The notes under the pieces: model-generated | Told to the model about the DNA's origin: nothing | Seen by the model: the letters and a program-made list of their open reading frames with translations, nothing else | Databases searched by the model: none | Position numbers and translations under genes: made by a program | Assembly (NCBI RefSeq): GCF_035594765.1 | Contig: NW_026943828.1 | Coordinates: 4,741,175 to 4,805,174, forward strand | DNA: 64,000 bases | Reading direction: 5' to 3' | DNA from: Anolis carolinensis | Lineage: Eukaryota | In this document: positions 1 through 64,000 of the stretch, piece by piece | Layout of the letters: each line of letters opens with the position of its first letter | Numbering within the stretch: position 1 is the stretch's first letter

Positions 1-1344
1 GGAGGGCCTTCTCACAGCCACTCCAGAGGCACTCACTCACTCCAAGGGGTAAGGAGGCACTCCAACTTTATTTTTATATCCCGCCCCATCTCCCCGAAGG
101 GACTCGGGGCGGCTCACAACAGGGACAAGCCCGAAACAACAACAACAACCTATTTGACATAAATTTAAAACATTCCAACAAAATAAAATAATGGGCAAAT
201 ACATTAAAATCCAAGCAGATAAAATCAGAGTAATTAAAAGCAACCCAGTGGGGACAGGTTCCATACAGTGGTGTGTCATGGAAATGAGTGACAGTGATCA
301 AGTGCCATATGCTTTCAAAACAGAAAGAAGTCTTCTCATGACAGCTCTATTGGGCCTGTTCATTTCAAAGCGCTCTGGAACAACCATGTTTTCAATTCCC
401 AAGATGTTTGGGGAAGATTCACATCATGACTTAGAGAAGTTGTACTTGACCTGCATCCAGAGAGAACGGCTGACCCAACAACCCTGGATCTGGACCACAC
501 TGGCCACGGAAGACGGGACTGGCGGGACCTTCACGGACACTGTGGCCCCACCCACTCCACTTGCCACAAAGAAGCCCCTTGACCCACTGAAGATCCTGCA
601 GGGGTCCCTGGGAATGGGCCTTGGTTCTGGGAGTTGCAGTTCACCTGCAGCCAGAAAGGAGGGAACCCAGGTGAGGCCAGATCTGGACCAGACTTGGCAC
701 ACAGACCCAACATGGCCAGCTGTGCAGGCAGGCCTGGTTTAATAACAACAACAACAATAGATCTCTATTTACATCCCTCTCTTCTCCCTCAGGGGACCCA
801 AAGCGGCTGACAACGTATTAACATTGCTGAAATTTCTAGCTTATAATATTCCTGTCCATAGGAATTTGTACTCATCTGTAAAACAATGTGAAGTGTTTCT
901 CTGTCTATTTATTCTCTATAAATCCTCCACATCCTTGATCACAGAGTTCACAACTTTGTGTGTTATCTAATGGGACTGAAATGAAGCCCATTGGATCTGA
1001 TTCATCATTTTTAGGTACTCCTTGAACAAACACCTCAGGTCTTTGCATTTGGACCCCGAATGCACATTTATTGGCCGGTTTGACAAGGTTTCCCATTTGG
1101 ACTTAGGCTGCTATAGTAAACATCATAGAAATTTGGGACTGACTAGCAATTTGCCTTTTCTCAGAAAAATTGACTGTTTTGAGTCTACAGTATTTTATTT
1201 CAAATGCGTGTGAAATAAATGTTAAGGTTTATAAGTGCTGTCACTCTCAACTTTAATTTCTTTCAAACTGTAAGCAAAATTGTCAGTATCAACCCAAGCC
1301 ACAGAAGCCACGTTTTCTATTTTAATGTATTGGATATTCTATAT

Positions 1345-2038
1345 CAGGGGTCCTCAAACTTTTTAAGCCGAGGGCCGGTCCACAATCCTTCAGACTGTGG
1401 AGGGGCCGGAAAAAAAAATACAAACAAATTCTGATGCACACTGTACATGTCTTATTTGTAGTGCAAAACAACAACAACAAAAGAACAATACAATATTTAA
1501 AAATGAAAACAATAGTAAACAACATAAACCTATCAGGATTTCAATGGGAAATGTGGGCCTGCTTCTGGCCAATGAGATAGTCAAGTTAATTAGGATTGTT
1601 GTTGTTGTGTGACTTCAAGTCATTTCAGACTTTGGGCGAGCCTAAGTCTAAAATAATTTATTTATTCATTTACTACATTATTTATTACATTTATATCCTG
1701 CCCTTCTCACCTTCTCACTCCAGAGCAACTGTATGTACATACAATATATTATATTATTAGCATAGGACAATATTAGCATTATATATTACTATATTGAACT
1801 ATACCACTATACTGTAATATTATATGTAATATATAACATATAATTAATATTATTATATGGTATTATTAGTATTATATTGTATGAAATGATAATATTATTA
1901 TCAATATTATATGTATATACAATATATTATATTATTTAAAATGATATAAAAATATTCTATTATAAATGAGGGCGGGGGCCAGGTAAATGACCTTGGAGGG
2001 CCGCATCCGGCCCCCGGGCCTTAGTTTGGGGACCCCTG
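1345..2038. mobile_element. Non-autonomous hAT DNA transposon (MITE)
   Basis: TIRs CAGGGGTCCTCAAACT...AGTTTGGGGACCCCTG; left flank TTCTATAT, right flank TTCTAT (eroded 8-bp TSD); empty-site copy of the flank at ~2066-2130. Confidence 0.85.
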
Positions 2039-2164
2039 TTCTATCATTTATGGTCAATATCCATATCAACCCAAGCCCTAGAAGCCACGTTTTCTATTTT
2101 AATGTATTGGATATTCTATATCATTTATGGAGGACAATATCCATCTTGGAAAGCTCCAGAGGAC

Positions 2165-2575
2165 TTTCATGCATTGCAGGCACGACTGGTGAGGAGGAGA
2201 GACGGGGCCTTCTCGGTGGCGGCCCCTCAGTGTGGAACTCCTTCCCTGGGAGGATCAGATCGGCCGCTTCCGCCCGTCCTGTCATTTCGCAAACAAGAGA
2301 AACCATGGCTTTGGGATCAAGCATTTGGCCCGTCAGAATGACCTGTGCAATATAGTTGGAACTGGCTTTGGATTGATGGATAGGATTATCTGGCATCAAA
2401 TCTAGGCACAAGAGTCGTCTCATGTTTACATAGGTTGTTTTAAATTGTTGTTTAAAGGCTTTTAATTGTTGTTGTTGTTGTTCAGGCACGGAATAATGCC
2501 ACTCACGTAAGCCACTCTGCGTCCTCTTCGGGGTGAGAAGGGCGGGATATCAATGGAATAATCAAAATAAATAAC
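2165..2575 (+). mobile_element. Decayed L2-like LINE 3' fragment
   Basis: Encodes RDGAFSVAAP-like L2 C-terminal motif, followed by the GAGAAGGGCGGGATAT...AATAAATAA tail type seen elsewhere in the window. Confidence 0.55.
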
Positions 2576-3340
2576 ATGGCGGAAACAACAGAGCAGGTGG
2601 ATCCTAGAAACACAACGGGACAGACAGACAGACAGGCAGGCAGGCGGAGGGAAACCACTGGAGCAGACCTTCCGGCCCGGGAGGCGTCCTGTGGAGACCC
2701 GTCTGGGGAGGAGGGCATCCTGGGAGTTGTAGGCCTCCCTCCCTCCCTCCGCCGAGGACGGGCCTGGCCCACACTCCCGCCGCCAACCGGGCCCCTCCGC
2801 CTCCCCCCCGGGCACCCCGGCGAGCCCCCCTCTCCCCACAGACCTCTCTCTCTCTCCGCCGCCTTCCTTCCCGCCTCACAGACACAGACCAGGCCTCAGG
2901 CCAGGCCAGGCGCCGCCATCTTCCTCCTCGTCTTCCTCCTTCCCCGGAGCCCGCCCCCGCCCCTCCCATTGGCTGAGCCCGGGACGCCCCGCCCACCGGA
3001 GGAACCCCATTGGCTACGTCCTGCTCCCCGGCCTTGATTGACGGGCGGCGAGGAAGGGCTTCCGTGGTCCGAGCGAGGCCTGTGAGGCCAGGCCGGGAGG
3101 GAGGAGGCCCCGCTGGGCAGGCCTGGCCGAGGAGAGGCCGCGGAGGGAGGGAGGCCGGAGGGGAGGGGAGGGGGCGGGGCCGGGAAACCTCCCTCCCGGG
3201 AGCCGTCGTTCGCCCTCCCTCCCGCCCTTGAGCCCCGCCCGGGAGGCTCCTCAGCCAAGGCGCCCAAGGGGAGAAGCTCCGTCTGAGGGAGATTCTGGGG
3301 TGGACCTGGCAGGAGGGGAGGGAGGGAGGGAGGGGGAGGT
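2576..3340 (-). promoter_or_regulatory. GC-rich promoter cassette copy 1 (gene probably left of the window)
   Basis: CpG-rich; two CCAAT boxes, GC boxes, YY1 motif AAGATGGCGGC (2922-2912), ZNF143-type CTACAACTCCCAGG (~2719-2733); paralogous to copies at 6.9, 45.6 and 49.6 kb. Confidence 0.7.
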
Positions 3341-3960
3341 CGCCCACAACCTCAGGCCTTGCGGACCATGGAAACACTGGCTTTGTCAAAGCACCTGAGC
3401 AACGCCGGGTTATTATTATTATTCTTGTGCTACAATACATCTATATATATAGAAGAGTGATGGCATCACGACGACTCACAAAACAACAAAAGTACAGGCC
3501 CCCCAACCTCGAAATTTGACAACACAACCCATCATCCATGCCTCAAGGTTGATACAACAAAAAGAAAAGAAAAATAAAGTCCTAATTAGAGGGAGAGCAA
3601 TAATTTTTTTTTTATCCAATTGCTGCCAGTTTAGGGGGCTAATCTCTGCCCACTTGGTCTCCTAGCAACCAATTCAGCTAAGGGACAGCCAGGTTTCAGT
3701 TAGGAGACAGGTAGATTTAGGCCTCACTGAGTCTTCTTCCACAGATTATCTAATTTGCACTGGATTATATGGCAGTGTAGACTCAAGGCCCTTCCACACA
3801 GCTATAGAACCCAGTTATAATCTTATATCATCTGCTTTGCACTGGATTATCTTGACTCCACACTGCCATATAATCCACTTCAGTGTGCATTTTATACAGC
3901 TGTGAAGAAGGGGCCTCAGATAATCCAGTTCTGAGCAGATAATATAAGATTAGAAATATA

Positions 3961-4619
3961 CAGTAGAGTCTCACTTATCCAACGTAAACAGGCCGGCAGG
4001 ATAAGTGAATATGTTGGATAATAAGAAGGGATTCAGGAAAAGCCAATTAAACATCAGATTAGGTAATCGTTATACAAATTAAGCACCAAAACATCATATT
4101 ATACAACAAATTTGACAGAAAAAGTAGTTCCATGCGCAGTAATGCTATGTAGTATTTACAGTAGAGTCTCACTTATCCAACACTCGCTTATCCAACGTTC
4201 TGGATTATCCAACACATTTTTGTAGTCAATGCTTTCCATATATCGTGATATTTTGGTGCTAAATTCATAAATACAGTAATTACTATATAGCATTACTGTG
4301 TACTGAACTACTTTTTCTGACAAATTTGTTGTCTAACATGATGTTTTGGTGCTTAATTTGTAAAATCATAACTTTATTTGATGTTTAATAGGGTTATCCT
4401 TAATTCCTCATTATCCAACATATTCGCTTATCCAACGTTCTGCTGGCCCGTTTATGTTGGATAAGTGAGACTCTACTGTACTGTATTTACAAATTTACCA
4501 CTAAAATATCACAATGAATTTAAAACACTGACTACAAAAGCATTGATTATGAAAAGGCAGACTGCGTTGGATAATCCAGAACATTGTATAAGCGAATGTT
4601 GGGTAAGTGAGATTCTACT
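3961..4619. mobile_element. Nested Tc1/mariner-type MITEs (inner copy 4159-4478)
   Basis: TIR CAGTAGAGTCTCACTTATCCAA flanked by TA; inner copy inserted inverted in an outer copy of the same family. Confidence 0.75.
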
Positions 4620-4699
4620 TTAATATGAAATAATTACTGGGATAGAATAATGCAGAACAATATAATCTCTAAAACCAGGACAGTAAATAAACAGGGGAA

Positions 4700-5185
4700 T
4701 TCCACACAGGAAACAATCGGGGCCAGCTAACACCTCCCAACAAAGTATTCCCATCATCAAAGTCTGGCAAATCCTGTTTTCTCAGGGCCACAGACAGTAG
4801 AAGCACATAAAATATCGCAAACAACATCACTCTGAAAACAAGGGAATTCCAGACAGGAAACAATCAGGGCCAGCTAACACCTCCCAACAAAGTATTCCCA
4901 TCATCAAAGTCTGGCAAATCCTGTTTTCTCAGGGCCACAGACAGTAAAAGCACATAAAATATCGCAAACAACATCACTCTGAAAACAAGGGTATTCCAGA
5001 CAGGAAACAACCAGGGCCAGCTAACACCTCCCAACAAAGTATTCCCATCATCAAAGTCTGGCAAATCCTGTTTTCTCAGGGCCACAGACAGTAAAAGCAC
5101 ATAAAATATCGCAAACAACACCACTCTGAAAACAAGGGAATTCCAGACAGGAAACAATCAGGGCCAGCTAACACCTCCCAACAAA
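4700..5185. repeat. ~148-bp tandem repeat (about 3 units) inside the Helitron
   Basis: GGAAACAATCAGGGCCAGCTAACACCTCCCAACAAAG recurs about every 148 bp; same repeat at 46600-46865. Confidence 0.85.
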
Positions 5186-5339
5186 AAATTCACTCAGGGA
5201 GGAAACAGCCAGGCTTTAAAGCTGCAAGGCCATTACATCCTAATCATTTTTCCTAATTGTAGCATTCATACTTGCCTCCAACAAACAAAAAAAACCAATC
5301 AGAAATATTGTATATTCACAACCTTTAGGAAATAATATC

Positions 5340-5660
5340 CCCTGATGGCGCAGCGTGTTAAAGCGCTGAGCTGCTGAACTTCTGGACCGAAAGACCACAG
5401 GTTTGAATTGGGGGAGCGGAGAGAGCCCCCACTGTTAGCCCCAGCTTCTGCCAACCCAGAAGTTCAAAAACATGCAAATGTGAGTGCATCAATAGGTACT
5501 GCTCCGGCGGGAAGGTAACGCCGTTCCATGTAGTCATCCCACATGACCTTGGAGGAGTCTACGGACAACGCCGGCTCTTCGGCTTAGAAATGGAGATGAG
5601 CACCAACCTCCAGAGTCAGACACGACTGGACTTAACGTCAGGGGGAAACCTTGACCCTTG
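5340..5660 (+). mobile_element. Sauria-SINE-like fragment carried within the Helitron
   Basis: tRNA-like head (TGGCGCAGCGTG...GGTTTGAATT) and body GGACAACGCCGGCTCTTCGGCTTAGAAATGGAGATGAGC; same piece at ~47020-47340. Confidence 0.65.
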
Positions 5661-6219
5661 ACCTTAACTACCACCAATTCCTCAAGACTTTATTTCCCAG
5701 ACCACCAGACTTCGCCACAGCAACGCGTGGCCGGGCACAGCTAGTCTAATATAAAATATATTACATTGTAAAACAATCATGTAAGGCCGCAGAAGGGAAG
5801 GCGAGTCCCAGGTCCATCCTTGGTGGGGCTCAGAGTTCAGTTCTTAGAGGGCAGGGAACTACACATCCCGGTCCCTACCACTCCTAGAAATCAGGGTCAA
5901 TCCTCCCCAGACCCCTCTCTCCAGTCTGTTCAGTGGTGGACCAGTTCCTCTGCTTGCTGTGTGCCATAGAAAAGGATAGGACATAGCAGGGAATTGGCAT
6001 GCCCCTGCCCACTTCCTCTCCCTCAACCCTTTCCTATTATTTCCTATGGCACACAGCAACTGAACTCCCAAGAGAGAGAGGGAGACTCGAAGGGACCGAC
6101 CGGGATGTGTAGTTCCTCTGCAGCCTAAGAGCCGCCCTCTGAACCCCTCCAACGATGGGCCTGGGACTCGCTTGGCACGCAGGCCCAACCCCAAAGGCCA
6201 CCTTGGCATCCCGGCCGGG

Positions 6220-6580
6220 CTGTGGCGCAGCCCATTAGCTGCAATAAATCACGACTGACCGAGAGGTCGTGGGATCGAAGGCCGGGTCAGATCGAGTTCC
6301 TGACCGTTAAGAGCCTGGCTCTCTGCCCACCTAAGCAGTTCGGAAAATAGTTGCATCTGTTCAGTTGAAAACGCTAGGTACCGCTTTATGCGGGGAGGCT
6401 AATTTAGCTATGTGTTGTCGAAGGCTTTCATGGCTGGGATACTTCTGGAACATGACCACACAGCCCGAAAGACATATAACAACCCTCTAATTTAACTAAT
6501 TTGTGACATCATAAGACTGTCAGCAGCGTGCGGAAAGGAATGAGGAAGTCCTCCATCAAGGACTCGGTGTCAGAAGTGGA
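6220..6580 (+). mobile_element. Decayed tRNA-derived SINE with a short Penelope-derived insert (~6411-6487)
   Basis: A/B-box-like head; the insert matches both ends of the 50358-51290 element. Confidence 0.45.
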
Positions 6581-6815
6581 GGGCACCAGGGAGTTATAGT
6601 TCACCTGTACTGAGAGAACACTGGACCCATCTGGTGACGGGCCTGGACCAGACTGGGCAGACAGGCAGGCCCCACTGGGGTCCCTGTCGGGGTCTGGGGG
6701 AGACTGGCCCTGGGGACCCGGGGGTGGTCGTTCCCCTTCCCAGCCGAGGACGGGCCTGGCCCTCCCCTCCCCCTCCTCCTCGGGACCCCCGGTGGCGAGG
6801 GATGGTGTCTGGGGG

Positions 6816-6858
<43 letters not shown>

Positions 6859-6939
6859 CCCACTCCGGGCTTCTCCTCCGCCTTCCCTCCGAGGCCTCCT
6901 TCCTTCCTTCCTTCCTCCTCGCTCTCGTCCGTCAATCAA

Positions 6940-7479
6940 AGGAGGGTTGAGTGGGACGCAGCCAATGGGCGGCCTCCGGTGGGCGGAGCGTCACGGGTTC
7001 AGCCAATGGGAGGGGGCGAGGGCGGGCTCCGGGGGAGGAGGACGAAGAGGGGGAAGATGGCGGCGCCTGGCCTGGCCTGAGGCCTGGTCTGTGTCTGTGA
7101 GGCGGGAAGGAAGAGGACGGAGAGGCCGAGAGAGAGAGAGGGGTCTGTGGGGAGAGGGAGGGAGGGGGGCTCGCCTGGGGTGCCCGGGGGGGAGGCGGAG
7201 GGGCCCGGTTGGCGGCGGGAGTGTGGGCCAGGCCCGTCCTTGGCGGGCGGGCGGAGGGAGGGAGGGAGGCCTACAACTCCCAGGACGCCCTCCTCCCAAG
7301 ACGGGTCTCCACAGGACGCCTCACGGGCCGGAAGGTCTGCTCCAGTTGTGTCCCTCCGTCTGCCTGTCTGTCTGTCCCGTTGTGTCTCTAGGATCCACCA
7401 GCTCTGTTGTTTCCCTCATGTTCCTACCTTATCAGCCGCTTTGGGTCCCGAGAGGGAGAAGAGAAGGAAATAAATAGAG

Positions 7480-7480
<1 letters not shown>
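6940..7480 (+). promoter_or_regulatory. GC-rich promoter cassette copy 2 (likely promoter/first exon of the ZNF at 11.2-12.4 kb)
   Basis: CCAAT at 6962 and 7003, GGGCGG boxes, YY1 AAGATGGCGGC 7054-7064, CTACAACTCCCAGG at ~7271; oriented toward the + strand ZF exon. Confidence 0.7.
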
Positions 7481-7515
<35 letters not shown>

Positions 7516-7570
7516 TATTATTATTACTATTATTATTATTATTACTATTATTATTATTACTATTACTATT
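7481..7570. repeat. (TTA)n/(CTA) microsatellite
   Basis: Direct reading. Confidence 0.95.
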
Positions 7571-8549
7571 TAACTAGACCTGCCTGCACAGCTGCCCATG
7601 TTGGGCCTGTCTACCAAGTCTGGTCCAGGCCTGACCTCATCCGGGTCCCCTCCTTTCTGGCTGCAGGTGAACTGCAACTCCCAAAACCAAGGCCCCTTCC
7701 CATTGACCCCTGCAGTATCTTCAGTTGGTCAAGGGGCTCCTCTGTGCCAAGTCTTGTATAGCATTATGTTATTTAACCGTTGTAATGTTTTATTTATTGT
7801 ATTACGGTGTATTGGCATTAATTGCCAGTTTTGTAAGCTGCCCTGAGTCCAACGGGTGAGAAGCGCAGGGTAGAAATAATGTAAACGAATAAGTCCAGTC
7901 CCAGTCCATTGCCAGAGGGGGTCACAGAGTCAGTGAAGGTACTGCAAGTCCCGTCATGCGTGGCCAGTGTGGTCCAGATGTATTTTTGGTTGGGTTCACA
8001 GTACTGTCTGGATGTCGGTCAAGTACAACTCTTGTCAAGCATGGAGTGAATTCTCCCCAAACTTCTCTAGTATGTTCTGTTGCTGATCAAGTCCTCTGTG
8101 AACTTTGTGCCACAGGAAAGGGTAGGAAAGGGTCAAGGGAGAGGCGGTGGGTGGGGTCATGCAAATCAAGGAAGCCTGGGGTGTCCATTCTGGAGGAGAA
8201 ACAACATCTAGGAGGAAATAGTCCCCGCATGAAATCCTTGCTTCCCTTGGGTGGGGGGCAGGATGGTGTCTGTGGGGGACACGGGCAGGGTCTGGGCTGC
8301 ATGTCCGTGGCACTCGCTGTAACCTGCGTGTCAGTAGAGGGAGGGCCATGGGTGTCTCCTGTGCCAAGTCCGGTCCCAGTCCATTCTCTTTGAGGGTTAT
8401 AGTTTCTCTGGATGTGGGTCCTAGCCCATTATCTGGTGGGGGTCACAGTGTCAGTGAAAGTACTGCAAGTCCCATCATCCGCGGCACGTTTGGTCCAGAC
8501 CCATCGTAAGTTGGGTTGACAGTGCTCTCTGGATGATGGTCAAGTACAA

Positions 8550-8648
8550 GGTCAGGAGCTCAATCCGACGTGGGCTTCGAACCCTTGGCCTTTCTTTCGG
8601 CCAGCAGTGATCTCTTGTGTCTGGCTCTTAACCATCTGCGCCACCGCC
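8550..8648 (-). mobile_element. tRNA-derived SINE head
   Basis: Minus strand has A box TGGCGCAGATGG and B box GGTTCGAAGCC; no clean cloverleaf. Confidence 0.55.
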
Positions 8649-10276
8649 CGGTCCCTCCTCCCTCCTCCCCAGACCCCCCTTGGGTGTCCTCTGGGCATCA
8701 TGCCGGGAGGAGGGCGAGGCAGGCTGCAGCCGAGGGTGCTCAGAGGGCTCTCAGCCGCCTTCCTCGTGCCTCCCTCGAGCCACCCTCCCGGTATACAGAT
8801 GGGGAGGAGGGTGAGACACGCAGTGGCCGGGAGCGTGCCAGAAGGTTTTCTCTCTGCTGCCACGTGCCTCCCTCCCCATATTCTTGGCCTAATGCCAAGA
8901 GTATAGGAAGCATGAGGAGGAGGGCCAGAGGGAAGCGCCCAGGGGGTCACATCCACACACACACACACATACCCCCGCCTTACTTTGTCCATACCTGCCT
9001 TAGGGGGAGAAAAACATTCTATACATGTAGTAAATAAATAAATATACTCTGCATTTTGCACAAGCCCTTCTCCTACCTTCTCGAATCTGATCGTGCCCAC
9101 TTTTTCCACTTACTGGTCGGTTGATGTCGGTTTATTATATAGTTTTATGGTGTTTTTACTTTTTCTCGTTTCAGTTATTTTGATTATATTGTTTACTTGC
9201 TATACGTTTTTTTAATTGTGTTTTACCTTGGAATCCTTGTTTATGCTGGGCTTGGTCCCCATGAAAGCCGCCACGAGTCTCTTCAGGGAGAGAGATGATG
9301 ATGGGATATAAGAATGAAATTATTATTATGTATACACAATATATAGGTGTCAAGTGCAAATGCAGTTGTAAAGTGTAGAGGGTGCATGAGCAGCATAGGT
9401 ATAGGGGTCTGAGCTAACTAAAGTGCAAGGCAGGCAGCGGGGATTATGATCGCGAACTAATTCAGTATGGTGCAATATGGTTTTATAATGTGCCAAGGCA
9501 CATGATAAACTTAGTAAATTTCTCATGCTCAGTAAGACATTTGTGAGGCATCTTCCAGGACAGGACTGGACAGAGTGGATGCCGTTCTTCCCCAGGTTGG
9601 GCTTTAATGGCTTAGATTACTACGGACATGTTCCTACAACCTTGTACACATAACCCGTGTTTCTCTCAATCGCCTTCACCTGCTGAAAACCCTTTCTCCA
9701 CAACAGAGGGTAGGAAATAGAGGCGGAAATGGACAGGGTTGGAAAGGGCTGGGCAGGAAGGAGAGTTTCCCGACTGAGCTGTGCCTGTGAATTTGCATGC
9801 CGTCCTGTGGCTCAACCAAGGGAGTGAACAGCCCAACGGGGACTTAGTCCAGGCGAGACCAGCATGCCTAAATGGGGTGTTGAATTTGCCAGGCAGGAAG
9901 GCAACGTCTTTGGCCTGAAAGGGAATCTAGACGTTCATGAAATCATCAATAAAGGGATCATTGTGCCTCTTAATATTTAACTTATGCTGGTAATTCACGG
10001 AAACCCATTATTCAGAGTGAATGACGCCCCGTCTATGGTCTGTCTAACTGTCTGCCTTGTGCTTCTTTAGCCGTGTTTAGGTCAAGCCAACAAAATCAAT
10101 GTGGCTCTTTAGTATTGTACGAAGGTCCCTTTTTCTTCCGTCCGTCCCTCTTTCCTTCCATCAATCACTCATTATTTTCATCCTCCCTCCCTACTTTCCT
10201 TCTTTCCTTCTGAATCCATCCCTTATAGTTCATAAATTTGTGATCACCTTTGGTTGTTTCTGTGTGTCCTTGAGAC

Positions 10277-11061
10277 AAAATGAAGTTCAACAGGGACAAA
10301 TGCAAGGTACTTCACTTCGGCAGAAAAAATGGAATGCAAAGATACAGAATGGGGGACGCCTGGCTCAACAGCAGTACGTGTGAAAAAGATCTTGGAGTCT
10401 TCGTGGACAACAAGTTAAACATGAGCCAGCAATGTGATGTGGCAGCTAAAAAAGCCAACAGGATTCTGGCCTGCATAAATAGGGGAATAGCGTCTAGATC
10501 CAGGGAAGTCATGCTACCCTCTATTCTGCCTTGGTCAGACCACACCTGGAATACTGTGTCCAATTCTGGGCACCGCAATTGAAGGGAGATGTTGACAAGC
10601 TGGAAAGTGTCCAGAGGAGGGTGACTAAAATGATCAAGGGTCTGGAAAACAAGCCCTATGAGGGGCGGCTTAAAGAACTGGGCATGTTTAGCCTGCAGAA
10701 GAGAAGGTTGAGAGGAGACATGATAGCCATGTACAAATACGTGAAGGGAAGTCATAGGGAGGAGGGAGCACGCTTGTTTTCTGCTGCCCTGCAGACTAGG
10801 ACACAATGGAACAATGGCTTCAAACTACAGGAAAGGAGATTCCACCCGAACATCAGGAAGAACTTCCTCACAGTGAGAAGGGCTGTTCGGCAGTGGAACT
10901 CTCTCCCCCAGACTGTGGTGGAGGCTCCTCCTTTGGAGGCCTTTAAACAGAGGCTGGATGGGGTTGGGGGTGCTTTGAATGCGATTTCCTGCTTCTTGGC
11001 AGGGGGTTGGACTGGATGGCCCGTGAGGTCTCTTCCAACTCTACTATTCTATGATTCTATG
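10277..11061 (+). mobile_element. 5'-truncated CR1 LINE
   Basis: [12 protein letters not shown]...EKDLGV...[16 protein letters not shown]2 C-terminus; ATTCTATG tail. Confidence 0.95.
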
Positions 11062-11340
11062 ACCCTTCATATCTCCATTTCTAGGTAGTTCAATTTTCAA
11101 CATGAGCCATGAAAGGAAAAGAGGATAGTCTTGGAAATAAAGGAAGTTTGCAGCTTCATGTTTAACCTTTTGCTTCTTCTTTCTTGATCAGGGAAACAAA
11201 GACCCTATGAAGGCATAAAAATAAAACATCAGTATCTAGTGGAGACTGAGGAATTTGGAAATCAAAGGGCAATAATGAAAGAAATCCTGTGGGAAGAAGA
11301 AATCCTCTCTAGGTGCCAATCTTGTGGAACTCAATTTTGA

Positions 11341-12414
<1,074 letters not shown>

Positions 12415-12599
12415 AAATGCCTGGAATGTGGACAGAGATTTTCACGGAATGACATTAGACATAAACATCATGGAATTCACCCTGGAGAGAATGGTGTTAA
12501 TTGACCCCAGGGTGTCATTCAAACATGTACAAAAGCAACGCTTGCAAATTTTGGAAATGCGAGCTCAAAGTTGGGACTTTTCTTGCACTGGCAAGAGTA

Positions 12600-12875
12600 T
12601 GGAAAGGAAAGAGAACTCCAACAATAGAAGAATGGATTTTATAAGTCCTTGACATTATACAAATGGACAATCTAACGCAAAATATAAGAGATGGGAAAAA
12701 TAAAACGGACTGGACAAACTTTACAGAATTTATGAGAAAAAGAAAACTGGACATTGATATAGATCTGTCTTACATATAAAGAACATACTAACAAAGGAGG
12801 ATTGAAATAAACAAACAGGAAAAATCAGGAAAGTGAAAGAACATTCTCCAAAGCACAGATGGGAAGTCAACTCAC
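12600..12875 (+). mobile_element. Decayed L1-like 3' fragment
   Basis: A-rich, ARVWK...PTIEEW-like L1 ORF2 C-terminal remnant; by eye only. Confidence 0.4.
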
Positions 12876-12907
<32 letters not shown>

Positions 12908-13579
12908 TGTATGTGTATATATATGTATGTATATATATACACACATATATATATAGTCATTTTCCTTTTTTTCTTTTGTTTTTTTAAAAATATTTTTATA
13001 TTCTATATGTGTGTGTGTGGGTGGGTATATATATACACACACACACACCTTTTTTCTTCCCTTTTCTTTGTCCTCTGTAAGCTATTCACTCTACCTTTCT
13101 ATCTACCTATACGATGTTCTCCCACTTTTGATGTAATATACCACATAAATCAAATAAAAATATACACACAACAAAGTTGGGACATTTCATCACATGTGGT
13201 GTATTGTAGAAAGATTGAACTAAAATACATTCCATTCTGGAACGTAATTGAGGTTAAATGAAACTAGAGTTTTATATGTTGAGAATGTTGGATGATCAAT
13301 TAGAATGAAAACATGGATAGTGACTGCAAGATACTAAAGTGAGAATTGACTATACACAGGGATGGAAGGAATGTTTTATTCCAACGCAAAAAGAATGGCT
13401 TATGAGGACCTGCAAATTAGCCAAAGTGAACAAACTGACAACAACATGGGCAAATGTCAGTTGTAATATTATTTGGAAGAGTGTTATCAGAAATAGAAGT
13501 GTGGTTATGTTATATTATCTAAAGGGAGTAGAATAATGAGAGATAAAAATTAACAGATCGAAAGAGGCCTGTTGCGAAA

Positions 13580-15960
13580 GAGGCCTATATCCACCCACCC
13601 TAGGCAAATCAGTAATGAAGTCCATAGAAATAATCTGCCAGGGCTTTTCAGGGACGGGTAGAGGCGATAATAAACCACAAGGTCGACCCACTGGATGTTT
13701 ACACTGCTGACAAATAGCACAGCTATCACAGTACTTTAAAATGTCCTGCCTCATTTTGGGCCACCAGTAATGACGAGTGATGGCTTGTACAGTCTTAAAT
13801 CTCCCAAAATGTCCCGCAGTTGGCTCATCATGATATGCTTGGATGATTTCCAAGCGTAATTTACCAGGCGGTACAAAAATCTGCCCATTACGTGATAGTA
13901 CCCCATCCTCATCTTGTAAATTAGGCAGTATAGTCCTCATATCTTGAGAGAGCAATATCAGCTGTTCTTGCGTCCACCTATCCTCTTTTTGAGAGGACAA
14001 CACCCGGTCATGAAGATCCTGCCTGTCCTGTACCATATTTAACAATAAACAGGTAAAATGGTTTGCTCAGAGGATATTTCAGCAGTCTTAAACTCAGGCT
14101 TCCTAGACAAAGCATCAGCCCTCAAGTTCTGCTTCCCCTCTACAAATTGCACTCTGAAGTCAAACCTGGAAAAGAACAATGCCCACCTAATTTGCCTTTG
14201 GTTCAATTTCCTTGCAGTCTGCAAATGCTCCAGGTTTTTATGATCAGACAGGACCACTATCTGATGTTTAGCCCCCTCCAACCAATGCCTCCAAACTTCG
14301 AAGGTTGATAGCTAGCAACTCTTTCTCCCAAATTGTGTAGTTTTGTTCAAACGCAGTGAGTTGTCTAGAATAGAAACCACAAGGCCTTAATCTACCGGAC
14401 GGGTCCTTCTGCGAGAGCACTGCTCCCAGCACATAATTAGAAGCATCTGCCTCAACAACAAATGGTCTGTTCACATTTGGATGTACCAGAATGTTCCCAT
14501 TCTGAAAGCTACGTTTCAGTTGTACAAATGCCTCTTTGGCCTCTATAGTCCATTCAAATGAACGCTTCTTTTGCAGGAGTTGGGTTAAAGGCACCGTCAA
14601 TTGTGCAAAATGGGGAATGAACTCCCTATAATAATTGGCAAAACCCAAAAACCTTTGCACATCTTTTTTGGAGGTTAATTCTTGCCAGGTATTGACAGCG
14701 TCCACTTTTCGCGGGTCCATTTTTAGCTCCCTCCCAGATATAACATGTCCCAAAAACTCCACCTCAGACACATGAAAGGCACACTTTGAGGCCTTAGCAA
14801 ACAACCCATTTGCCCTGAGCCTAGACAGAACCTGACGCACATGTTCCCCATGTTCACGAACGTTTTTCGAATAAATTAATATATCATCTAAATAAATCAC
14901 CATAAATTTGTCCAAAAGGTCCCGGAACACATCATTAATGAACCGTTGGAATACCGCTGGCGCATTGCACAACCCAAATGGCATTACTAAATTTTCGTAA
15001 GCGCCATAACAGGTGTTAAACGCGGTCTTCCATTCATCCCCAGCCTTTATACGCACCAGATTGTAAGCCCCGCGCAGATCTAATTTAGTGAAGATGGAAG
15101 CTCCCTGAACCCGAGACAATAACTCAGGAATTAGAGGTAGAGGGTACCTATCCCGAACAGTGTACTTATTTAGCACACGGTAGTCGCACACAAGTCTCAA
15201 GTCGCCTGTCTTTTTTGCCACAAAAAAGACTGGAGCGGCCGTAGGCGAGTTAGAAGGTCTAATGAAACCCTTCTGCAAGTTCTCATCCAAATACTCCCTT
15301 AAAGCCTGTCTTTCAGGTACCGTGAGCGCATACAACCTGCCTGCAGGCAACTTAGCTCCTTCCACCAAGTTGATTGCACAATCATAAGGCCTATGTGGTG
15401 GTAATTTATCCGCTTCTTTTTGACAGAACACATCCCAGAAGTCCCGATAACAAGATGGAACACCTTCCATATCCCCACCCACTTTGTTTAGAGTTAAACA
15501 CACTGGCGGGTCCAAGCTAATAGTTTTGCGAGCCCAATCCACCCGAGGATTGACCTGTGTCAACCAGTCCATACCTAAGATGACATCATATCTAGGTAGT
15601 GCAGTGACATCAAAAGTTAACGTCCCCTTTTGCCCTTGCACTTGCCAGGTTACAGCCGCTGTTTCTTGATCCACCATCCCGGAATGCAACAACCTTCCAT
15701 CAGCACCCTCCACCCAAGCTGTGACTTTTTTCTTCAATATTGAGATCTTATTCCTTTCTGCAAAACTTTGGTCTATGTACGAAACGGTAGCCCCTGAATC
15801 CAAAAATGCCTGAGTACTAACTGGTCTCTGACCCATTACACTTAATTGTACGGCCACAAACACATGCTTATTCCCTCTAGGCAATTGCATCATAGGCCCT
15901 AATGCGCTGGACTCATGGCGCATTAGGGCTTCCCTTTTCCCGGCAGCTGAGACGGTTTTA
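13580..15960 (-). mobile_element. Ty3/gypsy (sushi-like) pol fragment, frameshifted, no LTRs
   Basis: Protease FLDSGA, RT YLDDILI, RNase H ADAS, integrase HHCC (GHFG...CAIC); broken near 14300 and 14040; truncated at both ends. Confidence 0.92.
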
Positions 15961-16129
15961 AAGAGCAATTATGAGCAAAATGCCCCTCATTTCCACAGTA
16001 TAAACACAGCTTTTGCATTTCTTGTTCTCACAAAATATCCTGGAAGAGGCCAGCAGCAGCAAGCATGCATGCATGTTCCCCTCATTAGATCCGGAACACA
16101 CGTGTACACAGAACCCTGATGGCTTACAG

Positions 16130-16550
16130 AACACACTGGAGGGAATCACCCGCCCGTGTGGAAGTTGTAGTTCACCCTGCATGCAGAGCACGCTGAACCC
16201 CACCAATGATGGACCAAACTTGGTACACAGACCCAACATGTCCAACTAAATACAGGCGGAGTTTGGGGGTGATTGCCTGGAATCTGGGAGTTGTAGTTCA
16301 CCTGCATTGAGAGATGCTATGACCCACACCAACAATGAACCGGGACAAAACTTTGTACGTAGAAGCCGCATGACCAACTGAACTTACTACAGGGGGTTAG
16401 GGGAATTGACCTTGGTTTTGGGAGTTATAGTTCACTCGTAGCCAGAAAGCACTGAACCCAGTCAGTATCAGATCTGGACCACACTTGGCAGACAGACCCA
16501 ACACGGCCTGGTTTGGGGAGGATTGGAAATTGTAGTTTCCCCACATTGTT
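16130..16550 (+). mobile_element. Helitron family B internal repeat region (decayed)
   Basis: Repeated GGGAGTTGTAGTTCACC...GGACCAAACTTGGCACACAG modules like those inside 38141-39411. Confidence 0.5.
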
Positions 16551-17559
16551 ATGTATTTTCTAGCGGGAGCATCCATTCATAACAAAGACTATTATCCACT
16601 GTGGACAAAACATTTTCAAAATACATTGTGGGAAATCTAGCCATGTTTTGGGGGGAAGAACATGTTTTTGGAGCATATTATTTTCATTCTTAGCAGTACA
16701 GAGCAGACCATGAGCTTCACTGATTCAGAAAGGTAAGGCAGGGGAGGCAGCCCCAAAGGAGGGCAATAGAGGGGCTGAGAGAGAAGGGGAGAAGGATGAT
16801 TTCAGGTCAGGGGTGGAGTGGTTGGCTGGCCACCCTGCCCTTTCTAAGCTCAGCAGCTGGCCAAACAAGGGGAAAAGAGCTGGCGGCCTGTGTGGGGCGG
16901 GTGATGCAAGATAGACCATAATACTCCCACCACGAGGAAGGGGAGCAGCATGGAAAATAATCTTTGGGCAGCGAGGGAGTCTGAGGTGGGGGTGGAAACG
17001 CTTGGGGCGGCAAGGAGGACCATAAGACTTTTGGGTACACTTTGAGAACCTCTCTTCTGTTGTATTGATGACCTTGGTGACCCTGTGGATCCAGGATTTG
17101 AGAATCGACCTCTACCTCTTTTGGACCGTGTCCAGGCCACAGCCGATCTGGCTGGCTGACGGTTGCCCCAAACCCTCTCCTTCTTCTGGGGACTGATTTA
17201 GCTCTGCTAGGAAATGGATCTGTCCTTTGCGAGAAGATGGGCGAGTGTGGGAGGGTGAGTGAATATGTGTGTGTGAATGGATCTGCTTGGTGCCAGGACA
17301 GTGTATGATTTTTCGTGCTGAATAGAAGTTACAAGCATAGTTTTTACACCCAGATCTGGTGTCACCGGTATATTCTTCAGCGCCGTAGTCTCAAACGTAG
17401 AGATTGTTCAGCCTCCCCTCTTCTCCAAAGAAAGCACACTGCGTAGAAAAGGAAGCGGAAGGAAGGAAGGAAGGAAGGAAGAAACTGAAAGAAGGAAAGG
17501 GTGAATCAAGGCTTCCAGAGCCACCCAAATATTTCTGAAGAAGAGCCCTTACTCACTTC

Positions 17560-17945
17560 ACTTACTTAGGGGATCCCTTGTGGTGCAAGCATGATGGCCT
17601 TTCAAGTGTAGTGTCTTCGTGGTGGACATGTGGAGCCCTCCTATTCCTGACCCGCATGTTTGTTCTTCCGCAGTGAGGGCATCTCATTCCAGATGGAAGG
17701 AGGTCCCGGTCTGGGTTGGTTTGGCATGCCTTCTTCCTCTTGGCACACTTCTCCCTTTCGCCCTAAATTCATGCCTCTTCCAATTCCACAGCACTGCTGG
17801 TCACAACTGACCTCCAACGGAAGCGCTCAAGAGCCAGGGCTTCCCAGTTCTCTCTCTGTGTCTATTACACAGGTTTTCAGGTTGGCTTTAAGCCCATCAT
17901 TCAGTCTCTTTTTCTGTCCACCAACCTTCCATTTTCCGTTCTTGA
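17560..17945 (-). mobile_element. Probable RTE-type LINE 3' fragment
   Basis: Short repeated tail (TTACTCACTTCACTTACTT) and LINE-like 3' end; family assignment by recall. Confidence 0.4.
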
Positions 17946-18574
17946 GTGTTTTTTATACATCAGAGCAGAGTCCAGAGTCACTCCCAGGTATTTTGGTGTG
18001 CTGCAACGCTCCAGTGTGAGTTGGCGGAGGCTCAGTGGTGGTAGAGACTCTACGATGGCAGAGGCCCTGGTGATGTTGAAGACCTAGTGGTGGTGGCGGG
18101 AGGCCTAGTGATGGTGGGCACGCAGCTATGGTGGAGGCCTCCTGATAGTGAAGCAGTGGCTCTTTCTTCTCAGTCTGGATTTCTCTGCTCTTTTCTCTTC
18201 AGCTGGTGAGTCCTAACTTCTTCCTGGAACTTTGGTGGGTAGCCAGTCTCACCAGGTATCAGCTTCACTACTATTCCCATCATCCAAAGTCAATCCCCCC
18301 AAAACCAGCAGTACTTAAATATGGTCATGGTGGGTCTGTGCCAGATTTGGTCCCGATCCATCCTCAGTGGGATTCACAGTGCTCCCTGGAAGTTCTCCCT
18401 GAACTGTAATTCCCATCATCCGGGATCAATTCCCCCTCCCAACAACCTCTCCAGTATTTTAAGATGGTCATGTGGGATATCTGGGCTACGTTTGCACCAA
18501 TTCATTTCGTGTGGGAATCACAATTCTCTCTGGAAGTGGGAGCCATCTTGGAAAACAAATACACACACACACAC

Positions 18575-19610
18575 ACATGCTTGGGTACCCAGTGTTGCCC
18601 GGGTTATTTGAAAAAGTCCTTTTTATTTTACAGAATGCATAAGGTTGTGAGTAAACTACAACTCCCATCATGGCAGGTTAACTCCCTCAAAATCCATCAC
18701 TGGTTAAAGTGTGTCATATTGGGCAAATCTGCTCTCTAGATGCATCATCAGAGGGGTCCGTGGGATCTCTGGCTGCAGGGTGAACTGCAGCTCCCACCAT
18801 AGAATCATAGAATCATAGAATAGTAGAGTTGGAAGAGACCACATGGGCCATCTAGTCCAACCCCCTGCTAAGAAGCAGGAAATCGCATTCAAAGCACCCC
18901 CGACAGATGGCCATCCAGCCTCTGCTTAAAAGCTTCCAAAGAAGGAGCCTCCACCACATTCCGGGGGAGAGAGTTCCACTGCCGAACAGCCCTCACAGTG
19001 AGGAAGTTCTTCCTGATGTTCAGGTGGAATCTCCTTTCCTGTAGTTTGAGACCCATGGTGGGTCTGTTCCCCCCAAACCCCTCCCACCATGGTTAATCAT
19101 AGTGGTTCTGTGTGCCAAATTTGGTCCCTGTATTGTCGGTGGTTGTCACAGTGTCTCCGGATGTAGGTGAACTATAAACCCCAGTACCAACAACTCCCAA
19201 ATGTCCCCCCAAAACCTACCAGTATTCCAAATTGGCCATGTCAGATATGCGTGCCAAATTTGGTGCAGATCCCTTGTTGTTCGCATACACAGTGCTCTCT
19301 GGATGTAGGTGAACTATAATTCCTATAAATCAAGGCGACTTTCCCCTAAAGCCCTCCTGCATTTTTGTTGGTCATGGGGGCTCTGTGTGCTAAGTTAGGT
19401 TCGGGGCCATCCTTTGTGGGGTGAACTATAAACCCCAGTATCTACAACGGCTATAAATTAAGGGGAATTCCCCCACAAACCTCTCCAGTATTTTTCTTTG
19501 GTCATGAGGGTTCTGTGTGCCAGTTGCAGTCCAGGTCCATTGTCAGTGGGGGTCACAGTGCTGTGTCTTGATGCAGAGTGAACTACAACTTCCATCATGT
19601 GGAGTCAGTC
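18575..19610 (-). mobile_element. Helitron family B remnant with CR1 insertion
   Basis: Minus-strand 3' hairpin AAATAACCCGGGCAACACTGGGTACCCAAG at ~18579-18612; ACTACAACTCCC modules. Confidence 0.55.
18799..19050 (-). mobile_element. CR1 LINE 3' end
   Basis: (CATAGAAT)n tail and CR1 3' UTR, reverse complement of the other CR1 copies. Confidence 0.9.
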
Positions 19611-20580
19611 CCCAATTGTGGACCTGTGTCTTCAGGGGGAGTGTAACCCCGTCTAGCGCAGGCTGTAACCCTATAACCTCTTTGGCCTTCTGACTGACCA
19701 GGAGGACCTCCGTCTTGTCTGGATTCAGTTTCAGTTCATCCGCCCTCATCCAGACCATCAGAGCTGCCAATCACCAGTTCAGGACCTGAGCAGCCTCCTG
19801 AGCAGGAGGAGGAAAGGAGGAGCGGAGGTGGACGTCACCTGGGAGCACATGACGTTGAACTCCAGAACTCCGGATGATCTCTCCCAGTGGCTTCATGTAC
19901 ATGTTCAACAACATGGGTGACAAGACTGAACCCCACAGGACCCCACAAGAGAATGGCCGTGGGGCCGAGCAGGTGTCCCCCAGCAACGCCTTCTGAGAGC
20001 GACCTTCCAGGAAGGAAAACAGTGCCTCCAAACTCTATTCCTGTGAGGCATCCCAGAAGGAGACCGTGGTCTATGGTATGGAAGTCGGAAGTGAGGTCCA
20101 GGAGAACCAAGAGGGACACCCTCCCCCCGTCCAGTTCCCTGCTTAGATCATCTGCTGAGGAGACCAAGACTGATTCAGTTCCATGACCAGGCCTGAAGCC
20201 AGACTGCGCCCGATCTAGACACTCAGTGTCTTCCAAGAACACCTGGAGTTGCAAGGCAGTTGCAAGGAGTTGTAAGGAGGCCTTAACCACCACCACACAG
20301 AGTCCCCTTTGTCTCCACAAAGCAAAGTCAAAGGGGTCATCAGGCCGGAAAAAAGCCATGTCATCGAGACTGAATCCTCAGGACTCCACGACACAATGGT
20401 TGCAGGGCCGAGAAGGTGTCCCCCAACAACACCCCCAGGAAGGGCCGGAGCCACTGCTGAACGGTGCCCCCAAGTCCCATTCCCACGAGGCATCCCAGAA
20501 GACCGTGGTCTAAGGTATTTAAGGCCCCTGAGAGGTCCAAGAGAACCAAGAGGGACACCCTCCCCCGGTCTAGGTCCCTC
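19610..20580 (-). mobile_element. Decayed L2-like LINE RT fragment with internal duplication
   Basis: QSGFRPGHGTE, LLVLLDL, GSVLSPMLLN, LKLNPDKTEVL motifs; 19940-20130 is duplicated at 20375-20570. Confidence 0.8.
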
Positions 20581-21225
20581 TGCTCCTCCCCTCCTCCCCA
20601 CACAAGGAGCGAAGAAGACTCACTGGAATGTGGACCAAACCAGGCGACACAGGTACAGGCAACGGACAAGGAACAAGAACCGAGAGAGAGAGAGCGACTA
20701 CCTGCCTTCCTTCCTGCTGTGAACGGGGAAAGTGAGCTTCCCAAGGGAAAGGCCTTCAGAGGGAGATGCTGCAGCGCATCACAAGGGTCTCCATGGCGCC
20801 CCCTGCAGGCACGGAACAGCCATCCAGGGAGGGAGGGGGGAGGGAGGAGCTCCCTTGATGGACCAGGACCAGAGGAGGAGCAAGACAGGAAAGCCATTGG
20901 AATAATATATTATAATAATTATTATATCATAAGTCTAATTTGACTTTGCTCAAAGCACAGGACCATATATTTTGGCAAAGGGGCGATTTGCATGAAGTCC
21001 AAAGGAATGGATTGACAACAAATCGGATAGAATAAATATATTATATTATTATAATTATTTTATCCTATCCAATTTGATGTCAGTAATATTATAATATAGC
21101 AATAATCATACAATAATTTAATAAGTGTAATATATTATAATGGCAAAATATATAATATAATAATATGTGATAAAATAATGCAATATATTATTATTCTATT
21201 TAATAATAATATAAAAATAAGAGAC

Positions 21226-21920
21226 TATAACATTGACTGTCGGCTCACTACAGCCACTCCTGAATGAATACACGAGACTCGCTGTGTTGTCACCAGAAAC
21301 TTTACTGCAGGAAACATCGACATGAAAAAGCCAAGCATGGGAGGCGTCGGCCAGCATTCCTTTATATACCCTCCCCCCTCATTTGAAAACGCATTTCCCG
21401 CCCAACAAAACCCCGCGAAGTTTCCCCGCCAAGTCCAGCAGCCGTTTCTTCTCAGGATCCCGGGATGCAGGTGCCTTATCACAATCACAATCACAATGTC
21501 AGTGACCCTGAAACTCAGCGCCATATCCAGGCTCTAGTAGCAGGGTTCTGACATGGCGTCCTCCTCCCCCTCGTCCTGAAAGGAAAAGATTAAATACAAC
21601 TATTGTTCTCCGCTGCCCAACGTTCCTTTGTACTTTTTCAATAGGCTGCACTTTCCCTAAATCCTTGGGCAACCTCAGCTGATATGTTACTTCATTTATC
21701 CTTTTTGTAACTCTGAATGGGCCTATATAGCGTGGTGCCAATTTCTTCGATGGAAATCCCAACTTCAGATTTTTCGTACTCAGCCAAACTAGATCTCCTT
21801 CGCCCAATTTGTCCCCTTCTCGGCGCCTACGATCAGCAGAGAGTTTGTACTTTCTTTGCGTTTCTCGTAGTGCCTCCACCACGTCCTGCCACCTGCTCCG
21901 TCCCCCAGAGGTTTGGTTTG
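21226..21920 (-). mobile_element. Ty3/gypsy 3' fragment: integrase tail, PPT and 3' LTR (~21553-21226)
   Basis: VWLSTKNLK...KKLAPRYIGPF GPY/F module; purine tract then TGTCAG LTR start; TATA at ~21368-21361. Confidence 0.8.
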
Positions 21921-22840
21921 CATTTTTTTATAGTTGTAGGAATAGCATCTGTTTGCATTTGCTCCAGGGTTGCTGCAGATTCTGCAGCAGTCTGATGGTT
22001 TAGCCTGTTTGCAAGTCTTTGCCGCTTGCAGCCTGCAAATGTGTCATTTTGTAGATAGAAGGCTCCATGTTGAGAAGCCTTTTCTGCCTTCTAGACTGAA
22101 GAAGAAACAACTTAGATGTGCTTGTGTGGCCGAGCCAGGCCAACTCTGAAAAGGCCATCGTAAGTACTGACCTGCCTTTAAAACCAGCGCTGAGTATAGA
22201 TAGGGGAAAGACCTGTTCTTTCCAATAGCCTTGGCACTGGGGCAGAGAACATCTCTGGATTTCTTTGCCACTGGAGAAGCCCTACCAACTTTGCCTCAAA
22301 AACTAGCTTTGAGCTTAGATAGTTGTAGATCTTTTGATAGCAGCTCAGGGCGAGGGTGAAGAGGATCTCAGGATCTCTTTGCCTTTGGTGGAAATTAACC
22401 CAGCAACTAAAGGGGAAAAGCAAGCAAGGAACATCTGCAAGGTTTTATAAGTGGATTGTTTTTATTTGCAACCTTAATTACATGTGCCAAGTCTGCCAAG
22501 GACTTTGTGAAAATAAAATTTTGTTTGATTGTTCTACTTGAAGTGCCTTTGGTTACTGGGATTTCCAGAGCTTCTAAGTAAGGCCCCCGCAGTTCACCTG
22601 GGCAAAGGAAGAAGCACAGCCTAAAGCTTAAAAAGGTGCCTGGGTGTGACGGCATACTGTGGAAGAGGCCTAAGTGAGGCTTAACTGTGCCTGTCCCCTG
22701 GGCTGAGTGGGTTGCTAGGAGACCAAGTGGGTGGAGCTTAGGCTTCTAACTGTCAGCAATAGGATAAAAACAATTATTCATTTTCTTCTACTTAGGACTT
22801 TATTTTTCTTTTATTTTTGTTGTTGGCACCTAGGGGCAAG

Positions 22841-23194
22841 TGTCACGCTCACTTCAAACGACCAGCATGAACGCAGATCAAAGGCAGCTGCTATCAAAAC
22901 CAATCTTTATTGAAGAATACACGACTTGGGAAAAGTCGAGAATGACATAATGTTTACATACAACCACTTTTATTACCTTTGCTACTACGTCACATCACAC
23001 GTAAATATCATCACCAAAACCCCACCCCCTGTATCACATTTCTACCATTTTCACACAAACTACTCATTATACTTGTTTACATTTTCACTCCACCGGTTCC
23101 CAGGCTGTGCTGCCAGGTGTTCCAGGAGCGCGCTTTGTTATGGCTCCAATTTCCAGAGCTTGCAGACTCAGCTCTGGGAATTGGCCCCATGACA
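22841..23194 (-). repeat. 3' LTR
   Basis: Direct repeat of 28131-28484. Confidence 0.95.
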
Positions 23195-23266
23195 TGGTGC
23201 CCCTCCTTTCGCCGACCCCTCCTGTGCTCTCTCCGTCTTGATCCTGAAATAAATCAAACAGGAATA

Positions 23267-26200
23267 CTATGTATCCATTTTATCCAAAGTACCCATATAC
23301 TTTTTTAACAAGCTGCGATGGAATACAGGATGTATTTTTCCCAGACTTTTCGGCAAGAACAATTGGAAAGTCACTTCGTTTATGACTTTCTGTACTCGGA
23401 AGGGTCCAATGAAATTGGGGCCCAGCTTTTTTGAAGGTAGGCCTAGTTTCTGTGTGCTTAGCCACACTAAGTCCCCTTCTTTTAGTTTATCGCCTTCCAT
23501 CCTTTTTTTATCTGCGAATGTCTTATATTTTTTGTGCGCCTCCTTTAAGGATGCAGTCACCTAACCCCAACATTCTAGCATTTGGGCTTTCCATTTCCCT
23601 GTCCCTATTTCTTCATTCTCTGCCCAAGTTGGCAATTGGGGGAGAGGCTGGACCTCATATCCATAAACTATTTCGAATGGGGTTTTATTTGTTGCAGAAT
23701 GGACAGTAGAATTAAAGGCTAGTTCAGCGAAGGCTAGCCACTTAGACCAATCGTTTTGTCTCATATTAGAGTATATGCGAAGGAATTGCCCAAGCGTCTG
23801 TTGGGTACGTTCTACCGCCCCGTTTGTCATGGGGTGAAAAGCAGAACTTAGGCTCCTTTCTGCTCCTAGCATTTCCAAGTATTTCCCCCAGAATTTTGCC
23901 GTAAATTGAACACCCCTATCGCTGACCACCCTACTAGGACATCCATTAAGTTTGTAAATGTGGTTTATGTATAATTCAGCCAATTTCTCTGCTGATGGTA
24001 ATTTCGCAAGTGCTATGAAGTGAGCCTGCTTGGAAAACAGGTCTAACACTGTCCATATATAACGATGTCCTTTACTGACAGGCAATTCTCCCACAAAGTC
24101 CATAGCTACACATTCCTAAGGTCTGGTAGGTTCTGTCACCGGTTGCAACAGACCCATTGGCTTCCCTCCCCTCGATTTATTCATGGCACAATCATCACAT
24201 TGGGTAACATAATTTTTATGTCCTTTCTCATCCCTGGCCACCAACAATGTTTTGCTATTGCCTTCGTTGTCTTTGTAATCCCCATATGACCAGCGCTCTG
24301 GTTATTATGAAAACGATGCAAAATCTTAGTCCTTAACATTGCTGGAATATACAGTTTCTTTTTCACAAACCAAATTTCTCCCTTCTTCTCCCCTTTTTCT
24401 GTGTTGGATGAAATCCACTGATCCCTTTCATATGATTGTATCAGTTCCTTTTCCCAACTATCCCCTTCGTCAAATTTGACTACGGCCGTACTCTCCCTTT
24501 GGGCTTGTGCCCTTGTACTGACAGCTAAACCCCATTGCCTTTCGGAAAACAAAGTTCCTTCCTTTGCTGTGGCTACATCCTCGTGTTGAGGCATGCGTGA
24601 AAGGGCATCGGCCAAGACATTCTGTTTTCCTTGGAAAAATTTCAGTTGGAAATTGAACCTGCTGAAGTATTGCGCCCATCTAATTTGTTTGGGGGATAAT
24701 TTTCGTGGGGATTTTAAGTACTGGAGGTTCTTATGATCAGACCAGACTTCAAATGGAATTTCGCTCCCTTCGAGGAAGTGTCGCCAACATTCCAATGCCT
24801 TTAATATAGCTAATGCTTCTTTTTCCCATATGGGCCAGCATTTCTCAGTTTCGCTAAATTTTCGTGATAAATACCCACAAGGTTTCAAATTCCCATTTTG
24901 ATCCTTTTGCAATAATACTGCCCCATATGCACAATCCGAAGCATCGCAATGGATTATGAAGGGACTCTGGATATCGGGGTGCTTTAGGACAGGTTCCTCC
25001 GTGAAGCGTTCTTTAAGGGTTTCAAAAGCCTTTTGGCATTCTGGCGTCCAACTCAGTTTGGCGCCAGGGGCTTTCACTTTTGCCGTCTCCTCTTTCCCCT
25101 TCGTTTTTAAATGTTCAGTAAGGGGTGCAGTTATTTGCGCAAAGCCTTTTATGAATGATCTATAAAAATTTGCAAACCCCAGAAATGATTGCAATTGCCT
25201 CCTCGTTTGAGGTACTCCCCATTCCTTTACGTCTGATACTTTAGACGGGTCCATAGCTAATCCATCCGGAGATATCCGATACCCCAGAAAGTCAATTTGT
25301 GTCTTATTGAATTCACATTTGGAAAGTTTTGCATACAGCTTTGCTTCCCTTAGTTTTTGCAAAACTTCCCGGACCAGTTCCACGTGTTTTTCTTTGTCCT
25401 CGCTTACGATAAGGATATCATCCAAAAATATGAATACTCCTCGGTACAACAGTGGGTGCAAGATTTCATTTATAAGCTGCATAAAGCAAGAGCCTCCGTT
25501 TTTTAATCCAAAAGGCAAAATTTGATATTCAAAAAGTCCGAATGCGCAGGAAAATGCAGTTTTCCAAGTATCCTCGGGTTTGATTCTTAATTTATGATAC
25601 GCTTCGATTAAATCGAGTTTGGTAAATATACTCCCTTTCTTTAACATGGTAATCAGATCTTTTACTAATGGCATAGGGTATTTATTATCCTTTGTAATTG
25701 CGTTTAAATTGCGATAGTCAATGCACAGTCTTAAAGAGTTGTCTTTCTTTCTCCTAAATAATACGGGGGCTCCCAAAGGGGAGCTGGATGGCTTAATGAA
25801 GCCCCGCGCCAGGTTTTTATCAATATATTTCCTCAATTCCTCCTTCTCCTGAACAGACATAGGGTAAACCTTTGGTTTAGGTAAGTTTGCCCCTGGGGTT
25901 ATTTCGATCCCCACTTCTATATTCCTTTTGGGAGGTAATTTACTTGCTTCTTTCTGATTGAACACATCCACAAAGTCTCTATATTCAGGGGGCAACAGTT
26001 CTTGGTTTATTTCCTCCGGTTCATTTCCCTCGCTCTCTTCCCCTGCTATCTTGCTTATTTCCCATTGTGTTTGTTGCTCTTTAAATGACATGCTCTTTCC
26101 CCTCCAATCTACTTCGGGGTTTGCCTGCTCCAGCCACGGGATCCCAAGTATTACATTATACGTGGCAATAGGGGCTACCACAAAGGATATTCCTCCCTCC

Positions 26201-28083
26201 CACTTGCCTACTTTACACGGGATCCCCTGTATTTCTTTCGTGGATGCCTCCCCAGCAGCAACCGATCCGTCCAATCGCGCGAACGCAATCGGAGCTTTCA
26301 GTTCAGTTTGCTGGCATTTCAGCGCCTCCGCTAATTCTGGAGTTATAATGTTCCTAGAGCAGCCGCAATCCACGAATGCTCTACAGGTGGCTCGATTCTC
26401 TAGCCCTGATAGGCAGATAGGCACTACTATCATGCATTTGTCTTGACTCACCAGCTGCTCCGGGGGTTCTGGGGCTCGCACCTCCTCCTCCGCTCGTCTC
26501 CCGGCTGCTGGCGTGGGTTTTACGGCTTTGGGGGGCTCCCCCTTCCGGGCCCAACATTCTGCCGCCCGATGGCCCGTCTTTCCACACACAAAGCATCCTG
26601 TCTTGGGTTTGTTGTCGTCTCCTTTGGAGGGGATCCCGGGCCGCCCTCCTGGTCGCTCCTGCTTCCGCGTTTCTCCCCGACCCCTCGTTGCCGGTCGCTG
26701 CTGGGCGCCGCCGCTCCGAAAGCGCCTTACTTGGGACAGGGTGGATTCAACGCGCCCTGCCAATTGAATCCATCCCTGTAATGACTCCGGGTCATCTCTG
26801 TGCGCCGCCCAGCTGAATATCTCGGGGCGCAGTCCCTCTTTGAATATCTCCACTTTGGTCACTTCGGACCATTCTGGTACCCTTTCTGCGAGATGGAGGA
26901 ATTCTTCTGCATACTCGGGCACCGTTTTGTTCCTTTGTTTTATGACCTTAAGTTGATCACGGGCTCTTAATTGCTCCAGCGGGTCTCTGAAACGGTTCTC
27001 TAGCCCCAGGAATTGGGGCACTGACTTCAAGCACGGGTCGCGTCTGGCATGTAACTGCACATACCAGCTGGCCGCCCCCCTTTTTAGGGTATTACCAATG
27101 GCCCGAATCATGCTTCCTTCGGAGCGGAATGTGTGCGCATTGTCCTCCATGTATCCTCTGATGCCAATGAGGAAAAAGTTCAGCTCGGATGATTCCCCTC
27201 CGTATTCCAATTTGAGCTCCTCTCTCCTAGGCATCCATTCTGTGGCCCGTTGTCTCTGCATGGGTGGTCTGGGGAAGAGTTGCATCGGGTTCCCTTGGGC
27301 GGCCCCTTTGACCATGCCGCGCCCCAGCCCGGCGGTTGTTCCCCGCGGCTCTCAAAATTCTGCCGCTGCCATCGGCCCTTCCACCCATCTGAATGCGGGC
27401 CCTGCTGTAGCCCCCGCACCTCGCCTTCCTTCGTCGTACGGCGCATCCTCCCCATCTCCATGGATCTCCGGCTCCTCTTCGCCTTCCTCCGCCAACCCAC
27501 TGGACCCGATCCCTGGTCCCAGCGGCCTTTCAACCCCGACGCCCATTCGGGGGGTTGGGAGTCCTGTTGGAGTTGGCGGCCTCAGAGTTCCCAATGCTTG
27601 CTGGCGATCCACCTCGCGCGCCATCCTCTCTCGGAACTCCAGCTCCTGCCAGTACTCCTCGTCTCCGTCGCCGCCTGCCACCGCTGGGCTCTGCGTCGAT
27701 GCGCGCTGGCCCCTCTGGCTCCAAGCCTCGTCCTTACTCGGCTCTCTTTCGGCACCGTATCGAGTGGGCTCCCTCTGGAGATTCTCTTCCAACAGCGGCA
27801 CCAATCTTCCCACGGTTTCCGACAGCCTGGACAAGTTGGTCTCCAAGATGGACAACCGTAGGGCCACGGTCTCCGGCATGCTCCCTCCAGACCCCCAACT
27901 GGTCTCTGCAGCCGCCGAGACGCCTCTTCCTCCTCTAGGGATCCTCTGGGTCACTCTGTTAGGTCTGGGGTAGCCGGTAGAGGAAGCGATGGCTTGTAGC
28001 GTTTCCTCTCCCAGCGGCCGAACCTCTGGCAGGGGCCCCTCTGCCCCCTTCGGGCTCTGGTCGCCCCTTCCACTCATTGTCAC
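23267..28083 (-). pseudogene. gag-pol polyprotein, single reading frame with lesions
   Basis: ORFs 28083-27352 and 27315-24181 are in frame, separated by one TGA; CFVCGKTGHRAAEC, FVDCGC, FLDDILI, CDASD; frameshift at ~24215; TAG stops at ~24116 and 23561; ends after GPY/F with no chromodomain. Confidence 0.92.
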
Positions 28084-28130
28084 TTCACTGCGACTCCGCA
28101 GGAGGGTGAGAATGGGATTCTCGACTTAAA

Positions 28131-28484
28131 TGTCACGCTCACTTCAAACGACCAGCATGAACGCAGATCAAAGACAGCTGCTCTCAAAACCAATCTTTAT
28201 TGAAGAACACACGACTTGGAAAAAGTCGAGAATGACATAATGTTTACATACAACCACTTTTATTACCTTTGCTACTAGGTAACATCACACGTAAATATCA
28301 TCACCAAAACCCCACCCCCTGTATCACATTTCTACCATTTTCACACAAACTACTCATTATACTTGTTTACATTTTCACTCCACCAGTTCCCAGGCTGTGC
28401 TGCCAGGTGTTCCAGGAGCGCGCTTTGTTATGGCTCCAATTTCCAGAGCTTGCAGACTCAGCTCTGGGAATTGGCCCCATGACA
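28131..28484 (-). repeat. 5' LTR
   Basis: TATA-like TAATAAAAG ~28265-28257, AATAAA 28201-28196. Confidence 0.95.
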
Positions 28485-28659
28485 CCCCAGCATCCATTTC
28501 CACCTCAGGATCCCCACATAAATCCTGCTCAGAAGACTCCCCATCAGTCTCCCTGACCCTTTTCCTAAACAAATCCTCCAATGAGCCCTCCTCGCGAGGG
28601 CTTTTCCTTCCTCTCCTGATCCCACCACTATCATTCACAGTCTCTGAAGGCGCATTCAC

Positions 28660-29260
28660 AACAAGAATACTTTGAATACAGTAATAGAAACTCCAAATTA
28701 TTAGCCAAGGCAGCACACATTAGAAAGGAAAAAATTAATAACATCCATTAAAGACAAGGAAGGTAAGAATCATACAAGGATGGAAGACAAAATATTAACT
28801 TTTCCAAGATCATATCAAGAACTATACTTGGCAAAAGAAAACTCCAAAAGTAAAATAGAGGAATATATTGAGAAATATTGGAAAATAAAGATCCAGGAAA
28901 CAGATACATTAGTTATGGAACTAAGAGTATTAAAACAAATAAAATTAATTTATTTGCAGAAGATACCCATTTATCAGTGGAAAACCCAATACAACAATGG
29001 GGAAAAAATGAAAATTACCTAGAAGAATTTGGGAAAATTAAAAGTTTTGCAAATTAACTGGAACAAGTCAGAAGTGTAGTTATTTAATTATCACTAAGAA
29101 GAGATTTAAAAAATAAAACAGGAGGGGATAATTAAAATTAAAGACAATTAAGGATCTGGGAATAAATGTTATAGAGAATTAGAAGATTTAGATACTAATA
29201 ATTTTATTAAACTAAGAAAGGAAATAAATATACAATTATTAGAATATGCTAAACTCAAAT
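28660..29260 (+). mobile_element. Decayed L1-like ORF2 fragment
   Basis: Paralogous to 42250-43100, with an internal deletion. Confidence 0.65.
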
Positions 29261-29307
29261 TGATGTCTATTCCATGAAAAGCTCTGTCCACACTCCATGC
29301 ATTTCTA

Positions 29308-29421
<114 letters not shown>

Positions 29422-29472
29422 TCAACGTAGTTCTGAACTATGAGCAAAGCTCTGTCCACACTCCAGGCATTT

Positions 29473-31465
<1,993 letters not shown>

Positions 31466-31925
31466 CTCTAGAATCCAAAGTGAATGTAGGAATTCAGCAA
31501 GATCAGCCCCTTGAGAGGAATCCTTTTTCCTAGAGGCCTGGTTTCCTTACTGCACTTTGGTTTCCAAATGCCTTAATATCGACTAGAAGCTGGTTCGTTT
31601 CCCATCACGGCAGGGGTGGCTCCAGAGAACTCTCACGTCCTGGTCAAGAAAGAAGAAGCAAAAGGTTAGACATGAAGCCGCATACCTCTGGCTCAAGGTA
31701 AACAAAGCAAAAAGGGAAAGAAGAAAGGAAAGATGGAAGGGAGGAAACACAGAAGGACAGGATAAGAGAAGGAAGGAATCACGGAAGGAGGGAACTGAAC
31801 CCTTTCCCCATATTGGAGGGCCACACCCATTTCATTGGGTCAGACCCAAACGTGGTAAAAGGAACAGAAGGCAGGCAGGCAGGCAGAACTCCGTCCAGCA
31901 TTCAAGGGTGTAACATATTCTGGAT

Positions 31926-32651
31926 CAGGGGTCCCCAAACTAAGGCCCGGGGGCCGGATGCGGCCCTCCAAGGTCATTTACCTGGCCCCCGCCCTCAGTT
32001 TTATAATATAAGATTTTAATATCATTTTAATAATATAATATATTGTATATACATATAATATTGATAATAATCTTATGTTATACAATATAATACTAATAGT
32101 AATACCATATAATAATATTAATTATATGTTATATATTACATATAATATTACAGTATAGTGGTATAGTTCAATATAGTAATATATAATGCTAATATTGTGC
32201 TATGCTAATAATATAATATATTCTATGTACATACAGCTAGTCTGAGTCCCCTTCAGGGTGAGAAGGGCAGGATATAAATGTAATAAATAAATGTAGTAAA
32301 TGAATAAATAAATAATTTTAGACTTAGGCTCGCCCAAAGTCTGAAATGACTTAAGGCACACAACAACAACAACAACAATCCTTATTAACTTGACTATCTC
32401 ATTGGCCAGAAGCAGGTCCACACTTCCCATTGAAATCCTGATAGGGTTATGCTGGTTACAATTGTTTTCATTTTTAAATATTGTATTGTTCTTTCATTGT
32501 TGTTGTTGTTTTGCACTACAAATAAGACATGTGCAGTGTGCATAGGAATTTGTTCGTTTTTTCTTTTTCTTTTTCCAAATGATAATTTGGCCCCTCCACA
32601 GTCGGAAGGATTGTGGACCGGCCCTCGGCTTAAAAAGTTTGAGGAGCCCTG
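31926..32651. mobile_element. hAT MITE
   Basis: CAGGG TIRs, perfect 8-bp TSD TTCTGGAT. Confidence 0.92.
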
Positions 32652-33082
32652 TTCTGGATCCTGGGTTTCCGTGAATGACCAGCATTGTGCTAAATGCGCA
32701 AAGGAACAAGGATTTCTTTATGGATTCTGTCCTTATCTCCCCTGCCACAGGGACTCCCCACTCTGCTTCCTCGGCATCTCAAAGGGCCACTCCGGCCACA
32801 TTTCCCAAATGAATCTTCCAAACTAACAAGGACCTGCCTTTCCAACTGGCTCATTCACAACCACGTTCACAAATTGAGTCCATGCTGAACTAAGTTCCAT
32901 TCAGGCATTCATGCATTCCCTCGGTAGAGCCCATGATGAGATGGTATTCTATCTCCCCAAACTCTGGCACCCTCACATGGTTAAGGCAGATACAAAAGAA
33001 GGTTTCTAATGGTAACGAATATAATGAATATAATGAAAATAATATAGTGTAGTAAAATAACAGAAAATAAATTATAAAATAA

Positions 33083-33891
33083 CTAGCTGTGCCCAGCCAC
33101 GCGTTGCTGTGGCGAAGTATGGTGGTATGGGAAATAAAGTATTGAGGAATTGGTGGTAGTTAAGGTCAAGGGTCCCCTGGGCTGAGTGGGTTGCTAGGAG
33201 ACCAAGTGAACAGAGCTTAGCCTTCTAACTGGCAGCAATTGGATAAAAACAATTATTCCTCTCCCTCTAATTAGGACTTTATTTTTCTTTTCTTTTTGTT
33301 GTATTAACCTAGAGGCATGGATGAGGGGTTGTGTTGTCAAATTTCGAGGTTGGGGGTTGTTTACTTTTGTTGTTTTGTCCGCTGCCGTGATGCCATCACT
33401 CTTTTATATATATAGACTAGCTGTGCCCGGCCACGCATTGCTGTGGCAAAGTGGTGGTGGTATTGGTTAAAAATTGTTGTGTAATTTTTATTTGACGTTA
33501 TTTGCAATTTTTTAATTAATTTTATTGTAAGTTATATTTTTATTTATTATATTTTATTATTTTCTTGTATTACTTTTAGTTATTTTCTGTTATTATAGTA
33601 TTTTATTGTATTAATTTTTTAGTGTTTTTAATTATTTTTTAGTGTTTTTATTATTTTTTATTGGGTTGCTAGGAGACCAAGTTGGAGGAGCTTAGCCTTC
33701 TAACTGGCAGCAATTGGATAAAAACAATTATTCCTCTCCCTCTAATTAGGACTTTATTTTTCTTTTCTTTTTGTTGTATCAACCTAGAGGCATGGATGAG
33801 GGGTTGTGCTGGCAAGTTTCGAGGTTGTGGGGTGTTTACTTTTGTTGTTTTGTCCGCTGCCGTGATGCCATCACTCTTTTATATATATAGA
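33083..33891 (-). mobile_element. Helitron family A head-to-tail dimer (33891-33417 and 33416-33083)
   Basis: Two TC...hairpin-CTAG units joined directly. Confidence 0.88.
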
Positions 33892-34014
33892 TATAAATTT
33901 TAAAAAGTAGTATAATAATACAATAATATAGTAAAAATAACATAGTAAAACAACAAAAATAATAATAATAAATAATAAAATAAAGTAATAATGAATAACA
34001 TATATTCAAATATA

Positions 34015-34283
34015 TTCATCCGGAGTTTCGGGGTGCGGTGTCATCTGTACGCAGATGATGTCCAGCTCTGTCACTCCTTCCCACCTGTCACTCAGGAGGC
34101 TGTCCAGGTCATGAACCGGTGTCTGGCCGCTGTGTCGGACTGGATGAGGGCCAACAAATTGAAACTGAATCCAGACAAGACAGAGGTCCTCCTGGTCAGT
34201 CGCAAGGCCGAACAGGGAATAGGGTTACAGCCTGTGTTGGACGGGGTCACACTCCCCCTGAAGACACAGGTTCGCAGTCTGGG
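34015..34283 (+). mobile_element. L2-like LINE RT fragment
   Basis: HLYADDVQL...LKLNPDKTEVL. Confidence 0.85.
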
Positions 34284-34499
34284 TGTGAAGGCCCGCTGGG
34301 GGAAAATGGCTATCTCCAGGTCTGGCTACCCAAGCGGCTTTGGTTTACCTTATAATTATACCTCAAACCCCAAAGTAAATACTCTAGAAGCTGATTAAAG
34401 ATAACCAAAAATATGTTTATTGAAAACAGGAAACAGTCCTTTTCATGTATTAGAAATAATATGAAGTAAAATCACTGAAATTATACAGAAATAAAACTA

Positions 34500-34914
34500 C
34501 CCTGTTTCCCCTAAAATAAGACATCCCCAGAAAATAAGACCTAGTAGAGGTTTTGCTGAATTGCTAAATATAAGGCCTCCCCCGAAAGTAAGACCTAGCA
34601 AAGTTTTTGTTTGGAAGCATGCCTGCCAAACAGAACACCAGAGCATGCAGGATCGGTAAATGTACATACTATAAAGTGTTGTACATGGAAATATTAGTAA
34701 CAAGAAATTCTTGATAGGATTCACAGTTTGTCTGGTTATGCTGGTTTGTGATGGCAACTACTGTACAGTATATAATAAATGTTCATTTTTTGTTCAATAA
34801 TAAATGTGAATTCTTCTTCATGGAAAAATAAGACATCCCCTGAAAATAAGACCTAGTGCATCTTTGGGAGCAAAAATTAATATAAGACACTGTCTTATTT
34901 TCGGGGAAACACGG
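34500..34914. mobile_element. Tc1/mariner-pogo-type MITE
   Basis: TIR CCC/GTGTTTCCCC..AAAATAAGACA, TA TSD; empty site at ~59468. Confidence 0.9.
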
Positions 34915-35277
34915 TATACTGATTGAGAATGAAAGCTATAGAGACTATAAAGGATTAACACACAAGCTATGAGGAAAGGTAGGTACTATAGGGTAAGTAC
35001 AAGGCTATGATAAGCACTATCTATAATGACTTTAGTGGTAAATACCAGCTATAGTGAACTATCTATAACTCTGAGGTAAACCATAAGGTGATAAGCTATA
35101 AGGTAAGTACATAAGGTAAGTACAAGGTGAACTATAAGCTTTGCTATCTTTGAGGTAAATACCTAAAGCTATGATGTGACTATAAGGTAAGTACAAGGCT
35201 ATGAGGTAAACTGTAAGGTAAGTACATGGCTATGATGAACTCTATCTGTAATGGTAAGTATGAGGCTATGAGGTAAA

Positions 35278-36087
35278 TCTATATATATATAAAAGAGTGA
35301 TGGCATCACGGCACCGGACAAAACAACAAAACTACAGGCCCCCCAACCTCGAAATTTGACAACACAACCCATCATCCACGCCTCTAGGTTGATACAACAA
35401 AAAGAAAAGAAAAATAAAGTCCTAATTAGAGGGAGAGGAGTAATTGCTTTTATCCAATTGCTGCCAGTTAGAAGGCTAAGCTCCTCCAACTTGGTCTCCT
35501 AGCAACCCAATAAAAAATAATAAAAACACTAAAAAATAATTAAAAACACTAAAAAATTAATACAATAAAATACTATAATAACAGAAAATAACTAAAAGTA
35601 ATACAAGAAAATAATAAAATATAATAAATAAAAATATAACTTACAATAAAATTAATAAAAAAAATTGCAAATAACGTCAAATAAAAATTACACAACAATT
35701 TTTAACCAATACCACCACCACTTTGCCACAGCAACGCGTGGCCGGGCACAGCTAGTCTATATATATAAAAGAGTGATGGCATCACGGCAGCGGACAAAAC
35801 AACAAAAGTAAACACCCCACAACCTTGAAAATTGACAGCACAACCCCTCATACATGCCTCTAGGTTGATACAATAAAAAGATAAATAAATAAAGTCCTAA
35901 TTAGAGGGAGAGGAATAATTGTTTTATCCAATTGCTGCCAGTTAGAATGCTAAGCTCTGTTCACTTGGTCCCTTAGCAACCCACTCAGCCCAGGGGACCC
36001 TTGACCTTAACTACCACCAATTCCTCAATACTTTATTTCCCATACCACCACACTTCGCCACAGCAACGCGTGGCTGGGCACAGCTAG
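35278..36087 (+). mobile_element. Helitron family A head-to-tail dimer
   Basis: A|TC start, CTAG|TC junction at 35755/35756, CTAG|T end. Confidence 0.88.
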
Positions 36088-36331
36088 TACTATCTATAAT
36101 GACTGAATGGTAAGTACTATGTATGATGGTAAGTACACAAAGCTATGGTGGTAAGTACAAGGTGAACTATAAGCTTTGCTATCTTTGAGGTAAATACATA
36201 AGCTGTAAGGTAAGTACGTGATTTATGTGGCCTGTTTGAATTTGCCAGGTCAAAGAACCCAGACCAATTCTAAGACCTATCTCTAAGGTTTTTCTCTGGA
36301 ATGGCAATTGGAGGGGGAAAAGCCTCTAGAG

Positions 36332-36511
36332 CAGGGGTCCCCAAACGTTTTTAACAGGGGGCCAGTTCACGGTCCCTCAGACCATTGGAGGGCCGGATTA
36401 TAGTTTTTTTTAAAAAAAAGCTATGAACAAATTCCTATGCGTACTGCACATATCTTATTTTGAAGTAAAAACAAAAACAAAAAAGGAACAAATACAGTCT
36501 CAATGTTAATA

Positions 36512-36542
<31 letters not shown>

Positions 36543-37557
36543 TAATAAAGAGGGTTGGAAGAGACCCCTTGGGACATCTACTCCAACCCCCTTTTGCCTT
36601 TGTGCATCACATCATAATCAAAGCACCCCTGACAGATAGCCACCCAATAACAACAACAACAACAACACCATAATAAACATGGTTGGAAGAGACCCCTTGG
36701 GCCATAGAGTCCAACCCCTTTCTCCCTTTGTGAACCAAAACATAAAGCACCCCTGACCAACAACAACAACAACAACAACAATAATAATAATACACTAAAA
36801 ATCAGGGTTGGAAGAAATGGCTAGCCTTCAAGAAAAATGAATCCACGGCAGGCATCTTTCCCTCCTCTCTCGTTCTGTGCAGGCCTTCCTCAGCGGTAGC
36901 GAGGAGGAAAGGAGGAAAGGCCCACGCCTTTTCCTCGCCCCGTGAGGCCCTTCCTCGACAGCGGGAAAGGTGCGTGCGTGACGAGGAAATGGCATGCGCC
37001 TTTCTCACTTCTCTCACCCCACGCGCACCTTTCCCACTGCCTTCCTCGACGGCGGCAGCGGGAAAGCTGCCCGCGAGGCGAGGGAGGAAAGTCACATGCC
37101 TTTTCCTCGCCTCGTGCAGCTCTTCCTCGGCGGCAGCAGCAGCGGGAAAGGTGAGTGCAGGGCGAGGAAAAGCCATGCACCTTTCCTCCCTCACCCTGCG
37201 CTCACCTTTCCCGCGGCCTCCCTCAGCAGCGGCAGCGGGAAAGCGCCCCACGCAGCGGGGGAGGAATGCCTTTTCCTCCTCCCGTGCAGCCCTTCCTCGA
37301 TGATGGGAAAGCTGCCCCTGGGGTGAGGGAGGAAAGCTGCACACCTTTTCCTCGCCCCGTGCGGCCCTTCCTCAGCAGCGGCAGTGGGAAAAGTGCCTGT
37401 GGGGCGATGGAGATAAGAAAGGCATGTGCCTTTTCCTCCTTCTCCACACTACACGCACCTTTCTTGGCGGAGGAGGAAGGAGCCACCACCGCGGGGGGCG
37501 GATAAATGGCTCCGATGGGCCGGATGTGGCCCGCGGGCCGTACTTTGGGGACCCCTG
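36332..37557. mobile_element. Non-autonomous hAT with GC-rich internal repeats
   Basis: CAGGGGTCCCCAAA TIRs, perfect TSD CTCTAGAG. Confidence 0.92.
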
Positions 37558-38004
37558 CTCTAGAGATTAGCTCCCAGGCTGAACCATCTCATCCAAACCT
37601 CATCCAAGGGGAGTCCCAAGCTCCACCCCCAAAACATTCCTCCCAAGAACAGCAACCAGGAAATAAGCAAGGGAGGGAAAGCCAAGTAGGACAGCACAAT
37701 TACAAATAATAATATTAATAATAATATATTTCTTAGACCCCGCCTCCATCTCCCCAAGGGGACTCGGGGCGGCTTACGTGGGGACAAAGCCCTAAAAACA
37801 ACAGTGGACATAGGCATAAAAACAGTACAAGTTACAAAATTAAAATACATAACAAGAACCAAACCATTTTAAAACTTTAAGATAAAACACATAACATATC
37901 AATTAGACAGGGGAGTGAGGCTGTTTAGGATTACGTGGGAGGGGCTGACTTGAATAGTGAATAGTGAAACATGAATCGTGGAACCAGAGTGGGGTAAAGT
38001 GTTG

Positions 38005-39690
38005 CCCTGTTTTCCCGAAAATAAGACAGTGCCTTATATTAATTTTTGCTCTCAAAGATGTGCTAGGTCTTATTTTCAGGGGACGTCTTATTTTTCCACA
38101 GAGAAGAATTCACATTTATTTTTGAACAAAAAAATGAACATCTATATATATAATAAAAGTGAAATCGGAGTATGTATCAGCGTTTTGATTGGCCTGGCGG
38201 AATATGTGCTCGCGTTTTGATTGGCCTGGCGGAATATGTGCTCGCGTTTTGATTGGCCTGGCGGAATATGTCCTCACGTTTTGATTGGCCGCCACTATCC
38301 CAGGCCACTGAGACCAACAGGAATGACGGATCTGCACCAAACTTGGCACACTTCATCCCCACGATGCACTTTATGACCTGCTGCCATTTGGGGGAGGATG
38401 GACCACAGATGATGGGATTTGCAGTACTTTCAAACACTTGAACTCCCACAGACTACTGCAATGCCCACCAATGATAGAAATGGACCAAACTTGGCACACA
38501 GAACTCCTGTCGACCCCTTTACATCCTGATGTATATTGGGGCAGGATGGACCAAGGATGATGGAATTTGCAGTACCTTCCCTCACTTCTTGAGACCACAG
38601 CAACTGCCACAAATCACACAACTGAACCAAACCAGGCACACAGATCCCAAATGACACACTTCACATGCTGCAGCAGTTTGACGGAGGGTGGACCAAGGAT
38701 TATGGGATTTGCAGTACCTTCATCCAATTCACCTCCCACAAACCACTGTGATGCCCATGAATGACAAAACTGGATCAAACTTGACACGCAGGTGCAGGGT
38801 AGCCCACTTTACATCCTGGTGCAGTTTGGGGGAAGAGGGACCGTGGATGAGGGGACTTACAATATCTTCAGTCACTTCCTGGGACTACTGTGACCCCCAC
38901 CAATGACTGATCAAGACCAAACTTGGCACATAGAGCCACCATGGCCCACTCTACATCTTGGTGAGATTTGAAAGAGCTTGGACCTTGGATGATGGGACTT
39001 GCAGTATATTCATTCACTTCCTGAGACCACTGTCACCCCCATCAATGTCTCATCAAGACCAAACTTCAAACAGAGAACACCCATGACTCACTCTACACCC
39101 AGGTGCAGTTTGGAGGATGATGGACCATGGATGATGGGACTTCCAATACCCTCACTCACTTCCTGAGAGCACCGCGACCCACACAAATGACTGATCAAGA
39201 CCAAACATGGTACATGGAGCCCTCATGACCTATTCTACATACTGGCTCTGTTTGGAGGGGGATGGACACTGGACGATGGGACTTGCATATGGGAGTTGGA
39301 GCTCACCCGCACCCACTGAACCCAGCTGACATTGGATATAGGCTACACTTGGAACACAGGCAAACAAGGCCTTTCTCAAATGACCCGGGCATCGCCGGCT
39401 CTCCAAGCTAGTTTATTATATACTGTACAGTAAATGTCATCACAAACCAGCATAACCAAACTGTGAATTCTATCAAGAATTTCTTGTTACGACCGTTATT
39501 TCCATGTACAACAATCTATGGTACGTCCATTTACCAATCCTGCATGCTCTGGTGTTCTGTTCGGCAAGCATGCTTCCAAACAAAAACTTTGCTAGATCTT
39601 ACTTTCGGGGAAGGCCTTATATTTAGCAATTCGGCAAAACCTCTACTAGGTATTACTTTCCGGGGATGTCTTATTTTCAGGGAAACAGGG
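38005..39690. mobile_element. Tc1/mariner-pogo-type MITE split by a Helitron
   Basis: Inverted copy of the 34500-34914 family. Confidence 0.8.
38141..39411 (+). mobile_element. Non-autonomous Helitron family B
   Basis: A|TCTATATATAT start, CCGG-gcatcg-CCGG hairpin then CTAG|T; removing it restores the MITE sequence AATGAACA|TTTATTATA with no TSD. Confidence 0.9.
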
Positions 39691-39719
39691 CAGGAGACAG
39701 CAAGACGATTTGGACTGTA

Positions 39720-40244
39720 TGGTGAGTGCAGCTGATTATTCAAAAGCACATTCAAGCTTTTTGGGAATGTGGTTAGGGTGGGTGCTAGTCTGAGCTCCCT
39801 GGGGAGAGAGTTCCAGAGCCGGGGGGCCACCACGGAGAAGGCCCTCTCCCTCGTTCCCACCAACCACGTTTCAGATGGTGGTGGGAGTGAAAGGAGGGCC
39901 TCCCCGGAAGATCTGCGAGCCCACGCTGGTTTAAAGGGAGAAACGCGGTCACGAAGATAGACAGGACCCGAACCATTTAGGGCAGGGGTCCCCAAACTAA
40001 GGCCCGGGGGCCGGATGCGGCCCATCAAAGCCATTTATCCGGCCCCCACGGCACAAGGGCAGAATGGGGTTGGGCTAAATGACCCAAGAGGTCCCTTCTT
40101 CTCTTACAACCCTTATTATTATTATTATTATTATTAACATTGATTCTGGGTGGCTATCTGTCAGGGATGCTTTGCTTGTGCTTATGGTGCACAGAGGCAG
40201 AAGGGGGTTGGACTAAATGGCCCAAGAGGTCTCTTCCAACCCTC

Positions 40245-40295
<51 letters not shown>

Positions 40296-41130
40296 ATTGA
40301 TTCTGGGTGGTCATCTGTCAGGGGTGCTTTGCTTGTGCTTTCGGTGCACAAAGGCAAAGGGGGATTGGACTCAATGGCCCAAAGGTTCTCTTCCAACCCT
40401 CTTATTTATTATTATTGTTATTATTATTATTATTATTGCTCGGTAGCCAACTATAGTCCGGCCCTCCAATGGTCCGAAGGATCGTGAACTGGCCCCCTGT
40501 TTAAAAAGTTTGGGGACCCCTGATTTAGGGCTTTGCAGGTCATGACCTGCACTTTGAATTGGGACTGGAAACTTATTGGCAGCCAATGGAGCTGCTTCAG
40601 GAGAGGCGTAGTACGCTCCCTGTAACTAGCTCCTGTTAACAATCTGGCTGCCGACCTTTGTATCAGCAGCATTTTCTGGGCTGTTTTCAAAGGCAGCCCC
40701 ACGTAGAGTGCATTGCAGTAGTCCAGTCTTGAGGTAACCAATGCGTGGACCACCGTGGCCAAGTCAGACTTCTCGAGGTACGGTCACAGCTGGCGCACAA
40801 GTTTTAATTGTGCAAAGGCCCTCCCAGCCACCGTCGACACCTGAGAATCAAGCGCCAGCGCTGATCCCAGGAGGACCCCCAGACTGTGGACCTGTGTCTT
40901 CAGGGGGAGAACAGGTGGCCACCCTACACCCCGATCCGACGTGCGACTGGCCTGGAGGACCTCTGTCTTGTCAGGATTAAGCTTCAGCTTGTTTGCCCTC
41001 ATGCAGCCCATCACAGCGGCCAGACACTGAGTCAGGACACGGGGGGCTTCCTTGGAGTCTGGTGGAAAAGAGTAGTAGAGTTGAGTGTCATCTGCATAGA
41101 GATGGCACCGAACCCCGAAACCCCGGATGC
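39720..41130 (-). mobile_element. L2-like LINE fragment
   Basis: LKLNPDKTEVL, VHALVTSRLDYCNALY, LHWLPI, RAFSVVAPRLWNSLP. Confidence 0.88.
39983..40522. mobile_element. hAT MITE nested in L2
   Basis: TIRs and perfect TSD ATTTAGGG. Confidence 0.92.
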
Positions 41131-41391
41131 AGGTGATTGCCTATAAAGCCCTATATGCTTCGGATCCAACCTGTCTTCGAGACCGCATCTCCTTTTGGTC
41201 CACCACCATCTCAAATACAAGAGAAAGGGGGGGGGGTTGCGTAGGTGGCTCTAAAGAAATCAGATTAGCCCCACACTTCAAGTCTTTTGGGTGAGTTTAA
41301 AACATGGCTCTTCAGACAGTCCTTTGATCCTGAGCAATCTCTGGTCAGCTTGATGAACCACTGCTCCGCAGTTGGATGGTTACGGCAGATA

Positions 41392-41782
41392 CCCTGTTTC
41401 CCTGAAAATAAGACATCCTCGGAAAATAAGACCTAGTAGAGGTTTTGCTGAATTGCTAAATATAAGACCTCCCCCAAAAGTAAGACCTAGCAAAGTTTTT
41501 GTTTGGAAGCATGCCCGGCACCAAACAGAACACCAGAGCATGCAGGATTGGTAAATGTACATACCAGTTGTACATGGAAATAATGGTAGTAACAAGAAAT
41601 TCTTTATAGGATTCACAGTTTGTCTGATTATGTTGGTTTGTGATGACAAGTACTGTACACTACAGTATATAATAAATATTCTTTTTTTTTTGTTCAACAA
41701 TAAATGTGAATTCTTTTTCATGTAAAAATAAGACATCCCCTGAAAATAAGACCTAGCACATCTTATTTTCGGGGAAACACGG
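41392..41782. mobile_element. Tc1/mariner-pogo-type MITE
   Basis: Same TIRs as 34500-34914, TA flanks. Confidence 0.88.
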
Positions 41783-42019
41783 TAGCCGGCCTTCTGCAGG
41801 TTCTATTGCGTTTCAGGAATTGTTATAATTTCATACTCTTACAATTTTATTAGTGGGATTTTATACACGCTGTTGATTTCACTTATGCCTTTGTATTTAT
41901 ACTTGTGTATTGTTGTTTAAATGCGGCACGTGGAGTGCTTCTGTGGGCTGCCCCGAGTCCCTTAGGAGAGATGGTGGCAGGGTACAAATAAAGATTTATC
42001 ATCATCATCATCATCATCA

Positions 42020-43190
42020 CATCAATTGCTCCACTATGATGGTATGGGATACAATGAAAGCAGTAGCCAGAGGAATTTTAATGAAGAACAACGTAATTTA
42101 AAGAAAATAACAAGAAAAAAGATTAGAATTGGATATTAAGGAATTAGAGATGAAAAGGATAAACAAAGCTATATAAAAGCATTAGCAATGAGAAAACAGC
42201 TAGCAAAACATGAGTTAGAAAGGACTCAAAGAAATTTGAAGTTTTTAAATAGAGAATACTTTGAATACAGTAATACATAAACTTTAGATTATTAGCCAAA
42301 GCAGCACACGTGAGAAAGGGAAGAAAATAATAACATCCATTAAAGACAAGGAAGGAAAGAATCATACAAGAATGGAAGACAAAATATTAGCTTTTCCAAG
42401 ATCTTGCCAAGAACTATACTCGGGAAAAGAAAACTCCAAAAGTAAAATAGAGGAATATATTGAAAAATATTGGAAAAATAAAGATCTAGGAAACAGATAC
42501 ATTAGTTATGGAACAATTAATTCCAGAAAAAGAGACTGGAAAAATTATAGATAATTTAAAAGCCGGGAAGACTCCAGAAATGGATGGGCTGGGACCGGAA
42601 TATTATAGAAAAATTAAAACCATATTAATACCTAAATTAAAAGAATGATATAATAATAACAGGAGAGAAGATCCCACCATCTCGGGAACAGTCTCTGATT
42701 ATGTTAATTTTGAAACCTAACAAGGACCCAACAGAACCCGGATCACATAGACCCATTTAGTTAATAAATCAAGATGCTAAAATTTCAACAGCAATTATGG
42801 CAAAAAGAATGAATGAATTTATATTTAAGTATATCAATGAAGATCAATGTGGTTTCATAGCAGGGAGACAAATGTCAGTTTAATGGGTAGGGTTCTAAAT
42901 ATACTTCATAAATTATTTAATTATCAGGAAAAGAAATTTTAAAAATGAGTCTTTAATTAATTTTCCCCCTCCTGTTAAATATTTACTCAATTAAATATTT
43001 GGGAATAAATGTAGCAAAAATTAAAAGTTATAGAGACTAATAATTTTATTAAATGAAGAAAGGAAATAAATATAAAAAATTTAGAATATGCTAAAATCAA
43101 ATTATCGTGGTTTGGAAGGATAGCATTGATACAAAGTAAAGGAAAGTCTGAAAAGAATTGGTATAATGAACAGAGTAACTCCCTTATATA
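42020..43190 (+). mobile_element. Decayed L1-like ORF2 fragment
   Basis: WDTMKAVARG, P.MDGLGPEYY, HRPI*LINQDAKI, DQCGFIAGR motifs with stops. Confidence 0.75.
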
Positions 43191-43195
43191 AATAC

Positions 43196-43696
43196 TAGCT
43201 GTGCCCGGCCACGCGTTGCTGTGGCAAAGTGGTGGTGGTATTGGTTAAAAGTTCTTGTGGAATTTTTATTTGACGTTATTTGTATTTTTTAAATTAATTT
43301 TATTGTAACTTATCTTTTTTATTTATTATATTTTATTATTTTGTTGTATTATTTTTAGTTTTTTTGTTATAGTATTTTCTTGTATTAATTTTTTAGTGTT
43401 TTTAATTATTTTATTGTATTATTTGTATTTATTTTATTTTTTATTCTTTTATTAACACTGGGCTGAGTGGGTTGCTAAGAGACCAAGTGGGCGGAGCTTA
43501 GCCTTCTAACTGGCAGCAATTGGATAAAAACAATTATTCCTCTCTCTCTAATTAGGACTTTATTTTTCTTTTCTTTTTGTTGTATCAACCTAGAGGCATG
43601 GATGAGGGGTTGTGATGTCAATTTTCGAGGTTGTGGGGTGTTTACTTTTGTTGTTTTGTCCGCTGCCGTGATGCCATCACTCTTTTATATATATAG
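43196..43696 (-). mobile_element. Helitron family A monomer
   Basis: TC...hairpin-CTAG termini on the minus strand. Confidence 0.85.
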
Positions 43697-44089
43697 ATAA
43701 ACTTTATACCTAAACTTTATTGGCCATGCCATACTGTTGCACTGGACCCGCCTGGCACCTTCTAGTTGAACCCCAACACTGAACCCTTGGCCACTGTCTC
43801 CTGGCCTGCTTGTGAAGTATCTTGTCATTGGTTCCTAAGCCTGTGGTTCATTGATTGATTGGCACTATACTTATGCTTATGATTGTATTACGTTTTGTTG
43901 TTGCCTGGTTTTAAGTTGTGGTATGGTGTCCTTATTGGAAACTGCCCTGAGTCCCTTGAGGAGATAAATAGGGCGGTATATGAACAAAGTTTTATTATTG
44001 TTGTTATTATTCATTTGTACCCTGCCACCATCTCCCCGAAGGGACTCGGAGCGGTTCACAAAAGCACACAATTGTGCAGAACACACAGT

Positions 44090-44295
44090 AAGGTCAGGAT
44101 TTTCCCGTGACATGAAGTCCAGTCCTGCCCGACTCTGGGGTTGGGGCTCATCTCCATTTCTAAGACAAAGAGCCGGCATTGTCCGTAGACACCTCCTAGG
44201 TCATGTGGCCACTGGCATGACTGCATGGAGAGCTGTTACCTTCCCGCAGAAGAGGTACCTATTGATCTACTCGCATTTGCATGTTCTCGGACTGC
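44090..44295 (-). mobile_element. Sauria-SINE-like 3' portion
   Basis: Reverse complement of the SINE body seen at 5460-5650. Confidence 0.7.
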
Positions 44296-44705
44296 TTATT
44301 AATTTATTTCATGTCAAAAGCATTGCATAATAAATAAGTTTAAAAGTGATAAAATAAAGGAATCACAAGTAGCTAAGTAGTTTCGAATAATAATAACAAC
44401 AACTTTATTCCCACCACAATCTCTCTCCCCGAAGGGACTCAGGGCAGCTTGCATGGAGACCAAGCCCAGCATAAATAAGGACTCCAGGTCACTTTTATGA
44501 GAGTCCTCAGATGTTTTTTCAAACCATGTTTTATTTGTAATGTGATTTACTATGTTTTATAGATATATAGGGCTATGTCTGTTTTTATTGTTGCTTTTAT
44601 TGTTGCTTTTATTGTTTTTATTGCTATTTTAAAGCCAAAAGTGTATTGTTTTAATCTATTTTTGTAAACCGCTCCGAGCCAAACCGGGAGTAGCGGTATA
44701 TAAGT

Positions 44706-44738
<33 letters not shown>

Positions 44739-45305
44739 GATCTGTTTTGTATTTATTGGTTTTATTACAATGTTTGTACCATTTGGGCTTGGGCCCGTGT
44801 AAGCTGCCCCGAGTCCCTTCTGGGAAATGGAGGCGGGGTATAAAAATAAAGTTGTTGTTGTTGTTGTTATTATTATTATTATTATTATTAAAACACAATT
44901 AAAAACATATAACAAATAAACAATACAATGAGAACAACTGAAACAAGAAAAAGAAAACATAAAACTACATAATCGCTTCCCTCTGGTTTTCCTCTTCATG
45001 TTCCCTGTCCTCTTGGCACAAGTGTCCTTGATGGGAGTTGTAGTTCACCTGCATCCAGCAATACTGGGACCCCCACTGACCATGGACTGGGACCAGACTT
45101 GGCCCAGAGAAGCCCCATCACCCACTGAACAGTCTGCAGGGATTTAGGGGAACGGACCTTGGTTCTGGGAGTTGTAGTTCACCTGTAGCCGAGAGCGCTG
45201 AACCCAGCTGAGGTCAGATCTGGACCAGACTTGGCCCAGAGACCCAATATGGCCAGCTGTGCATGCAGGCCTGGTTTCATAATAATTATAATAATTATAA
45301 TAATT

Positions 45306-45640
45306 AGCCCAGGAGCAAGCCATCAGAACAAATGCAATTAAGGCCAAGATCCAAAAATCAGCTGATGACCCAAAATGCAGACTGTGCAAGGAAGCTGACG
45401 AAACCATGGATCATATCCTCAGCTGCTGTAAGAAAATCGCACAGACAGACTACAAATAGAGGCACAACTATGTGGCCCAAATGATTCATTGGAACTTATG
45501 TCTCAAGTACCACCTGCCAGCAGCAAAGAACTGGTGGGATCACAAACCAGCAAAGGTCGTGGAAAATGAGCACGCAAAGATACTGTGGGACTTCCGAATC
45601 CAGACTGACAAAGTTCTGAGACACAACACACCAGACATCC
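45306..45640 (+). mobile_element. R4/Dong-clade non-LTR retrotransposon fragment
   Basis: CRLC...HILSCC zinc knuckle, RHN, ILWDFRIQTD...NTPDI (start of restriction-like endonuclease); preceded by TAA-rich repeats. Confidence 0.8.
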
Positions 45641-46020
45641 TGGGAGTTGTAGTCCTCCCTCCCTCCCTCCGCCAGCCAAGGACGGGCCTGGCCCACACTC
45701 CCGCCATCAACCGGGCCCCTCCGCCTCCCCCCCGGGCACCCCAGGCGAGCCCCCTCCCTCTCCTCACAGACCTCTCTCTCTGTCGGTCTCTTCCTTCTCT
45801 GCGCCATCCGCCGCCTTCCTTCCCGCCTCACAGACACAGACCAGGCCTCAGGCCAGGCCAGGCGCCGCCATCTTCTCCTTCGTCTTCCTCCTTCCCCGGA
45901 GCCCGCCCCCGCCCCTCCCATTGGCTGAGCCCAGGACGCCCCGCCCACCGGAGGCCCCCCATTGGCTGCCTGCCGCTCCCCCTCCTTTGATGGACGGGCG
46001 GCAGGGCGGGGCTCCTGAGC
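45637..46020 (-). promoter_or_regulatory. GC-rich promoter cassette copy 3 (candidate promoter for the ZNF at 31.6-29.5 kb)
   Basis: Two CCAAT boxes, GC boxes, YY1 motif 45874-45864, GACTACAACTCCCAGG 45654-45639. Confidence 0.7.
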
Positions 46021-46242
46021 AGAGTTGCCCAACGTCACACCCTTGAAGTCCTGACGGAGTTTCTGGGGGAGAACCGGGCATGATGGGAGTTGTAGTTCAT
46101 CCCATTCCTTATGCCTTTTGGACAATAATAAAAACACTGACTTGCTCAAATAACCTGAGCAACGCCGAGTTGTTATTATAATAATATTATTAATAATAAT
46201 ACTTTTAAAAAATGTTATTATATAATATTATTATCAAATATA

Positions 46243-46508
46243 GGAGCCTCCGATGGCCTAGGGGGATAAAAGACTTGAAGGCTGGGCTGCTGACCTGAAG
46301 GCTGCCAGGTTCGAATCCCACCCGGGGAGAGCGTGGGTGAGCTCCCTCTGTCAGCTCCAGCTCCACGCGGGGACAGGAGAGAAGCCTCCCGCAAGGACGG
46401 TAAAACATCAAGACATCCGGGCAACGTCCCCTGGGCAACGTCCTTGCAGACGGCCAATTCTCTCACTCCAGAAGCAACTCCGGTTGCTCCTGACACGGAA
46501 AAAAAAAA
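46243..46508 (+). mobile_element. tRNA-derived SINE (Anolis SINE2-like), full length
   Basis: B box GGTTCGAATCCC, A-tail; 5'-truncated copy at 51883-51707 (-). Confidence 0.8.
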
Positions 46509-47424
46509 CTTGGTCTCCTAGCAACCTCCTCAGCCCAGGGGACAGGCAGATTTAGGCCTCACTTAGGCCTCTTCCACAGATTATCTAATTATCTAATCCT
46601 CTGTTTTCTCAGGGCCACAGACAGTAGAAGCACATAAAATATCGCAAACAACACCACTCTGAAAACAAGGGAATTCCACACAGGAAACAATCAGGGCCAG
46701 CTAACACCTCCCAACAAAGTATTCCCATCATCAAAGTCTGGCAAATCCTGTTTTCTCAGGGCCACAGACAGTAGAAGCATATAAAATATCGCAAACAACA
46801 TCACTCTGAAAACAAGGGTATTCCAGACAGGAAACAATCAGGGTCAGCTAACACCTCCCAACAAAAAATTCACTCAGGGAGGAAACAGCCAGGCTTTAAA
46901 GCTGCAAGGCCATTACATCCTAATCATTTTTCCTAATTGCAGCATTCATACTTGCCTCCAACAAACAAAAAAAACCATTCAGAAATACTGTATATTCACA
47001 ACCTTTAGGAAATAATATCCCCTGATGGCGCAGCGTGTTAAAGCGCTGAGCTGCTGAACTTCTGGACCGAAAGGCCACAGGTTTGAATTGGGGGAGCGGA
47101 GAGAGCCCCCACTGTTAGCCCCAGCTTCTGCCAACCCAGAAGTTCGAAAACATGCAAATGTGAGTGCATCAATAGGTACTGCTCCGGCGGGAAGGTAACA
47201 CCGCTCCATGTAGTCATCCCACATGACCTTGGAGGAGTCTACGGACAACGCCGGCTCTTCGGCTTAGAAATGGAGATGAGCACCAACCCCCAGAGTCAGA
47301 CACGACTGGACTTAATGTCTGGGGAAAACCTTTACCCTTGACCTTAACTACCACCAATTCCTCAATACTTTATTTCCCAGACCACCAGACTTCACCACAG
47401 CAACGCGTGGCCGGGCACAGCTAG
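46509..47424 (+). mobile_element. Helitron family A long form, 3' part
   Basis: Matches 3650-5744 with a deletion; hairpin-CTAG|T end. Confidence 0.85.
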
Positions 47425-47436
47425 TAAGAATAATAG

Positions 47437-47439
<3 letters not shown>

Positions 47440-47496
<57 letters not shown>

Positions 47497-47530
47497 ATCA
47501 CACAGTCCTGTCTATCTTGTTTGCTGTGTC

Positions 47531-47591
<61 letters not shown>

Positions 47592-47735
47592 ATCACACAG
47601 TCCTAGACACTTGGGAAGTGTTCGACTTGTGATTTTGTGATACGAAATCCAGCATGTCTATCTTGTTTGCTGTGTCATAATAATAATAATAATAATAATA
47701 CATCACACAGTCCTGTCTATCTTGTTTGCTGTGTC

Positions 47736-47778
<43 letters not shown>

Positions 47779-47863
47779 ATCACACAGTCCTAGACACTTG
47801 GGAAGTGTTCGACTTGGGATTTTGTGACACGAAATCCAGCATGTCTATCTTGTTTGCTGTGTC

Positions 47864-47909
<46 letters not shown>

Positions 47910-47995
47910 ATCACACAGTCCTTAGACACTTGGGAAGTGTTCGACTTGTGATTTTGTGACACGAAATCCAGCATGTCTATCTTGTTTGCTGTGTC

Positions 47996-48032
<37 letters not shown>

Positions 48033-48117
48033 ATCACACAGTCCTAGACACTTGGGAAGAGTTCGACTTGTGATTTTGTGACACTAAATCCAGCATGTCT
48101 ATCTTGTTTGCTGTGTC

Positions 48118-48156
<39 letters not shown>

Positions 48157-48193
48157 TACATCACACAGTCCTGTCTATCTTGTTTGCTGTGTC

Positions 48194-48251
<58 letters not shown>

Positions 48252-48336
48252 ATCACACAGTCCTAGACACTTGGGAAGTGTTCGACTTGTGATTTTGTGA
48301 CACGAAATCCAGCATGTCTATCTTGTTTGCTGTGAC

Positions 48337-48385
<49 letters not shown>

Positions 48386-48470
48386 ATCACACAGTCCTAG
48401 ACACTTGGGAAGTGTTCGACTTGTAATTTTGTGACACGAAATCCAGCATGTCTATCTTGTTTGCTGTGTC

Positions 48471-48504
<34 letters not shown>

Positions 48505-48589
48505 ATCACACAGTCCTAGACACTTGGGAAGAGTTCGACTTGTGATTTTGTGACACTAAATCCAGCATGTCTATCTTGTTTGCTGTGTC

Positions 48590-48623
<34 letters not shown>

Positions 48624-48715
48624 ATCACGCAGTCCTAGACACTTGGGAAGAGTTCGACTTGTGATTTTGTGACACTAAATCCAGCATGTCTATCTTGTTT
48701 GCTGTGTCATAATAA

Positions 48716-48753
<38 letters not shown>

Positions 48754-48844
48754 ATCACACAGTCCTAGACACTTGGGAAGTGTTCGACTTGGGATTTTGT
48801 GACACGAAATCCAGCATGTCTATCTTGTTTGCTGTGTCATCATC

Positions 48845-48890
<46 letters not shown>

Positions 48891-48975
48891 ATCACGCAGT
48901 CCTAGACACTTGGGAAGAGTTCGACTTGGGATTTTGTGACACTAAATCCAGCATGTCTATCTTGTTTGCTGTGTC

Positions 48976-49018
<43 letters not shown>

Positions 49019-49103
49019 ATCACACAGTCCTAGACACTTGGGAAGTGTTCGACTTGGGATTTTGTGATACGAAATCCAGCATGTCTATCTTGTTTGCTGT
49101 GAC

Positions 49104-49146
<43 letters not shown>

Positions 49147-49292
49147 ATCACACAGTCCTAGACACTTGGGAAGTGTTCGACTTGGGATTTTGTGACACGA
49201 AATCCAGCATGTCTATCTTGTTTGCTGTGACATAATAATAATAATAATAATAATATACATCACACAGTCCTGTCTATCTTGTTTGCTGTGAC

Positions 49293-49344
<52 letters not shown>

Positions 49345-49436
49345 ATCACACAGTCCTAGACACTTGGGAAGAGTTCGACTTGTGATTTTGTGACACTAAA
49401 TCCAGCATGTCTATCTTGTTTGCTGTGTCATAATAA

Positions 49437-49471
<35 letters not shown>

Positions 49472-49560
49472 ATCACACAGTCCTAGACACTTGGGAAGTG
49501 TTCGACTTGGGATTTTGTGATACGAAATCCAGCATGTCTATCTTGTTTGCTGTGTCGTAA

Positions 49561-49600
<40 letters not shown>
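47440..49600 (+). repeat. Array of about 18 units of an ~88-bp (or ~37-bp deleted) module alternating with (TAA)n
   Basis: ACATCACACAGTCCTAGACACTTGGGAAG...CTTGTTTGCTGTGTCA repeated between TAA tracts. Confidence 0.95.
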
Positions 49601-49604
<4 letters not shown>

Positions 49605-49619
49605 CACTAATAATAATAG

Positions 49620-50290
49620 ATGTCTGTTTCCATCCCTCTCGGGACCCAAAGCGGCTGAGAAGGTCTGAACATGAGGGAAACAAGAGAGCAGGTGGATCCT
49701 AGAGAGACAACGGGGCGGACAGAGGAAGGGACCCCACTGGGGAGACCTCCAAGCCCGTGAGGCGTCCCGTGGAGACCCGTCTTGGGCGGAGAGGATTCTG
49801 GGAGTTGTAGTCCCCCCTCCTTCCCTCACAGCCCGAGGCAGGCCGGGCCCTCCGCCTCCCCCCCGGGCACCCCAGCGAGAGAGCGAGCGAGCCTCCCTCC
49901 CTGCCTGCCTCCCTCTCCCCACAGACCTCTCTCTCTCTCTCTCTCTCTCGGCCTCTCCGTCCTCTTCCCTCCGCCGCCTTCCTTCCCGCCTCACGAACAC
50001 AGACCAGGCCTGAGGCGAGCCGGCCGCCATCTTCTCCTTCGTCCTCCTTCCTCGGAGCCCGGCCTCGCCCCTCCCTCCCTCCCATTGGCTGAGCCCGGGA
50101 TGCCCCGCCCACCGAGGCCCCCCATTGGCTGCGTCCCGCTCAGCCCTCCTTTGACTGACGGGCCTTGTGTGGGCCTATTGAGGCCTGTGAAGCCACGGAC
50201 TGGGAGTTGTAGTTCGCCCTCAACCGGGGACACTGGGACCCCCACCCAGGATGGGCCCGGACCGCCCTCGGCACACGGAGCCCCCAAGGT
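49620..50290 (-). promoter_or_regulatory. GC-rich promoter cassette copy 4
   Basis: Two CCAAT boxes, YY1 motif 50033-50023, ACTACAACTCCCAG at ~49800 and ~50200. Confidence 0.7.
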
Positions 50291-50357
50291 TGCATTTACG
50301 TTGCATTTCCTTTATCTTTCAATGTTTTTTATTTTATTAATGGAATTTATCCCATTT

Positions 50358-51290
50358 TGTTGTCGAAGGCTTTCATGGCCGGGATCACAGGGTTGTTGTA
50401 TGTCTTCCGGGCTGTGTGGCCATGTTCCAGAAGCATTCTCTCCTGACGTTTCGCCCACATCTATGGCAGGCATCCTCACAAACCTCTGAGGATGCCTGCC
50501 ATAGATGGGGGCGAAACGTCAGGAGAGAATGCTTCTGGAACATGGACATATATTCCTCACAACCTCTGAGGATGCCTGCCATAGATGTGGGCGAAACGTC
50601 AGGAGAGAATGCTTCTGGGACATGGACATATATTCCTCACAACCTCTGAGGATGCCTGCCATAGATGTGGGCGAAACGTCAGGAGAGAATGCTTCTGGAA
50701 CATGGACATATATTCCTCACAACCTCTGAGGATGCCTGCCATAGATGTGGGCGAAACGTCAGGAGAGAATGCTTCTGGAACATGGACATATATTCCTCAC
50801 AACCTCTGAGGATGCCTGCCATAGATGTGGGCGAAACGTCAGGAGAGAATGCTTCTGGAACATGGACATATATTCCTCACAACCTCTGAGGATGCCTGCC
50901 ATAGATGTGGGCGAAACGTCAGGAGAGAATGCTTCTGGAACATGGACATATATTCCTCACAACCTCTGAGGATGCCTGCCATAGATGTGGGCGAAACGTC
51001 AGGAGAGAATGCTTCTGGACATATATTCCTCACAACCCCAGAGGATGCCTGCCATAGATGTGGGCGAAACGTCAGGAGAGAATGCTTCTGGAACATGGAC
51101 ATATATTCCTCACAACCTCTGAGGATGCCTGCCATAGATGTGGGCGAAACGTCAGGAGAGAATGCTTCTGGGACATGGACATATATTCCTCACAACCTCT
51201 GAGGATGCCTGCCATAGATGTGGGCGAAACATCAGGAGAGAATGCTTCTGGAACATGGCCACACAGCCCGGAAGACATACAACAACCCTT
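50358..51290. mobile_element. Penelope-like terminal-repeat remnant (inverted arms) with 80-bp tandem array
   Basis: 50388-50477 is the reverse complement of 51200-51289; ten 80-bp units lie between. Confidence 0.8.
50481..51245 (+). ncRNA. Tandem minimal type I hammerhead ribozyme motifs (10 copies)
   Basis: CCT-CTGAGGA-T-GCCTGC/GTGGGC stem-GAAACGTC-AGG in each unit. Confidence 0.75.
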
Positions 51291-51455
51291 ATCCAATTTT
51301 GTATTTCTCTCTCATTACAACTTAGTTCCTCCTTCCACATTTCTGTCAAGGTATTTTTTATATATATATATATATTGTATCGATTTCCTGTGATTGTTTT
51401 GTAAATGCATCCCACGGTTCCTTGATCTTCATCTACTTTCCATTTTATTATTTTA

Positions 51456-52619
51456 CTAGCTGTTGCTGTGGCAAAGTATGGTGGTATGGGAAATAAAGTA
51501 TTGAGAAATTGGTGGTAGTTAAGGTAAAGATAATCCAGTTCAAAGCAGATAATATAAGATTACAAATGGGTTATATAGCTGTGTGGAAGGGCCTTGAGTC
51601 TACGCTGCCATATAATCCAGTGCAAATTAGATAATCTGTGGAAGAGGCCTAAGTGAGGCCTAAATCTGCCTGTCCCCTGGGCTGAGGAGGTTGCTAGGAG
51701 ACCAAGGTTTTTTTTTCCGTGTCAGGAGCAACCGGAGTTGCTTCTGGAGTGAGAGAATTGGCCGTCTGCAAGGACGTTGCCCAGGGGACGTTGCCCGGAT
51801 GTTTTGATGTTTTTACCATCCTTGTGGGAGGCTTCTCTCGTGTCCCCGCATGGAGCTGGAGCTGATAGAGGGAGCTCATCCACATTGGGCTCCAAGTGGG
51901 TGGAGCTTAGCCTTCAAACTGGCAGCAATTGGATAAAAACTATTATTCCTCTCCCTGTAATTAGGACTCTATTTTTCTTTTCTTTTTTGTTGTATCAACC
52001 TAGAGCCGTGAATGATGGGTTGTGTTGTCAAATTTCGAGGTTGGGGGGGCCTGTAGTTTTGTTGTTTTGTCCGCTGCCCTGATGCCATCACTCTTTTATA
52101 TATAGAGATAGACTAGCTGTGCCCGGCCACGCGTTGCTGTGGCAAAGTGGTGGTGGTATTGGTGAAAAGTTGTTGTGGAATTTTTATTTGACGTTATTTG
52201 TATTTTTAAAATTAATTTTATTGTAACTTATCTTTTTTATTTATTATATTTTATTATTTTGTTGTATTATTTTTAGTTATTTTGTTATAGTATTTTATTG
52301 TATTAATTATTTTAGTGTTTTTTATTATTTTTATTGTATTATTTGTATTTATTTTATTTTTTATTATTTTATTAACACTGGGCTGAATGGGTTGCTAGGA
52401 GACCAAGAGGGCAGAACTTAGCCTTCAAACTGGCAGCAATTGGATAAAAACTATTATTCCTCTCCCTGTAATTAGGACTCTATTTTTCTTTTCTTTTTTG
52501 TTGTATCAACCTAGAGCCGTGAATGATGGGTTGTGTTGTCAAATTTCGAGGTTGGGGGGGCCTGTAGTTTTGTTGTTTTGTCCGCTGCCCTGATGCCATC
52601 ACTCTTTTATATATATAGA
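51456..52619 (-). mobile_element. Two tandem Helitron family A copies, one with a SINE insertion
   Basis: TC/CTAG termini; junction at ~52112. Confidence 0.8.
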
Positions 52620-52740
52620 TAGATTTCCTGTGATTGTTTTGTAAATGTATCCCACGGTTCCTTTATCTTTATCTATTTTCCATTTTATTCTTTTATCAAG
52701 ATCTGTCTCTGGGATTTCCTTGCTCTTCCATTCTCTTAAC

Positions 52741-53733
52741 CAGGGGTCCCCAAACTAAGGCCCGGGGGCCGGATGCGGCCCTCCGAGGTCATTTACCTGG
52801 CCCCCGCCCTCAGTTTTATAATATAATATATTGTATATACATATCATATTGATAATAATATTATAATGTAATACAATATAACACTAATAATACCATATAA
52901 TATTATTAATTATATATTCTATATTACATATAATATTGCTAATAATATTACAGTATAGTGGTATAGTTCAATATAGTAATATATAATGCTAATATTGTGC
53001 GATGCTAATAATATAATATATTGTATATACATATAATATTGATAATAATATTATAATGTAATACAATATAACACTAATAATACCATATAATATTATTAAT
53101 TATATATTCTATATTGCATATAATATTGCTAATAATATTACAGTATAGTGGTATAGTTCAATATAGTAATATATAATGCTAATATTGTGCGATGCTAATA
53201 ATATAATATATTGTATATACATATAATATTGATAATAATATTATAATGTAATACAACATAACACTAATAATACCATATAATATTATTAATTATATATTCT
53301 ATATTACATATAATATTGCTAATAATATTACAGTATAGTGGTATAATATATAATGCTAATATTGTGCGATGCTAATAATATAATATATTGTATATACATA
53401 TAATATTGATAATAATATTATAATGTAATACAATATAACACTAATAATACCATATAATATTATTAATTATATATCCTATATTACATATAATATTGCTAAT
53501 AATATTACAGTATAGTGGTATAGTTCAATATAGTAATATATAATGCTAATATTGTGCTATGCTAATAATATAATATATTGTATGCACATATAATTTGTAA
53601 GCCACTCTGAGTCCCCTTTGGGGTGAGAAGGGTGTGATACAAATGTAGTAAATAAATGCAGTAAATAAATAAATAATAAATAAATACATTTTAGACTTAG
53701 GCTTGCCCAAAGTCTGAAATGTCTTGAAGGCAC

Positions 53734-53774
<41 letters not shown>

Positions 53775-54045
53775 CCTAATTAACTTGACTATCTCATTGG
53801 CCAGAAGCAGGAGCACACTTCCCATTGAAATCCTGATAAATGTATGTTGGTTAAAATTGTTTTCATTTTTAAATATTGTATTGTTCTTTCATTGTTGTTG
53901 TTGTTGTTGTTTTTGCACTACAAATAAGACATGTGCAGTGTGCATCGGAATTTGTTTGTATTTTTTTTTCAAATGATAATCCGGCCTCTCAACAGTCTGA
54001 AGGATTGTGGACCGGCCCTCGGCTTAAAAAGTTTGAGGACCCCTG
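52741..54045. mobile_element. hAT MITE with internal ~180-bp AT-rich tandem expansion
   Basis: TIRs, perfect TSD CTCTTAAC; about 4 internal units. Confidence 0.92.
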
Positions 54046-54271
54046 CTCTTAACTTTTTAGATAACCCTCTCCATAATCACCAATTTAGCTCCTCCCATTG
54101 CATTACTGTTCCGTCGGGTTTCAGTATGTCCTGGATCTTTGTTGCAAATACATCTGACCACAATACGTAATCAATTAAAACATCATATCCTGATATTAAA
54201 AAAAAATCTAATTAACATATCAAATTGAAGGGGAAACTGGTCCTTCAAAAACCCAACGGGATCTTGCCAGC

Positions 54272-54772
54272 TGTAGATAAAATCAACACCGAAGCCAAAA
54301 TAGGTCAGAAGCAAATTTTCACAGTTTATTCCTTCTGATCAGAAGAAGGCGGACAGTTAGCATAGCATAGCGATGCCATTAGAAAACACTGGCAATTAAA
54401 AGGGCTTTTTATAGCCTCACGATTACATCAATTACATCAGCCAACTTCTCATTGGATACATCTTCCTGTACATGCAACAATTGATTGGGTGACATAGCAT
54501 TACACGAGGTGTCCACGCGTGCAAGCATAGCTACTTCCTATTACAAATATGGTATTATTATTTCGTAACTTTCCTGTTTCCCACTTCTCTCTTCTTGGAA
54601 ACGACCTAATCTTCTTGCCAGGGAGTTTACTGGAAACATCTGGTCCCTGTTTCCTGTTTTCCCCGGTCCTACTCTCAAATGGAAACCAGACGGCCTGTTT
54701 CGTAATAAACACATATTTCTTTCGCCTCCTCCTTTTCTCTTTGGCAGTTTATCCTACGACCCCCCCTCAAAA
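54272..54772 (-). mobile_element. Probable 3' LTR with adjacent PPT (ERV/LTR element remnant)
   Basis: Imperfect inverted termini TGTAGATAAA / TTTATCCTACGA; minus-strand CCAAT, TATAAAAA (~54413) and AATAAA (~54330) in LTR order; G-run PPT at 54760-54767. Confidence 0.5.
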
Positions 54773-54895
54773 TGAAACCATTTAAATACTTAAAGCAAGC
54801 ACCATTTAAAGATAGCCATAACCTCTGTCTACTGAGGTTCTCTGTCAATCATCAGAATATTTATCAGACTGGCCGTGCCTATTCTCTTTCCTCTT

Positions 54896-56378
54896 CCTTC
54901 GAGAGTTCTTGGAGAACGGGAGAAGTCCCAGCAGATTGGAGGAGGGCGAATGTGGTCCCTATTTATCTTCAAGAAGGGAAAAAAGAACGACCCAAACAAT
55001 TACCGTCCGGTCAGCCTCACATCAATACCAGGCAAAATTCTGGAAAAGATCATTAAGGAAGTGGTCTGCGAACACTTAGAAACAAATGCGGTCATTGCTA
55101 ATAGTCAACACGGATTTACCAAAAACAAGTCATGCCAGACTCATCTGATCTCTTTTTTCGATAGAGTTACGAGTTGGGTCGATACAGGGAATGCTGTGGA
55201 TGTAGCCGACCTGGATTTCAGTAAGGCCTTCGACAAAGTCCCCCACGACCTTCTGGCAAGGAAACTAGTAAAATGTGGGCTAGACAAAACTACGGTTAGG
55301 TGGATCTGTAATTGGCTAAGCGAACGAACCCAAAGGGTGATTCTCACCAATGCGTCGTCTTCATCATGGAAAGAAGTGACAAGTGGAGTGCCAAAAGCAG
55401 GGCTCCGTCCTGGGCCCGGTTCTGTTCAACATCTTTATTAACGACTTAGACGAAGGGTTAGAAGGCACGATCATCAAGTTTGCAGACGACACCAAACTGG
55501 GAGGGATAGCTAACACTCCAGAAGACAGGAGCAGAATTCAAAACGATCTTGACAGACTAGAGAGATGGGCCGAAACTAACAAAATGAAGTTCAACAGGGA
55601 CAAATGCAAGATACTTCACTTCGGCAGAAAAAATGCAAATCAAAGATACAGAATGGGGGACGATGCCTGGCTTGAGAGCAGTGTGTGCGAAAAAGACCTT
55701 GGAGTCCTTGTGGACAACAAGTTAAACACGAGCCAACAATGTGATGCGGCAGCTAAAAAAGCCAACGGGATTCTGGCCTGCATCAATAGGGGAATAGCGT
55801 CTAGATCCAGGGAAGTTATGCTCCCCCTTATTCTATTCTGCCTTGGTCAGACCACACCTGGAGTCACACTGTGTCCAATTCTGGGCACCACAGTTGAAGG
55901 GAGATGTTGACAAGCTGGAAAGCGTCCAGAGGAGGGCGACTAAAATGATTAAGGGTCTGGAGAACAAGCCCTATGAGGAGCGGCTTAAAGAGCTGGGCAT
56001 GTTTAGCCTGCAGAAGAGAAGGCTGAGAGGAGACATGATAGCCATGTACAAATACGTGAAGGGAAGTCATAGGGAGGAGGGAGGGAGCTTGTTTTCTGCT
56101 GCCCTGCAGACTAGGACACGGAACAATGGCTTCAAACTACAGGAAAGGAGATTCCACCTGAACCTCAGGAAGAACTTCCTCACTGTGAGAAGGGCTGTTC
56201 GACAGTGGAACTCTCTCCCCGGGGCCGTGGTGGAGGCTCCTTCCTTGGAGGCTTTTAAGCAGAGGCTGGATGGCCATCTGTCGGGGGTGCTTTGAATGCG
56301 ATTTCCTGCTTCTTGGCAGGGGGTTGGACTAGATGGCCCATGTGGTCTCTTCCAACTCTACTATTCTATGATTCTATG
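54896..56378 (+). mobile_element. 5'-truncated CR1 LINE
   Basis: [25 protein letters not shown]; ATTCTATG tail. Confidence 0.96.
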
Positions 56379-56867
56379 AACAGCTCCAGCCACAAAGCCT
56401 CCTTCCTGCCGACTCCCTTCACCTTTGCCCACTTCCCCCTTTCCTTCTTTTTCCTCCGTCCAGGGGAAATCCTAAGAAAACTGGAGGCCACGGAGAGAAA
56501 AGGTCTTCCCTGGATGCCTTTGGGAAGAACCTTCAAGGGGTCTCCACATGGCCTGAAAGGTTATCCCTTGATTCTGTAAGGCTGAAAACAAAAACGACTG
56601 GGAGAAGAATGGGCTTCCGTGGGAACTTCCAAAAGAAAGGGCCTGGTATTCTATCTCCCCAAACTCTGGCACCCTCACATGGTTAAGGCAGATCTAGAAG
56701 GAAGGGTGATATCGCTCAACTGCCGAGGCCTTGGCTACTGCTATAAACAGAAGATGATTACTGTGAAGGCACGCTGGGGGAAAATGGCTATCTCCAGGTC
56801 TGGCTACCCAAGCAGCTTCGGTTTACCTTATAATTATACCTCAAACCCCAAAGTAAATACTCTAGAA

Positions 56868-59350
56868 CAGGGGTCCCCAAACTAAGGCCCGGGGGCCGGA
56901 TGTGGCCCTCCAAGGTCATTTACCTGGCCCCCACCCTCATTTATAATATAATATTTTTATATTCGTTTTAATAATATATTGTATATACCTATGATATTGA
57001 TAATAATATCATTTTATACAATATAATACTAATAATAATACCATATAATATTAATTATATGTGATATATTACATATAATATTACAGTATAGTGATATAGT
57101 TCAATATAGTAATATATAAAGGAAAAGGAGGCCATAGGGCCATTGCAAGGAGAAGATGGGGTGATGGCGACAGGGGACAGGGAAAAGGCAGAACTACTTA
57201 ATGCCTTCTTTGCCTCGGTCTTCTCAGAAAAAGAAAGCCATCTTCAACCTCAGCAACACGGAATGGACGAAGGATTGGGGGAAATCCAACCCCAAATAGG
57301 GAAACAAGTTGTCCAGGAACACTTGGCCTCTCTAAACGAATTCAAGTCCCCAGGGCCAGACCAGCTACATCCAAGAGTACTGAAGGAACTAGCGGAAGTT
57401 ATTTCAGAACCACTGGCAATTATCTTCGAGAGTTCTTGGAGAACGGGAGAAGTCCCAGCAGATTGGAGGAGGGCGAATGTGGTCCCTATCTTCAAGAAGG
57501 GAAAAAAGAACGACCCAAACAATTACCGTCCGGTCAGCCTCACATCAATACCAGGCAAAATTCTGGAAAAGATCATTAAGGAAGTGGTCTGCGAACACTT
57601 AGAAACAAATGCGGTCATTGCTAATAGTCAACACGGATTTACCAAAAACAAGTCATGCCAGACTAATCTGATCTCTTTTTTCGATAGAGTTACGAGTTGG
57701 GTCGATACAGGGAATGCTGTGGATGTAGCGTACCTGGATTTCAGTAAGGCCTTCGACAAAGTCCCCCACGACCTTCTGGCAAACAAACTAGTAAAATGTG
57801 GGCTAGACAAAACTACGGTTAGGTGGATCTGTAATTGGCTAAGCGAACGAACCCAAAGGGTGCTCACCAATGCGTCGTCTTCATCATGGAAAGAAGTGAC
57901 AAGTGGAGTGCCAAAAGCAGGGCTCCGTCCTGGGCCCGGTTCTGTTCAACATCTTTATTAACGACTTAGACGAAGGGTTAGAAGGCACGATCATCAAGTT
58001 TGCAGATGACACCAAACTCGGAGGGATAGCTAACACTCCAGAAGACAGGAGCAGAATTCAAAACGATCTTGACAGACTAGAGAGATGGGCCAAAACTAAC
58101 AAAATGAAGTTCAACAGGGACAAATGCAAGATACTTCACTTCGGCAGAAAAAATGCAAATCTAAGATACAGAATGGGGGACGCCTGGCTTGACAGCAGTG
58201 TGTGCAAAAAAGACCTGGGAGTCCTTGTGGACAACAAGTTAAACATGAGCCAACAATGTGATGCGGCAGCTAAAAAAGCCAATGGGATTCTGGCCTGCAT
58301 CAATAGGGGAATAGCGTCTAGATCCAGGGAAGTTATGCTCCCCCTTATTCTATTCTGCCTTGGTCAGACCACACCTGGAATCACACTGTGTCCAATTTTG
58401 GGCACCACAGTTGAAGGGAGATGTTGACAAGCTGGAAAGCGTCCAGAGGACTAAAATGATTAAGGGTCTGGAGAACAAGCCCTATGAGGAGCGGCTTAAA
58501 GAACTGGGCATGTTTAGCCTGCAGAAGAGAAGGCTGAGAGGAGACATGATAGCCATGTACAAATACGTGAAGGGAAGTCATAGGGAAGAGGGAGCAAGCT
58601 TGTTTTCTGCTGCCCTGCAGACTAGGACACGGAACAATGGCTTCAAACTACAGGAAAGGAGATTCCACTTGAACATCAGGAAGAACTTCTTCACTGTGAG
58701 AAGGGCTGTTCGACAGTGGAACTCTCTCCCCGGGGCCGTGGTGGAGGCTCCTTCTTTGGAGGCTTTTAAGCAGAGGCTGGATGGCCATCTGTCGGGGGTG
58801 CTTTGAATGCGATTTCCTGCTTCTTAGCAGGGGGTTGGACTGGATGGCCCATGTGGTCTCTTCCAACTCTACTATTCTATGATTCTATGATAATGCTAAT
58901 ATTGTGCTATGCTAATAATATAATATACTGTATGTACATACAGCTGCTCTGAGTTCCCTTCGGGATGATTAGGGTGGGATATAAATGTAGTAAATAAATG
59001 TAGTAAATGAATAAATAAATAATGTTGGTCTTAAGCTCGCCCAAAGTCTGAAATGACTTGAAAACACACAACAACAACAATCCTAATTAACCTGACTATC
59101 TCATTGGTCAGAAGCAGGCCCACACTTCCTATTGAAATCCTGATAGGTTTATGTTGGTTAAAATTATTTTCATTTTTAAATATTGTATTGTTCTTTCATT
59201 GTTATTGTCGTTGTTTTGCACTGCAAAAAAGGTATGTGCAGTGTGCATAAGAATTTGATTGGGTTTTTTTTCCCCCAAATGATAATTCGGCCCTCAACAG
59301 TCTGAAGGATTGTGGACCGGCCCTCTGCTTTAAAAGTTTGAGGAGCCCTG
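56868..59350. mobile_element. hAT MITE containing a CR1
   Basis: TIRs, perfect TSD CTCTAGAA; empty site at ~34382. Confidence 0.92.
57119..58890 (+). mobile_element. 5'-truncated CR1 LINE
   Basis: EKAELLNAFFASVF, KSPGPDQLHPRVLKEL, RT motifs, tail. Confidence 0.96.
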
Positions 59351-59845
59351 CTCTAGAAGCTGATTAAAGATAACCAAAAATATGTTTATTGAAAACAGGA
59401 AACAGTCCTTTTAATGTATTAGAAATAATATGAAGTAAAATCACTGAAATTATACAGAAATAAAACTATACTGATTGAGAATGAAAGCTATAGAGACTAT
59501 AAAGGATTAACACACAAGCTATGAGGAAAGGTAGGTACTATAGGGTAAGTACAAGGCTATGATAAGCACTATCTATAATGACTTTAGTGCTAAATACCAG
59601 CTATAGTGAACTATCTATAATAACTCTGAGGTAAACTATAAGGTGATAAGCTATAAGGTAAGTACATAAGGTAAGTACATAAGGTAAGTACAAGGTGAAC
59701 TATAAGCTTTGCTATCTTTGAGGTAAATACCTAAAGCTATGATGTGACTATAAGGTAAGTACAAGGCTATGAGGTAAACTGTAAGGTAAGTACATGGCTA
59801 TGATGAACTCTATCTGTAATGGTAAGTATGAGGCTATGAGGTAAA

Positions 59846-60656
59846 TCTATCTATATATATATAAAAGAGTGATGGCATCACGGCGACCCACAAAACAACA
59901 AAACTACAGGCCCCCCAACCTCGAAATTTGACAACACAAGCCATCATCCACGCCTCTAGGTTGATACAACAAAAAGAAAAGAAAAATAAAGTCCTAATTA
60001 GAGGGAGAGGAGTAATTGCTTTTAGCCAATTGCTGCCAGTTAGAAGGCTAAGCTCCTCCAACTTGGTCTCCTAGCAACCCAATAAAAAATAATAAAAACA
60101 ATAAAAATAAAAAAACACTAAAAAATTAATACAATAAAATACTATAATAACAGAAAACAACTAAAAGTAATACAAGAAAATAATAAAATATAATAAATAA
60201 AAATATAACTTACAATAAAATTAATTAAAAAAATTGCAAATAACGTCAAACAAAAATTACACAACAATTTTTAACCAATACCACCACCACTTTGCCACAG
60301 CAACGCGTGGCCGGGCACAGCTAGTCTATATATATAAAAGAGTGATGGCATCACGGCAGCGGACAAAACAACAAAAGTAAACACCCCACAACCTTGAAAA
60401 TTGACAGCACAACCCCTCATACATGCCTCTAGGTTGATACAATAAAAAGATAAATAAATAAAGTCCTAATTAGAGGGAGAGGAATAATTGTTTTATCCAA
60501 TTGCTGCCAGTTAGAAGGCTAAGCTCTGTTCACTTGGTCCCTTAGCAACCCACTCAGCCCAGGGGACCCTTGACCTTAACTACCACCAATTCCTCAATAC
60601 TTTATTTCCCATACCACCAGATTTCGCCACAGCAACGCGTGGCTGGGCACAGCTAG
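59846..60656 (+). mobile_element. Helitron family A dimer (paralogue of 35278-36087)
   Basis: Same flanks and structure. Confidence 0.88.
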
Positions 60657-60900
60657 TACTATCTATAATGACTGTATGGTAAGTACTATGTATGATGGTA
60701 AGTACACAAAGCTATGGTGGTAAGTACAAGGTGAACTATAAGCTTTGCTATCTTTGAGGTAAATACATAAGCTGTAAGGTAAGTACGTGATTTATGTTGC
60801 CTGTTTGAATTTGCCAGGTCAAAGAACCCAGACCAATTCTAAGACCTATCTCTAAGGTTTTTCTCTGGAATGGCAATTGGAGGGGGAAAAGCCTCTAGAT

Positions 60901-63881
60901 CAGGGGTCCCCAAACTTTTTAAGTGGAGGGCCAGACTAGGGTGAAATAGTCCAAAATTAGGATTGTTGTTGTTGTGTGCCTTTAAGTCGTTTCAGACTTA
61001 GGTCAACCCTAAGTCTAAAGTTGAGGACAGAGACCAGGTCAATGACCTTGTAGGGCCTTAGTTTGGGGACCCCTGATTTAGATGATCTCATAAGACCATA
61101 GGTAAGCAAAAAGGCCTCCAAAGACCATTGACATGGTCTCATAAGACCATCGGTAAGGAAAGGGACCCTCAAAGGCCATCTAGATGATCTCATCAGGCCA
61201 TCAGAAGATCACCGGTAAGGAAAGGGGCCCTCAAAGACCATCTAGATGGTTTCATAAGACCATTGGTAAGGAAAGGGGCCGCCAAAGGCCATCTAGACAA
61301 TCTCATAAAATCATAGGTAAGGAAAGGGACCCTCGAAGCCCATCTAGATGATCTCATCAGGCCATCAGAAGACCACCGGTAAGGAAAGGGGCCCTCAAAG
61401 ACCATCTAGATGGTTTCATAAGACCATTGGTAAGGAAAGGGGCCGCCAAAGGCCATCTAGACAATCTCATAAAACCATAGGTAAGGAAAGGGACCCTCAA
61501 AGGCCATCTAGATGATCTCATCAGGCCATCAGAAGACCACCGGTAAGGAAAGGGGCCCTCAAAGACCATCTAGATGGTTTCATAAGACCATTGGTAAGGA
61601 AAGGGGCCGCCAAAGGCCATCTAGACAATCTCATAAAACCATAGGTAAGGAAAGGGACCCTCAAAGGCCATCTAGATGATCTCATCAGGCCATCAGAAGA
61701 CCACCGGTAAGGAAAGGGGCCCTCAAAGACCATCTAGATGGTTTCATAAGACCATTGGTAAGGAAAGGGGCCACCAAAGGCCATCTAGACAATCTCATAA
61801 AACCATAGGTAAGGAAAGGGACCCTCAAAGGCCATCTAGATGATCTCATCAGGCCATCAGAAGATCACCGGTAAGGAAAGGGGCCCTCAAAGACCATCTA
61901 GATGGTTTCATAAGACCATTGGTAAGGAAAGGGGCCGCCAAAGGCCATCTAGACAATCTCATAAAATCATAGGTAAGGAAAGGGACCCTCGAAGCCCATC
62001 TAGATGATCTCATCAGGCCATCAGAAGACCACCGGTAAGGAAAGGGGCCCTCAAAGACCATCTAGATGGTTTCATTAGACCATTGGTAAGGAAAGGGGCC
62101 GCCAAAGGCCATCTAGACAATCTCATAAAACCATAGGTAAGGAAAGGGACCCTCAAAGGCCATCTAGATGATCTCATCAGGCCATCAGAAGACCACCGGT
62201 AAGGAAAGGGGCCCTCAAAGACCATCTAGATGGTTTCATAAGACCATTGGTAAGGAAAGGGGCCGCCAAAGGCCATCTAGACAATCTCATAAAACCATAG
62301 GTAAGGAAAGGGACCCTCGAAAGCCATCTAGATGATCTCATCAGGCCATCAGAAGACCACCGGTAAGGAAAGGGGCCCTCAAAGACCATCTAGATGGTTT
62401 CATAAGACCATTGGTAAGGAAAGGGGCCACCAAAGGCCATCTAGACAATCTCATAAAACCATAGGTAAGGAAAGGGACCCTCAAAGGCCATCTAGATGAT
62501 CTCATCAGGCCATCAGAAGACCACCGGTAAGGAAAGGGGCCCTCAAAGACCATCTAGATGGTTTCATAAGACCATTGGTAAGGAAAGGGGCCACCAAAGG
62601 CCATCTAGACAATCTCATAAAACCATAGGTAAGGAAAGGGACCCTCAAAGGCCATCTAGATGATCTCATCAGGCCATCAGAAGACCACCGGTAAGGAAAG
62701 GGGCCCTCAAAGACCATCTAGATGGTTTCATTAGACCATTGGTAAGGAAAGGGGCCACCAAAGGCCATCTAGACAATCTCATAAAACCATAGGTAAGGAA
62801 AGGGACCCTCAAAGGCCATCTAGATGATCTCATCAGGCCATCAGAAGACCACCGGTAAGGAAAGGGGCCCTCAAAGACCATCTAGATGGTTTCATTAGAC
62901 CATTGGTAAGGAAAGAGGCCACCAAAGGCCATCTAGACAATCTCATAAAACCATAGGTAAGGAAAGGGACCCTCAAAGGCCATCTAGATGATCTCATCAG
63001 GCCATCAGAAGACCACCGGTAAGGAAAGGGGCCCTCAAAGACCATCTAGATGGTTTCATAAGACCATTGGTAAGGAAAGGGGCCACCAAAGGCCATCTAG
63101 ACAATCTCATAAAACCATAGGTAAGGAAAGGGACCCTCAAAGGCCATCTAGATGATCTCATCAGGCCATCAGAAGACCACCGGTAAGGAAAGGGGCCCTC
63201 AAAGACCATCTAGATGGTTTCATAAGACCATTGGTAAGGAAAGGGGTCGCCAAAGGCCATCTAGACAATCTCATAAAACCATAGGTAAGGAAAGGGACCC
63301 TCAAAGGCTATCTAGATGATCACATCAGGCCATCAGAAGACCACCGGTAAGGAAAGGGGCCCTCAAAGACCATCTAGATGGTTTCATAAGACCATTGGTA
63401 AGGAAAGGGGCCGCCAAAGGCCATCTAGACAATCTCATAAAACCATAGGTAAGGAAAGGGACCCTCAAAGGCCATCTACATGATCTCATCAGACCATCAG
63501 AAGACCACCGGTAAGGAAAGGGGCCCACAAAGACCATCTAGATGGTTTCATAAGACCATTGGTAAGGAAAGGGGCCGCCAAAGGCCATCTAGACAATCTC
63601 ATAAAACCATAGGTAAGGAAAGGGACCCTCAAAGGCCATCTAGACCATAGGTAAGGAAAGCAACCTCCAAAAGCCATCTAGGTGGCCTCATAAGGCCATA
63701 GCTAAGCAAAGAGACCTTCAAAGACCATCTAGACAATCTCATGAGGCCATAAGTAAGCAAAGAGACCTCCAAAGACCAGGTAGACTTAGGTCAACCCTAA
63801 GTCTAAAGTTTAGGACAGGGGCCAGGTCAATGACCTTGGAGGGCCACATCCGGCCCCCGGGCCTTAGTTTGGGGACCCCTG
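60901..63881. mobile_element. Composite hAT element enclosing a satellite
   Basis: TIR at 60901, internal right end at ~61075, outer right end at 63881; flanks CTCTAGAT/CTCTAGAG. Confidence 0.75.
61078..63782. repeat. 164-bp satellite (3 x ~55-bp subunits), about 15-16 units
   Basis: Period 164 visible in the sequence and the ORF track; each subunit has GGTAAGGAAAGGG and CCATCTAGA. Confidence 0.97.
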
Positions 63882-64000
63882 CTCTAGAGATTAGCTCCCA
63901 GGCTGAACCATCTCATCCAAACCTCATCCAAGGGGAGTCCCAAGCTCCACCCCCAAAACATTCCTCCCAAGAACAGCAACCAGGAAATAAGCAAGGGAGG

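What the first reader, a model, noticed from the sequence alone, without database searches (positions are those of the whole stretch)
23085..26460. Gypsy element predicted to make Gag by splicing out all of pol, with a C-terminus read through the PPT into the 3' LTR
Seen: gag and pol are in one frame, and I saw no slippery site at the boundary. Just after the CCHC knuckle and before the protease there is a consensus donor CTG|GTGAGT (exon ends 26452, phase 0). About 23 nt after the integrase stop and just before the PPT there is an acceptor TTTGATTTATTTCAG|GAT (exon starts 23243). Joining them removes 3208 nt (PR-RT-RH-IN). Gag then continues in frame for 52 codons (DQDGESTGGVGERRGTMSWGQFPELSLQALEIGAITKRAPGTPGSTAWEPVE*) through the PPT into U3, upstream of the LTR AATAAA. 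Established: single-ORF elements need a route to excess Gag; Drosophila copia uses a spliced gag RNA, Tf1 degrades Pol products, and sushi/PEG10 use a -1 frameshift. Inference: this vertebrate Tf1/sushi lineage uses whole-pol splicing and an LTR-encoded Gag tail, which I do not recall being described. The spliced RNA keeps PBS, PPT and R, so it could also retrotranspose as a gag-only element.
Basis: partly seen in the sequence, partly recalled or inferred. Interest (0 to 1): 0.88.

Follow-up and report, generated by a model that had tools for sequence, protein, structure and literature searches.

The report
Lizard retrotransposon splices out pol
A dead copy of a lizard Ty3/gypsy jumping gene carries a conserved pair of splice sites that would cut out all its enzyme genes and leave a messenger for the coat protein Gag alone, the trick known from the unrelated fly element copia; public gene models in lizards and snakes use the same junction, but I could not see the spliced RNA itself.

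Summary
On the minus strand lies a 5.6-kb Ty3/gypsy element (LTRs 28484-28131 and 23194-22841). The donor CTG|GTGAGT ends the exon at 26452, in phase 0. The acceptor TTTCAG|GAT starts the next exon at 23243, 23 nt after the integrase stop. The intron is 3208 nt, and the tail runs 52 codons through the PPT into U3.

This copy is dead: it has an in-frame stop in gag, and a frameshift and two stops in integrase.

The splice reading is supported by comparison, not by reads.
- Intact relatives (LTRs 99.7-100% alike, one gag-pol frame) keep the same sites.
- The donor is an invariant island, xTG|GTRAGT, in a hypervariable linker. It is the only GTRAGT in four internal regions of about 4.7-4.9 kb.
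- In Anolis carolinensis, 70 of 86 retrieved Anolis gag proteins have the spliced C-terminus. The same junction is used in single models examined in A. sagrei (two) and in three snakes, one annotated by its submitters.

My one read test (four runs, none on record as RNA) showed no junction, so RNA proof is missing. No pol-less DNA copies were found. The tail is not conserved: one snake model stops before the PPT.

The elements are Tf1-type self-primers. This is a new variant of the copia strategy.

The parts
28131..28484 (-). 5' LTR (354 bp, TGTCA...GTGACA)
   Evidence: Aligns with 22841-23194 at 97.8%.
28223..28233 (-). Predicted first 11 nt of the transcript (ATTCTCGACTT, LTR positions 252-262), the Tf1-type self-primer
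   Evidence: Perfect complement of 28117-28127. The same pairing, with covarying letters, occurs in six other lineages. The transcription start is inferred, not shown.
28117..28127 (-). Primer-binding site for self-priming, 3 nt after the 5' LTR
26452..28077 (-). Exon 1 coding part: gag (capsid, CCHC nucleocapsid at about 26554-26598), 542 codons, with an in-frame TGA at 27352-27354
   Evidence: Pfam Retrotrans_gag, Ty3_capsid and zf-CCHC.
26446..26451 (-). 5' splice site GTGAGT (reads Val-Ser in the gag-pol frame)
   Evidence: It is the only GTRAGT in the internal region. It is invariant as xTG|GTRAGT in WIN and L001-L005 and is GTGAGT in L012 and L014. L015 has GTAGGT.
23244..26451 (-). Predicted intron, 3208 nt: protease, RT, RNase H and integrase. 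This copy is broken by a frameshift near 24214-24226 and stops at 24118 and 23563; the integrase stop is at 23267-23269.
   Evidence: Pfam. tblastn of an intact relative's polyprotein. Stops listed.
23244..23258 (-). 3' splice site: pyrimidine-rich tract and CAG (TTTGATTTATTTCAG), 23 nt after the integrase stop
   Evidence: A homologous Y-tract plus YAG lies after the integrase stop in all compared lineages.
23085..23243 (-). Exon 2 coding part: 52-codon tail and TGA, read through the PPT (purine run 23200-23210) into U3
   Evidence: No Pfam family. Tails of relatives differ in length and sequence.
22841..23194 (-). 3' LTR; AATAAA at 22906-22911
28485..28716 (-). 5' flank with a 78-codon open frame that runs in frame into U3 of the 5' LTR (unexplained; not part of the element proper)

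Best explanation
The window holds a dead copy of a squamate Ty3/gypsy retrotransposon of the self-priming Tf1/sushi type, in which gag and pol form one reading frame.

The family carries a conserved 5' splice site in the linker between nucleocapsid and protease. It carries a 3' splice site about 23 nt after the integrase stop in Anolis, and up to about 70 nt after it in snakes. Part of the LTR-driven transcript stays unspliced and serves as genome and gag-pol mRNA. Part is spliced, loses the whole of pol (about 3.2 kb), and becomes a gag-only mRNA of about 2.1 kb.

The stop codon of that mRNA lies in the last exon. In Anolis it comes after a short, mostly acidic tail that is simply the PPT and the first U3 codons read in phase 0. 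This would supply the excess of Gag over Pol, as in Drosophila copia.

Shown: the sites, their phase, their conservation, the single frame of intact copies, and public gene models that use the junction.

Inferred: that the junction is used in vivo, that it sets the Gag:Pol ratio, and the transcription start.
For: - Sites and phase were read directly.
- Domain order is gag-CCHC-PR-RT-RH-IN.
- 70 of 86 retrieved Anolis gag proteins end ...CCHC...L + short tail + MS.... One 90% cluster alone has 89 members.
- Exon junctions were derived at public loci. L001 is CTG|GTGAGT...TTTCAG|AAC with a 3215-nt intron. L002 is TTG|GTAAGT...TTCCAG|GAC, 3228 nt. L003 and L004 (A. sagrei) have 3189 and 3191 nt. 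The corn snake L012 is ATG|GTGAGT, 3524 nt. Ahaetulla L015 has 3484 nt. Crotalus adamanteus L014, a KAK accession that I take to be submitter annotation, is ATG|GTGAGTCA...TTACAG|GAT.
- L001-L003 have LTRs 99.7-100% alike and one open gag-pol frame to the integrase stop, 1606 codons in L001.
- The donor is an invariant island after 30 hypervariable nucleotides. Leu is always xTG, Val always GTR and Ser always AGT, while synonymous sites of the conserved protease start vary.
- It is the only GTRAGT in the internal regions of WIN, L001, L002 and L004.
- Whole-pol splicing for Gag is an established strategy of Drosophila copia, cited in PMC5580714.
Against: - No joint 23243/26452 appeared in any of four runs. 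One contig of run X1 (25951-26494) runs through the donor unspliced. None of these runs is on record as RNA, all are Logan contigs that drop rare variants, and only copies at least 90% like this old subfamily were laid.
- I could not see the evidence behind the public gene models. All but the Crotalus adamanteus model carry XP accessions or RefSeq-style names, which I take to mean one pipeline, and that pipeline could repeat the same prediction wherever the signals are conserved.
- No gene model of this window's own subfamily was found; the best hit was 87%.
- The tail is not conserved, so it gives no sign of a function of its own.
Confidence: 0.74

Rival explanations
1. Splicing occurs but is not the element's way to excess Gag. 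It is leaky or host-imposed processing of a long intron-like RNA, and the Gag:Pol ratio is set after translation, as in Tf1 (degradation of Pol products).
For: The elements share Tf1's self-priming and single frame. The tail has no conserved sequence or length. No measure of spliced versus unspliced RNA was obtained.
Against: The donor is conserved at synonymous positions. The non-coding acceptor keeps its place after the integrase stop in lineages as far apart as Anolis and snakes. Other GTRAGT are lacking in the internal region. All this points to selection acting on the element. Harmful cryptic sites would be expected to decay in young, active families (LTRs 100% alike).
Confidence: 0.14
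2. The GT and AG are not used. Leu-Val-Ser is conserved for a protein reason, for example a protease cleavage site at the NC/PR border. The public gag-only models are repeated predictions of one program that picks conserved consensus-like signals.
For: The junction was not seen in my read test. All but the Crotalus adamanteus model carry XP accessions or RefSeq-style names, which I take to mean one pipeline. Ensembl/UniRef models of the same families read on into protease instead.
Against: Ser is AGT in every lineage although six codons are available. Leu is always xTG and Val always GTR, while nearby conserved residues change their synonymous codons. The acceptor tract is non-coding and still conserved. 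A submitter annotation of Crotalus adamanteus has the same intron. A predictor led by protein homology would be expected to keep the long open pol frame (inference).
Confidence: 0.08
3. The pair of sites in this window is a chance match in a decayed copy and has no wider meaning.
For: The copy is dead and its subfamily has no gene model.
Against: The same sites, phase and spacing recur in seven other lineages from five species.
Confidence: 0.02

Closest known systems
Drosophila copia (Ty1/copia): 2-kb gag RNA made by splicing an intron of about 3 kb that covers POL (Yoshioka et al. 1990, as cited in PMC5580714)
   Same: One gag-pol frame. The donor lies after gag and the acceptor near the 3' end. 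The intron is about 3 kb and unusually long for a compact element. The product is a gag-only mRNA that shares both ends with the genomic RNA.
   Different: A different superfamily (Ty3/gypsy domain order PR-RT-RH-IN) and a vertebrate host. Here the acceptor lies after the integrase stop and, in Anolis, the reading frame ends inside U3. The spliced RNA is not yet shown.
Plant Ty1/copia elements EVD and BARE1 (PMC5580714; PMC3735527)
   Same: Splicing creates a subgenomic mRNA dedicated to Gag from a single-frame element. The splice sites are conserved across families.
   Different: The plant introns are short, centred on protease, shift the frame to create a stop, and are coupled to premature polyadenylation. 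Here the whole of pol is removed, the phase is kept, and the normal LTR poly(A) site would be used. The same study found no conserved splicing in Arabidopsis Ty3/gypsy.
Tf1 of Schizosaccharomyces pombe and the vertebrate Tf1/sushi group
   Same: Single gag-pol frame. An 11-nt self-primer complementary to a site just after the 5' LTR. Integrase with the Tf2-1-type SH3 domain.
   Different: From my own knowledge, Tf1 reaches excess Gag by degrading Pol products and is not known to splice. No chromodomain is present here.
sushi-ichi / PEG10 (-1 frameshift between gag and pol)
   Same: Related capsid (Pfam PF03732, labelled PEG10_N-capsid). NCBI names one A. sagrei model PEG10.
   Different: Intact relatives here have gag and pol in the same frame with no stop between them, so no frameshift is needed.
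Cer1 of C. elegans (Ty3/gypsy) and its spliced cerv mRNA (PMC10309623)
   Same: A Ty3/gypsy element without a stop between gag and pol, whose genomic RNA keeps functional splice sites.
   Different: The Cer1 spliced product is a five-exon regulator (CERV) needed for RNA export, not a Gag-only mRNA.

Membership tests
Ty3/gypsy (Metaviridae) LTR retrotransposon | Two LTRs (TG...CA) around an internal region | tested here: met
   LTRs of 354 bp at 28484-28131 and 23194-22841, 97.8% alike, TGTCA...GTGACA.
Ty3/gypsy (Metaviridae) LTR retrotransposon | Domain order gag(CA, CCHC)-PR-RT-RNase H-IN | tested here: met
   Pfam: Retrotrans_gag, Ty3_capsid, zf-CCHC, Asp_protease, RVT_1, RT_RNaseH, Integrase_H2C2, rve and SH3_Tf2-1, in that order.
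Ty3/gypsy (Metaviridae) LTR retrotransposon | Target-site duplication of 4-6 bp | tested here: not met
   The flanks are ...CTGGGG and CTTGCC.... This copy may be recombinant. The snake copy L012 has CTGG on both sides.
Tf1/sushi group | Self-priming: the first ~11 nt of the transcript are complementary to a site just after the 5' LTR | tested here: met
   An 11-nt perfect complement (LTR position 252 versus +4 after the LTR). Complements of 10-12 nt occur at the same relative places in L001-L004, L012 and L014, with different letters.
Tf1/sushi group | gag and pol in one open frame | tested here: met
   L001-L003 have no stop from the gag ATG to the integrase stop. The window copy has the same frame, broken by later mutations.
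Tf1/sushi group (chromoviruses) | Chromodomain at the integrase C-terminus | tested here: not met
   Pfam finds only SH3_Tf2-1 (residues 29-88 of the last 97). The stop follows 9 residues later.
Gag mRNA by splicing out pol (copia-type strategy) | 5' splice site after gag and 3' splice site near the 3' end, conserved in the family | tested here: met
Gag mRNA by splicing out pol (copia-type strategy) | Spliced RNA observed | tested here: inconclusive
   No junction was seen in four runs that are not on record as RNA. Public gene models use the junction, but their evidence could not be inspected.
Gag mRNA by splicing out pol (copia-type strategy) | Excess Gag depends on the splice | not testable with these tools
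   Needs protein and RNA measurements.
-1 frameshift elements (sushi-ichi/PEG10 type) | pol in the -1 frame of gag, with an overlap | tested here: not met
   One frame throughout in L001-L003. By contrast, the unrelated Logan contig L011 does show overlapping gag and pol frames.

The most novel reading that the evidence does not exclude
A whole clade of squamate (iguanian and snake) Tf1/sushi-type Ty3/gypsy elements has evolved, independently of Ty1/copia, a selected alternative-splicing switch. It removes all of pol to make the main Gag mRNA, and the PPT and LTR start double as coding sequence for the Gag C-terminus. Young, intact, probably active copies in Anolis would make this directly testable in a vertebrate.
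Probability: 0.55. Interest if true: 0.72.

Novelty: new variant of a known kind. Interest (0 to 1): 0.62.

Why it matters
How single-frame LTR elements obtain more Gag than Pol is solved differently in each studied case: frameshift, readthrough, degradation or splicing. Splicing out pol is known for Ty1/copia elements of flies and plants. I found no description of it for Ty3/gypsy or for any vertebrate element in four full-text searches, and a plant survey found none in Ty3/gypsy.

If the junction is used, three things follow.
- It would be a case of convergent evolution of a viral-type expression strategy.
- It would explain why the Anolis carolinensis annotation, and single models in four other squamates, hold 'uncharacterized' or 'PEG10-like' gag-only genes that are really spliced products of full-length transposons. 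That matters for anyone counting domesticated capsid genes.
- It would offer young intact copies in Anolis as a vertebrate model for the balance between splicing and genomic-RNA export.

Tried and rejected
- **Read test.** One search and one laying were allowed. All holders were Logan contigs with the kind guessed. No joint appeared at 23243/26452. The listed joints were short-sided, lacked the CT..AC ends expected on the + strand, and were confined to one probable DNA run. The 'goes back 5290' joints are only the 5' LTR laid on the 3' LTR. This neither proves nor refutes splicing.
- **Pol-less DNA copies.** None was found in the probable DNA runs. None was found among the loci examined, where every gene range holds pol (full length in twelve; shortened by an internal deletion in L014).
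- **Earlier notes of this scan.** Nothing by place or by words.
- **Wider reach.** The profile search of 1.84 billion representatives gave many gag-only proteins. Those I could name with the same tail type were squamate. Logan contig L011 is a frameshift-type element. The gecko gene in L013 has a 5' intron instead. Both were set aside.
- **5' flank.** Its 78-codon open frame, which runs into U3, has no relative in the window or the fetched loci and no Pfam family. It is left unexplained.
- **Upstream ORF.** Pfam on one frame of the upstream ORF gave only spurious hits. The zinc fingers are in another frame.
- **Joined model.** The joined (spliced) sequence of the window model was not built, translated or searched. 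Its two exons were handled apart, by reference.
- **Consensus.** The consensus lines that the alignment tools print were not used.
Full report
**The element.**
Read on the minus strand, the window holds an LTR retrotransposon.
- The LTRs are 354 bp each, at 28484-28131 and 23194-22841. They run TGTCA...GTGACA and are 97.8% alike.
- gag starts at ATG 28077 and shares its frame with pol.
- Pfam finds Retrotrans_gag, Ty3_capsid, a CCHC knuckle, aspartyl protease, RVT_1, RNase H, the integrase zinc domain, the rve core and the Tf2-1-type SH3 domain, in that order. It finds no chromodomain.

The copy is dead.
- It has an in-frame TGA at 27354-27352.
- It has a frameshift near 24214-24226.
- It has stops at 24118 and 23563 in integrase.
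- It has no target-site duplication.

Upstream on the same strand lies an array of 22 C2H2 zinc fingers.

**The observation.**
- CTG at 26454-26452 is a whole codon and is followed by GTGAGT.
- The integrase stop is at 23269-23267.
- The tract TTTGATTTATTTCAG ends at 23244 and the next exon starts with GAT at 23243.
- 3208 nt are skipped.
- The frame then runs 52 codons through the purine run of the PPT and the LTR start into U3. It stops at 23087-23085, upstream of the LTR's AATAAA motifs.

The donor lies 34 codons after the knuckle and 18 codons before the protease match. On the sense strand of the 4933-nt internal region, GTRAGT occurs only once, at this place.

**Relatives and gene models.**
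A search with the gag piece alone, given by reference, found public Anolis carolinensis proteins called 'uncharacterized protein LOC1342...'. They are 529 to 578 residues long and carry gag domains only. Their 90% clusters hold 89, 27, 9, 7 and 6 members, many of them seen at several loci.

Of the first 86 proteins retrieved, 70 end with the knuckle, about 30 residues, a Leu, a short mostly acidic stretch, and then Met-Ser. The 16 exceptions are mainly Ensembl-derived UniRef or MetaClust entries (four carry NCBI names); several of them read on into protease.

I fetched loci and located the exon borders by matching the genomic translation to the public protein.

| Locus | Species | Donor | Acceptor | Intron (nt) |
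|---|---|---|---|---|
| L001 | A. carolinensis | CTG\|GTGAGT | TTTCAG\|AAC | 3215 |
| L002 | A. carolinensis | TTG\|GTAAGT | TTCCAG\|GAC | 3228 |
| L003 | A. sagrei | CTG\|GTGAGT | TTCCAG\|GAA | 3189 |
| L004 | A. sagrei | TTG\|GTGAGT | TTTCAG\|GAG | 3191 |

In each case three things hold:
- the intron holds the whole of pol;
- the acceptor follows the integrase stop by about 23 nt;
- the tail crosses the PPT into the LTR.

L001 to L003 have LTRs 99.7-100% alike and one open frame from the gag ATG to the integrase stop. In L001 that frame is 1606 codons. They are therefore young, intact elements that need no frameshift or readthrough. Six further loci of one protein all have the 4.95-kb gene range, so pol is present in all of them.

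**Beyond Anolis.**
A profile search of cluster representatives, followed by name look-ups, led to snake proteins with similar ends.
- The corn-snake model (L012) uses ATG|GTGAGT and an acceptor about 70 nt after the integrase stop. The intron is 3524 nt and the tail is five codons that stop before the PPT.
- Ahaetulla prasina (L015) uses ATG|GTAGGT. The intron is 3484 nt and the tail runs into the LTR.
- Crotalus adamanteus (L014) is a KAK accession, which I take to be submitter annotation and hence a different pipeline. It uses ATG|GTGAGTCA and TTACAG|GAT, and its stop lies just before the PPT.

**Sign of selection on the sites.**
I anchored the lineages at the donor and compared them.
- The 30 nt before the donor are hypervariable. 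The residues there read EPPEQ, ESSEK, HHSGG, APVGD and SLKGT.
- xTG|GTRAGTC is invariant in the Anolis lineages.
- Leu is always CTG or TTG, Val always GTG or GTA, and Ser always AGT.
- The conserved protease start a few codons later changes its synonymous codons freely.
- The acceptor is non-coding, yet it keeps a pyrimidine tract and YAG at a fixed distance from the stop.

This pattern is what selection on splice signals predicts. Selection on the protein alone does not predict it.

**Family.**
In the window, 11 nt lying 3 nt after the 5' LTR are the perfect complement of LTR positions 252-262. In six other lineages, 10-12 nt at the same relative places pair in the same way, with different letters.

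From my own knowledge, this is the self-priming arrangement of Tf1 and the Tf1/sushi group. It places the transcription start at about 28233. The spliced mRNA would then be about 2.1 kb.

**The read test.**
One run search and one laying were allowed. All holders were Logan contigs whose kind was only guessed, and none is on record as RNA. I laid the element without its 5' LTR on four runs from four studies at 90% likeness. The result:
- No joint appeared between 23243 and 26452.
- In the smallest run, a 544-nt contig (25951-26494) runs through the donor unspliced.
- The large runs look like genomic DNA and also show no such joint. Pol-less copies of this subfamily are therefore not common.

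Three limits apply. Contigs drop rare forms. The RNA nature of the runs is unproven. Only copies close to this old, broken subfamily were laid. The result therefore cannot decide the question.

**Reading.**
The best explanation is that this clade makes a gag-only mRNA by removing pol as one intron, as Drosophila copia does (Yoshioka et al. 1990, as described in PMC5580714). The stop codon falls in the last exon, so from general knowledge of nonsense-mediated decay the mRNA should escape that pathway.

The tail differs in length and sequence between lineages: 13 to 52 codons in Anolis and 5 to 17 in snakes. It is therefore most likely a by-product. Its acidic character is the purine-rich PPT read as GAR codons.

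Rivals:
- The splice is real but incidental, with a Tf1-like control of the ratio after translation.
- The sites are unused, and the gene models repeat one program's prediction.
- The match is chance in this one copy. The comparison excludes this.

**Novelty.**
Four full-text searches found the strategy described for copia, BARE1 and Arabidopsis Ty1/copia. They also found an explicit negative for Arabidopsis Ty3/gypsy and a different spliced product in Cer1. Nothing was found for vertebrate or Ty3/gypsy gag. The junction is, however, already embodied in public gene models. What is new is the interpretation, not the data.

**Limits of what I did.**
- The joined sequence of the window model was not built or searched.
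- Places of breakage are named without saying what would mend them.

Noticed in passing
It is preceded by ccttcag|ag near 28646. It has no relative in the window or in the fetched loci. The element lacks a target-site duplication, so its 5' side may be recombinant.
   Followed up: partly
window 28223-28233 and 28117-28127; L001-L004, L012, L014: Tf1-type self-primer: 10-12 nt about 100 nt before the end of the 5' LTR are perfectly complementary to a site 2-4 nt after the LTR. The letters covary between lineages.
   Followed up: yes
window 29195-31258 (minus strand): A tandem array with an 84-bp period encodes 22 C2H2 zinc fingers just upstream of the element on the same strand. The segment scanned (29151-31300) has 9 stops in that frame. 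Read-through from this gene could explain low-level contigs over the element.
   Followed up: partly
window 22700-22838, with copies at 33179-33317, 33662-33792, 35380-35509, 43460-43598, 59952-60081 and others: A short interspersed repeat, 81-88% alike and with at least 10 copies in the window, abuts the 3' LTR.
   Followed up: no
public annotations: Many full-length, probably active transposon copies are annotated as 'uncharacterized protein' or 'retrotransposon-derived protein PEG10' genes. One gag-only model is filed as an isoform of replication protein A 32 kDa. Such models could be mistaken for domesticated capsid genes.
   Followed up: partly
L013 (Paroedura picta), gene 2501-5827: A gecko gag-like gene has a different build: a 1662-nt intron after the first 23 codons and no pol in the range. 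It may be a domesticated or otherwise expressed gag.
   Followed up: no
run X1, loose end at window 23194: Two contigs carry the LTR start preceded by about 142 nt that match neither this element's PPT region nor its 5' flank. The LTR therefore also occurs in at least one other context.
   Followed up: no
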